NCBI GenBank assembly: GCA_964016885.1
Contig: OZ024755.1
Span: forward strand, 17,732,001-17,796,000
Length of the DNA stretch: 64,000 nucleotides
Direction of reading: 5' to 3'
DNA from: Eledone cirrhosa
Lineage: Eukaryota
Positions 1-64,000 of this stretch are shown here, one piece after another. The notes beneath the pieces are model-generated. The model was not told where the DNA came from. It made no database searches and saw nothing but the letters and a program-made list of their open reading frames with translations. Made by a program: the position numbers and the translations under genes. Within the stretch, counting starts at the first letter, position 1, and every line of letters starts with the position of its first letter.

Positions 1-913
1 TTTTGTCAACTCTTATGACACTCAGGGCTATGATGTATCTATTCTAAAAACTGGGATGTACACATTCTACTTTAAAAACAGAAATAAGAAAAAGGGTGGG
101 GGTTTTGTGTGTGTGTTTTAAAGATATAGATGATCAATCTGAAAAATCAATAACTATCAATTACTTTTCAAAACAAACTAAATTCCTATAATAAAGCATC
201 ATCATCATCATCATCGTTTAACGTCCATCTTCCATGCTAGCATGGGTTGGACGGTTTTGTTCCACTTGAGGCAAGATTGATCGGGTGACCGTGTCTTGCT
301 CGTATAGGACTGTACCTGGCAGGTTTTCTATGGCTGGATGCCCTTCCTAACACCAACCACATTTACAGAGTGGACTGGGAGCCTTTTTACTGTGTCTCCT
401 ACATGACCACTCTATAGTGTGGACTCTATTTATCATTTTCAGAGAGACTCAAAATTACAAAGTAGGGCTTTTGAATACTAGGTACCCCTGTCCGATGGAT
501 TTCCACATAGATTAATTTTTTTTTAAAACCCTGCTGCACCTTCTGGATGCATAGGACCCTTATAAACTCTTTCCTTACTGGTGAGGGTTTGGGACTTATG
601 ATAATAAGGTCGTTGATTCAATTCCTGCTCCAGGCAACATTTCATTTCATGTTGCTTTATTTAGTCTATTCAGCTGTAAAAAAAATGAGTACTACCAACA
701 GCTGGGGGTAAACCCCTGCAATGGACTGGTGCCCAGCCTAAGGAGGTCTCTTTATATGATTGAGCTAGGGTCGCCATCATTAAGAAGGCTGAGAAAGCTC
801 TCATGAAATGCAACTTTGTAGAAGGCCAGCTAAACCTACTACATTCCACTACATTCCACAGTAATTTTGTGAGTTTATGGACAGACTCTATTTTACATTG
901 AACTTGATACCAG

Positions 914-917
<4 letters not shown>

Positions 918-960
<43 letters not shown>

Positions 961-1390
961 ATATATATTATATATATTATATATATATATATTATATATA
1001 TTATATATATATATTATATATATATATATATTTTTTTTTTTTCACACACCCTTACTGTGTTTGTTCTGGTTGTTCAATCAATTATAAGGAAGATTACACA
1101 TACACCACACACACACACATACACACACACACACACACCATACACACACGTACACGTACACACACACACCACACCCATACACACCACACACACCACATAC
1201 ACCAAACACACACCACACATACACACACTACACATACACACACTACACATACACACACACCCCACACACTACACATACACACACACACCACACATACACA
1301 CACACACCACACATACACACACCACACACACACCACACACACACCCCACACACACATACACCACACACACACACACACACACACACAAAT
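918..1390. repeat. (TA)n and (CA)n-rich microsatellites
   Basis: Direct inspection. Confidence 0.95.
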
Positions 1391-1711
1391 ATAAATAAGA
1401 GGCTAATTGTAGCCAAGAGACAAGATGGCTGAAATCACAAGTACATGGTGATGATGATGATTGTATTAAAGGTAGTTGTAACCCAGCTCTGGGCTTTGCT
1501 GTTAAACAAAGAATTCATTCTTTCTTAACACTGATAAATTATTCATATATTCAGCACATTGGCTTTGTTTTGTAAAGATGGAAACTGAATGTGGTTACTA
1601 ATTAGACTTGCTAGAAATGACAACAGAATCTGCCTCAACTAATGGTTTCTGATTTAGGAACAAGGCCAACAATTTTGAGAGAGGGGAGATGATTATGATT
1701 ATATATAAATA

Positions 1712-2520
1712 ATGGTTGTGTAGGTGTCATGACAAAAAACACCCAGCCCACACTGTAAAATGGTTGTGTAGGTGTCATGACAAAAAACACCCAGTCCACA
1801 CTGTAAAATGGTTGTGTAGGTGTCATGACAATAAGCACCCAGTCCACACTGTAAAATGGTTGTGTAGGTGTCATGACAAAAAACACCCAGTCCACACTGT
1901 AAAATGGTTGTGTAGGTGTCATGACAATAAGCACCCAGTCCACTCTGTAAAATGGTTGTGTAGGTGTCATGACAATAAGCACTCAGTCCACTCTGTAAAA
2001 TGGTCGTGTAGGTGTCATGACAATAAGCACCCAGCCCACACTGTAAAATGGTTGCGTAGGTGTCATGACAATAAGCACCCAGTCCACTCTGTAAAATGGT
2101 TGTGTAGGTGTCATGCAAAAAGCACCCAGTCCACACTGTAAAATGGTTGTGTAGGTGTCATGACAAAAAGCACCCAGTCCACACTGTAAAATGGTTGTGT
2201 AGGTGTCATGACAAAAAGCACCCAGTCCACACTGTAAAATGGTTGTGTAGGTGTCATGACAAAAAGCACCCAGTCCACACTGTAAAATGGTCGTGTAGGT
2301 GTCATGACAATAAGCACCCAGTCCACACTGTAAAATGGTTGTGTAGGTGTCATGACAATAAGCACCCAGTCCACACTGTAAAGTGGTTGCATGGGTGTCA
2401 TGACAATAAGTACCCAGTCCACACTGTAAAGTGGTTGCATGGGTGTCATGACAATAAGCACCCAGTCCACACTGTAAAGTGGTCATATAGGTGTCACAAC
2501 AAAAAGAACGCAGTACTCAC
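1712..2520 (+). repeat. 48-bp minisatellite from the SINE-A internal unit, ~17 copies
   Basis: GTGTAGGTGTCATGACAATAAGCACCCAGTCCACACTGTAAAATGGTT; runs into the SINE tail to ~2693. Confidence 0.95.
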
Positions 2521-3140
2521 TGTAAATGAGGTCGATGTTAAGAAGGGCATCCAGCTGTAGAAACCAAGCCAAAATCAGTTCTATATATGCAAAGCATAGT
2601 CACCTGACTTAGCATTGCTCACAACAGGACAACTTGCCTAACCCAGGCTAGCGTAGGAGAATGGACGTAACACGGTGATGATAAAGATGATGATATATAT
2701 GAGTGGAGCATCCCCAATGAATTTGGCAAATCCAACATCAATCAATCGAATCATTCGACAAGATCGCAGACCTCATTTGCTTACCGAGTGAGGTGGGACT
2801 TGTCAGACATTTCTATTGGTCTTTCTATTGTTGATACTATCTACCAGTTGCAATTCCAGACAGAAGAAGGTAACCAATGGCTAGATTGGACCAAAGAAAC
2901 AATGTTTCTGTTGGTCTTTCCATTGCTGATACTATCTACCAGTCACAATCCCTGGCAGAAGGGTGTAGCCCCATGGTTAAATTGGACCAAAGAAACAACA
3001 AAATATTTTTTGTTGTTATTTCAAGTTGTAAAGATACTGAAACACAATAATTCCATGTATGTACACCACAAATCATTTATTAGCTGTATGATGATATCTT
3101 TTCTATCACTTATTTCCATTTTTTTTCTCTTTATATCCAG

Positions 3141-3230
3141 GGTATCTGCAGCGCTTATGATATAATAATGGTATGCCGTATTGATCCTCTGCAATTGATT
3201 GCATCAATCAAGAACCAGAAAATACCGAAT
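3141..3230 (+). CDS. TMTC4: TMTC4 exon ([30 protein letters not shown])
   Basis: tatatccag|GGT...AAT|gtaagt, phase 0-0. Confidence 0.85.
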
Positions 3231-3958
3231 GTAAGTTGTTAAACATTGCAAATGAGATTTCTTTTTGAATTGTAGGTATATCTTATGATATACAACACAT
3301 TATGGATATATCTTGTGGTATACCATTCAGTATAGATATATTGGGTGATATACCACACACATTATACATATATTGTGGGGTATACCATATATTATAGATA
3401 TATCTTGTGGTATATCACTCATTATAGATATATCTTTTAGTATATCACACATTAGGGATATATCTTGTGGTATACCACTCAGTATAGATATATCTTTTGG
3501 TATATCACACATTAGGGATATATCTTGTGGTATACCACTCAGTATAGATATATCTTTTGGTATATCACACATTAGGGATATATCTTGTGGTATACCACCC
3601 AGTATAGATATATCGGGTGATATATCTTTTGGTATACCACATATCATAGGTATACCACATATTATAGATATATCTTGTGGTATACCACATATTATAGATA
3701 TATACTTCTTCTTCTTTGCCCAATTATTCCTGAGAGGGTCGTGGAGGGGGCAGAGTCCTCTAACACTCATTCCAGCAGGTTCTGTCAGAAGTAACCATCT
3801 CCAACTGATCCAGCTGGATCCCCAAGTGAGACCAGCCAAGCTCATGGATGTTATCCAATCATCTTACTTGGAGTCTACCCCTGGGTCTCCTGCCAGTTTG
3901 TTTTGCCGGTATAACCCTCCCCTTCCCGATTTTTTTCTTCTTTTTTTTTCTTTTTTTT

Positions 3959-3989
<31 letters not shown>

Positions 3990-5548
3990 CTTTTTCTTTT
4001 TTTCTTTTTCTTTTTTTCTTTTTCTTTTTTTCTTCTTTTTTCTTTTTTTTCTTTTTTTCTCTTTATATTTTCCTATTTTACATTCCATTCTTCTCAATCT
4101 AAATGTTCTTTTTTTCTTTTTCTATTAAACTGTATATTAAACATGATATATTCCATAAATAAAATTATATATTATAATCTGTCCAGTGATTCATATTTTA
4201 CTTTGAAAATTAAAACATTTACCTTGTTTTATGTATTGAGTGCTGTTGTAGTTAATATAGACAAAAACGTCTAATTTCAGAAAGTGCCTTCTTGGTGGAA
4301 GTCTTTACTTGTACGCCACCTTATATTAATGGTTTCTGGAATTCTCTTATTGGCTCTTCGGTGGAAGCTGATGGGATTTAAACCACCAACGTTTCAGATT
4401 GTTGATAATCCACATTCATTTGTTTCTAGTTTTTATCTCAGAGTAAGTCAAACTTTATTCTGTCAACCATAGTTTTTTTTTTTTGTGTGTTTTCTGTTTG
4501 TTTTTTTATATCGCAGTAAATTTTTCAAATAGGCTATGTAGCCGGTAAACCCTAAAGAGACGCAACATAAATCGCTATTGCGTTTCACATGCCCCTTCCT
4601 TCCCCAATCATTACATAGATGTGTCTATGTAATAATTATTTTGTATAATGTGTCTATGAATATGTATGTTTGCACTTCTGTTGTCTGTATTTATTTATGT
4701 ATTTACATGTAGATGTGTGCGTATGCCACAACTCATGGTGTCTGACACTCTTACTGGCTACATAACCTCTTCCTAAATTTTTAGCCTGATAGAAAAATAT
4801 GATGTTACTTGGGTATGTTTTAACCCTTTCATTACCATATTTCTTATAAGAGACACAATGTAGAATAATAATTAACCACAATAGCAGTCAGTTGTAACTA
4901 CAATAAACTATGGTTAGGGAGTAAGGGGTCATCTGTCTATATCAGACTAAAGAAATGCTGAGTCATCTGCCTAGAATCTACTAAAGAAAGGGGTTTTAGT
5001 GTGATAGTTAGGAAGTCTGGTGTCATGTCTATGTCAGTAAAGAAAGGGCTCTTGGTGTGATAGGGGGTGAGGTGTCATCTGCCTACAATCTACTAAAGAA
5101 ATAGTTAGGGAGGGAAGTAATCAGTCTGTATCAGAGAAAGGATAAATCTATTTCTTTCCTCACAGATTTCCAAGCAGTGTTATTTACTTTGCCATGAACG
5201 AATTATATAACCTTTCATGTGAAAAACCTTAATACTTTGTCTATGACCTCTCTATAGAACAGAGTCTGATACACTAAACCAAGGATCTTTCACCCCACCC
5301 CATCCCACCCACCACCCCCACATATACACATACTTAAAGCTAGTTCACTAATTGGTTCTTGAAATGGTAACCTTATAAATGCCTCTGCTTTAGAGATTGC
5401 CATTTAAAATGTGGATTCTGCAGAATATCTGTTGAAACTTGTGTGGATTTCTATAACATCTCTCATAGCATGTTACTAGGACCAGATTTAGACCTTGAGG
5501 GACCTGTGTCATTTCAGATTTGCTGGGCCCCTCATATAACACATGCAT

Positions 5549-5581
<33 letters not shown>

Positions 5582-5718
5582 CATAGATATACATATATAG
5601 ATATATATATGGATAGTAATAATAATAAATTTGAAGACTATATATATATATGCTAGTGTGCGAAATGGACGTTAAACGATGATGATACATACATATATTG
5701 ATACATACACACACACAT

Positions 5719-5765
<47 letters not shown>

Positions 5766-6707
5766 TACATATACACACACATATATGTGTGTGTATATGT
5801 GTTACTGCCTCAAACAATTCAATTGGTATATGCTCTACTGCAGCTACAACTTCAATTTATACCGATTATTATGTGTGTATATTTATATATGTGTATATAT
5901 ATATATGTATATATATATATGTGTGTGCGTATATATATTCATTCATTCATTCATTCATTTCATTTTACGTCCGCTTTTCCCTGTTGCAAGGGTGGGACGG
6001 GAACTGATTCTGGCTTGATTTCTACAGCTGGATGCCCTTCCTAACACCAACCTCATTTACAGTGAGTGCTGGGTGCTTTTTTGCCTTGGCACCTCCACGA
6101 CCACTTTGCAGTGGAATGATATGGACCCCAGTCCTTATCATCTCATTTCTACAGCTGAGTAAACTGGAGCAATGTGAAATAAAGTGTCTTGCTCAAGGAA
6201 ACCAACACATCACCCGGTCTGAGAATTGAACTCACAACCTTTCGATTGCAAGGCTAATACTCTAACCACTAAGCCATGTGCCTCCATTATATATATATAT
6301 ATATACCTTTGGCGGTACTCAGTAACAGAGAAGACCCGCCTTGCCAGTAGGCATCTCTAACAAAATACACCCCGTCCCGCCACCGCCCCCACCCCATCCA
6401 CACCACCCCGTTCTATGTAAAGTTATGTTGGTGCCGCGCCATCCAGGCCGAAATAAATGAGATCGTGTAGGTGTCACGACAAAAAACACACAGTCCACGC
6501 TGTAATGTGGCCGTGTAGGCAACACGGTAAAAACTTCCCAGACCCACACTGTAAATGTGGTTGGTGTTAGGAAGGGCATCCAACTGTAGAAAACCTGCCA
6601 GACAGTCCTATGCGAGCAAGACAATCACTCTTGCCTCAAGTGGGACTACCCCCGTCCAAACCCATGCAAGCGTGGAACACGGACGTTAAACGTTGATGAT
6701 GATGATG

Positions 6708-6757
<50 letters not shown>

Positions 6758-9700
6758 ACACATTCAGGCGTATAATTTCTTTCTTCTCTTCTTCCATTAT
6801 AGTCCATCAACTACAGTTACCTGTATGCTCTCAATGTATGGTTATTGTTAAACCCATGGTGGCTGTGTTTTGATTGGTCAATGGGATGTATTCCAACAAT
6901 TGAATCCTTCCTCGATCCAAGATGTGTTCTTGTCATCCTATTTTGGGCAGGATTTTCCACTTTCTTACATGTCTCAGTAACCTCTAGTGCAGGGCACCAC
7001 AAGAGGTAATTATTTACTTATCTTACTAATATCCTACTAATATCCTACTAATATTTTTACCTTTCTATCAATCGTTACAAAGTTTGTCAACAAATTAAAA
7101 AGAACAAGACATTTCTTAATATTTTATTCATCATCATTATCATCATAGCTACGGTTAAACATGTTAACACAGACTAGTCAGTACTTAACCCCTTAGCAGT
7201 TACATTACTCTATATTTACTATTGTATTTTTGTGGTAAAGGCTTTATCTTAAATAATTATCTCACATAATATCGTAGCTATGAGATTTTTATATTATCTA
7301 TTTTGAGAACAATACCTTAATATCAGTATGAGTGGCAAGTTACAACCAGTTACGGCCAGTTTAAACAGAAAGAGTTGAGAGAATTCTGGCCGGATATGGT
7401 CGGTTTAAATGCTAAAGATTTAAGCAGAGTCACTGACCTCTAGGTGTGTCAGAGTCGTAACATATGATCCCACACTCTACCAAATGCATTGTATCATGGC
7501 AGTAACACTAGGGAAGTTGTCATGTCTTTGGCATAGCTGAAGACTTTTCCCGATTCTTTGTTTGGCAGGTTTTCTGTGACTGGATTCCCTTCCTATCACC
7601 AACCATTTTACAGGAGTCTAGCAAGTGATTGTTTATCATGTAGATCACCAACAATCTCTCAGAACACTCGGTAAAGTCATTGGTGTCACAAAGCTGGCAA
7701 ATATCGCTGATAATTCTTCATCTAGTTATGACCAAATTGTGCTTGTATCGCTAAAGGGTCAGACACCATGTTTTACAGCATAGAGTTACGGCCCTTTACA
7801 GTCTGAGTTCAAATCCTGCCGAGGTTATCTTTGCCTTTCATTCTTACGGGGTCGATAAAATAAAGTACCAGTAATGCGCTGGGATAATTGCTGGCCTTGT
7901 GCCAAAAGTAGAAACAATTATTTTGGGGCAATTAATAGTAGAAATCATTATTTTGGGGCAATTATGGGCAGTGAATTGGTGTATAGTTACAACCCTTTAC
8001 ATTCTGAGTTCAAATCCTACCGTAGTTAAGCTTTGCCTTTCATCCTTAAGGGTCAATAAAATAAAGTACCAGTAACGCACTCATTTTTCTTGTATAATTT
8101 CATGATGCTTGGGTTATCCAACTTTATAGGATGTCACTCTCATTTTCTGACTGTCTCCCTGGCTTTTTTAAATGCCACCCTGGTTTTTTTTTTATTTTAT
8201 GACTACCATCTTAGCACCCTGTTTTTCATAATTGTCACCCTGACTGCCACGCTGACTTTCCTGGCAGTCACCTTGCTACCTCCTTCGCTTTCCTGGCTGT
8301 TACCCTGGACTTCCTATCCATCACTCCAACTTTCTGAGCTATTTCTTTGCCATTTATTACATTCAACAGAAAAATATGAAACAGAGAAAGTATCACAGAT
8401 CAGGCTGCTAAAACACTACTATCTCTGGTGCTATATAGTTAATTATAAACAAGTATTTGATGCTGTGTTGCATGGCCCTGAACTCTGCATATCATATTCA
8501 TATGTATGTAATTTGAATTTCTGATTTTATGTTGTTGAAAGACTTACAAATCTCACTTTATTCATCTCACTTTGTTCATCATTGTTGATCCGTCATTGTT
8601 GATCTGTCATTGTTGATCCGTCATTGTTGATCCGTCATTGTTGATCTGTCGTTGTTGATCCATCGTTGTTGATCTGTCATTGTTCATCTGTCATTGTTCA
8701 TCCATCACCGTTGATCTGTCATTGTTCATCTGTCATTGTTCATCCATCACCGTTGATCTGTCATTGTTCATCCATCACCGTTGATCCGTCATTGTTGATC
8801 TGTCATTGTTCATCCATCACCGTTGATCTACTATTGTTTACTTATATATTTATTTATTTACATATTATTCCTAACTCTCTCTCTCTCTTTTTCTTCCATT
8901 TCTATTTTATTGGCAGGGTGCTACTTATATCCATTGCATTTCTACTCATACCATTCCTTCCAGCCAGTAATCTCTTCTTCCGTGTTGGTTTTGTAATAGC
9001 TGAACGTATCCTTTACTTACCCAGTGTTGGCTACTGTATGTTATTTGTGGTCGGGCTTCAGCAGTTGTGTCAATACAGTGTTCTTTCTAAAAAGGTAATG
9101 AAATCATTCAAAATCTTTTACAGTTATTTTTGTTGTTAGAAAGAGACAAAGTTAATGTTTGTTGAATTGCATAGTTAAAGTTAAACATAAAAAGGTTATA
9201 TAAGGAATGTGGCATTGTGCCAGGCCCAAGGAAGGCCGACAGGCCAAAGTGCAAATCTCACCGTTATATATTGTTTCTGTTCATCCTTCAGAGTTCAAGC
9301 GGCAAAAGAGAGATTTTTGAAATCGACGCGGGAATTTTTCCCTCAAGGCGTGTCGAGATACATTCTCCTACGCTGGCAGCGATTGGCTGAGCTGAGCCAA
9401 ATAACGCATGGAGAATGTATCGATGAGCCCACAGAATGTAGGTCACTACAGGGTCATCAAGGCAACAAAAAGTTGTCCAATGATCACATACTCCTGCAGA
9501 ACTTTCCACAAATCCTGTAGCACATAGTTGCATGCCTTTTAACACTTTACCATTTAAACCGGCTATATCAAGCCAGAATTCTCTCACCTCTTTCTGTTCA
9601 AACCAGCCATAACTGGCTGCTCATGCTGATGTTAAGGTATTGTTATCAAAATAAGTAATATCAAAATCTCATAGATACAATATTATGTGTGGTAAAGACT

Positions 9701-12700
9701 TTACTGTGAGAATATATTATATATAGGCACATGGAGGCACATAGCTTAGTGGTTAGAGCATTGGCCTTGCAATCGAAAGGTTGTGAGTTCAATTCTCAGA
9801 CCGGGTGATGTGTTGGTTTCCTTGAGCAAGACACTTTATTTCACATTGCTCCAGTTTACTCAGCTGTAGAAATGAGATGATAGGGACTGGGGTCCCTATC
9901 ATTCCACTGCAAAGTATTCGTGGAGGTGCCACGGTAAAAAAAAAGCACCCAGCCCACACTGCAAAGTGGTCGTGGAGGTGCCACGGCAAAAAAAGCACCC
10001 AGCACTCACTGTAAATGAGGTTGGTGTTAGGAAGGGCATCCAGCTGTAGAAATCAAGCCAGAATCAGTTCCCGTCCCACCCATGCAAGCAGGGAAAAGTG
10101 GACATAAAATGATGATGATGATAGAGTAATATAAATGCTAAAGGGTTAATGTTATTTTCTCTTAAACAATTTCTTTATGTTTCAGGTTGTGACTTCATTG
10201 CTCATATTTTTGGTTGTTATAAACATATACAGATCAGTGCAGGTAAGTTTTTTATCTATGTTAATACCATAATGAAGGGATTAATTAAGAACAGGTGTTT
10301 CTTAGAGGTTACTGACCCACAATACAAATTATTTAACCCTTTTGACAACAACCCACACTTATGGCAGCCTTTGGTTCTAAACTGTCTGTTTTAATGTTTG
10401 TAAAGTGATTACCATCATCATCATTGTCATCGCCATTTCATGTCCATTTACCATACTTGCATGGGTTAGATAGGTTGTCAAATTATGGGACTAGCCAGAC
10501 AGTGTCTTGCTCACCATCTTTTTTGTTTTTCCTCATAGTTTTCTACAGCTAGACACCCTTCCTAATGCCAACCACATAGTATGTACTGGGAGCCTTATTT
10601 TCATGCCACTATCACTATCACCTTACAATGTGGACTGGGTGATTTCTTTTTTTATTTTGTGGCTCTAGTACAACCACCATACAAAGTTGACTGGGTGTTT
10701 TTTGGTCATGGCACCAGCACTACCACCGTACAGTACAGACTGGGTACTTCTTTGGGTCATAACACCAGTACAACTATCCTACAGTGTAGACTGGATGTTT
10801 TTTGTTTTTGTTTTTTTGTGGCACCAAAACAACCACCCTTGGGTTGACTAGGTGCTTTTTTTTGTCCAGTACCATTACAACCACCTTACAAAGTGGACTG
10901 GATGCCATTTGTCATGACGCCAGCATGACCACCTTACAGGGTGGACTGGATGCCATTTGTTGTGGTACCAGTACAACCACCTTACAAAGTAGATTGGATG
11001 CCAATTGACATGGCGCCAGGATGACCACCTTACAGTGTGGACTCAGTCCATCCTTTCTTTGCAGTTCATGATGATGATGATGATAATGTATTTTCTGAGA
11101 AAAGATTGTCAGAGAAAGAATGAAATATATTTAATATCTAGATGGAGTTTTTCTTATTTGTTAGTTTTTCAAACATTTGTTGTTCTACAACCTGATGGGA
11201 ATGGCTCAGTAACAGAGAATATAAAGCAATCGCCCTGACCTCATTTTACTTCCTTTCAACATTACTATAACATTATAATGAAGAAAGAAGATAAAAAATG
11301 AATAATGAATAAATAAATAAACTGGGATAGGCTCAGACATGACTGTTGTAAAGAAGTTCGCTTCACAGTAACATGGTTTCAGGTTCAATCACACTGTACT
11401 GTACCCTGGGTCTTCTACAATAATTTTGAGTTGATATATGCCTTCTGGAGGAGTTTGTTAGGCAGAAACTGAGTGGAAGCCCATCCTATATATATATATA
11501 TATCTCAAGGAAACAACAACACATCACCCGGTCGTCAATTCTCAGACCGGGTGATGTGTTGTTTCCTTGAGCAAGACACTTTATTTCACATTGCTCCAGT
11601 TTACTCAGCTGTAGAAATGAGATGATAGGGACTGGGGTGCTTATCATTCCACTGCAAAGTGGTCGTGGAGGTGCCATGGCAAAAAAGCACCCAGCCCACA
11701 CTGTAAAGTGGACGTGTAGGCGCCATGGCAAAAAAACACCCAGCACTCACTGTAAATGAGGCTGGTGTTAGGAAGGGCATCCAGCTGTAGAAATCAAGCC
11801 AGAATTATTTCCTGTATGAGCAAGAGAAGGTCAGCTGACTGGACACTGCCCACAACAGGACAACCCGTCTAACCCCTGCTAGCGTGGGAGAACGGACATA
11901 AAACGGTGATGTTGATGTTGATGATGATGATGATATATATATGTGAAGGCGTGTGGCTGATTGGTAAGAGAATTGGATTCACAATCGTGAGGTTGTGATT
12001 TTGATTCCCGGACCGGGTGATGTGTTATGTCCTTGAGCAAGACACTTTATTTCACATTGCTCCTTCTACCTGGAGTTGCGACCGATAGATAGTATTAGCA
12101 ATTGGAAAGACCCATGGAAACATTGTTTCCTCGGTCCGATTTGATGAAAGTCGGTTGACTGACGATATATATATATATATATATGTCTGTCTGTCTGACT
12201 CCATGTTTGTTTATGTCCCATAACATAGCCGTTTAACAAAACAAGATCAATAAAGAAAGTACCAAACTTGAAAAAATAAGTACTGCTAGTTCAAGACGAT
12301 CAACCTAATCTCTACTATGGCACAAAATATGTCATTGTCTAAATATGTCATTGTCTAAATATGTCACAAAATATGCATTGTCCCATTACTTCTGAGGGAG
12401 TTGTAGGGGCGCCATATTGATATGCAACATGAATAGAGCAGATTTCTTCCAGAGAAGGATAGAGAGTGTGAGAAAGAGATATAGAGGAAGAATTTACCCC
12501 AGTACTAGACGGGTACTTTTTTATTGACCTTGAATGCATGAAAGGCAAAGTTGACCTCTGTGAGATTGGAACTCGGAAAGTAGAGAGCCAAAACAGATAC
12601 TGCAAACCATTCTATCTGACATTGTAATGGCTCTGCCAATTCATCGCTTATAAGGAATATATACATATATATCATCATCATCATCGTTTAACGTCCATCT

Positions 12701-12850
12701 TCCACGCTTGCATGGGTTATATATATATATATATATATATATATGTAGAAGTTGTATTTAATTTGTTGGAATTCCGACAAACATAAATGTTTATAACTGA
12801 TTTAGAGCATTCAAGTTACTGGAGTAAATATTCCATGATATTAAATATAT

Positions 12851-12947
<97 letters not shown>

Positions 12948-12995
12948 AACACACATATTGAGTGATTTTTCTCAAGTCCGTCAATAATACACAGA

Positions 12996-13028
<33 letters not shown>

Positions 13029-16000
13029 CTGTGTATTATTGATGGACGTGAGAAAAAGTACTCAATACCGATACACACACACATATATATATATACACAC
13101 CACACACACACACACACATATATACACAGACACACATCTGTGTATGTGTGTTGCTGTCATTTATAATGATATTCATCAGGACTGCAACACGCAATTCCAA
13201 TAGACTAAGCAATACTTCTGAAACTGTTCTATTCTTGATGATAAGCACTGAACTGTGAATCAACATCAAAGGAATATAGTCTAAAGAATTCTATATCAAG
13301 TGGAATCTATTAAGTGCTTAACTAAGATTGAACAGTCAGTACATATTTACATTTAAACAAAGTAATAATGTATGGATATACAATGAATATGTATATGTGT
13401 GTGTATATATATATGTGTGTGTATATATATATGTGTGTGTGTATATATATATGTGTGTGTATATATATATGTGTGTGTGTATATATATATATATGTGTGT
13501 GTGTATAATATATATATAGAGAGAGAGAGAGATTTGAAAGATGTGAAGGTGGGTGCTTAGCTCATGATCATAAAGTTTTGAGGAGTTTGATCCCAGGTGT
13601 TGTATTATGTTCTTGAGCAAGACACTTTATTTTACCGTGTGGTTTAGTGGTAAGGGTATTGGAGACTTACAATCAGGATGCCAGAGGTTCAATTCCTTGG
13701 CTGTGATGTGGATTGTGTTCTTGAGAAAAAAACCTCTTTCACATTGCTCCAGTATACTCAGCTGAAAATGAGTACCAGCAATAGCTGGGGGTTTAACCCT
13801 GTAATGGTTTGGCATCCTATCCAGGATGGAGTCGTGTACTCTCAGTCACTTCACACCATAGAACTGGAGTAAACACCAGCCTGATGTGCCTCCAGGCTCA
13901 AGATAGACTTTAGACTGGGGTTTTTTTTATCTACAAAGGACTCTTTATATCATTTCCATTTCCACATCATACATGTTCTAGCATTCTTCATATGGTGGTT
14001 TTACTTCTCATTAGAATCGTTTACTACTACTACTACTACTAAATTCATCCACTTCTTTGTTGTGATATGATAGAACCTTTCTATCTCACACAATCAAGCA
14101 TTAATTGCTTCACTTCTTCACTGGATAATTCTCTATCTTCCTCAATAACTCTCTTTAATGTTTTGAGAACTCTTCTGTGTTTGTGTTTCACATTATTGGG
14201 CGCCTATAGTAAAAGCTTTGTAGCAGGTGTGCTGCCTCTCACGACATGACCTGCAAGTTGAAGACACCCGACGTGGATGGTATGGCTAACTGTGCTTCTG
14301 TTACTGTTTTGGGGTTGAGGGTCAGCTTAAGTATATATCATCATCATCATCGATTAGCGTCTATCTGCCACGTTAGCATGGATTAGACAGGTTTGTCCCT
14401 TTTAGAGACAAGTTGGGTCAGGTGACCATGTCTCGCTCATATAGGAGAGTTTCTGGTTAATTTTCTACAGCTGGATGCCCTTCCTAACACCAATATATAT
14501 ATATATAGATATATATATATTTAATACATTAACAGAGAAAGCTTTAAGCAATACTCCGACCGGCTTCCGTCTCACTCAACAAACATTAGGATATACCTTA
14601 GTATAATCCCAATTATGCGTTTGGGGTGCTAACTATACGTATTTTGCGGATAGCCAGTTGTATTATTTTATATGAGACATAATTAAAATATATCTCTGGG
14701 TAATTGCTGGCCTTGTGCCTAAAATAGAAACAATTATTATTATTAACCCTTTAGCATTCAAACCGGCCATATCTGGCCAGATATGTCTCACCTCTTTCTG
14801 TTCAAACCGGCTGTAACTGGCCGCTTATATTGATGTTGAGGTATTGTTCTCAAAATAAATAACATCAAAATCTCATAGATTCGATATTATGTGAGTTAAT
14901 TATATAAGATAATGTGTTTACAACAAAAATACGATAGTATATATAGAGTAATGTGAATGCTAAAGGGTTAACTCATGTTTTTTTATCACCAATACGAGAC
15001 TAAGAAAGAAATTAAAACATGATCATACTAACATATTTAGAGTCAATAGAAAATCAGTGTAGTAAAAACCAATTCACAAGTATATTGAAACTAATTATTG
15101 GAGGGGCTTAAACCCCAAAAGCCACTTAGTGCCAGATGGCTTGGCTAATGGCTAATTCTGTGTGTGAGTGTCCATGTGCACGTGAATGTGTTTGTCTGAG
15201 CTTGTGTGCATGTGACAATGTTTGCATGTGCATATGTCAGTATGTATGTGTGTGTGTGTATAATTTAACAAAGAAGTATGCCATCATGCCCACCACCCAT
15301 GCATCCCTTTGTCTAATCAGAGACACCCAGTTGCCTCAATTAAAAGAGGAAGCCATTAGTTATGTTTAGAATGAAGACAAATATTTGAACCGTGTTGCTG
15401 TTGCTGCTGCTGTGTTTATTGAACAGTGTGTAGCTATTGTGTTGGGTGATTGGAATATATTTGTGTCCCTGTCAAATACCAACAGTATATATAGGAGGAG
15501 ATTGGACATTTCTGAATGGTTACTGTGATGCTACGTGATAGGAATATAGTGGAACAGGTTAATGGAATTTACACTCAGTTATCATCATCATCATCATCAT
15601 AGTAGTCATCATCATCATAATAGTAATAATAGTTTCTGATTTAGGCGCAAGACAAACAATTTTGGTTGAGAGAGGAAAGTCAATAAAATCAATCCCAGTG
15701 CATTACTGGTACTTTATTTTATTGACCGAGTAAGCATGAAAGACAAAGTTAACCTCGGCAGGGTTTGAACTCAGGCTGTAAAGGGCCGTAACTCTATGCT
15801 GTAAAACATGGTGTCTGACCCTTTAGCGATACAAGCACAATTTGGTCATAACTAGATGAAGAATTATCAGAGATATTTGCCAGCTTTGTGTCACCAGTGA
15901 CTTTACAGAGTGTACTGGGAGATTGTTAAGGATGAAAGACAAAGTTAACCTCAGCAGGGTTTGAACTCATAACGTAAAGGGTCATAACTCTATGCCACAA

Positions 16001-19000
16001 AGCATTGTGTTTGACACTCTACCGATACTGCCAATAATAATAATTGTTTCTACTTTTGGCACAAGGCCAGCAATTACCCAGTACATTACTGGTACTTTAT
16101 TTTATCTACCCCGTATGGATGAAAGGCAAAGTTAACCTCGGCGGGATTTGAACTCAGATCATAAAGGGACGTAACTCTATGCTGGAAAGCATGTCCGACC
16201 CTCTACCGATACTGCCAATGATCACCATCATTATCACCGTCATCATTGGCAGCAGCAGCATCATCATCATCATCATCATCATAACAATAGTAATTATCAT
16301 CACCATCATCATCATCACCATTATGATTGTCAACGGTGGCAGTGTCATCATCATCATCGTCTCTACCTCTACCACCACTCTCATACACCACCTTTTCACC
16401 ATGGTATGGCCACAACAGATTGTCACAGTCCAAGACTTGATGGGTTTAGGAAACCCATCTTGCTCATCTGATCCATATTTCGGCATGGTTTTATGGCTGG
16501 CTGCTCTTCTAACTAAAAACTTTACCGAGTGTACAGAGTGCATCTTATTGTGGCACCAGCATTACCACTTCACAGTGTGTGCAGTGTGCATTTTATTATA
16601 GCACAGGCTCTACAGCCCTACAGATTGGAGTGGGTATATTTTATCATGGCACCACCACCACCACTATCACTTTACAGACTGTACTGGGTTCATTTTATCA
16701 TGGCACCACCACTATCACTTTACAGACTGTACTGGGTTCATTTTATCATGGCACCACCACTATCACTTTACAGACTGTACTGGGTTCATTTTATCATGGC
16801 ACCACCACCACCACTATCACTTTACAGACTGTACTGGGTTCATTTTATCATGGCACCACCACCACCACTATCACTTTACAGACTGCACTGGGTTCATTTT
16901 ATCATGACACCACCACCACCACTATCACTTTACAGACTGTACTGGGTTCATTTTATCATGACACCACCACCACTATCACTTTACAGACTGTACTGGGTAC
17001 ATTTTATCATGACACCACCACCACTATCACTTTACAGACTGTACTGGGTTCATTTTATCATGACACCACCACCACTATCACTTTACAGACTGTACTGGGT
17101 TCATTTTATCATGACACCACCACCACTATCACTTTACAGACTGTACTGGGTACATTTTATCATGGTACCACCATTACCACGTTACAGAGTGTACTGGGTA
17201 CATTTTATTGTGGACCAGTACTACCACTTTACAGTGTACTGGGTGCATTTTATTGTGGGCACCAGTACTACAGAGTTTGTCCTGTATTCAGCAAGATTGA
17301 AGAGTATTCTCTACCCTATATTATCCCAGCCTCTTTGCAGCCAATTACTTTGGTCTTTAAAAAAAGTATATTTATTTCTCCCTCTTTTATAAACTCTATT
17401 GTAAAGCATAGTCATAAAATAGTGGCCCTCAACTACCAAATTAATCTTGATATAGCATAGGATCTAGATTCATGGATGGCTCTCAGATGTTTGATCATCA
17501 TCACCATCATCATTACATTCATTTTTCCAAGCTCACATGGGTTGAACAGGTCCTTTTCAGCACAGTATCTCTCCATGTGTTGTGTTCCTTCGTTATCTCC
17601 TCTGTGAGTCAAAACCATTTCTTCATTTATGTGCATCACATGCCCGTACCAACACAGTCCACTCTCATACACAACACTTCAAATTTCTTTAAAACCCAAT
17701 TGCTCCCTCAGTTCATCCAAGCTCTATTTGTATCAACTGTTTGTTTGAACACAATACTTCAGATTCCTCAGAAGCTTAGTTTCTCCCTCATTTCATTCAA
17801 GCTTTACCTGTATTAACTGTTTGTTTTTAAACAGAGTAAACTAATTCACTACAATAATGAACACGCCTATGTGTACGCAGGTGTTTTTATAAAACTTTAA
17901 TCTTTTTTCAGAGGAGTTCTGAATGGCAAACAGAGTTTCAGTTATTTACCTCAGGTGCAAAAATTTGTCCATTAAATGCCAAGGTAACTATCTGTTTGAT
18001 TGAATTTTATCTTATTTGATTGAATTTTACCTTTCATTACCATATTTCTAATGAAAGACACTGTCTATGTCATTAACCCCTTCATTACCATATTTCTAAT
18101 GATAGACACTACCTATGTCATTAACCCCTTCATTACCATATTTCTAATGATAGACACTACCTATGTCATTAACCCCTTCATTACCATATTTCTAATGATA
18201 GACACTACCTATGTCATTAACCCCTTCATTACCATATTTCTAATGATAGACACTACCTATGTCATTAACCCCTTCATTACCATATTTCTAATGATAGACA
18301 CTACCTATGTCATTAACCCCTTCATTACCATATTTCTAATGATAGACACTACCTATGTCATTAACCCCTTCATTACCATATTTCTAATGAAAGACACTAC
18401 CTATGTCATTAACCCCTTCATTACCATATTGCCAACTCTCTCTCACACACATACACACTCTCTCTCACACACATGTAAAAACTGTGCATTTTATGCTGAT
18501 ACTATATATATATAGTATCAGCACACATACACCATCATTCTTTCTCTCTCATATACCAATTTAAATATGACTGTTAGTAGGTCCTCTATATACTCCTGCA
18601 AACAAAATAAATACTTTAACCCGTTAGCATTTAAACCGCCCATATCCGACCAGAATTCTCTCACCTCTTTCTGTTCAAACTGGCTGTAACCTGCCATTCT
18701 TACTGATGTTAAGGTACTGTTCTCAAAATAAATAACATCAAAATCTCATAGATTCGATATCATGTGAGATAAATCCTTTACTGTGAAAATACAATAGTAT
18801 ATATAGAGTAATATGAATGCTAAAGGGTTAGATATAGTACATAATTAGTACATAATAGATATAGTACATAATTAGACCTTGGTACATAATTAGTGAAATG
18901 AAATATTTAACCCAACTCTGTTGTTTATATTTAAGATACATTACAATATTGGTAAAGTTCTTGGAGATGCTGGACAAGTTCAGATGGCAATTGACAAATA

Positions 19001-22000
19001 CTATGAAGCAATAAGGTCAGTTGTACTTTTGTTATTGTTGTTGTTATTTAATAGTGGGTGGAAAATGGACGTTAAACGATGATGATGATGATGATGATGA
19101 AGCACGTGGCCTAGTGGTAAGGGTGTTGGACTTACAATCATAATGTCATGGGTTTGATTCTTGAGCTGTGTTATGTTCTTGAGCAAAACACTTCATTTCA
19201 TGTTGCTCCAGTATACTCACCTGTAAATGAGTAGCTGCGGGTTTAACCCTACAATGGACTAGTGTCCTGTCCAGGAAGAAGTCTTGTACTCTGTCACTTC
19301 ACACCATGAAACCGGGATAAGCACTGACCTAATGAGCTTTCTGGCTTAAGACAGAATTAAACTTAGATTTAATAGGGTCACCAAATTGGTAGAGTACCAG
19401 AAAAAATATCTGTGCTGTATATACTTATGTCTGTTAACATTCTGAGTTCAAATGAACCCAAACCTGGAATTCTTCTCTTTGTTTTTGTTAAATACTGAAG
19501 TTAGTATAATTTGTATGTAGGTCCCCATTTGCTCACAATAGTGAAAGATGGGGAGAGGGGGAGAGATATAGACAGTGATAGTGGGAGTTTGGTTCTTTTG
19601 TGTTCAGAACTGGTGTATATATGAGTAACTATTTAATCGAGCCTACTGACTGCTCGGATGGGCTGAATGGTCACATCTTGATTAACCCTTTAGCATTTAC
19701 ATTACTCTATATATACTCTTGTATTTTTGTGGTTAAGGCTTTACCTCTCATAATTATCTCAAATAATATCGAATCTATGAGATTTTGATATTATTTATTT
19801 TGAGAACAATACCTTAACATCAGTATGAGTGGCTGGTTACAGCTGGTTTGAATAGAAGGAGGTGATAGAATTCTGACTGGATATGGCCGGTTTAAATGCT
19901 AAAGGGTTAAATATGTTCCTGCACTTTACAGAGTGTATTGGATTGGCTGTAGCTTCCTTTCTACCTTAACTGGTACACAGGAGAATTTCTAGGTCTGTGT
20001 ACCAGGGAGTGGTAACACTACTGTGAAAAGGCACACACTCCTCACACACACTTTATTTAATCTGTCCTTGTAATGTGACTACAATGATCTGACTAACCCA
20101 TGCCAGCATGGTCAACAGACATTAAATGATAACATGTCCTGTGCACTTGGTAGAATATTTGACTGTACATAAACGAAACAACAGACCCCTACCAGCCTGT
20201 CCAGGAGATCAGCAATGTAGACCCATCCAACCCTTGCTAGTAGGGAAATTGGATGTTAAAATGATAATGATGATAATATGAATTCACTATGAAAAAGTGT
20301 GATATTTCTATAATTTTGTTTTTAAATCTAGACTATATCCAGGTGTGTAATATTTCTATAATTTTGTTATTAAATCTAGATTATATCCAGATGTGTGATA
20401 TTTCTATAATTGTGTTATTAAATCTAGACTATATTCAGGTGTGTGATATTTCTATAATCGTATTATTAAATCTAGACTATATCCAGGTGTGTGATATTTC
20501 TATAAGTGTGTTATTAAATCTAGACTATATCCAGATGTGTGATATTTCTATAATTGTGTTATTAAATCTAGACTATATCCAGGTGTGTGATATTTCTATA
20601 ATTTTGTTTTTAAATCTAGACTATATCCAGGTGTGTGATATTTCTATAATTTTGTTTTTAAATCTAGACTATATCCAGGTGTGTGATATTTCTATAATTT
20701 TGTTTTTAAATCTAGACTATATCCAGGTGTGTGATATTTCTATAATTTTGTTTTTAAATCTAGACTATATCCAGAGTATGATCAAGCTATGAATAATCTT
20801 GCCAATATTTTAAAAGATCAAGGACAGGAAGAAGAAGCTGTGAAATTATTAACAAAAGCTATTGAAATCAGGTGAGTTTAAATCTTTTATGGATGCCAAG
20901 GTTTTCATTGTTTTTCCATCCATGTGACTGGCCTACTGTCCGGGGCACGTGTGGAAAATAGACATTTAACAACAATAGGGGTGAGGGCAATGGATTGGCA
21001 GTATTGGTAGAGCATCAGACTTTGTGGCATATAGTTACGTCCCTTTACGTTCTAAGTTCAAATCCTGCTGAGGTTAGCTTTGCCTTTCATCCTTACAGGG
21101 TCATCAGTCACACACTCGGGCCAATTTAATCTCCTTTCTCCTCCTTCAAAATTGTTGGCCTTGTGCCTAAATCAGAAACCATTCATGTATATTTGCTTTT
21201 TCCTTCATTCACAGACCTTCCTTCTTCACGGCCTGGATGAACCTAGGTATAGTCAAGGCATCGCAGAAGAAGTATGAGGAAGCTTTATATAGTTATCGTA
21301 CAGCCATCCACCACCGTCGGAACTATCCAGACTGCTATTATAATATGGGAAACTGTGTAAGTGAAATCAATTCTTAGAAACGTTTACTTTCACCATTTGT
21401 ATTTGTAAAGTCAAAAGACTGGGTGCTTTTTGTTGTGACACCTACAAGACCACTTTACAGTGTGGACTGGGTGCTTTTTGTTGTGACACCTACATGACCA
21501 CTTTACAGTGTGGACTGGGTGCTTTTTGTTGTGACACCTACGTGACCACTTTATAGTGTGGACTGGGTGCTTTTTGTCATGACCACTCTACAGTGTGGAC
21601 TGGGTTCTTTTTGGCGTGACACCTACATGACCACTGTAGTAAGCTGGGCTCTTTTGTCGTGGCTCCAGCCTGGATCACTTTATAGAGGAGGTTTCACTTC
21701 ATATTAAAAGTTTATGCTATATTTTTCTTTGTTTTAGTTCTTGGATACAAAACAATATCAGTTGGCTTTACTTGCTTGGCAAAATGCAACCTTGTTGAAA
21801 CCTACACACCTAAGTTCTTGGAGTAACATGGTAATTCTGCTAGATAATATGGGTATGTGCACTTTATTTCATTTCTGCATGTTAGCATGGTGAAGAAATG
21901 GCCTTGAAAAACCTTGGACAAGCATTTTTATTTTTTTTAAAAAAACATGACAATTTCAATGGGAATGACAGCAGCCTATCTGAAGAAGGAGGCCTATGAG

Positions 22001-24502
22001 GTGGAGAGACTGATGCAGCGTGTGTCGCTGGCCATTGTCCGCTGAAATGCTTTTGCCATTTTGTCCAGGGTACACTGCTCTGACCTGGGTGTAGTCTGTC
22101 ACCCTCTCTCCTTCCTCCTTTCTTTTCCATTGCCTAATAATTCTTGCTCATTCCCTCCTTTTGCCCTCATAGTCCTTACCAATACTACTTTCTTTTTCTA
22201 TATGTTTGACTAAATATTAAATTCTTTATTATTTTCATGTAATTTTATCTTAGGAGAATACATTTGAGTATTTTGAAATAAAATAATTTTTCTATGACTA
22301 ACACCAAAAAACTTCATAGCATATTGACAGTGTAGCCAATTATTTCAAATAATGTTTTACAGAATTAAAAATAAATATAATTAAAAGTCTGAAAAGTTAT
22401 TTATATTAATGGAATAAAAATTCCTCACCAAAATGTAGACATAGAATCAATGGTAAAGTTCATGTTTGCCAATACTGTCAAAGAACTCATAGAAGTAAGG
22501 AAAGATGCATGCTTGGTATGATTAACAAACAAAAAAAAAAAGACATAAACAGTGAGACAAAATAACTATATTTGGGAGAGGTGTTTATTATAATAATAAT
22601 AATGAAATTATTGTGTACAGTGCTCAGGTGCACTACAACTCATCAAAGATGCATATATAGTACATAGAATAATGTACAAATGTCAGGAAAGTAAACAGTG
22701 TAACGTGTGCGTGTGTATGGAGGGGGAATATCAGGAGTAGTGTTGGCGAATTTCAGGAAGCATGGAGGTTTTAAAGGATGCAGTGTCTCGACAGCTAACA
22801 ACTGATGCAGGTAGTTTGTTCCATGGAGGTTTTAAAGGATGCAGTGTCTCAGCAGCTAACAACTGATGCAGGTAGTTTGTTCCATGGAGGTTTTAAAGGA
22901 TGCAGTGTCTCAGCAGCTAACAACTGATGCAGGTAGTTTGTTCCATGCTTCAGCAACTCTGAGCATGAAAAAATGTTTTCGAAAGTCATGGGAGCTGTAT
23001 TTAGGAGAGGTGTGTGGATATAGACAAAGTAACATGATTTGGGGGAGAAGTTTATAGAAAAAAGAACGACAAAAAAAAATAACTTCCAGTTGTTTATTTC
23101 AGGAAATCTAACTGCTGCTGAGACAATGTGTAATGTGGCTTTGAAACACCTTCCGGAAGAATCTATTCTTTATCTACATCTAGCAAGTATACTTGGAAAA
23201 CTCGGTCGATATCAAGAAAGTGAGCGCAACTTTTTCCTTGCAATCAAATTGAAGCCAGATACAGCCCGGTATTATCTTAATTTAGGTGAGTGAGTTTCAT
23301 TACCTTGTACTTTTTTTTTTAAATTCCATTGATATTTACTTATTAAAGTCCTGCTACCATAATAAAATGTAACCATCACACTCTGTAAAGTGGTTGATGT
23401 TAGGAAAGGCATCCAGCCATAAAAACAATGCCACAAAAGGATTGAGAAGAGGCCCGTTCAGTCATATCAAGGATATGACAACCTACCTAGTGCTGGTACC
23501 ATGATAAAATGCACCCAGTACACTCTGTAAAGTAGTTGATGTTAGGAAAGGCATCCAGCCATAGGAACCATGCTAAAAATCTAACATGGTTATTTAGTCA
23601 CTTAAAAAAACACACAAAAAAATATTATTATCATCATTTAAGTCCATATTTCCCTGCTAGCATGGGTTGAACATGTTATCACAGTGTGGTCTGGGTGTTT
23701 TTTGTTGTGTCACCTACACAACTACTTTACAATGTTGACTGGGCACTTTTTGTCATGTCACCAACATAACTACTTTACAGTGTTGACTGGGCACTTTTTG
23801 TCATGTCACCGACACAACCACTTTACAGTGTGAACTGGTGACAGGGGTGTGCATGGGAATTGAAGAGGTAGATCTAGGGTGTGGAAGTGTAAAGCAATAA
23901 TCCTTCATCTTCAACTTAAAAGAAAATACAAACCAAAACAACACAATATAATACAAGCATGAAGTTTACTAAATCCCCCCCCCCTCCCAATTAAATATAC
24001 ATATTTAACTCTTCTGATATCAACCCCAGTGTTTAACCCTTTAACATCTACATTACTCAATATATACTATTTTATTTTCATGGTAAAGGCTTTATCTCAC
24101 ATAATTATCTCACATGATATCAAATCTATGAGATTTTGATATTATCTATTTGGAGAACAATACCTTAACATTGGTATGAGTGGCCAGTTACAACCAGTTT
24201 AAACAGAAAGAGGTGAGGGAATTCTGGTCAGATATAGCCAGTTTAAATGCTAAAGGGTTAACTGATACAGAAGGATGAAATTACCTATATATAAACAAAA
24301 GATATTTGTACTGAATTAAGAAAAGTAACCAACTATTTTTTCAGGTATACTTTACCACCGATGGGGAAAATATGACAAAGCAGAAACAGCTTACAAGAAA
24401 ACACTCCTCTTAAAACCATTACAAACAAATGCCCAGGAATATCTTCAGGCGGTGCAGAAGAAACTAAAACAAGGTATTCAAGAAAAGAAAGAAGTATCTT
24501 AA
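3141..24502 (+). CDS. TMTC4: TMTC4 protein O-mannosyltransferase (transmembrane and TPR repeat protein 4), 3' part; 12 coding exons, 5' exons lie upstream of the window
   Basis: Exons 3141-3230, 4281-4442, 6803-7005, 8917-9094, 10186-10242, 17912-17983, 18936-19015, 20764-20871, 21215-21356, 21738-21852, 23103-23285, 24345-24502; all AG/GT bounded and phase-compatible. Motifs [83 protein letters not shown] and ILYHRWG match TMTC4 as recalled. Confidence 0.95.
3275..3702. repeat. 30-bp minisatellite with 60-bp higher-order unit
   Basis: TATAGATATATCTTGTGGTATACCAC variants just after exon 3141-3230. Confidence 0.88.
3705..3920 (-). mobile_element. RTE-type LINE 3' end
   Basis: RPRGR...WLDNI-like C-terminus with (GAA)n tail; second copy on the + strand at ~51460-51650. 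Confidence 0.6.
4281..4442 (+). CDS. TMTC4: TMTC4 exon (KVPSWWKS...[22 protein letters not shown]...LR)
   Basis: tttcag|AAA...AGA|gtaagt; DNP motif. Confidence 0.93.
5958..6286 (-). mobile_element. tRNA-derived SINE family A
   Basis: Reverse complement of the 43625-43965 family. Confidence 0.85.
6803..7005 (+). CDS. TMTC4: TMTC4 exon ([31 protein letters not shown]...)
   Basis: ttatag|TCC...AAGAG|gtaatt; TMTC (DUF1736) motif LCFDWSMG. Confidence 0.95.
8575..8830. repeat. 14-bp minisatellite (CATTGTTGATCYGT)
   Basis: Direct inspection. Confidence 0.85.
8917..9094 (+). CDS. TMTC4: TMTC4 exon ([29 protein letters not shown])
   Basis: tggcag|G...AAG|gtaatg; conserved TMTC motif. Confidence 0.95.
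9539..10148. mobile_element. piggyBac-type MITE interrupted by a full-length SINE (9733-10122)
   Basis: MITE halves flank a tRNA-head SINE; ends 37 bp before TMTC4 exon 10186. Confidence 0.8.
10186..10242 (+). CDS. TMTC4: TMTC4 exon ([19 protein letters not shown])
   Basis: tttcag|GTT...CAG|gtaagt; last TM helix. Confidence 0.88.
14743..14971. mobile_element. piggyBac-type MITE (~220 bp; about 12 copies in window)
   Basis: TTAA|CCCTTTAGCAT...ATGCTAAAGGG|TTAA; other copies near 7186, 9539, 18617, 19682, 24033, 28496, 44041, 48540, 48745, 53400, 60540. Confidence 0.85.
16520..17270 (-). repeat. 48-54-bp minisatellite from the SINE-A internal unit
   Basis: TTACAGACTGTACTGGGTTCATTTTATCATG(G/A)CACC(ACC)nACTATCAC. 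Confidence 0.92.
17495..17790 (-). mobile_element. RTE-like LINE 3' fragment
   Basis: L(C)WYGHVM motif, (GAT)n tail; related piece at ~30850-31120. Confidence 0.55.
17912..17983 (+). CDS. TMTC4: TMTC4 exon ([24 protein letters not shown])
   Basis: tttcag|AGG...AAG|gtaact. Confidence 0.93.
18025..18430. repeat. 48-bp tandem array of a piggyBac-type MITE terminus, ~8 copies
   Basis: TTAACCCCTTCATTACCATATTTCTAATGATAGACACTACCTATGTCA; matches the end of the 50159-50590 element and the copy at 4820. Confidence 0.9.
18936..19015 (+). CDS. TMTC4: TMTC4 TPR exon ([27 protein letters not shown])
   Basis: tttaag|ATA...AAG|gtcagt. Confidence 0.92.
20296..20774 (+). repeat. 48-bp tandem array of TMTC4 splice acceptor + 11 exonic nt, 10 copies
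   Basis: GTGTGTGATATTTCTATAATTTTGTTTTTAAATCTAG|ACTATATCCAG; the last copy is the real exon start. Confidence 0.95.
20764..20871 (+). CDS. TMTC4: TMTC4 TPR exon ([35 protein letters not shown])
   Basis: atctag|ACT...CAG|gtgagt; acceptor is tandemly amplified upstream. Confidence 0.92.
21215..21356 (+). CDS. TMTC4: TMTC4 TPR exon ([13 protein letters not shown]...[14 protein letters not shown])
   Basis: tcacag|ACC...TGT|gtaagt. Confidence 0.94.
21738..21852 (+). CDS. TMTC4: TMTC4 TPR exon ([38 protein letters not shown])
   Basis: ttttag|TTC...ATGG|gtatgt. Confidence 0.94.
22590..22998 (-). mobile_element. CR1-type LINE 3' end with internal 3 x 61-bp duplication
   Basis: Encodes [25 protein letters not shown]; (ATT)n tail; repeat units start at 22761, 22822, 22883. 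Confidence 0.8.
23103..23285 (+). CDS. TMTC4: TMTC4 TPR exon ([10 protein letters not shown]...[23 protein letters not shown])
   Basis: tttcag|GAA...TTAG|gtgagt. Confidence 0.94.
24345..24502 (+). CDS. TMTC4: TMTC4 last coding exon ([14 protein letters not shown]...KKEVS*)
   Basis: tttcag|GT; TAA at 24500-24502. Confidence 0.93.
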
Positions 24503-24638
24503 AAAATCTCTTGAGAGGGCTCATTTCTGTATCATTGCATCTTACATCCAAATCTGATAGAACTTCTATTTTTACAAGACCCTACCAAAGAAATATTATT
24601 TCACCCGTTATAGCATATGTGAATGTCCAGAGTTTACA

Positions 24639-24644
24639 AATAAA
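24639..24644 (+). terminator. Candidate polyadenylation signal of TMTC4
   Basis: AATAAA 137 nt after the stop, followed by T-rich sequence. Confidence 0.5.
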
Positions 24645-24696
24645 ATTTATTCATTTTGATTTGTTATATATATTTTTATACAAAAATTTTCATTTT

Positions 24697-27600
24697 CATT
24701 TTAATTCTGTGTAAGAGTTACAGCTAGCTAGGTCAATAGGGTGGTAGACATAATTTTAATTCTGTGTAAGAGTTACAGCTAGCTAGGTCAAGAGAGTGGT
24801 AGACATAATGTTAATTCCGTGAGAGTTACAGCTAGCTAGGTCAATAGGGTGGTAAACATAATTTTAATTCTGTGTAAGAGTTACAGCTAGCTAGGTCAAG
24901 AGAGTGGTAGACATAATGTTAATTCCGTGAGAGTTACAGCTAGCTAGGTCAATAGGGTGGTAGACATAATTTTAATTCTGTGAGAGTTACAGCTAGCTAG
25001 GTCAAGAGAGTGGTAGACATAATGTTAATTCCATGAGAGTTACAGCTAGCTAGGTCAAGAGAGTGGTGTGGTAGACATAATGTTAATTCTGTGTAAGAGT
25101 TACAGCTAGCTAGGTCAAGAGAGTGGTAGACATAATTTTAATTCTGTGTAAGAGTTACAGCTAGCTAGGTCAATAGGGTGGTAGACATAATTTTAATTCT
25201 GTGTAAGAGTTACAGCTAGCTAGGTCAAGAGAGTGGTAGACATAATTTTAATTCTGTGTAAGAGTTACAGCTAGCTAGGTCAAGAGAGTGGTAGACATAA
25301 TTTTAATTCTGTGTAAGAGTTACAGCTAGCTAGGTCAAGAGAGTGGTAGACATAATGTTAATTCCGTGAGAGTTACAGCTAGCTAGGTCAATAGGGTGGT
25401 AGACATAATTTTAATTCTGTGTAAGAGTTACAGCTAGCTAGGTCAATAGGGTGGTAGACATAATTTTAATTCTGTGTAAGAGTTACAGCTAGCTAGGTCA
25501 ATAGGGTGGTAGACATAATTTTAATTCTGTGTAAGAGTTACAGCTAGCTAGGTCAATAGGGTGGTAGACATAATTTTAATTCTGTGTAAGAGTTACAGCT
25601 AGCTAGGTCAATAGGGTGGTAGACATAATTTTAATTCTGTGTAAGAGTTACAGCTAGCTAGGTCAATAGGGTGGTAGACATAATTTTAATTCTGTGTAAG
25701 AGTTACAGCTAGCTAGGTCAATAGGGTGGTAGACATAATTTTAATTCTGTGTAAGAGTTACAGCTAGCTAGGTCAAGAGAGTGGTAGACATAATTTTAAT
25801 TCTGTGTAAGAGTTACAGCTAGCTAGGTCAAGAGAGTGGTAGACATAATTTTAATTCTGTGTAAGAGTTACAGCTAGCTAGGTCAATAGGGTGGTAGACA
25901 TAATTTTAATTCTGTGTAAGAGTTACAGCTAGCTAGGTCAATAGGGTGGTAGACATAATTTTAATTCTGTGTAAGAATTACAGCTAGCTAGGTCAATAGG
26001 GTGGTAGACATAATTTTAATTCTGTGTAAGAGTTACAGCTAGCTAGGTCAATAGGGTGGTAGACATAATTTTAATTCTGTGTAAGAGTTACAGCTAGCTA
26101 GGTCAATAGGGTGGTAGACATAATTTTAATTCTGTGTAAGAGTTACAGCTAGCTAGGTCAATAGGGTGGTAGACATAATTTTAATTCTGTGTAAGAGTTA
26201 CAGCTAGCTAGGTCAAGAGAGTGGTAGACATAATTTTAATTCTGTGTAAGAGTTACAGCTAGCTAGGTCAATAGGGTGGTAGACATAATTTTAATTCTGT
26301 GTAAGAGTTACAGCTAGCTAGGTCAAGAGAGTGGTAGACATAATTTTAATTCTGTGTAAGAGTTACAGCTAGCTAGGTCAATAGGGTGGTAGACATAATT
26401 TTAATTCTGTGTAAGAGTTACAGCTAGCTAGGTCAAGAGAGTGGTAGACATAATTTTAATTCTGTGTAAGAGTTACAGCTAGCTAGGTCAATAGGGTGGT
26501 AGACATAATTTTAATTCTGTGTAAGAGTTACAGCTAGCTAGGTCAAGAGAGTGGTAGACATAATTTTAATTCTGTGTAAGAGTTACAGCTAGCTAGGTCA
26601 AGAGAGTGGTAGACATAATTTGAATTCTGTGTATGAGTTACAGCTAGCTAGGTCAATAGGGTGGTAGACATAATTTTAATTCTGTGAGAGTTACAGCTAG
26701 CTAGGTCAATAGGGTGGTAGACATAATGTTAATTCTGTGTAAGAGTTACAGCTAGCTAGGTCAAGAGAGTGGTAGACATAATTTTAATTCTGTGTAAGAG
26801 TTACAGCTAGCTAGGTCAAGAGAGTGGTAGACATAATTTTAATTCTGTGTAAGAGTTACAGCTAGCTAGGTCAATAGGGTGGTAGACATAATTTTAATTC
26901 TGTGTAAGAGTTACAGCTAGCTAGGTCAAGAGAGTGGTAGACATAATTTTAATTCTGTGTAAGAGTTAACAGCTAGCTAGGTCAAGAGAGTGGTAGACAT
27001 AATTTTAATTCTGTGTAAGAGTTACAGCTAGCTAGGTCAAGAGAGTGGTAGACATAATTTTAATTCTGTGTAAGAGTTACAGCTAGCTAGGTCAAGAGAG
27101 TGGTAGACATAATTTTAATTCTGTGTAAGAGTTACAGCTAGCTAGGTCAATAGGGTGGTAGACATAATTTTAATTCTGCGTAAGAGTTACAGCTAGCTAG
27201 GTCAAGAGAGTGGTAGACATAATTTTAATTCTGTGAGAGTTACAGCTAGCTAGGTCAAGAGACTGGTAGACATAATTTTAATTCTGTGAGAGTTACAGCT
27301 AGCTAGGTCAAGAGAGTGGTAGACATAATTTTAATTCTGTGAGAGTTACAGCTAGCTAGGTCAAGAGACTGGTAGACATAATTTTAATTCTGTGAGAGTT
27401 ACAGCTAGCTAGGTCAAGAGAGTGGTAGACATAATTTTAATTATGTGTAAGAGTTACAGCTAGCTAGGTCAAGAGAGTGGTAGACATAATTTTAATTCTG
27501 TGAGAGTTACAGCTAGCTAGGTCAAGAGACTGCTAGACATAATTTTAATTCTGTGAGAGTTACAGCTAGCTAGGTCAAGAGAGTGGTAGACATAATGTTA

Positions 27601-28010
27601 ATTCCGTGAGAGTTACAGCTAGCTAGGTCAAGAGAGTGGTGTGGTAGACATAATGTTAATTCTGTGTAAGAGTTACAGCTAGCTAGGTCAAGAGAGTGGT
27701 AGACATAATGTTAATTATGTGTAAGAGTTACAGCTAGCTATGTCAAGAGAGTGGTAGACATAATGTTAATTCCGTGAGAGTTACAGCTAGCTAGGTCAAG
27801 AGAGTGGTAGACATAATTTTAATTCTGTGTAAGAGTTACAGCTAGCTAGGTCAAGAGAGTGGTAGACATAATTTTAATTCTGTGTAAGAGTTACAGCTAG
27901 CTAGGTCAAGAGAGTGGTAGACATAATGTTAATTACGTGAGAGTTACAGCTAGCTAGGTCAAGAGAGTGGTGTGGTAGATATAATTTTAATTCTGTGTAA
28001 GAGTTACAGA
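24697..28010. repeat. 55-bp satellite, ~60 copies
   Basis: TAATTTTAATTCTGTGTAAGAGTTACAGCTAGCTAGGTCAA(TAGG/GAGA)GTGGTAGACA. Confidence 0.97.
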
Positions 28011-30264
28011 TAGCTGCTGTTGTACCTCTCTCAGTTCTAACGTGTGTTCCAGTTGTTTGGACAATAGCACAGCCTGCTTGCGAAATTAACATGCAAGTGG
28101 CTGAGCATTCCACAGACATTTATACTTTCAACATAGTACTCAGAGAGATCCAGCATAAGCCTTTCAATTACAGGTACACATTTGCCAGAGCTGAGTAGAT
28201 TGGAACAACATAAAATAAAGCACCTTGCTCAAGGATACATGCTGCCAGGAATCAAACCCATTTCATTAAGATCATTAACAAAGCAACATAACTACAAAGC
28301 CACGCTCCTTCACATGAAGTCGGTATTTCCTGATGTCTCAAACAAACAGGTGAGAAAATTTTGCAAAGCAGAACAAGACTGCTTTTAGGTCACTGGTTTG
28401 GGTGCTCATCTCAAAATTCAAGGAGTGCTGAGAGGTTTTCAATTTGTAGTGGTGGTAGAGAGGCTCAGATATTTATAGATCCCTTTCTTTGGCTTTTAAC
28501 CCTTTAGCATTTACATTACTCTATGTATGGTCTAACCCATGCTAGCGTAGAAAATGGACGTTAAATGAAGATGATGATGATGGTATTTTCACGGTAAACA
28601 CTTTATTTCACATAATTATCTCACATAATATCGAATCTATCAGATTATTTATTATTTATTTTGAGAATACCTTAACATAAGTATGAGCAGCTGATTATGT
28701 TTGAATTCTTCTTTAACTGTTTTCAGTTAATAGACAGTGGCCATGTTGGGACCTTTAGAAGGGAGCTCGAATTATTATTTTTTTTTTAATATAGGAGAGT
28801 GTAGTTGTTGTAACATAAGAAAGAATTTGCTTCGACATTCTAAATGTTATCTTTTATGCTAATTGATAAATTTGTCAACATGTATATATATCTTATTTAA
28901 TCCATAACCCTTAGGCAAGACAACAAGCACAACTTCAATCTAACACTCTCTGTTCCCCATGAATGTTTGTAGGGTATCCTTGTCAATACAGTGAGAGAAG
29001 GTTTAGTATGATCAATCATATTTACTGCTGAATATATTTAATCTCTGCAGTAAATGTTAACTATACAGGAGAGGTTTGTTTTTTTTGTTCATTTGTTGTT
29101 CATTTGGCGTCGCTTTTTTTTTTTCCCCCAATGTTTGGATAGATAGAATAGTTATGTTTATTGGAGAATTATTTCTATAGCTGTGTGTGTGTTCATTGCC
29201 AAATTGAAATAATAATTTCTGGATTAAATTTTGTGTTTCAATTTAGGTTGTTCAGTATTTAAATCCCTCTTGCCAAAAGAGAGGCAATATAAGAGTTAAA
29301 AAAATCCGTAATTTTATAAATTACTTATTATGCATGACTGAAGTTTTAAAGCACATGAATAATTGATGATTTAAAAAAATAAAGAATTGTCAAAGTATGT
29401 TGATATATGCTGCTAGTATTAGAAAGAATATTTTTAATGTAGAATGTCTGTTGAAGCTTGGAATGCTGTTTGATCTGTCAATATGTGGACCTGAATTTAA
29501 AAAAAAAAAAAAAAAAAAAAGGTTTTATACATTGATAAATTAAATGCGGTATGGGCTGTATTTTTTTTTTTTTTTTGCTGTTAAATAACCATATTTGGTA
29601 ACATATAAAACCTGCACCATCACCATTTCAGTACAGGATATTATGAAACCATGTGAAGGTGCATAGTTTAGTGGTTAGAGTGTCGGGCATACAATCGTGA
29701 TGTAATGACTTCAGTTCCAGGACTGGTCTGCGTGTTGTGTCCTTGAGCAAGACACTTTATTTCATGTTGCTCCAGTTCACCCAGCTGTAGAAATGAGTTG
29801 CGACATCACTGATGCCAAGCTGTATCAGCCATTCCCTTTCCCTTGGACAAAATCGGTGGTGTGGAGAGGGGAGGCTGGTATGCATGGGTGACTGGTGGTC
29901 TTGCTCAGACTTGTGCTTCAGAGGCTAACTTTCTAGGTGCAAGTCCCATGGTCATTTATGACCAAAGGGAGTCTTTACCTTTTATTATGAAACAAAGTTT
30001 TTTGTATAATTATAGATATGTTTCTTTTATTTGCCACCAGGGCATCAAAAGTGGGAGTTTACAAAACAAGGCGTCCTCAATAAGGAGGAGGCAATAACAA
30101 TATATAAAAATAAAATATAACAAAAAATAAAATTTATAACAAAGATTATAATTATAGATAAGTATTTAATATTATTAAAATGTGTAACTCCACTTCATAG
30201 ATTAGACCTTGATAATATTCTTTTAGCCTTCTTTAGATGTTAAAAAAATAGGTCTTATTCGCTC

Positions 30265-30305
30265 TCAAATGTGGTAGATTGTTTCCATAAAGACCAATAA
30301 ATGAT
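30265..30305 (-). CDS. CUB-like gene putative last exon (DHLLVFMETIYHI*)
   Basis: cctaag acceptor, phase 1, TGA stop. Confidence 0.45.
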
Positions 30306-33300
30306 CTTAGGTATAATTTTAAAAATAAACTAAAGAGATAATTTAAGGAAGGAAGAATTGGCCCAGTACATGACTGGTACTCCTTTTTATTGACATCGAA
30401 TGGATGAAAAGCAAAGTTGATCTCAGCAAGATTTAAACTCAGAGATCAAAGAGCTGGAACAAATGCCACAAATCATTCTATCCGACGTTCTAACAACTCT
30501 GCCAAATTGTCACCCTGGATAGAGTGTACCTATTCTAAAATACAAATTGTCAATTAAACTAAAATAGTACAAAAAACGGGGAAATATGAGACTTACCATT
30601 ATTTGTAGTTGTTATTATAGAGAACCAGTAAATATTATTTGAACTTGTAAGTTTGCTGACTTCCACTATTAAAATATTACTTCGGGTGGAGAAATAGGAA
30701 CCTGGAGAGGAGTGACAGTCGAACTCTTTCTATAGATACAAAATAAATCATCATCATCATCAACACCACAACCACCACCACCGTCCCCATCATCATCACC
30801 ATCATAATCATTCAATTATCATCACTCCATCATAATCATTCAATTATCATCACTCCATCATCATCATCATTTTTCCACATTTGCATGGGTTGGTCAGGTC
30901 CTTTGCAGCGCAGAATCTTTCCACACATCGCAATCCTTCATCATCTTCTCTGAGTTTCAACAATTTGAGATCAGCTCTCACCATCTCTACCCAGGTCTTC
31001 CTGTAGTATGTCTTCCTTTCTCTGGGAATTCTTGGTACTTCTTCACCTAACAATCATCATCCATGTGCATCACATATCCATACCAACAGTCTTCGTTCTT
31101 GTATGCTACATGTGATTCCTCTTATACAGTGGAACCTCTGTTCATGAACTTAATTCATTCCTAAAGGCTGTTCATCACCCAAATATTCATAAACTGAAAC
31201 TATTTTCCTCCATACAAAATGTTGAGAGAGAAACACAGTGAGAGAAAAAGAGATTGTGTATGAAAGACAGATAGATATTACCACAGTAACTAACTATACA
31301 GCAAGTTATGCTTTCTTGCCAATATTTCTAGCTTGTTGCTAACCATTGTTGCTGGCTTGCATGTTTGTCACTCAAGACGTTTTATGTTTGGAAAATTCAT
31401 TCATGAACTGTAGGTAACACGGTAAAAAGGTCCCAGTCCACACTGTAAATGTGGTTGCTGTTAGGAAGGGCATCCAACCATAGAAAACCTGTTGTGTAAG
31501 TAACACAGCAAAAAGGTCCCAGTCCACACTGTAAATGTGGTTGGTGTTAGGAAGGGCATCAAGCCTTAGAAAACCTGTCATGTAGATAACACAGTAAAAA
31601 AGGTCCCAGTCCACACTGTGAATGCGGTTGGTGTTAGGAAGTGCATCCAGCCGTAGAAAACCTGCCAGATAGTCCTATATGAGCGAGATGCGGTCACCCA
31701 ATTAATCTTGCCACAAGTGGGACAATTCCTGTCTAACCCATGCTAGCGTTGAAGATGGGCGTTAAACAATGATGATGATGATGAATTGATTTGTTTATGA
31801 TGAGTAACATTCATGAACCGAGGTTGCACTGTACTCAATTTTTCTGTCAGATCATCCAAACTCTGTTGTTTTCTTGCATTAATAATGGTAAAAAGAATTT
31901 TTTTTAAAACTTATTTTTAATGTATTTGAAATAGAAAAGACAATGACTCATACTTACAACAATATTGTGTGAGGAAATCTTATTATTATAGAATATTAAT
32001 GATACACCGCATTCTTTGATGTCAATATCTGCAATATATACTTTGAAATATCTTTCTTGTTCAGCTTCCAGTACAATTTTACATTGGTATCTATCTCCTA
32101 TGTCATGCCGTGGCTGAGCTTTGATTCTTACCAAATCATTATCACTGATTTTAAAAGGTTCCACTTGGACACAATCATAACTTTCCATATCGACTGAAAA
32201 ACAAAGTCAATTCAGCAACATTGATAAGCAAATTAGTACAAAGGTAACATTGTGAAGAAACGAAAAATTTACAAAAGAATGTATAATTGTGATTGCATCA
32301 TATAAATACAGAATGGGGCATAAAGATTTCCCACATTTTGAAGGGATATAAAAAAAAAAAAGAATATAACTGTCTAGAAAAAATTAGTACCAATCTTCGC
32401 TTTTAGTTTGTATTGTTCAACACACACACATGAGTGTGTGGCTAGATGTCCCTTCATTGTCTAGCAAGTTCTCCAAGCATCTTGTCTGATGATCCTTTGA
32501 GTACACAGATGTAACTCCAGAGGAACATGACTCATCACTTAGCCATAATAAAGTGTATATATATATATATATATGTTTCCACTTTTGGCACAAGGCCAGC
32601 AATTACCCCAGTACGTTACTGGTACTTTATTTTATTAACCCCATAAGGATGAAAGACAAAGTTAACCTCAACGGGATTTGAACTCAGTCAAGAGCCGTAA
32701 CTGTGCTGCAAAGCATGGTGTTCGACCCTCTACCGATACTGCCATGGTGTCCGACCCTCTACCGATACTGCCATGGTGTCCGACCCTCTACCGATACTGC
32801 CATGGTGTCCGACCCTCTACCGATACTGCCATGGTGTCCGACCCTCTACCGATACTGCCATGGTGTTCGACCCTCTACCGATACTGCCATGGTGTCCGAC
32901 CCTCTACCGATACTGCCAATCCACACAAGGACAATTTGTTAAGCCTTCATTACGTTTATTGATTGGTGACGTGCATTTCGTTATTGATCAGCTCAAGGTT
33001 CGATCTATATTAATCTGGCCCAACTCTGGAATCAAAAGCTCGTCAGACCTCTGCTGTTGCAATAACAGATATTACGGTCTGAGTTCAAATTCCGCCGCGG
33101 TTAACTTTTCCTTTCATCCTATAAAATAAAATAAAGCACCAGTAACGTAGTGGGGTCGATTTAATCGACTTTCCTATCCCCCAAATTACTGACCTTGTGC
33201 CTATACTAGAAATCATTATTACATTTGTGGGTATGGTGGCCGGAAGCTGGGGAGTGCTCGACCGGAAGGGCCAGCAGGTGGGCCTCTCTCTAGCGGTGAT

Positions 33301-35184
33301 CAAACATGGTGGACGCGAGTTTGGCAGCTGCCGGTGTTAATAAGTTGGATTGTATGCATGTGGAAGAGGAGAAACCAGCCATGGGATTTAGCGGCGCCTA
33401 TGAAAAGCAGTAAGTGAGATAGCTTTTTCTAACCACAAGCTATTTCGGCACTGGAAACTGAGATCTGATAAAAAAAAAAAAAAAAAAACTTTCTCGAAAA
33501 CAAAGCTACTGGAAAAACAGAGAGGAGTCTGTTGTTTTTTTTATTACATACCGCAAGACAAATTAGGATGGCGATGAGACTACGAACGAGCGAAGCGATT
33601 AGGACATTTACCAGTGAAGGCGATGTTGTCGCTTGGCTGCGGGAAGTCCGGCTGGTCGCAAGCTTACAAAAAATTGAAGATGTGGCTGGCCTCATGGCAC
33701 TGTACCTCGAGGGGGACGCGTTGGTTCTCTTCCTTGAATTGAAATGGATGAACACAGCCAAAGGGATGCGCAAAAGATCGAGAGATACATGATGGAAGCG
33801 TTCGCGGAGGGACCGTTAGCCGCTTTTGCTAAGCTGGCAAGAATTAGATGGAACAGTGAACGCGTTGACATTTTCGCAGCGGAAATACGGCAATTGGCCA
33901 TGTTGGCTGGATATCAGGTGGAATGCGAATGCACGGTGCGGTTGGCGTTCATAAATGGATTTCCAGACGACATAGCGGTGAAACTACAGCAAGTCCCGGG
34001 TTACAAAGAAATGGAGATGCGTGCACTGGTGGAGCAAGCCCGCATCATAGCAGAAGATGCCAAGAAGAGTGTCGCGGTGATGGCAACTACAGAGGCCCAG
34101 GACAGCTGGCAGCAAAATGGTGAAAGGGAGGCAACCACGGCCCGCGGTAGCTCGCGAACGTTTAGAGGTCGCTGTTTTGGTGTGTCGTTTGGCCGCGCCG
34201 CATCGGTATGCGCGGTGAGTACGCGACAGGAGAACCAGAAGGCCCACGAGGATAAATACCCCGCTTACACTGTGCAGGACAAAGATTTCAAGGCCGTGTT
34301 CGATGGGCAGCGATGGGTTGTTGAGTGGTACTGGAAGGGAGAACCACCAACACTGAAGACCAAAGTGGGCTGCTATCAACACACATTGAAGGGAGACATT
34401 AGGAGTGAATTCGAGCGAGAGGTAGAGAGATGGATTGAGGAGGGCATACTGCTTCTCTTGAAAGAGGAGGTGAAGTGCGGAATATTGCCGTTAATGGCGG
34501 TGGTGCAACCCACGAAGAACAAGTGAGGCCGGTACTGAACTTTCGGGAGCCGAACGAGCACGTGTCATACCACAGGGGGGGGGGGGGCGTTCCTTACTTT
34601 TAGCGGTCGCAATAATGAAAGTAAATTTATTTTCATTTTCGAACGTCGTGTTTACATTTTGTATGTGTGTTTAGATCTAAATTAGTTAGCTGAGATTAAA
34701 GACAAAATCAGAGCCTCTGTCGTTTTAACTGATTATATATGTGTGTGTGTGTAGTTGACGGTTGAGAGAAGAGTACTCAATACCGAATCTTGTAATGAGG
34801 CTTGCAGAATGGTGAGTCCGCCATTCTGGACGCTGCTGCCTTGTAGAAGTCTCAAATCGAAGCCGTGACACTCTCGTCCCCATCATTCAGCAGGGATTTT
34901 GCCAGGCAGCCGCATCTTCTCTGATGGTTGGGCTTCCTATTCGGAAATTGAAGAAATTGTAGGTGGGATTTACGTTCATGATGTTGTGGCGCACGAACGG
35001 AACTTTGTAGATCCCGCGGACCCTGGTGTGCGCACACAGCTCATAGAGAACACATGGAGCCATGCAAAGAAGAAGCTTCGTCGCCAGCATGTTTCGTTTA
35101 AACACACACACAAAATGTAAACACGACGTTCGAAAATGAAAATAAATTTACTTTTATTATTGCGACCACTAAAAGTAAGAAATG

Positions 35185-35218
<34 letters not shown>

Positions 35219-35953
35219 TTACTATGTGAGTAACTTGTGGTTTGGTTACTAGTGGCAACGTTAGTCGCACTTGATGCTCTTACGGGGTCCGTTTCTCATT
35301 GGGTTGGGTTGTGCTCCATGTTTAAGGCGGATGTAGTTTTCAGAGTGTATATAAAGTGACAATAAGAATTGCAGCTTTTTGTAAACTTTATTTCATATTA
35401 CAATTGTTTCTGTATCGATCCGCTCTAGTATGATCAGGCGATCGGATCCCGACTCTTAATCGACTCAGCCCCAGTATGATCAGGTTGATCGACACTTCTT
35501 TAGATATGAGAGTTTACATGAGTAGTCCCATCCAAACTGATCGATACAGAAATAATTGTAATATGAAATAAAGTTTACAAAAAGCTATTTTTGCCATTAT
35601 ATATATATATATAGTGAAGGTAAGAAAATATATATATACAAAGCTCAAATGTATGTAGAGAATTATGATAGTATACAATTGCTAAGTAGCATATATATTT
35701 GATTTTATATATATATATATATTCAACACAGACAAAAAACACTAAATTTATAAATCATTTCCTTATAATCTCCCCCTCTCACCTCACATTGACACATTTA
35801 AAAATAAAATAAACATAAGTTAATAATTATGATATATACACCTGTCCTAAGAAAATATTAACGTTTATACTTACTAACTCTTTCGGCATTATAACCATGA
35901 AATAATAGGAATAAATAACAGAAACAGTATAAAAAAACTTGTTGATCCATCAT
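30265..35953 (-). CDS. Small secreted protein with one divergent CUB-like domain (~162 aa, 4 exons)
   Basis: Exons 35953-35875, 32193-31958, 30729-30597, 30305-30265 join in phase (1,0,1). Hydrophobic N-terminus MMDQQVFLYCFCYLFLLFHGYNA resembles a signal peptide. Four Cys and the beta-strand pattern (YQCKIVLEA...FKVYIADIDIKECGVSLIFY...FDCHSSPGSYFSTRSNILIVEV) resemble CUB domains. Last exon least certain. Confidence 0.75.
30597..30729 (-). CDS. CUB-like gene exon 3 (KEFDCHSSPGSYFSTRSNILIVEV...TTNN)
   Basis: ctatag|AAA...AATG|gtaagt. Confidence 0.8.
31127..31831. mobile_element. Tc1/mariner pogo/Tigger-like MITE with a nested SINE 3' portion
   Basis: TA|CAGTGGAACCTC...GAGGTTGCACTG|TA. Confidence 0.8.
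31958..32193 (-). CDS. CUB-like gene exon 2 (IDMESYDCVQVEPFK...SSHNIV)
   Basis: tttttcag|TC...GTT|gtaagt; open frame. Confidence 0.82.
32714..32918. repeat. 29-bp tandem array of the SINE-B 5' head, 7 copies
   Basis: CATGGTGTCCGACCCTCTACCGATACTGC. Confidence 0.9.
33226..34575 (+). mobile_element. Decayed Ty3/gypsy-type LTR retrotransposon (probable 5' LTR 33226-33437, gag, start of RT)
   Basis: TGTGG...CCACA LTR-like unit. Frameshifted gag (GDVVAWLREVRLVASLQKIEDVAGLMALYLEGDAL; AFINGFPDDI). pol start (FKAVFDGQRWVVEWYWK...EVERWIEEGIL...PLMAVVQPTKNK, then KVRPVLxFRExN after a frameshift). Protease region appears deleted. Confidence 0.85.
34586..35186 (+). mobile_element. Merlin (IS1595/ISXO2-like) transposon deletion derivative
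   Basis: ~90-bp TIRs GGCGTTCCTTACTTTTAG.../...CTAAAAGTAAGAAATGCC; internal transposase piece ILPGSRIFSDGWASY...HERNFVDP...TQLIENTWSHAKKKL; no TSD found. Confidence 0.88.
35373..35587. repeat. ~48-bp inverted repeat pair between TA tracts (Penelope-like remnant?)
   Basis: AGCTTTTTGTAAACTTTATTTCATATTACAATTGTTTCTGTATCGATC and its near-perfect reverse complement. Confidence 0.7.
35875..35953 (-). CDS. CUB-like gene exon 1 (signal peptide)
   Basis: ATG ATG GAT...GTT A|gtaagt, phase 1. Confidence 0.75.
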
Positions 35954-35959
35954 TATACA

Positions 35960-36120
35960 ACGCCCTTTTGGCATATTTTATTTTCCTAATATGATATTCG
36001 TTTTTACTTCAATATGTCACTTAGTTTTTTTTTTTGTTATTGTCTTGTTATTGTGTGTTACGCATGCGTGAAATCTTACCTGACAGGTGTCCTCTTTCGA
36101 GCAAATAGGAAGGTGTATAT
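35960..36120. promoter_or_regulatory. Candidate bidirectional promoter between the CUB-like gene and RPP21
   Basis: Immediately upstream of the CUB-like ATG; NRF1-like palindrome ACGCATGCGT near 36060-36069; donor-like sites on both strands (36075-36080 minus, ~36113 plus). Confidence 0.35.
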
Positions 36121-36499
36121 GTTGTATTGTTTACGATCTTCTGTAGATTTATTTTTAATTTTTAAACCCTCATCTAAAAGCTGAAGCGTGTTGTTCTTAT
36201 CGTTATTTTTTTGTTGTTGTTTTTTTTATGAGAGGGGATGTGCAGAGAATCATAATTTTCCGACAAAAATTTATTTATTTATTCTCAGTTCAAATTTGAC
36301 CTGATCAGCTTAGCCCTTGACCGATAAAATATTAACAGTCGAATAATATGGTCTGTTTTACTGGACAACACACGTACAACCCATAATCTTGAAATCAATA
36401 TCGTGCGTCATACGTGCTTCAACCGCAGCTAGTGAACCGTCTCATTATATATATATATAACAAAGAAGATGTGGTAAGATAACAGATGGACCATAACGC

Positions 36500-36740
36500 A
36501 CCAGAGTACTCGATACTGAGGGTAGTAGAGTAATAGGTAATATGAAAAGATTCAGGACCCCGACGACTGAGCTCCGGCCGTTTCGACAGCTAGATCCTAC
36601 AGCTGTCGAAACGGCCGGAGCTCAGTCGTCGGGGTCCTGAATCTTTTCATATATATATTTATATATATATTATAAAGAGTCAGGACCCGACTCTTTATAA
36701 TACAGCCATACTCTACTACCCCAAGTATCGAAGTACTGTG
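36500..36740. repeat. Nested inverted repeats with a perfect 52-bp-arm hairpin (probably Penelope-like inverted terminal repeat)
   Basis: 36540-36591 pairs with 36601-36652, 9-nt loop; outer arms 36506-36532 / 36709-36736. Confidence 0.8.
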
Positions 36741-37191
36741 TTAAGTAATGGTCTAACTAGTTTTTAACTGGTTCTATCCTGATTTATATAAATGTATATA
36801 TATAATGGTTTCTTATATTGGCACAAGGCCAGCAATTTTGGGGGAGAGGAAAGTCGATTAACTCGACCCCAGTGCATGACTGGTACTTTATTTTATCGAC
36901 CCCGTAAGGATGAAAAGCAAAGTTGATCTCAGCGAGATTTGAACTCAGAGATCAAAGAGCTGGAACAAATGCCACAAAGCATTCTATCCGACTTTCTAAC
37001 AACTCTGGGCACTACAACGCTATTAGCTGTCAGTCGTGAAAGCAGCCGATGAAAGCAGGCGAAGGTGACGTCATTCGTCATCGTTTATTTCCGTATTACT
37101 ACCACGCGTAAGTGGAGTTTTCACGCGTTTTTTATTTTTTTTTATTAAAGCATATCGATGTAAGTGGAGTTACTTAAATGAAAATATAGGT

Positions 37192-37207
37192 GGCCCTTAA
37201 AAGGGCC
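37192..37207 (-). other. Histone mRNA 3' stem-loop motif (left arm of foldback element)
   Basis: Minus strand reads GGCCCTTTTAAGGGCCACC. Confidence 0.7.
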
Positions 37208-37594
37208 ATATTAGAAAATAAATTTATGTTAATTAGAAAACAAGTCATGGTTATCAAATAAATTGGATTTAATCATTTATATTTTCATAGTCATAGTTAT
37301 TAATGTAGAAAACAAGTCATTTTCATCAACAGTGGAATTACTTCTGACAGCTAATACCATGAACTTAAATGAATTTTCACCAACAGTGGAGTGACTTCTG
37401 ACAGCTAATACCATGAACTATATTTTCAAAGTCATGGTTATCAATGTAGAAAACAAGTCATTTTCACCACTGTTGGTGAAAATGACTTGTTTTCTACATT
37501 AATAACCATGACTATGAAAATATAAATGATTAAATCCAATTTATTTGATAACCATGACTTGTTTTCTAATTAACTTAAATTTGTTTTCTAATTT

Positions 37595-37610
37595 GGCCCT
37601 TTTAAGGGCC
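37595..37610 (+). other. Histone mRNA 3' stem-loop motif (right arm of foldback element)
   Basis: GGCCCT-TTTA-AGGGCC followed by AC; matches the metazoan 6-bp stem/4-nt loop consensus. Confidence 0.7.
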
Positions 37611-37904
37611 ACTTATATTTTCATTTAAGTAACTCCACTTACATCTATATGCTTTAACAAAAAATAATAAAAAAATTTCATTTAAGTAACTCCACTTACG
37701 CGTGGTAGTAATACGGAAATAAACGATGTTTTGCTTTCGTCGGCTGCTTTCGACTGACAGCTAATAGCGTTGTAGTGCCCAACTCTGCCAATTTCTCACA
37801 CTGGATAGAGTGTACCTATTCTAAAATACAGATAGTCAATTAAACTAAAATAGTACAAAAAAGGGGGAATATGAGACTTGTAGCTGTTATTATAGAGAAC
37901 CAGA

Positions 37905-38545
37905 CATCGGCTCCCACTCGAAGTGCAATGGAAATGCGGAGTTCGTCCTGACTGAGAAGGCCACCAATGTTGGTCACAGGTAGGGCATCAATCCAGTCCC
38001 CCGAGAACTTTGCGCTTGCAGAAAGTAAGCGGCACCTAGAAAATTGATCAGAATTATTAAAAAGAGAGAGTTAAAAGTTTCCCTCGAACACAGATTGTCC
38101 TATACTCCCTGCTTCCGTCTATCCTCATCAGTAACGGTAATTGATAAAGCCAGTTATCTCCACTGTAGTAAAGCTTCATTCATCTGCATGGGAGAACTAG
38201 TCCATATTGGAAAGGAGAGGATGTCACCCACTAAAGGGGAGGAAGCGTGGACAAAGAAAAGAAAGCAAGGTAGAACAAAGATCTGCATTTGCGCAGACTG
38301 AGACCTCTAAATCGTTTGGGCAAGGCAGCTTGATCGCAGGACTCTGGGGAGAGTCGGACATTAACCAGACCCTTGACCTCACTGATTATTAGGTCGTCAA
38401 AGCGTTGGAGAAACGACAAGAATTTGTAAGAGGGACTAACTCTAGGGAGATACAACAACTTAGGGATTAACGTATAAAAAACCTTGGTGAGGCTCAATAG
38501 CTTTATCGTACATTTTCGTCTATTTCTCTTCACGTCAACCTCAAT
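37905..38545 (-). mobile_element. CRE-clade non-LTR retrotransposon fragment (post-RT region)
   Basis: IPKLLYLPRVSP...FDDLI...VNVRLSPESCDQAALPKRFRGLSLR and RLLSASAKFSGDWIDALP...ELRISIALRVG resemble CRE motifs QASLPxRxGGLG and SGAWLxAxP. Confidence 0.78.
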
Positions 38546-38583
<38 letters not shown>

Positions 38584-39185
38584 TATAATAAACAACACAA
38601 TATAATTATTCCATTACCAAAGGTTTCAAGAAACTAGACGATTCTTACAGAAACGTCTATCTTGTTGATCAGAAAATACGGAAATACTTAACATATATAA
38701 GTCCTAGATTATTAAATCGACCCCAATACATTACTGGTATTTTATTTTACCAACCCCGTAAGGATGAAAGACAAAGCTAACCTCCGTGGGATTTGAACTC
38801 TGAACGTAAAGGGACGTAACTATAATCAGTAAAGCCTGTTATACGCGCTATGGATACTGCCAATCCACCGCCCTAGATAAACAATGCCATGAAAAAAGAT
38901 GAGTTGGTCACGGATAGAACGTCTTTGATGAATAAAGACTGAATATGGATTAAACAACCACAACCTGTATCCGTAAGAAGAGTCTGCTAATCTTTATATA
39001 CTATTTGTAATGTTATTTATACAATTGTGAATAAAATACACGTTTTCTCTCGTTTTTCTTTACCCTGGTTAATTTTTATTGATGTCTTTCTTTTGTAAAT
39101 CATATTCATTACTTAAATAATTGTAAATCATATTCATTACTTAAATAATCATATTCATTACTTAAATAATTACTTAAATAATCAG

Positions 39186-39520
39186 CGGTGGTGGATTGGC
39201 AGTATCGGTAGAGGGTCGGACGCCATGCTTTCCAGCATAGTTACGTCCCTTTACGATCTGAGTTCAAATCCCGCCGAGGTTGACTTTGCCTTTCATCCTT
39301 ACGGGGTCGATAAAATAAAGTACCAGTAATGCACTGGGTAATTGCTGGCCTTGTGCCTAAAGTAGAAACAATTACTTAAATAATTGTTTCTACTTTTGGC
39401 ACAAGGCCAGCAATTATCATAGTGCATTACTGGTACTTTATTTTATCGACCCCGTAAGATTGAAAGGCAAAGTTAACCTCGGTGGGATTTGAACTCAGAC
39501 CGTAAAGGGACGTAACTCTG
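39186..39520. mobile_element. Tail-to-tail pair of family B SINEs (Nin/Deu-like domain)
   Basis: GAGTTCAAATCC B box; GCCTTTCATCCTTACGGGGTCGATAAAATAAAGTACCAG core; TSD ATTACTTAAATAAT around the first copy; many other copies (e.g. 7780, 16040, 21000, 32580, 49520, 50250). Confidence 0.8.
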
Positions 39521-39658
39521 AAATCCCACCTTTTTATTTTAAGAAATTTATACGAAAATATGTGTGTGAATGTGTGTGTAAATATATGCATAATTGTGAA
39601 TACGAAACTAATATACAAAATTAGCTCTTCATTAACTGCCGGTGTTAAACAAACTCAC

Positions 39659-39724
39659 ATGGGGAAATGTGACAAGGGTATTCCGTTTAAAGAAAGCTTT
39701 CAAAGAATTAATTTCCTATATCAG
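39659..39724 (+). CDS. RPP21: RPP21 coding exon 1 (MGKCDKGIPFKESFQRINFLYQ)
   Basis: ATG...CAG|gtttgt; RxNFLYQ motif. Confidence 0.92.
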
Positions 39725-42700
39725 GTTTGTATAAAAGTTATCTTTATTGTCACATAATTGATATTCTATAAAGAAACAGTGAACAAATTAACTGACATAT
39801 TTCATGTTCTCTACTTACTTCGACATGCGAATATTAAAACGTACGTATTTTTAGATCTTGTGTAATATGAATCAAAAAAAGAAAAAAAAGCAGTGATAAA
39901 TAAATGAGTTAGTGGGTGCAATTATCATCGGACGAATTACTTGTCATGGGAGGTAGATAAATTTGTATATATTTGGTTTTTGAAGATGTATTAATGGTGG
40001 CTGTCCACTTCGAAGCATCGCTGATACTGGCTTCTCAAAACCTTTGGGTTAACTTCAGAAAATTCCAGAGGTAGTTGTAATTTGCTTGAAGCATTGTGTA
40101 AAGCGTAGAAAATAGTGTTTTATTTGATGTCTAAGACATTGTGAATTGGACAGTAACTGTTAAGAATTAGATAACAATGATATGGTGTTATCATTTGTAT
40201 CATATATCGTTAAGTTCATGTGATAGGTAGCCTTGAAAGAAAACACTGTTTTCTAATGACATACTTGTGTACGTAAAGGTTATTGGAAATTATAGACACC
40301 TACATGAAAAGGTCTCGGTAATTTAACTAATATATAACTGGCACTCCGTCGGTTACGACGACGAATGTTCCAATTGATTCGATCAACAGAACGGTTTGCT
40401 CGTCAAATGGACGTGCAGTGACTGAACGTTCTACATACATCCATACGCTTAGTATAGTTCTCAGGGAGATTCAACGTGACACAGAATGTGACATGGCTGA
40501 CCCTTCGGTTTACTGGTATAACTCATTTTTGTTAGCTCAGTGGACTAGAGCGGCGTGAAATAAAGTGTCTTGCTCAAGGATACAATGCGCCGCCAAGAAT
40601 CGAATTCATGGCCTTAGTATTGTGAACAGAATACCTTAACCATTAAGCCATGCGCCTTCATTTAGATATACTCTTCTATCAAGTTACACACCAAACCGTT
40701 TATTAATATCATATTGTCAGTGCAATGAATAAGACTGAAGATATATAGAGCACTATAAAAGAAAAAACGGGAAGGAAGATCCACTCACTCAATCACACAC
40801 CACAACGGGGGAAGGGGGTTGGAGCTTCCCTCTAATACAGGCAGTCCGCGGGCCACAATCCGGCCCGCGATGACCGTTTTTTATTTTTACCTTGTAGACT
40901 TATTTAAACTTTTTTTTTGTAGCTGTAACACAATTTTCTATTAGTTGACCTATACTAAAGGGCTTCACTGATAGGGTTATGGATGTAATAATTTCTCAGT
41001 TCCATGTTATGGAAAGAAGTGATGAATCTTTGGAATAGTGCTTAATAAATATTAATGGCTCTAATAGTTACTCCAATATTCAAAAGTGGTCCGCCAATGG
41101 AATATGTTGCACACTCCTGCTCTAATACATTTTTCGAGGCCAACACACCCGCAGTATTGCCACGGGTGATAGCGAGGCTAAAACGCTGGATCAACCAAGC
41201 ACCCTCACAGGCATCACCAGATACTTCTATTATAATCCACTTACATCTACGATGTTTTGTGAGACTACACTAGATTTTAATATACACCTTTCTCCCTATT
41301 CAGTTTAACTACCAAGTTGTAACAGACCAGAACAGAGTGACTGAAAGTTAGTATGGGTTCCCGGTTTTGAGGGAGGCCTATTAGTAACAAAGAATTAGCT
41401 CCCTTTTGTTAAATCGTTCTTCTTTTATTTTGGCCCGTTACTTGTAAGTGCATCGAACAAGTGTAATATCTTATTTATAACTACAGAATCTGTAAGAATT
41501 GTTATAACATGTACTTTGTATTTTTCAGGCAGCCTATTTGACTCTGACAGTAAATCCACAAAATATTGGCCTTGTTCGCTTTTACATAAACACACTGAAG
41601 ACAATTGCTCAGAGACAAGTTCTTCGTCTGTTAGTATTGCTTTTTTTATTTCTTCTAAATTATTTCTTCTTTTTGTGTTGTAATAATATTAAGCCACAGT
41701 CGTATCATGTTTTTGTTGTACACCTATGTGCGTTTAGCTCAGAGGTTCTACAACCTTTTGGGGGCCACCGCCCCCAATCACGGCAACGTAATAGCCTCAG
41801 CGCCCCGCCCAACTCCATTTCCACAGAGACCTGCTTACACGCAAATTGTAATTGTAAATGATGTATGGTAAATAAAATCGTTAATTTATATATAATAAAT
41901 ATTATATATTTTTTATTTTACTATATGAGATATGTATCATTTGATATTTAATATACTATTATAGCATGTCTACCGCTTGCTCCTTATTCCCCCCTCCCCG
42001 GACCTTCTCAACGCCCCCGGGGAGGGGGGTAGTAGTGCCCACTTTCAGAACCTCTAGTTTAGCTGGCCTCCTACAAGTTTGCATCTCATGATTCTTAGGC
42101 ATTTTAATTATAAGGAACCCCAGTCCTATCTTACTGCTGCTGTTGTTGTTGTTACAGTTCACACCTATGTATATATAAATATCAGAATGTATTGTTAATG
42201 TTAGTTTGTTGTGTATCATTACTGAAGCCTGTTTCATTCTTCATTACAGAGACCCTCATTTAAAACGAACAATATGTAAGAAATGTTTTACTCTTCTCGT
42301 ACCTGGATTGACTGCAACTATACGATCTCGAAGTAAGGGACTGATATCTACATATATATAGTTATTGCTCTTTTGTTGCCATCGTTTTAACTAACCCATC
42401 TTGCATCAGAAACATTAACAATTTGACTTTATTTCATGTTATTGCAACCAGTTAATTTTTCAAGAAATTAAACCTTCGTTTGTTTCCACATAAAATTGAT
42501 AGCTTACAAATTCAAAATTACATTAATCGTTGCTCTAGAAGTATAATAGTTTGAACAAGAATGTGGGTTGTCGAAAATTCAAGTATCTATTGTCTATGTT
42601 GGCAACATAGGTAAAGGCATGTCTGAGTTGTTTAAGAGTTTGCTTCACAATCACTTCGTTTCAGGTTCAGTCTCACTACCGTCATTATAATAGACTTTAA

Positions 42701-44873
42701 GGTCGTGCTCCAGCATGGCTGCAGTCAAATTACTGAAAACTGAAAGGGGAATAAACTATTTCGTGTGTTTTTCGTTAATATTTGTAGCCTGATTTATTGA
42801 AAATATATTGAAGAGTAGATTTTGATTAAGTGATTGATTTGTTCTGAAATCAATGGTTTGTTTACAAGGGAGACAACCCTTGTTTTTTAATAACGTTTCT
42901 AGGCACCAGTGTGTGTGCGATTCTTCTATTGATTTTAATCATTAAACAGATGCCATTGTGGGGGCCAATGCTGGAATTACCTATAAACTATAACTTAGGA
43001 CCACACACCCATGGAGGGGCCAACACACAACCCAGTCCAGGAATCGAACCCACGACATTATGATCGTAAATCCAACTCCCTTAACAGTGTCATGCGCCTT
43101 CCGTCCGGCTGCAGGTTATAAATAAAAATCGTTCATACAAGTGACATCAAATGCAAATCAAAAAACACCTAGACTAATGTACGTGTACACGTACATATAT
43201 ATATATATATATATGTTAAGCTTCGATCTACTTTACAAATATCGAGGCTATCGTAGAAACACCTAAGGTACCACAGCGAGATTGAACCCAAAACCATGTG
43301 GGTTGGGAAACAAGCCTATTCACCACTACCATGCCAGTGTCTATCAGTTATATATCTAATGAAATACATTTCACGAGTCATCTCCCTTGAACATGATACA
43401 ATGAATTGTTTTGCTCAAGAATATAACATTCAACCTAGTCCAGGAATCGAACCCACACATTATGATTGTAAGTCCAATATACTTACCTCGGGCTAATGCC
43501 TCTTCCTCAAGGGGGAGACAGCTTCAAAAGTTTAAGGGATTTTTGAGAAGCCTAGGACCACTTCCTATGTGGAGGAGTCCCATGAAGGAAACCAGCCTAC
43601 TGAAGTATATATGGACATTGATATGGAGGCACATGGCTTAGTGGTTAGAGCATTGGCTTTGCAATCGAAAGGTTGTGAGTTCAATTCTCAGACCAGGTGA
43701 TGTGTTGTTTCCTTGAGCAAGATACTTTATTTCACATTGCTCCAGTTTACTCAGCTGTACAAATAAGATGATAGGGACTTGGGTCCATATCATTCCACTG
43801 CAAAGTGGTCGTGCAGGTGCCACGGCAAAAAAGCACCCAGCACTCACTGTAAATGAGGTTGGTGTTAGGAAGGGCATCCAGCTGTAGAAATCAAGCCAGA
43901 ATCAGTTCCCGTCCCACCCTTGCAAGCAAGGAAAAGCGGACGTAAAATGAAATGATGATGATGATTGTAAGCTACAAAGACAAATCATCTGGAAGAGGAG
44001 AAACTCTGAATTAAAATCTGAAATAATGAAGACGAAATCTTTAACCCTTTAGCATTTACATTACTATATAAACAGTATTGTATTTTCGCAGTAAAGGCTT
44101 TATTTCAAATCATATCTCATAATATTGAATCTATGAAATTTTGATATTATTTATTTTGAGAACAATACCTTAACATCATTATGAGTGGCCAGTTTGAACA
44201 GAAAGATATGTGAAAATTTTGGCTAGATATGGCTGGTTTAAATGCTAAAGGGTTAAGTCTTGATTGTGGGTACATCTGGTCGTGTGTGACTAGCGTAGGT
44301 AGGTGACTCATGTGTACATCTGGTCACGTGACTCAAGTGTGTATATCTGGTCATATGTGACTGGCATTGTGGCTACATCTGGTCATATGTGACTGACATT
44401 GTGGCTACATCTGGTCATGTGACTAACATCTGTTGGTTTAAGGCTAGAGAAGACACTTTCTATGCCGACACCTAGAATTTATTATAACTTCAAGTCCATC
44501 CCTTTCCATCTTCTACCCATCCAGTTTTCTGTAGCTTAAACATTCAATCTGTATATTTCTAGGGCACAGAGAGAAGCACACAGTTGTAACCTGTTTGGAG
44601 TGTGGTTTAGTAAAACGGTTCCTATGGCGACCTGATCACCAGTTGTGGATAGACAATCCTGCTGCTTGGCTCAAAATGCCATCTGATGCAGACAACCCAA
44701 CCATGCCACAAACTCCATCTACATCACATGAAGAAGGTGCTGAGAAAAGCAGCTCTGCTAAAATAAAGGACTTGCCCCAGCATGGCCATAGCCAAAATCC
44801 TAAACCCAACACCGAGACACAAGAACCTACATCTAAAATTAATGCTGAAACTCTCAATACTGGAATTTCATAA
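39659..44873 (+). CDS. RPP21: Ribonuclease P/MRP protein subunit p21 (Rpr2/Rpp21 family), 4 coding exons
   Basis: Exons 39659-39724, 41529-41629, 42250-42332, 44563-44873 in phase. ESFQRINFLYQAA...RFY...VLRLDPHLKRTICKKCFTLLVPG...VVTCLECG...RF...HQLW gives the Rpr2 CxxC..CxxC zinc ribbon. Confidence 0.95.
40335..40640 (-). mobile_element. tRNA-derived SINE family C
   Basis: tRNA-like head at ~40560-40640, shared CCTTGAGCAAGACAC core, distinct tail; related copy at 28030-28315. Confidence 0.65.
41055..41240 (-). mobile_element. CRE-clade retrotransposon C-terminal fragment
   Basis: Minus strand SGDACEGAWLIQRFSLAITRGNTAGVL resembles the CRE QRLSxAIQRGNA end motif. Confidence 0.65.
41529..41629 (+). 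CDS. RPP21: RPP21 coding exon 2 (AAYLTLTVNPQNIGLVRFYINTLKTIAQRQVLRL)
   Basis: tttcag|GCA...CT|gttagt. Confidence 0.92.
41740..42056. mobile_element. hAT (Charlie-like) MITE in an RPP21 intron
   Basis: CAGAGGTTCT...AGAACCTCTA termini, 8-bp TSD GTTTAGCT. Confidence 0.85.
42250..42332 (+). CDS. RPP21: RPP21 coding exon 3 (DPHLKRTICKKCFTLLVPGLTATIRSR)
   Basis: ttacag|A...A|gtaagg. Confidence 0.94.
43625..43965 (+). mobile_element. Full-length tRNA-derived SINE (family A)
   Basis: A box TGGCTTAGTGG, B box GAGTTCAATTC, CCTTGAGCAAGA core, 48-bp internal unit, (GAT)n tail; near-identical copies at 5958-6286(-), 9733-10122(+), 11535-11933(+), 59880-60205(-). Confidence 0.88.
44041..44256. mobile_element. 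piggyBac-type MITE
   Basis: TTAACCCTTTAGCAT...ATGCTAAAGGGTTAA. Confidence 0.85.
44563..44873 (+). CDS. RPP21: RPP21 last exon (HREKHTVVTCLECGLVKRFLWRPDHQLW... plus low-complexity tail)
   Basis: ttctag|GG...TAA. Confidence 0.92.
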
Positions 44874-46264
44874 TATTTAATTAAATATTAGTTCATTTTA
44901 ACTTGTCTATAGTTTCTTTACTTGCTCAATCCAAAAAAATACATAGTCCCTGGTGAAGGTTATAAAGTTAAAACATGTGCTTCTCTGATCTTCAAGTTTT
45001 CATTGTTATTGTTTTGTAGCCTCTTGATCATATTTCAACAGATTTACAACATGGAAGCAACCAGGAATTCAAAAATATCATCCTTTAATTTGAGTTTGAT
45101 TCCCAGGCCAGGTGATGTGTTATGTTCTTAAGCAAAACACTTTATTTCACATTGCTCCCACTAGGAGTTTGACTGGCTGATAGTATCAACAATGGAAACT
45201 AATTGTATTGTTTCCTTGGTTCAATTTGACAAGTTCCACCCACCCCACTTGGTAATGAGGTCTGAGAACTTGTCGATCAATTGCCCTGGGGGGGCTACCA
45301 GCCATTCATCATCAGCTTAATGTTCATCTTCCCATGGAAGTGGTCAAGTTCACAGTATGAAATATTGCTCTTCAGTTTGATCTTCCATCATCAAATCTGA
45401 AGTTTAGTTGAGGTCTATAAGTCAGCTGGTACACAGTGAGCCAAAGAAAAGGAGGAGACATGGATATCTGACATGTCTCCTCTTTAAAAAAAAGAAACAA
45501 ACTCATCATTGCCTTGAATTTTGAGAGAAGTCTCCCCTACCCCTTTCCCAGGAGGACCCAAAAGCAAACTAGCTCTGCCTTCTAAAATTTTTCTTGAAGG
45601 CCCTGTGCTCAGAAGAATGAAAGACAAAGCTGACCTCAATGTAATTTGAACTTGGAACACAAGGGCTTAGAATAAAAACTGGAAAAAAAGCATTTCATTC
45701 AATGTTCTACTGCTTCTGCCAATCAATTTTATACTACTGCAATCAGAAATAAATACCAGCTCTATAGATTTGGGGGTAAAAAACCCACAACACCTTTACT
45801 TTCACATTAAACAATATCTGTGCTACTCCAATCCCTACTCTCAGTAAAAATATTACCATACAGGCTAGATATTTCCAATAGATCAATCACTGGTTTATTG
45901 CAGTTACAATGATATGAAAAGAGAGTGTCTGTGTAACTTAGGAAAATCAAATAACTCAAGGGATTTCTTTTTGAAAGTACTAGTTTATTTGTGGGTTTTT
46001 TCACTGATGTTTAAATTTTTTGCCAATATATACAATCTACCACCTTAAACACCAGAGTAATAATGAGAAGGTTAGTTATATTACTAAATCTCTTTCCAAA
46101 TTCTTGATTAATTTAGAAAACCATTCAGTAGTGTCTATTTATTAGAAATATGCTAACGAAACGGTTAATAATACAACTACAATTTGTAGATTAACTTCTA
46201 GGAATTATCCAAAGAAACAATATGGCAAAATATTCTTTTAGAAATCAATCAACGAAATATCCAT

Positions 46265-46445
46265 CTAATATTTGTATGCTTCGACAGGAGAGTCGAGTTC
46301 TAAGAACAAATTTTGTACTCTGACTGGTTTACAATAGTATCCATTTTTGGCAGGAAATCGGGCATTGAGTAACTTCTTTTCTAAACTTGTCGGTTCAACA
46401 TTTACTGGTGATACATTCAAAGTTCTTTCAATAATTTTGTAATTT
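46265..46445 (-). CDS. Gene 4 last exon (NYKIIERTL...RFPAKNGYYCKPVRVQNLF...YKY*)
   Basis: taattttag|A...TAG. Confidence 0.7.
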
Positions 46446-47454
46446 CTAAAATTAGAAAGAAGAAAAGTCATTTTTAAAAATACTAGATTAATTAGTGTGT
46501 TGGGTTAATTACTTGGTCAGTCAACTGTAGATTCATTTGTGTGTTGGTCAACTTTAGAAGACAGTGTGTCAGTCAGATCTAGAAGACTACTTAGTGTGTC
46601 GGTCAACTATAGATTAACTAGTGTATCAGTCAGGTCTAGAAGAATAATTAATGTATCAGTCAAGTGTGGAAGATTAATTAGTGTGTCAACTGTAAAAGAC
46701 TAATCAGTGTGTCAGGTGTAGACTAATTAGTATGTTGGTCAGGTCTAGAAGAGTAATTAGTGGATCAATGAAATGTAGTAAGACTGACTGGCTGCTATGT
46801 TAGTCAACTGTAGTAAGTCTCAAAACTGCAGTAGACTAAAAATATATTAGGAAGAGGCTATGTAGCCGGTGAAGGTGTCAGACACCATGAAACATTAGGA
46901 AGAGGCTATGTAGCCGGTGAAGGTGTCAGACACCATGAGTTGTGGCCCAAGTTGAAATTTTTTCCATTATCAATTGTTAAAAAACAAGTTAAAATCCTTT
47001 AGGCACCCAAAACAAGTAGTAGTGCTGGTGTCGTGATAAAATGCACCCTGTCCACTCTGTAAAGGGCTATAAAATGTACCCAATACATGCTGTAAAAATG
47101 GTTGACATTAGTAAGGGCATCTGCCCATAGAAACCTTGCCAAATATGAAACGTATGAGCAAGAGACGGTCATCTGACCTGTCTAGTCTGAGATAACCCAT
47201 GTAACCCAAACCACGGATAACAGACATAAAACACTAATAATGATGATGATGACATTCAGAGTAAAGATTGCTAAATTACAAATGTTACCTGTTAATCGAA
47301 GGGATTGATTTTGTTGTTATTGAAGGTCGAAAGTACATGGCATTCAAAATATAATCTGGAAGTTGGAGAGTGTTTGACTTTTGATCACCACAGCCTGTTT
47401 TCCTGTTTTTGTACATGCTAAATTTTGATAAAGGAAATAAAAGTTATTTCATTG

Positions 47455-47496
<42 letters not shown>

Positions 47497-50400
47497 TAGA
47501 TGACAGCTATGTTGTCTTCTCCCTCTTTCTGTTACTCTCTCTATGTATATACATCTCTCTCACTTAGTACCCCCTCCCTCTCTCTATATATGTATATGGA
47601 TGGAGGGCGATGTCATAACTTTCAGTCTATCTACTTCTTTCTGTCACCTCAAAAACACACGGCGATCCCTTTTCTCTATGTATATATCTCTCGCTAGGCG
47701 CTCCCCCTCTCTATAAAGTGAGCATGACAAACAGACAGCGCTCTTATTATAATATAGATTACTATTGTACCCATATCGTAAAAAATGATGGCAGTTTTAT
47801 TAATTTTGAAAATCATCGGTAGTATTGGTGACACCACAAAAAACGCCCAATTCACTTGCTGGCCAATTGAAAGGATCTGAGGGGAAGGAGAGCTAATGAG
47901 AAGCTTGTGGATATCTAATAAACCTTTCCTTAAAAAAACAAAAAACAACTCCTTAATCCCCTTGAAGTTTGAAAACAGTCCCCACTGCTCTGTTTTGCCT
48001 TGAAAAATTACACTCACAGACACACACATGTATTTATACCAGTAAGTTCCATTTTTATTGAAATAAGAAATATCTCACCGATATCTGGCATTATTTGATA
48101 GATTTATTATTTTGTTATTCTGTTGCGAAGCAGTATCCTTGGTCTTTTGTTGTACTGTATGACTGCTAGCACTTGTAGAATTTGAGACACTGTTACTGCT
48201 CTGAGATGAATGCATTCTATTTAATAGAGACGTACTCCAGCTTTTATGTTTTTTGGTTTCTACATTTAACCGAAACTTATCAATGCCATTGAAATTTTGC
48301 GCGTTTGAAGTTGGGGATAATACAAATGAATTTATTGTTTTTTTTTTGAAATATTTCTTTTTACGTCTCAAGTTTCCGGCTGTCGTACGGACATATTTTT
48401 GAGACACCAAACCGATTTTGTATGAGAGTTTAACGTTGGTTGGTTCAGGAAGTCTCTCTAAAGCTTTAACAAATAAACAGAAGAGATATTCTAAAATAAT
48501 ATAAAACTGCAAACGATAAAACAGGTAATCAACCTTCCTTTAACCCTTTAGCATTTAAACCAGCCATATCTGGCCACAATTCTCTTGCCTCTTTCTGTTC
48601 AAACCAGCTGTAACCGGCCACTCAAACTGATGTTAAGGTATTGTTCTCAAAATAAATATCAAAATCTCATAGATTCGATATTATGTGTGAAAATCTAATA
48701 GTATATATAGAATAATGTAAATGCTAAAGCATTAATAAATAACATTTAAACCGGCCATATCCGGCCAGAATTCTCTCACCACTTTCTGTTCAAACTGGCC
48801 ATAACCAGCTACTCATACTGATGTTAAGGAATTGTTCTCAAAATAAATATCAAAATCTCATAGATTCAATATCATGTAAGATAATTATGTAAGGTAAAGC
48901 CTTTACCATGAAAATAGAATAATGTAAATGCTAAAAGGTTAATAAATAACATTTTAATCTAAAGTCAATCTCAGAGAAATTTCAACTCAGAAATGGGAGA
49001 GAACAAAAACATAGAATTATAAATAAGTTAATCTTTACGTAATGAATATTTATGCACAACAAAAAATCTAAAAGAAATTTAATGTAGATATAATTACAGT
49101 TTATAAGCCTCGCTATGAAAATTTAAACAAATGTAAAGTACATTGTTATTTTCTTTGTACACAGAAAAAAAAGCTAAGAGACTGTTTTTACATGTTTCAC
49201 AACTTATTGGTTGGTTATCAACAGTCAAGTACCCTTATCCTTCTATCCACAAAAATAGAAATAGTCAAATGCTATTAGGACTTAACTGAAATGGTCAGTC
49301 TAATTTGCATATTGTTCATTCATTGTAGGTATAATTAATCAAATAATGAATATTTACACGTAACAGTGTGTATTAGAAAACCTAAGGTAAATTTTATGTA
49401 TGAGCGTTAGCTGAAAAGTTCATAGATTGACCAGGATACTCTCATGAAATGACCAAATGAGGTTTATTTTTCAATATAGTCTCTGGAAAGAAACAATGCA
49501 ATTATTATTGAGAAGAGTGGATTGGCAGAATCAGTAGAGCATCTGACACCATGCTTGGCAGCATAGAGTTACGGTCTGAGTTCAAATACCACCGAGGTTA
49601 ACTTTGCCTTTCATCCTTACTGGGTCGATAAAATAAAGCACCAGTAATGTACTGGGGTCGATTTAGTCGACTTTCCCCTCCCCCAAATTACTGGCCCTGT
49701 GCCTATAGTAGAAATCATTATTGAGAAGAGTTGAAATTAATGCACACAAGATTTCACAGCTCTAGCATCACTCCTTCATGAACTTTTCAGCTGACCCTCA
49801 TAGGTAAGTTAACTGTAAATATATTATGAAAAACATTAGTTAAATAAGTGCCCTTCTCTTTGTTTCATCAGTTGGATGAAGTTTAATGAAGACTGAAACT
49901 TTGTATCACATTCCTAACAATTGATCAACGGTTTCATGTGGTGTTAAGCAACAGAGAGTACAATTCAGGACAAAAATCCATTGCAGGGCTCGCAGCTTCT
50001 GCAGGTACTCATTTTTTTCAGTTGAATGGGCGGGACCAATGTAAAATAAAATGAAGTTCCTTGCTCAAGGACAAAACATGCCATCCAGTCAAGGATCAAA
50101 CTCACAGTTTACAACTATGAATCCAACACCCTAACCACTAGGCCACACATATTTGATTTTAACCCTTTTGATACCAAAATGCCTTAAACTGACCCTGGTT
50201 CTATAACAAAACTTTATTATAAAGTGTTTATATTTTGCCAAAAACCTTCCTTGGCAGTATTGGTAGAGGGTCGGATGCCATGCTTTACAGCAAAGAGTTA
50301 CGACCCTTTATGGTCTGAGTTCAAATCCCACCGAGGTTAACTTTGCCTTTCATCCTTATTCATCCTTACGGGGTCGATAAAATAAAGTACCAGTAATGTA

Positions 50401-53400
50401 CTGGGTAATTGCTGGCCTTGTGCCAAAAGTAGAAACAATTATATAAAAACATTTCAGTTATGTGCCATACACCAGCTTCATTATAAATGTTTATCATTAA
50501 ATCCTTTCAAATTTTGAATTATTTTCAAAATAATTTGAAAATCGTAGACAGTGTCTTCCATTAAAAATAGTATGATAGTGAAGGGGTTAACTGGTATTAT
50601 TGTTAGGAAGTGAAGGGCATGTGGCTTAGTGGTTACAAAATTAGATTTACAAGTTTGATTCCTGGACCTGGCGACGTGTTCAATCCTTGAGCAAGACACT
50701 CTATTCACATTGTGCTTTTTACCAGGAGTTGCTACCTGTAGATGATATCAGCAATGAAAAGACCAATGGAAACATTGTCTACTTAGTTCAATTCCAAGAC
50801 CAGGCAATGCGTTATGTCCTTGAGCAAGACACTTTATTTCACATTGCTTTTTCTGGCAGGAGTTGCAACTGGTAGTTGATATCAGCAATGAAAAGACTAA
50901 TGGAAACATTGTTTACTTGGTCCGATTTGAAGAGTTTGATTCCAAGATCAGGCAATGCGTTATGTCCTTGAGCATGACACTTTATTTCTGCCAAGAGTTG
51001 CAACTGGTAGATAGTATCAATAATGGAAAAACCAATGGTAACATTGTTTACTTGGTCTGATTGGATGAATTGCACCTCAACTAAGTGGGCGAATGAGGTT
51101 TGAGATCTTGTCAATCAATTGCTAGGAATGTGACACAAACTAAACCAATGATAAATTGATTTCCAATAAGTATTTTCAGTTATTGATACATCATAAAATC
51201 GTTATTGTGGAAATGACTCACTAGAATTAAACAGTGGATAAGAAATCTTTCCGTTACAATTATTTTCAGTTGAGGACTTAATTTGCTCCTTTTTAACACT
51301 TTCGGCCCTTAACTTCTGATGCATAAAGAGAAGTATGTATCTGTGTAAATATTTAAAAAAAATTATCGTAATTTCATTTCAATAACACAACTGTATTTTC
51401 AACTCTTAATGATTTAGCAAAAACAATATCTAAAAACAGGTTTGTTAATCACTGGACAGATTTTACAGGCAAAACCAACCAGCAGGAGACCCAGGGGTAG
51501 AAGACACTGAGCAAGATGGTTGGATAACATCCATGAGCTTGGCTGGTCTCGCTTGGAGATTGTTGCTTCTGGCAGGACCCATTGGAAGGAGTGTATGAGG
51601 ACTCTTCCCCCATGACCCTCTCAAGAATAAGTGACATTGCAGAAGAAGTGATATAGATAAGTGTGGCCAGGAGAATTAAAGTGACATAGCAAACAAAGAG
51701 ATATAGGTAGGTGTGGCCAGGAGAATTAAAGTGACATTGCAAACGAAGAGATGTAGGTAGGTGTGGCCAGGAGAATTAAAGTGACATTGCAAACGAAGAG
51801 ATGTAGGTAGGTGTGGCCGGGAGAATTAAAGTGACATTGCAAACGAAGAGTGTAGGTAGGTGTGGCCAGGAGAATTAAAGTGACATTGCAAACGAAGAGA
51901 TGTAGGTAGGTGTGACCAGGAGAATTAAAACATCTAGCCATAGAAAACCTGCCAAAACAAATGGTCACAAGGACTATTCAGTCGTGCCATAGACATGACA
52001 ATCCCCCCAATGATGGTGATCTAGATCAGTGCTACTCAAAGTTGTGGTCCGCAGACCGGCGCCGGTACGCAGCCAGTGTCCAGGCCATGCTAAGGAATCA
52101 TTTGAGGAATTTTTTTTTATTACTTTTTTATATGTTTTGATATTATATTATTTGTTTACAAAATAAATAGAAGATAAAAAAATGGTCAACTATTATTATA
52201 TTCATTATATATATCGTTTCCGGTATAAATTAATATTACTACGAAATATTAGCGGTACGTGGCACATTGAAAAAAAAGTGCCGGCCAGCCACATCAGATA
52301 GTTTGAGAAGCACGGATCTAGATGATAAACATACCTGGAAGACTGTAAAGTGGATGGTGATCGGAACGGCATCCAACTATAGCAAACATGCCAATCAGAG
52401 GGTTTGGAGAACACTTCAGCTGAGTCAAAGACCTGACAACTTCCATAGTGTTGATGCCATGATAAAATACACTTTATAAAGTGTAGGGTAGCATTGTATG
52501 CCACCGTCTAGGACTTGGCAATGGCAATGAATGACAGACCCACGTGGAGATCAATTGTTGAGTCGATTTCGGCTGAGGCCGCCGGATGATGAAATGCAAT
52601 CAATGAAGCCCCTAGTCCACACTGTAAAGTAGTCATGTAGGTGCCACAACAAAAAGTGCCTAGCCCACACTGTAAAGTGGTTGTGTAGGTGTCACGACAA
52701 AAAGCACCCAGTGCTCACTGTAAATGAAGTTGGTGTTAGGAAGGGCATCCAGCTGTAGAAACCAAGCCAGAATCAGTTCTGCATGAGCAAGACATGATCA
52801 CTTGACTTAGCATTGCGCTCAACAGGACAACCTGTCTAACCCATGCTAGCATGGAAAATGGCCATAAACATCCAGCCCATACTGTAAAGTTGTCATGTAA
52901 AAGACATGGCAAAAAGCACCCAGCACACACTGTAACTGTGTTTGGCACTAGGAAGGACATCCAGCCATAGAAAACCAGCCAGAAACAGTCCTATATGAGC
53001 AAGACATGGTCACCCGACCCAACTTGCCTCTAAGTGGGACAAACCCGTTTAACCCTTGTTAGCATGGAAGATGGACATTAAACAATGATGATGATACATT
53101 GTACCCCTATGTGTTGTATGAGATGATTAAAAAGGTTAGTATCAGGAACATCAACTGGCTGTAAAACATTGCCTAAAAACATTTTGTCCAACCCATGCCA
53201 ACATGGAAAAGTGGATGTAAAAATGATGATGAAAAAGAATTTACCTTTCGATATGTCTTTCAAGCCAATCTTGACCAAATTCAATATTTTTATTGTTTTC
53301 AAATAACACATTCCATGGAGTTTTGTTATTAGGTTTGCCGCTTGATAAAGAAAAAGTTCGGAATAGTTAAGTATTTTTGCAGATGTAATATTATTTTCTT

Positions 53401-56400
53401 TAACCTGTTAGCATTTAAACCGGCCATATCCGGCCAGAATTCTCTTCCCTCTTTCTGTTCAAACCTGCTGTAAGCGACCACACATACTGATGTTAAGGTA
53501 TTGTTCTTAAAATAAATACTCTCAAAATCTCATAGATTCGATATTATGTCAGATAATTATGTGAGGTAAAGACTTTGCCATGAAAATACCATAGTATATA
53601 TAGAGCAATGTAAATGCTAAAGGGTTAAATTGAAGCATTTGAACTTCCTGATGCCAACCACTTTACAAAGTGTACTGGATACATTTTATTGTGGCACCAG
53701 CACTAGAGCAGTTATCACACGCTTGGCATAACTGATGAGTTCTCTCTACTGTGTGTTATTAACTTTCTAGTACCTTTTAGTATACAAGCAACGTTTTAAG
53801 GTTATTTGTCCCTTGCCAAAAAAAAAACACTATATATATATATATTATATATTGCATTCAAAGTTATAGATGTCGTGTTTGAGATAATCTCGAACATGCA
53901 TTTTGTCTCCCAAAAATAAGCTCAAAGAAAGAATTCAAAGAATAAATCCGACCATTTAATCATTACAAAATAGTGAATGACATATATATACATACATAAA
54001 TATCCAATGATATAAATGTATATTAGGACATATCAAACTTTAACAAGAGACAATCTGTATAGAAGGTAAGAACACATAGTTCATTACAGTATCATATTAA
54101 AATTTAACAAAAATTGAAAATATAGATACCTGATAAAAATCATATATATATATTTTAGCAAAGTCCCTTGTAATATTTATTCTACACCAAGTTAATCTTT
54201 GTCACTTCCACTATCAGCAATACAGCATTACATTGCTGTAGCAAACCATGTTATTGTTTCCCATAATGTGATAAAACAATTTTTTGTAAAATATCTATCT
54301 TTATCTGTGTCCTGAAACCAAAAAAAATGTTACCTAGTCTACAAGAAACCATATTAGGCTTTATCATAATATTACTCAGATCTTCATTTATTTGCTGTAG
54401 ATATTTGATAATTAAATGTAACCTACCATGAGTATTTCTTTGAATATTCTGCCAAACGTATTTCAAATTCTGTTTTAAGATTCTGTAAAGATTACACAAT
54501 CAATTATAATTTTAGGCGTTGAGTAACTGAAAAAGTGGTTTCTGATTTAGGTACAAGGTAAATAATTTTGGGAGGCGGGGAATGTCGATTAAATCGACAC
54601 TAATGCATTACTGGTACTTTATTTTATCGACCCCATAAGGATGAAAGGCAAAACTAACCTTGGCAGGATTTGAACTCAGAACATAAAGGGCTAATGGTTT
54701 CTGATTTAGGCACAAGGCAAATCATTTTGGGAGGAGGGGAAAGTCGATTAAATTGACACCAGTGTGTTACTGGTACTTTATTTCATTGGTGTAGTGTTGG
54801 CAAATTTCAGGAAGCATGGAGGCCTTAAAGGATGCAGTGTCTTGACAGCTAACAACTGATGCAGATAGTTTGTTCCATGCTTCAGCAACTCTGAGCGTGA
54901 AAAATTGTTTCCGAAAGTCATGGGAACTGTGCTGTTTTCTGACTTTGTGGGCATGCCCACGTGTGTTAGACATATGGATCTAATTTATCTCTATTAGACA
55001 AACATTAGATATTTCTATTAAGACAAAATACTGTAAAGGAAATGGCTAAGATATCAAATGAATCTGTATTAGACAAGCATTAGATATTTCTATTAAGACA
55101 AAATACTGTAAAGGAAATGGCTAGGATATCAAATGAATCTGTATTAGACAAGCATTAGATAGTTCGATAAAGATAAAACATTGTCAAATGTCCTTACTTT
55201 AGAGTATTTGTGTCCAAATGATGGTATCGTGATTGGGTAGATATCCACACTCTCCTTCTCAGCATCAACTTCTGTTTCTTCTGTTTCTTCTGTTTCTTCT
55301 GTTCCTTCTGTTCCTTCTTTTTCTTCTGTTTCTTCTGTTTCTTCTTTTTCTTCTGTTCCTTCTTTTTCTTCTGTTCCTTCTTTTTCTTCTGTTTCTTCTG
55401 TTCCTTCTTTTTCTTCTGTTCCTCCTTTTTCTTCTGTTACTCCTTTTTCTACTGTTCCTTCTTTTTCTTCTGTTACTCCTTTTTCTTCTGTTCCTTCTTT
55501 TTCTTCTGTTCCTTCTTTTTCTACTGTTTCTTCTTTTTCTTCTGTTTCTTTTTTTTCTTCTTGATCTGAGGAGAAAAATAAGGATATTCAATGATCAATA
55601 AAATTCATTTTTATCAATATATGGACATCCCTTTAGACATACATAAAATACAGATACAGTCCACACTATAAAGTGGTTGTGTTGGTGACCCGACAAAAAG
55701 TGCCTAGTCCGCACTGTGAAGTGGTCATGCTGGTGACACGACAAAAAGTGCCCAATTCACACTGTAAAGTGGTCATGTTGGTGACACGACAAAAAGTGCC
55801 CAGTTCACACTGTGAAGTGGTCATGTTGGTGACACGACAAAAAGTGCCCAGTTCACACTGTGAAGTGGTCATGTTGGTGACACGACAAAAAGTGCCCAGT
55901 TCACACTGTAAAGTGGTCATGTTGGTGACACGACAAAAAGTGCCCAGTTCACACTGTGAAGTGGTCATGTTGGTGACACGACAAAAAGTGCCCAGTTCAC
56001 ACTGTGAAGTGGTCATGTTGGTGACACGACAAAAAGTGCCCAGTTCACACTGTGAAGTGGTCATGTTGGTGACACGACAAAAAGTGCCCAGTTCACACTG
56101 TAAAGTGGTCATGTTGGTGACACGACAAAAAGTGCCCAGTTCACACTGTGAAGTGGTCATGTTGGTGACACGACAAAAAGTGCCCAGTTCACACTGTGAA
56201 GTGGTCATGTTGGTGACACGACAAAAAGGGCCCAGTTCACAATGTAAATGTTGTTGGCATCCAACCATAGAAACCAAGCCAGAAACAGTTCTGTATGAGC
56301 AAGACATGGTTATCTGGTCTGGCTTGTCTCATGATGATGATGATATGGAGCCATTGAAGGAGCTTCTATGTGGTTACTTAAAGCCTGTCTTGAGCCCAGA

Positions 56401-58556
56401 GGTTCATTAGGCCAGTGCTTATCCTAGTTTCCATGGTGTGAAGTGACTGATAGTACAAGACTTCCCCCCTGGATAGGATGCTAGTCCATCACAGGTTTAA
56501 ACCTCCCGTTAGTGTTAGTATCCCTTTTCAGGTGAGTACACTGGAGCAACGTGAAATAACATGTTTTGCTCAAAAACACAACACACAGCCCAGTCCAGGG
56601 ATCAAACCCATGACATTATGATCATAAGTCCAACACACTTACTACTCGGCTACTATGTGGTTACTTAACCTCCTGGAAATAGCAGCTAAATCTCCTTCAA
56701 ACCACATAGCCACCAAACTACATATTCTAACATGTCCAGAGTATAGGAACTGTGATCTCTCAATGTAGAGAAGTAGTTAATCTATCTGGAGCAACTCCCT
56801 GATCTCCAAGCTACGCACCCTATTGAGAAAAACATTACTCCAAAAACCTTTCAGAGGAACCCCATTTCAGCAATTTGTATTCACAATTGTATTTTTTTTT
56901 TTTTTTTTTTTTTATGAGGGGTCATTACTCTAGTAGCATGACCACAAGTAAGGGAAGGTACAAATAGTGAATTAAAAATAGCAAGTTTGACTTTTATACC
57001 TACAAATATAATTGCAACAAAAATTCTAATTCAAAGCTATGAAATAATTACCTTTTGGTCTGGATTCTAATCCCAATGATGAATGTGGAAAAACATTTGG
57101 TTCAGCAATAGACTTTGTAAGTCTGTTGTAGAATATTCGTTGGGCATTAAGGTCATCATGGATTTTTTTCAACTTCTGATTTTTGTGCTGAAAGTTATAT
57201 ATATATACTGATGAATTTGTTTTGCAAGGTTTTTGATATGAAATCATGTGTTCAAACAAATATCTGCTCTCCAAATAAGCAAGTCAACTCCGATCAATCT
57301 TTTAAGTCTCTCATAGGAATACACCCTTGATAATGTGTTTTTAAACCCAAAAATATTTGGGATTATCAGATTTGTTAAGGTAAGATTCTTTTGTTATCTT
57401 AGCAATCTTGATTTTCTTTCTAATGCATTGTATGGTTTTCAAAATTATTTAAATATTGTTATATTTGGGGAGGGTCATGTTGTTATAATATTGCCAGAAA
57501 TATATAGTAAAACACACTCACTGTTTGGTTTGAGTTGGTTTTCGCTTCATTATATTTTATATTTCTATAATTAATTCAGGTGGCAGTCAATGTTTATCAT
57601 TGAATGACCAACAGTTAAAAATATAGATATAAATATAGTTCCTTAGAATTATTTTGTCACACACCTGTGACATCATTGATGTCACAGGTGTGTGATGTTA
57701 TTATGTCCCTCCCATTGTATTGCAATACAATGGGAGGAAGCATAATAACATCACTGATGATGTGACAGGTGTGTGACAACCAGTTCTACTTTTTGGGTAA
57801 ATCCATTCAATGTTCAGAGAGTGGGGTTGACCCTGTGCAAAGCCTTTCCTCACTTAAAAAATCTTCAAGCGCTGGCACCGCTTGATATGTGACATTTTTT
57901 ACGATACATGGTATTGCTAGCCATAGTCAAGTCCCTAGGAAGACTAAAATGCCATGTCCAAGATGCTTGTGCTTAAATATCAAGTAATGGCATTACTCAA
58001 AATCGAGTTGCAGCCATCATGTAAGCATGTCTCATCATCATCATCATCGTTGATTAACGTCTATCTTCCATGTTAGCATGGGTTAGACTAGTGTGTATGT
58101 ACATATGTATGTGTGTGTGTCTAACTGAATCTATGCTTACGATGCATGTCTAACAACTGGTTTTCTTGGTGAAAGAAAGAAAGAATGAGAAAAAGAAAGA
58201 ACACTGATTTTTTTTCATGAAAGAAAACAATTTTAGAACATTTGCTCTCTCCTCGTTTTGCTTTACTTTTAATTACATTCTATGAAATTTAACCCCCAAA
58301 ATATTTAGAATGTTTTTGACAGATCATAGCATTCATGTGTGACAGACGGACAAAATATGCTATACAGTTATTATAATATAGATTTCAAAGTATCAAACAA
58401 AAAAAACAACATTACTTCTGTGACATTTTCAGTAGTTGAATTACTGTGTTTTACAGGGTTAATTCTATTGGGCATTGTCGAAAAGTTCTGAAGAGATTTC
58501 TTTCCAAAAAGAGAAATTGGCTTTCTTATTAGTTGGTGATCGGAAATGTTTTGCAT
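46265..58556 (-). CDS. Uncharacterised multi-exon protein (~536 aa) with a Glu/Lys/Thr-rich repeat exon; 5' end possibly incomplete
   Basis: Nine exons 58556-58416, 57187-57052, 55565-55198, 54482-54427, 53340-53245, 51340-51222, 48463-48079, 47417-47289, 46445-46265; all AG/GT bounded, junction phases 0,1,0,2,2,1,2,2, one open frame of 1611 nt ending TAG. No family recognised. Confidence 0.72.
47289..47417 (-). CDS. Gene 4 exon (MYKNRKTGCGDQKSNTLQLPDYILNAMYFRPS...)
   Basis: atttag|C...AG|gtaaca. Confidence 0.68.
48079..48463 (-). CDS. Gene 4 exon (LERLPEPTNVKLSYKIG...basic stretch RRKKKYFKKK...Ser-rich)
   Basis: Long open frame; donor CG|gtgaga; acceptor at 48463 or 48457 (same phase). Confidence 0.72.
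50159..50590. mobile_element. Second piggyBac-type MITE family with a nested SINE
   Basis: TTAACCCTTTTGATACC...GTGAAGGGGTTAA. Confidence 0.65.
51222..51340 (-). CDS. Gene 4 exon (YILLFMHQKLRAESVKKEQ...PLFNS)
   Basis: tacacag|A...A|gtgagt. Confidence 0.7.
51460..51930 (+). mobile_element. RTE-type LINE 3' end followed by a 50-bp tandem array derived from its tail
   Basis: Matches the reverse complement of 3705-3920; unit AAAGTGACATTGCAAACGAAGAGATGTAGGTAGGTGTGGCCAGGAGAATT, about 5-6 copies. Confidence 0.65.
52027..52315. mobile_element. hAT (Charlie-like) MITE
   Basis: CAGTGCTACTCAAA...TTTGAGAAGCACGG, 8-bp TSD ATCTAGAT. Confidence 0.85.
53245..53340 (-). CDS. Gene 4 exon (GKPNNKTPWNVLFENNKNIEFGQDWLERHIER)
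   Basis: ctttatcaag|C...AG|gtaaat. Confidence 0.65.
54427..54482 (-). CDS. Gene 4 exon (NLKTEFEIRLAEYSKKYS)
   Basis: tttacag|AAT...TG|gtaggt. Confidence 0.65.
54788..54975 (-). mobile_element. CR1-type LINE 3' fragment
   Basis: [35 protein letters not shown]; same family as 22590-22998. Confidence 0.8.
55198..55565 (-). CDS. Gene 4 exon with (TEEKEG)n acidic repeat, ending DIYPITIPSFGHKYSK
   Basis: ttctcctcag|AT...AAA|gtaagg; 368 nt, phase 1-0. Confidence 0.72.
55657..56250 (+). repeat. 48-bp minisatellite from the SINE-A internal unit, ~12 copies
   Basis: GTGGTCATGTTGGTGACACGACAAAAAGTGCCCAGTTCACACTGTGAA. Confidence 0.95.
57052..57187 (-). CDS. Gene 4 exon (HKNQKLKKIHDDLNAQRIFYNRL...RPK)
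   Basis: ctttcag|CAC...AAAG|gtaatt. Confidence 0.72.
57653..57779. repeat. ~125-bp compound palindrome
   Basis: TTGTCACACACCTGT...ACAGGTGTGTGACAA with central perfect CCTCCCATTGTATTGCAATACAATGGGAGG. Confidence 0.85.
58416..58556 (-). CDS. Gene 4 exon (MQNISDHQLIRKP...ENVTE)
   Basis: attacag|ATG...GAA|gtaatg. Confidence 0.65.
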
Positions 58557-58714
58557 CTGTAATCACAAAATGATAATAATAGATAGACTAAATCATTTGT
58601 ATCTTGGGTATCTTTTTCTATCCAGTGGGTTTATATGCCACATTATTTGACTATATTATTTTGTCAAATGTTAAGGCAAAACTTCTGTTTCTATTTCAAT
58701 ATATATATACATAT

Positions 58715-58880
58715 GTGTGTGTAAGAGGTAAACAGAAATAACAACACAATCGGTACAGTATATGGAAGGAATATATTAGGTCAACACTTGAAATAGCAGG
58801 AAGAGGGTCTTAACGTTTTGGATGCTAGTCCTTCATCGGAAGAAAGAATGAGAAATTAGAAAGATTGAAGCAGGGTGGAA
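58715..58880 (-). mobile_element. Penelope-like element terminal-repeat remnant with degenerate minimal hammerhead
   Basis: Minus strand CCGATGAAGGACTAGCATCCAAAACGTTA resembles CTGATGA-stem-GAAAC; abuts (TA/TG)n. Confidence 0.5.
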
Positions 58881-59749
58881 TTGGATAGGGAACAATGTTT
58901 TTCTTGGTTTTTCCATGCTGATACTATTTACCAGTCACAACTCCTGGCAGAAGAAGGGAGCCAATTGTTTGACTGGACTAAGGAAACAATGTTTCCATTG
59001 GTCTTTCTATTGATAATACTATCTATTGGTCACAACTCCTGGCAGAGAGAGCAACGTGAAATAAAGTGTGTTGCTCAAGGACATAACATATCACCTAGTT
59101 CAGAAATCAAACTCGCAACCTTATGATTGTGAATCCAATATTCTCAGAATATATAGTAACAAGTTGAGACAAATCACAACAGCTGAGTGAGAGTGAGGTA
59201 AAAATAACAGCAAGCTTGATTAAACACACTTGAGCAAGGAATTACTTGGCTGGCAACACTTAAAAGACTTTCCTACCATTTTATTTATTTTTTTTTTTTT
59301 TTTTTTAAACATTCAATCTGCATTTGGAAATATTCCAGTATTCCCAAAATATCAATAAACTGAGCTATTTATATTAACAACTTGCAGTTAACCCCTTCAA
59401 TGCCAAATCATATGAAATTACCCTTGATTTATTAATACTAAACTGATTTATTTTAAAGTGTTTCATCATCATCATCTTAAAGTCCACTTTCCCTGCTAGC
59501 AAGGGTTCGATGGGTCTACATAGACCAAGTCAGTACTGAAGTGGGGCTACTCAGCTCCCAGACAAGCCAAGGAAGTCTGTATCCCATTTACATACGACCA
59601 TATCGAGTGCAGAGGAGAAGTTATCATGTCTTTTGACACAAACTGAAGAGTTCTCCTAACCCCTTGTTAGGCAAGCTTTCTACAGCTGGATGGCCTTCCT
59701 AACACCAACCACTTTATATTTACTTAAACCATTACCATTTACATTACTG

Positions 59750-60530
59750 AAGTAGCATGGCTTAGTGGTTAGAGCATTGGGCTTGCAATCGAAAGGTTGT
59801 GAGTTCAATTCTCAGACCGGCTGATGTGTTGTTTCCTTGAGCAAGACATTTTATTTTACATTTACTCCAGTTTACTCATCATCATCATCATCATTTTACG
59901 TCCACTTTTCCCTGCTGCAAGGGTGGGACGAGAACTGATTCTGGCTTTATTTCTACAGCTGGATGCCCTTCCTAATACCAACCTCATTTACAGTGAGTGC
60001 TGGGGGGGTTTTGCCGTGGCACCTACTTTGCAGTGGAATGATAGTGACCCCAGTCCCTATCATCTCATTTCTACAGCTGAGTAAACTGGAGCAATGTGAA
60101 ATAAAGTGTCTTGCTCAAGGAAACAACACATCACCCGGTCTGAGAATTGAACTCACAACCTTTCAATTGCAAGGCCAATGCTCTAACCACTAAGCCATGT
60201 GCCTCACTCAGCTGTAGAAATGAGATGATGGCACTGGGGTCCTTATCATTCCACTGCAAAGTGATCATGTAGGCGCCTCGGAAAAAAAACACCCAGCCCA
60301 CACTGTAAAGTGGACGTGTAGGCGCCACGGAAAAAAAGCACCCAGCACTCACTGAAAATGAGGTTGGTGTTAGGAAGGGCATCCAGCTGTAAAAATCAAG
60401 CCAGAATCAGTTCCCGTATGAGCAAGACAAGGTCAGCCAACCAGACACTGCCCACAACAGGACAACCCGTCTAACCCATGCTAGCGTGGAAGAATGGACA
60501 TAAAACAGTGATGATGATGATGATGATTAC
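59750..60530. mobile_element. Nested SINE cluster (minus-strand copy inside a plus-strand copy)
   Basis: Plus copy broken at ...TTTACTCA and resumes at ACTCAGCTGTAG around an inverted copy. Confidence 0.75.
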
Positions 60531-60997
60531 TATATATATATACTATTGTATTTTCACGTTAAACACTTTATCTAACATAATTATCTCATATAATATCGGA
60601 TCTATGAGATTTTGATATTATTTATTTTGAGAACAATACATTAACACCCGTATGAGTGGCTGGTTACAGCCAGTTTGAACAGAAAGAGGTAAGAGAATTC
60701 TGGCCAGATATGGCCAGTTAAATACCTTCCCTCATAATTTTATGTAAGAACCTTTGTTAAGTTATGTTCCAATTATCAGTTTCAATACTGAGACAGATAT
60801 ATTACTCAATCTTTTATCCTAAATATGCTAACAAAAGATTTAACTAATACTGCATCTCACATACAGTAGAGTGGAGGGTCGTATGTAAGCGGGATACAGG
60901 CTGCCCATCCAAGGGATCTGTAACGCCGCTTCAGTAGTGATTTGGTCTGTAGATGGCCCCCATCCCATCCTCACTAGCAGAAAGAGTAGACATTAAA

Positions 60998-61830
60998 TGA
61001 TGATGATGGTGATGATGACAGTAGTGGTGGTGGTGGTGGTGGTGATGATGATGGCTTGGTGGTGGTGGTGGTGGTGATGGTGGTGGTGTTGGTAGTGATA
61101 ATAATGATGGTGTTGGTGGTGGTGTTGGAAGTGATAATAATGATGGTGTTGGTGGTGGTGGTGATGGTGATGATGATAATGATGGCTTGATGGTTGTGGT
61201 GGTGGTGGTGTTGGTAGTGATGATAATGATGGTGTTGGTGGTGGTGGCGTTGATGATGATAATGATGGCTTGGTGGTGATGATGGTGGTGTTGATGGTGG
61301 TGGTGATGGTAGAGATAATGATGGTGTTGGTGGTGATGGTGATGATGATAATGATGGCTTGGTGGTGGTGGTGGTGGTGGTGTTGGTAGTGATGATAATG
61401 ATGGTGTTGGTGGTGGTGGCGTTGATGATGATAATGATGGCTTGGTGGTGGTGATGGTGGTGTTGATGGTGGTGGTGATGGTAGAGATAATGATGGTGTT
61501 GGTGGTGATGGTGATGATGATAATGATGGCTTGATGGTTGTGGTGGTGGTGGTGGTGTTGGTAGTGATGATAATGATGGTGTTGGTGGTGGTGGCGTTGA
61601 TGATGATAATGATGGCTTGGTGGTGGTGATGGTGGTGGTGGTGATGGTAGAGATAATGATGGTGTTGGTGGTGGTGGTGATGGTGATGATGATAGTGGTG
61701 GTGTTGGTGTTGGTGGTGGTGGTGGTGATGGTGATGATGATAATGATGGCTTGGTGGTGGTGGCATTGATGATGATAATGATGGCTTGGTGGTGGTGATG
61801 GTGGTGGTGGTGATGGTGATCATGATGATG
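60998..61830. repeat. (GGT/GAT)n compound microsatellite with higher-order blocks
   Basis: Direct inspection. Confidence 0.95.
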
Positions 61831-62042
61831 GAGAGAGACATTGTATTGCAGATTATTTATTGCACATTATGACAAAATGGAAGACAACAACAACAACAAC
61901 ATTAAATCAATTATGATAATAAAGGTGACGGTGGCGATGTTTATGTCTTCTGTTCAACTTTAAACTGTCTTACGGCATTCTAGTTTATGTTTTTATAAGC
62001 TAGTCATTAAGTCATTTTATTTACATATTGTTAATATGAAGA

Positions 62043-64000
62043 CATACACAGTAAACTGACGCACACAGACACACCAACACACCAACACACATACACACAG
62101 AGACACCAACACACATACACACAGACACACCAACACACATACACACAGAGACACCAACACACAGACACACCAACACACATACACACAGACACACCAACAC
62201 ACATCCACACAGACAGAGACACCAACACACACACACACAGAGACACCAACACACATACACACAGAGACACCAACACACATACACACAGACACACCAACAC
62301 ACATACACACAGACACACAGAGACACCAACACACAGACACACCAACACACATACACACAGAGACACCAACACACATACACACAGACACACCAACACACAT
62401 ACACACAGACACACAGAGACACCAACACACATACACACAGACACACCAACACACATACACACAGAGACACCAACACACATACACACAGAGACACCAACAC
62501 ACATACACACAGACACACCAACACACATACACACCAACACACATACACACAGACACACAGAGACACCAACACACATACACACAGACACACCAACACACAT
62601 ACACACAGACACACAGAGACACCAACACACAGACATACCAACACACATACACACAGAGACACCAACACACATACACACAGACACACCAACACACATACAC
62701 ACAGACACACAGACACCAACACACATACACACAGACACACCAACACACATACACACAGACACACAGAGACACCAACACACAGACACACCAACACACATAC
62801 ACACAGACACACCAACACACATCCACACAGACAGAGACACCAACACACACACAGAGACACCAACACACATACACAGAGACACCAACACATACACACAGAC
62901 ACCAACACACATACACACAGAGACACCAACACACACACAGAGACACCAATACACACACACAGACACACCAACACACATACACACAGACACACCAACACAC
63001 AGAGACACCAACACACATACACACAGAGACACCAACACACATACATACAGACACACCAACACACACACACATACATACAAACACATCAACACACATACAC
63101 ACACACAGAGACACCAACACACATACACACACACAGAGACACCAACACACATACACACAGAGACACCAACACACATACACACAGAGACACCAATACACAT
63201 ACACACAGAGACACCAACACACATACACACAGACACACCAACACACAGAGACACCAACACACATACACACAGAGACACCAACACACATACATACAGACAC
63301 ACCAACACACACACACATACATACAAACACACCAACACACATACACACACACAGAGACACCAACACACATACACACACACAGAGACACCAACACACATAC
63401 ACACAGAGACACCAACACACATACACACAGAGACACCAACACACATACACACAGAGACACCAATACACATACACACAGAGACACCAACACACATACACAC
63501 AGACACACCAACACACAGAGACACCAACACACATACACACAGAGACACCAACACACATACATACAGACACACCAACACACACACACATACATACAAACAC
63601 ACCAACACACATACACACACACAGAGACACCAACACACATACACACACACAGAGACACCAACACACATACACACAGAGACACCAACACACATACACACAG
63701 AGACACCAATACACATACACACAAAGACACCAACACACATACACACAGAGACACCAACACACATACACACAGAGACACCAACACACATACACACTGAGAC
63801 ACCAACACACATACACACAGAGACACCAACACACATACACACAGACACCAATACACTTACACACACACAGAGACACCAACACACACACAGAGACACCAAC
63901 ACACATACACAGAGACACCAACACAGACATACACACAGACACCAACACACATACACACAGAGACACCAACACACATACACACAGAGACACCAACACACAT
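62043..64000. repeat. CA-rich ~24-bp minisatellite running off the window end
   Basis: ACACACAGAGACACCAACACACAT variants. Confidence 0.95.

Follow-up and report, generated by a model that had tools for sequence, protein, structure and literature searches.

The 3' splice site of a coding exon in an octopod TMTC4 gene is covered by a ten-copy tandem repeat of 48 bp. Replication slippage is its likely origin, and the repeat is probably tolerated, with silent decoy splice signals and no consequence for fitness. The tolerance can be expected because the spliceosome would choose the last acceptor alone. Both the structure and the intron-gain model attached to it are already in print for the so-called 'mirage' minisatellites of amphioxus (PMC3087553), and the array described here most likely extends mirages to cephalopods. 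No mirage report for an octopod was found in the literature outside subscription papers, by queries that did not pair 'cephalopod' with 'mirage'.

The array lies in a window of 64,000 nt, which is the whole stretch of DNA analysed. The host gene is octopod TMTC4, with tblastn identities over summed hits of 480/532 (90%) to O. bimaculoides, 474/538 (88%) to O. vulgaris/sinensis and 456/544 (84%) to Argonauta; a protein search for this organism's own protein found none. When joined, the 12 exons mapped give a stop-free run of 509 codons, and they are colinear with the membrane and TPR regions of the TMTC4 O-mannosyltransferase, the reading frame being open. At the junction where the array is situated, all of the 132 aligned homologs are free of a gap, and the single-copy ancestor would therefore have had to use the TAG acceptor that now closes the array. 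The coordinates of the features are collected in Table 1.

Table 1. Features at the repeated TMTC4 acceptor, in positions of the window (a slash within a donor marks the exon/intron border).
Feature	Position	Strand	Basis
Upstream TMTC4 coding exon, 80 nt, donor AAG/GTCAGT	18936..19015	+	tblastn, O. bimaculoides residues 502-529, 96%
48-bp x10 mirage minisatellite	20295..20774	+	TRF, sequence, pattern count
Left-flank 8-mer, 7/8 letters like 20775-20782	20296..20303	+	possible slippage microhomology, putative role
Nine decoy acceptor AGs, ending at 20331 + 48n	20330..20715	+	sequence, PWM
Seven junction-made donors CAG/GTGTGT	20343..20732	+	GT at 20343, 20439, 20487, 20583, 20631, 20679, 20727
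Authentic acceptor AG (TAG), unit 10	20762..20763	+	frame, homology; spliced contig fits from 20762
TMTC4 coding exon, 108 nt, TPR region, donor CAG/GTGAGT	20764..20871	+	homology, frame, run X4 contig
CCAG, candidate alternative acceptor 11 nt inside the exon, for the hidden-intron route	20771..20774	+	sequence; PWM 4.8
Next TMTC4 exon	21215..21356	+	run X4, GT..AG skip of 343 nt

The initial annotation had described a ten-fold amplified unit made of 37 intronic and 11 exonic nt with nine decoy acceptors, and this description was borne out by an exact spacing of 48 bp across ten units (AG at 20330-20331, 20378-20379 and so on to 20762-20763) and by TRF (period 48, 10.0 copies, 95% matches, score 837). 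Each unit carries the end of the intron, with its T-rich tract and TAG, followed by the first nucleotides of the TMTC4 exon. All 10 occurrences of the acceptor pattern in the window fall within the array, and 100 shuffled sequences gave 0.00 on average. As in the known mirages, the tandem unit crosses an intron/exon boundary of its host gene, and splice signals are kept in many copies: AG is present in 10/10 units, hence in 9/9 decoys, and GT follows in 7/9. The count of seven decoys in which the 11-mer runs into GTGTGT, also given previously, proved right (units 1, 3, 4, 6, 7, 8 and 9), while in units 2 and 5 (2/9 of the upstream units) the same junction reads ATGTGT, that is, CAG/ATGTGT.

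The copies share the concerted turnover that characterizes mirage minisatellites. Units 7-10 are identical to one another, and unit 1 differs from them in its first two bases alone, at the contact with unique DNA. Changes in the tract are nested, -11 T>A being common to units 2-6 and -16 T>G to units 3-6, a substitution pattern that looks like ordinary minisatellite turnover. Moreover, the intron parts of units 3 and 6 are identical and start with A where the others have G, the 11-mer of unit 3 turns Pro into Ser, and that of unit 2 has a silent change. Since A is limited to the intron parts of these two units, parsimony favours G as the original letter at the junction, and the donor may therefore date from the founding junction. 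The founding duplication might have used the look-alike 8-mers at both ends of the array; they stand in a 47-bp register, and the period of 48 is not given by the 8-mers alone. Selection against the decoys is not claimed: 5/9 distinct substitutions in units 2-10 fall at -18 to -11, but that interval was chosen post hoc, and the AGs are intact.

A mis-assembled or over-expanded array is extremely improbable. The identity of units 7-10 could be taken for such an artefact, and no long read or contig was seen to span the array, but the substitutions shared in nested fashion by units 2-6 argue against it. So does the DNA-like run X1, whose summed depth was 42-45 over 20714-20761 vs 9.5 on a single-copy contig, which fits a real multi-copy array, although this depth is not a measure of copy number and the source sample may itself be X1. 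Run X18 (RAD) had no reads at the array or the exons, and run X5, from another organism, matched briefly near 20738-20761 and left 20786-20833 uncovered, so that it does not tell whether that organism has the array. These runs, together with X4, are the four of 20 listed runs that were compared, with 20690-21400 only; among the 20, none is marked as RNA, and 17/20 contain part of the stretch but none half of it. Most of the 343-nt intron that follows the focal exon is taken up by a dispersed high-copy repeat, SINE-like by eye, at about 20975-21195; its depth is very high in X1, X4, X5 and X18, and most matching records are hits to dispersed repeats at about 20980-21190.

Splice-site strength was scored with PWMs built on 11 real sites of this gene, which are small and rough. 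On this scale, the acceptors of units 1 and 7-10 reach 7.8, and those of units 2-6, whose tracts carry T>A or T>G, reach 4.1, 2.1, 2.6, -1.3 and 2.1, with real acceptors ranging from 0.6 to 12.2 on a leave-one-out basis. The true TAG acceptor is intact and scores above CCAG (7.8 vs 4.8). The decoy donor matches U1 at 7/9 positions, within the span of the 11 real donors (6-9), and its PWM score of 8.7 lies in the upper half of the real ones (leave-one-out 4.8-11.7), while the real exon's own donor at 20872 matches at 8/9. Exon content separates the real exon from a 107-nt pseudo-exon, with 26% T and 6 GAA in the former and 46% T in the latter, and the purine-rich 97 nt of the real exon are absent from the repeat units. 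Markov exon-likeness points the same way, the pseudo-exons scoring -0.135 to -0.033 vs 0.044 for the real exon at order 2 and up to 0.002 vs 0.012 at order 3, though this gives weak support because the value overlaps the range of real exons (-0.058 to 0.114 at order 2). Hiding of the decoys by RNA structure was rejected, as the region folds worse than 20/20 shuffles (z = +2.75).

On these features, silent decoys could be explained by exon definition, in which the strong donor at 20872 and the purine-rich 97 nt would pair with the nearest acceptor. The 11 nt between a decoy AG and the following GT would be too short for definition in the absence of micro-exon enhancers, whereas the longer pseudo-exons would be U-rich, each with a stop. 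Rare mis-splicing would then yield premature stops and would likely be removed by NMD. Micro-exons are generally hard to define, and the TGC motif plays a role in their inclusion. In vertebrates, the branch-to-AG region of neural micro-exons is described as lengthened (bioRxiv 10.64898/2026.01.16.699960). Set beside these features, the array offers 37 intronic nt per unit, a candidate branch A at -30 or -19 in each unit, so that the branch-to-AG region is not lengthened, and counts of 0 for both GAA and TGC.

The initial annotation had placed the locus under possible intron gain by duplication of a proto-splice site. This framing does not hold: the Rogers model of intron gain requires an exonic AGGT (PMC3443670), no AGGT is found in the real exon (20764-20871), and the GT comes from the intron side, so classical AGGT proto-splice-site duplication is ruled out. 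The intron-gain reading itself stood in part, since its splice arithmetic is right and the decoy donor is on a par with real donors, and was weakened in part, since it needs two coupled switches and its model had already been published. In its explicit form, it holds that a new intron without effect on the protein has arisen, or is arising, in TMTC4: the transcript would take in an 11-nt micro-exon from one of the units, and the final, new intron of 96-432 nt would end at CCAG (20774), leaving the mRNA as wild type. We consider this very unlikely.

The arithmetic was enumerated over 76 combinations, each being one pseudo-exon with either final acceptor (TAG or CCAG). The ORF is kept in 7/76, all of them single-unit and ending at CCAG, and six of these restore the wild type exactly, while unit 3 gives Pro>Ser. 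All 62 multi-unit combinations, as well as all 7 that lead from a single unit to TAG, lose the frame or meet a stop. The earlier statement that the first acceptor, the micro-exon and CCAG together regenerate the wild-type mRNA therefore stands, and it extends from unit 1 to the GT units 4, 6, 7, 8 and 9. For unit 9, the donor would leave an intron of 37 or 48 nt, the CCAG route being the one of 48 nt; units 1, 4, 6, 7 and 8 remain usable for the hidden intron with an identical mRNA. Stepwise splicing through several TAGs was rejected on arithmetic, as each step adds 11 nt and the frame is kept for multiples of three only, and the homologs are gap-free.

A micro-exon joined to the true TAG acceptor produces a +11 frameshift, and either inclusion of the micro-exon alone or the switch to CCAG alone breaks the frame. 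Both events, inclusion (p) and the use of CCAG (q), must therefore coincide for the hidden route to work. The productive share, (1-p)(1-q)+pq, drops as p rises while q < 0.5, and a valley separates the direct state from the hidden one. This coupling stands against the hidden intron, as does the arrangement in which one branch point and tract precede both AGs, with an ancestor that must have used TAG; the array also has neither the TGC motif nor the lengthened branch-to-AG region. For it speak a CCAG whose PWM score is within the range of real acceptors and which lies 11 nt from TAG, inside the range of AG competition described for distances of <12 nt (PMC1431707), as well as the strength of the decoy donor, the founding state of the junction G and the rarity of the configuration by chance in simulations. 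A precedent is the potato RdRp, which gained an intron via a boundary-spanning duplication (PMC4974935). Under the preferred reading of a tolerated repeat, the locus may nevertheless be poised: if the last TAG were lost, the micro-exon plus CCAG would be the simplest path to wild-type mRNA.

Transcript evidence comes from run X4, in which one contig of 2,499 nt (depth 162) shows 0 differences over 20762-20868 and skips the following 343-nt intron at GT..AG. Although the run is not recorded as RNA, this contig was read as mRNA because of its fit to the exon and the GT..AG skip. Read from 20762 onward, it fits the direct and the hidden routes alike and would also allow an extra 11-mer. Since X4 has no difference at 20771, unit 3 is not the main source of any micro-exon, which counts against the hidden intron. 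Over 20690-20761, the depth in X4 is 0 and no read-through or retained-intron contig was seen, while contigs with depths of 2.5-3.4 are present in other parts of the run; X4 is a single run of contigs, which lose rare forms, and the comparison begins at 20690.

This blank also bears on a leak of transcripts from the decoys into NMD. Some such leak is possible. In its stronger form, dependent on copy number, decoys or pseudo-exons of 59-395 nt would enter more than about 5% of transcripts and be lost by NMD, so that array length would tune the TMTC4 dose; this is unlikely. It could draw on the acceptors of units 1, 7, 8 and 9, which equal the true acceptor from -20 to +3, on the 31 multi-unit AG...GT pseudo-exons of normal size, none of which keeps the ORF, and on the weakened tracts of units 2-6, which could reflect selection. 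The claim that read-through from a decoy soon meets a stop was likewise upheld, in 9/9 decoys at the sixth codon past the split Arg. Against a leak of that size, no X4 contig covers 20690-20761 even though those of depth 2.5-3.4 survived elsewhere, the decoy AGs are unmutated in 9/9, it is the strongest acceptor that was copied in the latest expansion (units 7-10), and the RT-PCR products of published mirages are reported as normal (PMC3087553).

The closest known systems are the amphioxus mirages, tandem copies of intron/exon boundaries reported in Adh3, troponin C, globins (BflGb6/BflGb9) and PGBD5 (PMC3087553). Like the TMTC4 array, they are described as joining the 3' end of an intron to the 5' start of an exon, with cryptic AG/GT in many copies and concerted turnover, and the TMTC4 unit length falls in the reported Adh3 range of 10-72 bp. 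They have been reported without disturbance of splicing (PMC3087553; PMC3902484), RT-PCR suggesting normal splicing (PMC3087553), and a route from mirage to intron was proposed in Figure 7 of the same paper. In haplotype-1 of BflGb6, both the exon and copy D2 contain AGGT and every copy starts with GT, according to the sequences given in Additional file 4 (PMC3087553), so the seamless option is not unique to the TMTC4 locus. The TMTC4 array differs in its octopod host and in an exonic part of only 11 nt, the size of a micro-exon, and its donor is made by the junction, is stronger (CAG/GTGTGT) and stands in exact register with a CAG in the real exon.

The potato RdRp intron is a proven gain across a boundary, supported by 106 RNA-seq reads (PMC4974935). 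As in TMTC4, the duplication runs over a boundary between intron and exon; the new potato intron takes its branch site, tract and AG from the parent, as a new TMTC4 intron would, and at TMTC4 the source would be the adjacent boundary. The potato case is reported to involve two copies, a cryptic exonic GTAAG donor and an added exon, whereas TMTC4 has no read for a new intron. In human F7, a 37-bp VNTR in IVS7 spans the exon 7 donor, and its pseudo-donors are silent (PMC1557585). It resembles the TMTC4 array in having a splice site in identical copies which can function yet are normally silent, a silence that is probable for TMTC4, and it differs in lying on the donor side, where 5'-to-3' scanning takes the first copy, whereas on the acceptor side of TMTC4 the last must win.

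The repeat is real, but its position at an acceptor is unsurprising. There are 7 locus-specific minisatellite arrays in the TMTC4 span and 15 in the window, chosen from 87 TRF rows after removal of microsatellites, harmonics and short or two-copy rows, and the count also leaves out most arrays of a dispersed 48-bp family. If the arrays were placed at random, with selection ignored, some acceptor would be covered by one unit or more with a probability of about 0.19; the remaining 6 arrays of the TMTC4 span all miss the mapped boundaries. In such a minisatellite-rich genome, many mirages and a few seamless ones would be expected without selection. Three other locus-specific minisatellites (18033-18430, 3269-3703 and 8577-8828) lie 40-90 nt from TMTC4 exon boundaries and do not span them.

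Among 41,602 simulated acceptor-spanning duplications in TMTC4, any seamless option occurred in 2,772 (6.7%), a junction-made one in 188 (0.45%), and a seamless AG/GT with a donor match of at least 7/9 in 79 (0.19%). The configuration is therefore unusual under neutrality, and the rarity of a strong seamless AG/GT makes the locus well suited to testing the published model with minigenes. As a compact construct supplied by nature, it allows two questions to be put: by what means the last acceptor prevails over four others that are nearly identical to it, and whether the mirage-to-intron model works where the old exon already has an acceptor in a suitable place, as the model requires. Use of the hidden route, if it occurs, would be a natural snapshot of that model and would amount to an intron birth that leaves no trace in the mRNA and is invisible in annotation.

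Several other features were observed in the window. About 215 nt past the last mapped TMTC4 coding exon, a 55-bp x60.6 minisatellite of 3.3 kb (24698-28015) includes the donor-like word CTAG/GTCAA, and the terminal Ser of the homologs suggests that one more small TMTC4 exon may lie downstream. An exon of the RNase P subunit RPP21/Rpr2 (Pfam PF04032, E 4.6e-08) was found at 42179-42358 (+), and 41508-41858 (+), in a neighbouring frame, is probably another. A 262-codon open frame at 33738-34523 (+) is retroelement gag-pol-like by eye and had no Pfam hit, while 34869-35117 (+) matches a fragment of an ISXO2-like DDE transposase (PF12762, E 1.5e-07). As well, an 18-bp x16 array at 55269-55561 (-) forms an open acidic repeat (EEKEGT-like) just after an AG, which may be a coding repeat exon or a product of chance.

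What the first reader, a model, noticed from the sequence alone, without database searches (positions are those of the whole stretch)
37007..37780. Foldback transposon with a histone-mRNA 3' stem-loop in each arm, pointing outward
Seen: a 774-bp almost fully palindromic element with GGGCACTAC termini and a 6-bp TSD (AACTCT), confirmed by an empty paralogous site at 30495-30500. Each arm holds GGCCCT-TTTA-AGGGCC-AC(C) (37192-37207 minus, 37595-37610 plus), about 170-185 bp inside the ends and oriented toward them. A TGACGTCA (CRE/ATF site) and repeated AAGTGGAGTT boxes lie nearby. Established: this 16-mer fits the stem-loop bound by SLBP that replaces poly(A) on replication-dependent histone mRNAs, and 6-bp TSDs are uncommon (Polinton/Maverick, IS3EU, hAT6-type). 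No histone ORF is present. Inference: the autonomous parent may end its mRNAs with histone stem-loops, coupling expression to S phase or oocyte storage. Caveats: the 5' flank is not the usual A-rich CCAAA, and no purine-rich U7-binding element is visible downstream.
Basis: partly seen in the sequence, partly recalled or inferred. Interest (0 to 1): 0.85.

Follow-up and report, generated by a model that had tools for sequence, protein, structure and literature searches.

The report
Merlin transposons borrow histone mRNA ends
This small mirror-armed jumping gene carries in both arms a copied piece of the 3' end of its host's histone H4 gene, and unrelated members of the same transposon group in other organisms carry a similar signal just after their transposase gene, so these elements likely borrow the histone-message pathway, possibly to time their own jumping.

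Summary
The element is real but misclassified. It spans 37008-37779, with GGCAC ends and an 8-bp TSD (CAACTCTG), not 6 bp: a non-autonomous Merlin (IS1595-like) foldback. The hairpin is not a look-alike. It starts a 63-nt piece copied from the 3' end of one host histone H4 gene (61/63 and 59/63 identical), including that host's downstream element; a sister family still carries the H4 stop codon. In coding parents the hairpin lies in sense after the transposase stop (14 of 15 copies). Five of 76 Merlin loci from other organisms carry their own histone-type hairpin 18-84 nt after the stop with canonical flanks (0.02 expected), on at least four separate branches. Against function in this particular family: the A-rich 5' flank needed by SLBP is lost, the hairpin is usually 138 nt from the stop, and an AATAAA precedes it in 13 of 14. 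No RNA data were available. Copies are about 60-fold enriched beside histone genes, which likely explains repeated capture. The family also makes 23-28 kb elements.

The parts
37000..37007 (+). Left target-site duplication CAACTCTG (8 bp)
37008..37779 (.). Non-autonomous Merlin foldback element, 772 bp, no ORF
   Evidence: shares ends and inner blocks with PF12762-coding copies
37008..37036 (+). Left terminal repeat GGCACTACAACGCTATTAGCTG..., perfectly complementary to the right end
   Evidence: I5; 526 exact copies of the 22-nt terminus pattern in the genome
37066..37073 (.). TGACGTCA (CRE/ATF-like, label recalled); left arm only; also in coding copies
   Evidence: function not tested
37110..37119 (+). 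Outer AAGTGGAGTT box, a duplicate of a word from the H4 downstream flank
37146..37207 (-). Captured histone H4 3' cassette, left arm: stem-loop 37192-37207, downstream element and flank; 61 of 63 identical to the host H4 gene at G000:C7:67.458 Mb
37336..37466 (.). Non-palindromic centre with short direct repeats, including internal copies of the CTGACAGCTAATA word of the terminus
37529..37534 (+). ATTAAA 66 nt upstream of the right stem-loop (AATAAA at the same place in coding copies)
37595..37656 (+). Captured histone H4 3' cassette, right arm: stem-loop 37595-37610; 59 of 63 identical to the donor H4 gene; 5' flank replaced by AATTT
37688..37697 (-). Outer AAGTGGAGTT box, right arm
37751..37779 (-). 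Right terminal repeat
37780..37787 (+). Right target-site duplication CAACTCTG
30494..30501 (+). Empty site with a single CAACTCTG in a paralogous copy of the high-copy repeat into which the element inserted

Best explanation
The element is a gene-less Merlin transposon whose arms carry a piece copied from the 3' end of a host histone H4 gene, and Merlin lineages likely keep such pieces because they would let the transposase message end like a histone message. Steps: (1) shown: Merlin ends, 8-bp TSD, IS1595-type parent; (2) shown: the stem-loop and 46-47 nt behind it come from one H4 gene, and longer captures reach into the H4 coding end; (3) shown: copies are strongly enriched beside histone genes; inferred: this preference brought ends next to H4 and allowed capture, by composite transposition or gap repair followed by deletions and foldback duplication into both arms; (4) shown: the cassette lies in sense behind the intronless transposase ORF here and in five foreign Merlins; inferred: SLBP and U7 snRNP would cut the transcript about 5 nt after the stem, giving a non-polyadenylated mRNA present mainly in S phase or stored in oocytes, when cut-and-paste movement raises copy number (recalled principle); (5) inferred: in this family the cassette is weakened, so poly(A) use at the upstream AATAAA likely competes or dominates, and in the gene-less copy in this window the cassette is a passenger.
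For: Merlin identity; criteria from PMC8101967. H4 origin: BLAST match starts at the first G of the stem, 46 or 63 nt, 95-98%; L133/L084 holds the H4 coding end, stop, UTR and about 470 nt of flank; the 63-nt piece ends where similarity among host H4 paralogues ends. Sense position behind the stop in 14 of 15 coding copies; hairpin pairs with probability 0.85-1.0 in context; host has an SLBP gene. Foreign Merlins: 5 of 76 loci, 18-84 nt after the stop, A at -3 in all five, no AATAAA/ATTAAA before the hairpin, 0 antisense, 0.023 expected, 0 in 200 shuffles; Rfam Histone3 E 3e-8 to 1e-4; no histone ORF in the 80 loci; different stem and loop variants, all pairs kept; 5 changes on the tree, at least 4 forced by well-supported branches. 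L329 also has an outward-pointing copy in its left end. Histone proximity: 5 exact termini in 449.5 kb vs 0.079 expected; 0 hits in 220 kb round tubulin and HSP70 matches.
Against: In this family the 5' flank is AATTT, while 45 of 46 host histone stem-loops have A at -3 and 42 of 46 at -2; the four residues before the stem are described as essential for SLBP binding (PMC1635294). The distance from the stop is 94-661 nt (138 in 8 of 14) against 19-40 nt in host genes and 25-60 nt described as critical for stability control. AATAAA lies 44-66 nt upstream of the stem-loop in 13 of 14 coding copies. The 63-nt version has a 1-nt deletion in the downstream element. Across 77 copies the stem-loop decays at 2.0%, no slower than the 5 nt behind it (1.3%), by scattered changes. 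The sister family with the intact flank showed no transposase of this family in 40 loci. 71 of 76 foreign loci and 35 of 35 loci of other host Merlin families lack the hairpin, so it is dispensable for Merlins. Only L329 passes Rfam's cut-off among the foreign five.
Confidence: 0.6

Rival explanations
1. Neutral passenger everywhere. Merlins insert near histone genes and often copy flanking host DNA into their arms; the hairpin is a template-switch hot spot, so pieces begin there. The transposase mRNA uses an ordinary poly(A) signal.
For: Lost flank, long spacing and upstream AATAAA; half-hairpin junctions in many copies; the family also carries about 24 kb of shared cargo in which only LINE/Penelope domains were found; a stem-loop-less Merlin family is also found near histone genes (3 remnants in 450 kb vs 0 in 220 kb); neutral decay in copies.
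Against: Does not explain why five foreign elements on separate branches have the hairpin in sense, at histone-like spacing, with canonical flanks and no upstream poly(A) signal and no other histone coding sequence.
Confidence: 0.27
2. The cassette acts mainly as an address: transcripts across it recruit SLBP/U7/FLASH, draw the element to the histone locus body, and bias integration to histone clusters.
For: About 60- to 85-fold enrichment beside histone genes; about 7 of 10 insertions lie within 2 kb 3' of a histone gene, one 18 nt after an H2A stop; outward-pointing copies in both arms, where the left one cannot end the transposase mRNA.
Against: A family without the hairpin shows the same tendency (n=3); only about 1% of exact termini (5 of 526) are near histone genes; none of the 80 foreign loci has a histone ORF within the fetched flanks; symmetry follows from foldback duplication alone.
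Confidence: 0.08
3. The palindrome is used as DNA (transposase or host-factor binding site, or cruciform) and its histone origin is incidental.
For: Present 2-4 times per element, on both sides of the ORF.
Against: Absent from most Merlins; in foreign elements the single-stranded RNA determinants (A-rich 5' flank, AC 3' flank, loop U) are kept while the stem sequence varies.
Confidence: 0.05

Closest known systems
Merlin superfamily of DNA transposons (IS1016/IS1595-related; Feschotte 2004, as summarised in PMC8101967)
   Same: 5'-GG ends, 8-bp TSD, long inverted repeats with internal repeats, single DDE_Tnp_IS1595 transposase with intact D-D-E in the parent.
   Different: Arms contain a captured histone H4 3' cassette; strong enrichment beside histone genes; 23-28 kb composite forms. 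'Histone' has 0 occurrences in PMC8101967.
Replication-dependent histone mRNA 3' end (Rfam RF00032, SLBP, U7 snRNP)
   Same: Same 16-nt stem-loop, ACC 3' flank and the host's H4 downstream element; intronless ORF upstream in the parent.
   Different: Upstream ORF is a transposase; in this family the 5' flank is lost, spacing is long and an AATAAA precedes it.
Pack-MULE / Pack-TIR host-DNA capture (recalled)
   Same: Host gene fragment carried inside the ends of a DNA transposon.
   Different: The captured piece is a non-coding RNA-processing signal, sits in both arms and behind the transposase ORF, and recurs in unrelated lineages.
Sea urchin TU foldback elements (recalled, not found in the library)
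   Same: Recalled as foldback elements with an 8-bp TSD, first found inside a histone H2B orphon.
   Different: Not compared by sequence; no stem-loop capture recalled.
Polinton/Maverick, IS3EU, hAT6
   Same: Nothing beyond terminal inverted repeats.
   Different: TSD is 8 bp, not 6; the parent protein is IS1595-type.

Membership tests
Merlin superfamily | Terminal 5'-GG-3' | tested here: met
   GGCAC...GTGCC; the base outside varies
Merlin superfamily | 8- or 9-bp TSD | tested here: met
   8/8 in 6 and 7/8 in 3 of 25 terminus pairs listed (many others pair an end with an internal end of a giant element); 8/8 in 6 of 6 fully fetched giants, 7/8 in a seventh
Merlin superfamily | TIRs of 24-462 bp | tested here: met
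   arms about 310-330 bp
Merlin superfamily | DDE_Tnp_IS1595 transposase with D-D-E in the autonomous parent | tested here: met
   PF12762 70.4 and 68.8 bits vs cut-off 27; IDES, SDLW, NHIE in 4 of 5 uninterrupted ORFs checked; same termini
Merlin superfamily | Transposition activity | not testable with these tools
   many distinct TSDs show past movement only
6-bp TSD families (Polinton, IS3EU, hAT6) | 6-bp TSD | tested here: not met
Histone mRNA 3' end | 6-bp stem, 4-nt loop, G-C at stem pair 2, U at loop position 3 | tested here: met
   loop TTTA occurs in 8 of 46 host histone genes
Histone mRNA 3' end | A-rich 5' flank for SLBP | tested here: not met
   AATTT in this family vs A at -3 in 45 of 46 host genes; met in the sister family and in 5 of 5 foreign elements
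Histone mRNA 3' end | Downstream element like that of host histone genes | tested here: met
   same as H4 apart from one deleted T in the 63-nt version
Histone mRNA 3' end | Stem-loop 25-60 nt after a stop codon | tested here: not met
   94-661 nt in parents, no ORF in the window copy; foreign elements 18, 21, 33, 56, 84 nt
Histone mRNA 3' end | No poly(A) signal ahead of the stem-loop | tested here: not met
   AATAAA 44-66 nt upstream in 13 of 14; met in the 5 foreign elements
Histone mRNA 3' end | Host machinery present | tested here: inconclusive
   SLBP RNA-binding domain found over cut-off; U7 not found over cut-off by Rfam
Histone mRNA 3' end | Non-polyadenylated RNA end about 5 nt after the stem; SLBP binding | not testable with these tools
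   needs RNA data or binding assays

The most novel reading that the evidence does not exclude
Merlin transposons have repeatedly (four or more times) taken over their hosts' histone 3'-processing signal, so that transposase is made from a non-polyadenylated, SLBP/U7-processed mRNA confined to S phase or stored in eggs. They also prefer to land beside histone genes, which feeds the capture. These would be non-histone, transposon-coded clients of a pathway thought to serve histones alone.
Probability: 0.45. Interest if true: 0.9.

Novelty: new variant of a known kind. Interest (0 to 1): 0.78.

Why it matters
The SLBP/U7 pathway is regarded as histone-specific. A transposase that uses it would show that the pathway accepts foreign messages, and would give a concrete, testable way for a cut-and-paste element to match its activity to DNA replication or the egg. 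Here the donor gene, intermediate captures and trimmed derivatives all lie in one genome. A histone-locus insertion preference and 23-28 kb Merlin elements were not found in the searches run. Hundreds of stray stem-loop cassettes could also cut short host transcripts, and they crowd Rfam Histone3 annotation of this genome.

Tried and rejected
RNA evidence: no RNA holder listed; this says nothing about expression. Laying contigs of four runs of unknown kind on the insertion site showed no listed joint across the element and gave no usable polymorphism test (only the best-supported rows were shown). U7 snRNA: best Rfam hit 29.7 bits, under the cut-off and unconvincing on reading. Viral contigs: 12 distant IS1595-like loci, none with a canonical stem-loop. 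Rfam at gathering on 17 foreign loci, including L303, L304 and L274: no hit. Cargo of two giant elements: 108 of 129 open frames scanned, only LINE, PHD, GIY-YIG and transposase domains apart from two weak under-cut-off hits; Rfam on 12 stretches of four giants found only the Histone3 hairpins. Chance resemblance of the hairpin was rejected by the 63-nt match to H4. Transfer from Merlin into the H4 gene was rejected because the donor locus shows only the shared piece and no Merlin end or inner block, and other H4 paralogues share the sequence. The careful tree did not finish; the quick tree is reported. Orthologous elements of other Octopus species exist as proteins, but their DNA could not be fetched. 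Cluster look-up named no organism for the foreign elements.

Full report
Observation. Rfam Histone3 passes its cut-off on the left arm (35.6 vs 34 bits). The ends need correcting. At this site a 6-bp TSD with GGGCAC ends and an 8-bp TSD with GGCAC ends fit equally. In 30 genomic copies the base outside GGCAC is G 26, T 18, C 11, A 2 times; 6 of 25 terminus pairs have perfect 8-bp duplications and 3 have 7 of 8. The element is therefore 37008-37779 with TSD CAACTCTG.

Family. GG ends with an 8-9-bp TSD define Merlin (PMC8101967, passages read). PF12762 matches lie inside copies with the same ends. The parent has a single intronless ORF of about 300 aa with PF12762 at 70 bits and the D-D-E motifs in 4 of 5 uninterrupted ORFs checked. 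The closest named proteins are from Octopus bimaculoides (79%) and O. sinensis (72%), so the host is likely an octopus (inference). The genome holds 526 exact matches to the 22-nt terminus pattern and 548 to a 28-nt stem-loop word.

Origin of the hairpin. The host's real histone genes were collected (46 distinct stem-loops; 14 C-terminal motif matches had none within 80 nt). The arms match the H4 gene at G000:C7:67.458 Mb from the first G of the stem for 63 nt: 61 of 63 in the left arm, 59 of 63 in the right. Copies hold a 63-nt or a 46-nt version. A sister foldback family keeps the H4 5' flank (67 exact matches including the H4 gene itself; many share flanks and so spread inside a larger repeat). 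One copy (L133) keeps the last H4 codons, the stop, the UTR and about 470 nt of flank. The donor locus shows no Merlin end, and other H4 paralogues share the sequence up to about the point where the 63-nt piece stops. The direction is host to transposon. The AAGTGGAGTT boxes come from the same flank. Host downstream elements are of an AAGT/pyrimidine type, so the lack of a purine-rich box is no defect.

Position in coding copies. Of 15 coding loci chosen by their C-terminus, 14 have the stem-loop in sense after the stop: +138 in 8, otherwise +94, +116, +144, +288, +301, +661; one is truncated. A second, outward-pointing copy lies upstream of the ORF in most. Three features argue against efficient use. 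The 5' flank is AATTT where 45 of 46 host genes have A at -3, and those residues are described as essential for SLBP binding (PMC1635294, passages). Host spacing is 19-40 nt, and 25-60 nt is called critical for stability control (bioRxiv 10.64898/2026.10.14.759114, passages and section 9; its supplements are closed and might bear on variants). An AATAAA lies 44-66 nt upstream in 13 of 14. In 77 copies found by anchors outside the stem, the hairpin differs at 25 of 1232 sites, its next five bases at 5 of 383: ordinary decay, as expected of inserted copies. Loci of other host Merlin families lack the hairpin (0 of 35). The host has an SLBP gene.

Other organisms. A scan of metagenome contigs with a 35-protein alignment kept the best 80 of 521 Merlin-like loci. 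The stop was reached in 76, of which 66 have 100 nt or more behind it. Five have a histone-type hairpin in sense within 150 nt: L324 +18, L329 +21, L303 +33 (two in tandem), L304 +56, L274 +84. All have A at -3 and AC behind the stem, and none has AATAAA or ATTAAA before it. Controls: 0 antisense; 1 hit in 456,894 other strand-bases, which is the inverted copy in L329's left end; 0.023 expected; 0 in 200 shuffles. That relaxed pattern was written after the hits were seen. The independent check is Rfam: 28.7-38.1 bits, E 3e-8 to 1e-4, only L329 over the cut-off. No histone ORF lies in the 80 loci. L303 sits inside 52-bp inverted repeats and its right end reads GGCACTAC. Stem and loop differ among lineages with all 66 cells paired and two pairs changed on both sides, though rows were chosen for having a hairpin. 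The C-first loop of L274 and L324 is recalled as nematode-like; no call shows it. On a quick tree of 80 proteins (57 of the 80 loci, those submitted with open frames of 170 aa or more; 7 host; 16 database proteins of unknown state, counted as lacking the label) the trait needs 5 changes, at least 4 forced by well-supported branches; 9 of 500 shuffles were as low. Several gains, or one old gain with losses and replacement, both fit. The octopus case is a recent capture either way.

Histone neighbourhoods. In 449,502 bases round histone genes (about 5 kb counted twice) there are 5 exact termini against 0.079 expected and 7 exact 28-mers against 0.082. By BLAST these are about 10 insertions at 6 sites on two chromosomes, about 7 within 2 kb 3' of a histone gene, one 18 nt after an H2A stop. 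Two of the windows were fetched after I had seen copies there. The later set gave 1 insertion in 100 kb of new loci and 1 in 99 kb of outer flanks, and tubulin (104 kb) and HSP70 (115 kb) loci gave 0. Against specificity: those controls reach only 1.5 kb from the match, and one listed 28-mer lies 2.2 kb from a tubulin match. A hairpin-less Merlin family also has 3 remnants in the histone set and 0 in controls, which suggests the preference came first. The window copy is not near a histone gene.

Giant forms. Many termini occur as inverted pairs 23-45 kb apart. Six spans fetched whole are 23.6-28.4 kb, share cargo and have perfect 8-bp TSDs. The cargo domains found are LINE and Penelope remnants. 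Composite transposition of this kind offers a route for the H4 capture (inference).

Reading. Shown: Merlin membership, H4 origin, sense position behind the ORF, recurrence in other lineages, enrichment near histone genes. Inferred: SLBP/U7 processing of transposase mRNA and S-phase or oocyte timing. I put this at about 0.75 for the foreign elements, about 0.35 for this family, and 0.6 for the overall account. The gain in copy number from moving during replication is recalled, not read.

Novelty. Ten literature searches listed no paper whose title or abstract start describes a histone stem-loop in a transposon or histone-locus targeting by a DNA transposon. Apart from the three papers cited, only listings were seen, and the library lacks most subscription papers. 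Earlier unchecked notes of this scan mention a Polinton gene and a repeat with histone-type ends in other genomes, and another Merlin foldback with host cargo in this genome; they are leads only. Verdict: new variant of a known kind, interest 0.78.

Noticed in passing
G000:C2:36344524-36369827, C1:392475292-392498874, C1:155773155-155798795, C1:72240579-72267247, C2:101129692-101155195, C1:304002453-304030870: Giant 23.6-28.4 kb Merlin elements with 8-bp TSDs and a shared cargo in which only decayed LINE/Penelope domains and simple repeats were found; several of the uninterrupted transposase ORFs appear to belong to this form.
   Followed up: partly
L223:5455-6005 (G000:C7:7.88 Mb): A family member inserted 18 nt after an H2A stop codon, pushing that gene's own stem-loop away while supplying a near-intact one in sense.
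   Followed up: partly
L070, L071, L077, L079: Merlin elements of two families that are whole-element foldbacks with two inverted transposase ORFs.
   Followed up: no
L074:1979-3184 (G000:C9:53.56 Mb): Long open frame of a divergent Merlin-like protein with a degenerate first catalytic motif, possibly domesticated; a terminus of this family lies just downstream.
   Followed up: no
G000:C18:4.9-12.7 Mb, C28, C370, C1636: Sister foldback (about 620 bp, stem-loops about 90 bp apart, intact H4 flank) amplified with identical flanks inside a larger repeat; it dominates the top Rfam Histone3 hits of the genome.
   Followed up: partly
L311:1045-1116: Sister of L324 on the tree; a cut-off half of a similar hairpin follows the stop and runs into an A-rich tail at the contig end.
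   Followed up: no
L099:270 (G000:C2:142.161 Mb): One copy beside an H3 gene has the host H4 loop TTTC instead of the family's TTTA (ancestral state, back-mutation or conversion).
   Followed up: no
window 36540-36652, 9742-9799, 59758-59815, 24698-28015: Another 52-bp perfect inverted repeat 350 bp upstream; two tRNA-like repeat heads; a 55-bp tandem array of about 60 copies.
   Followed up: no
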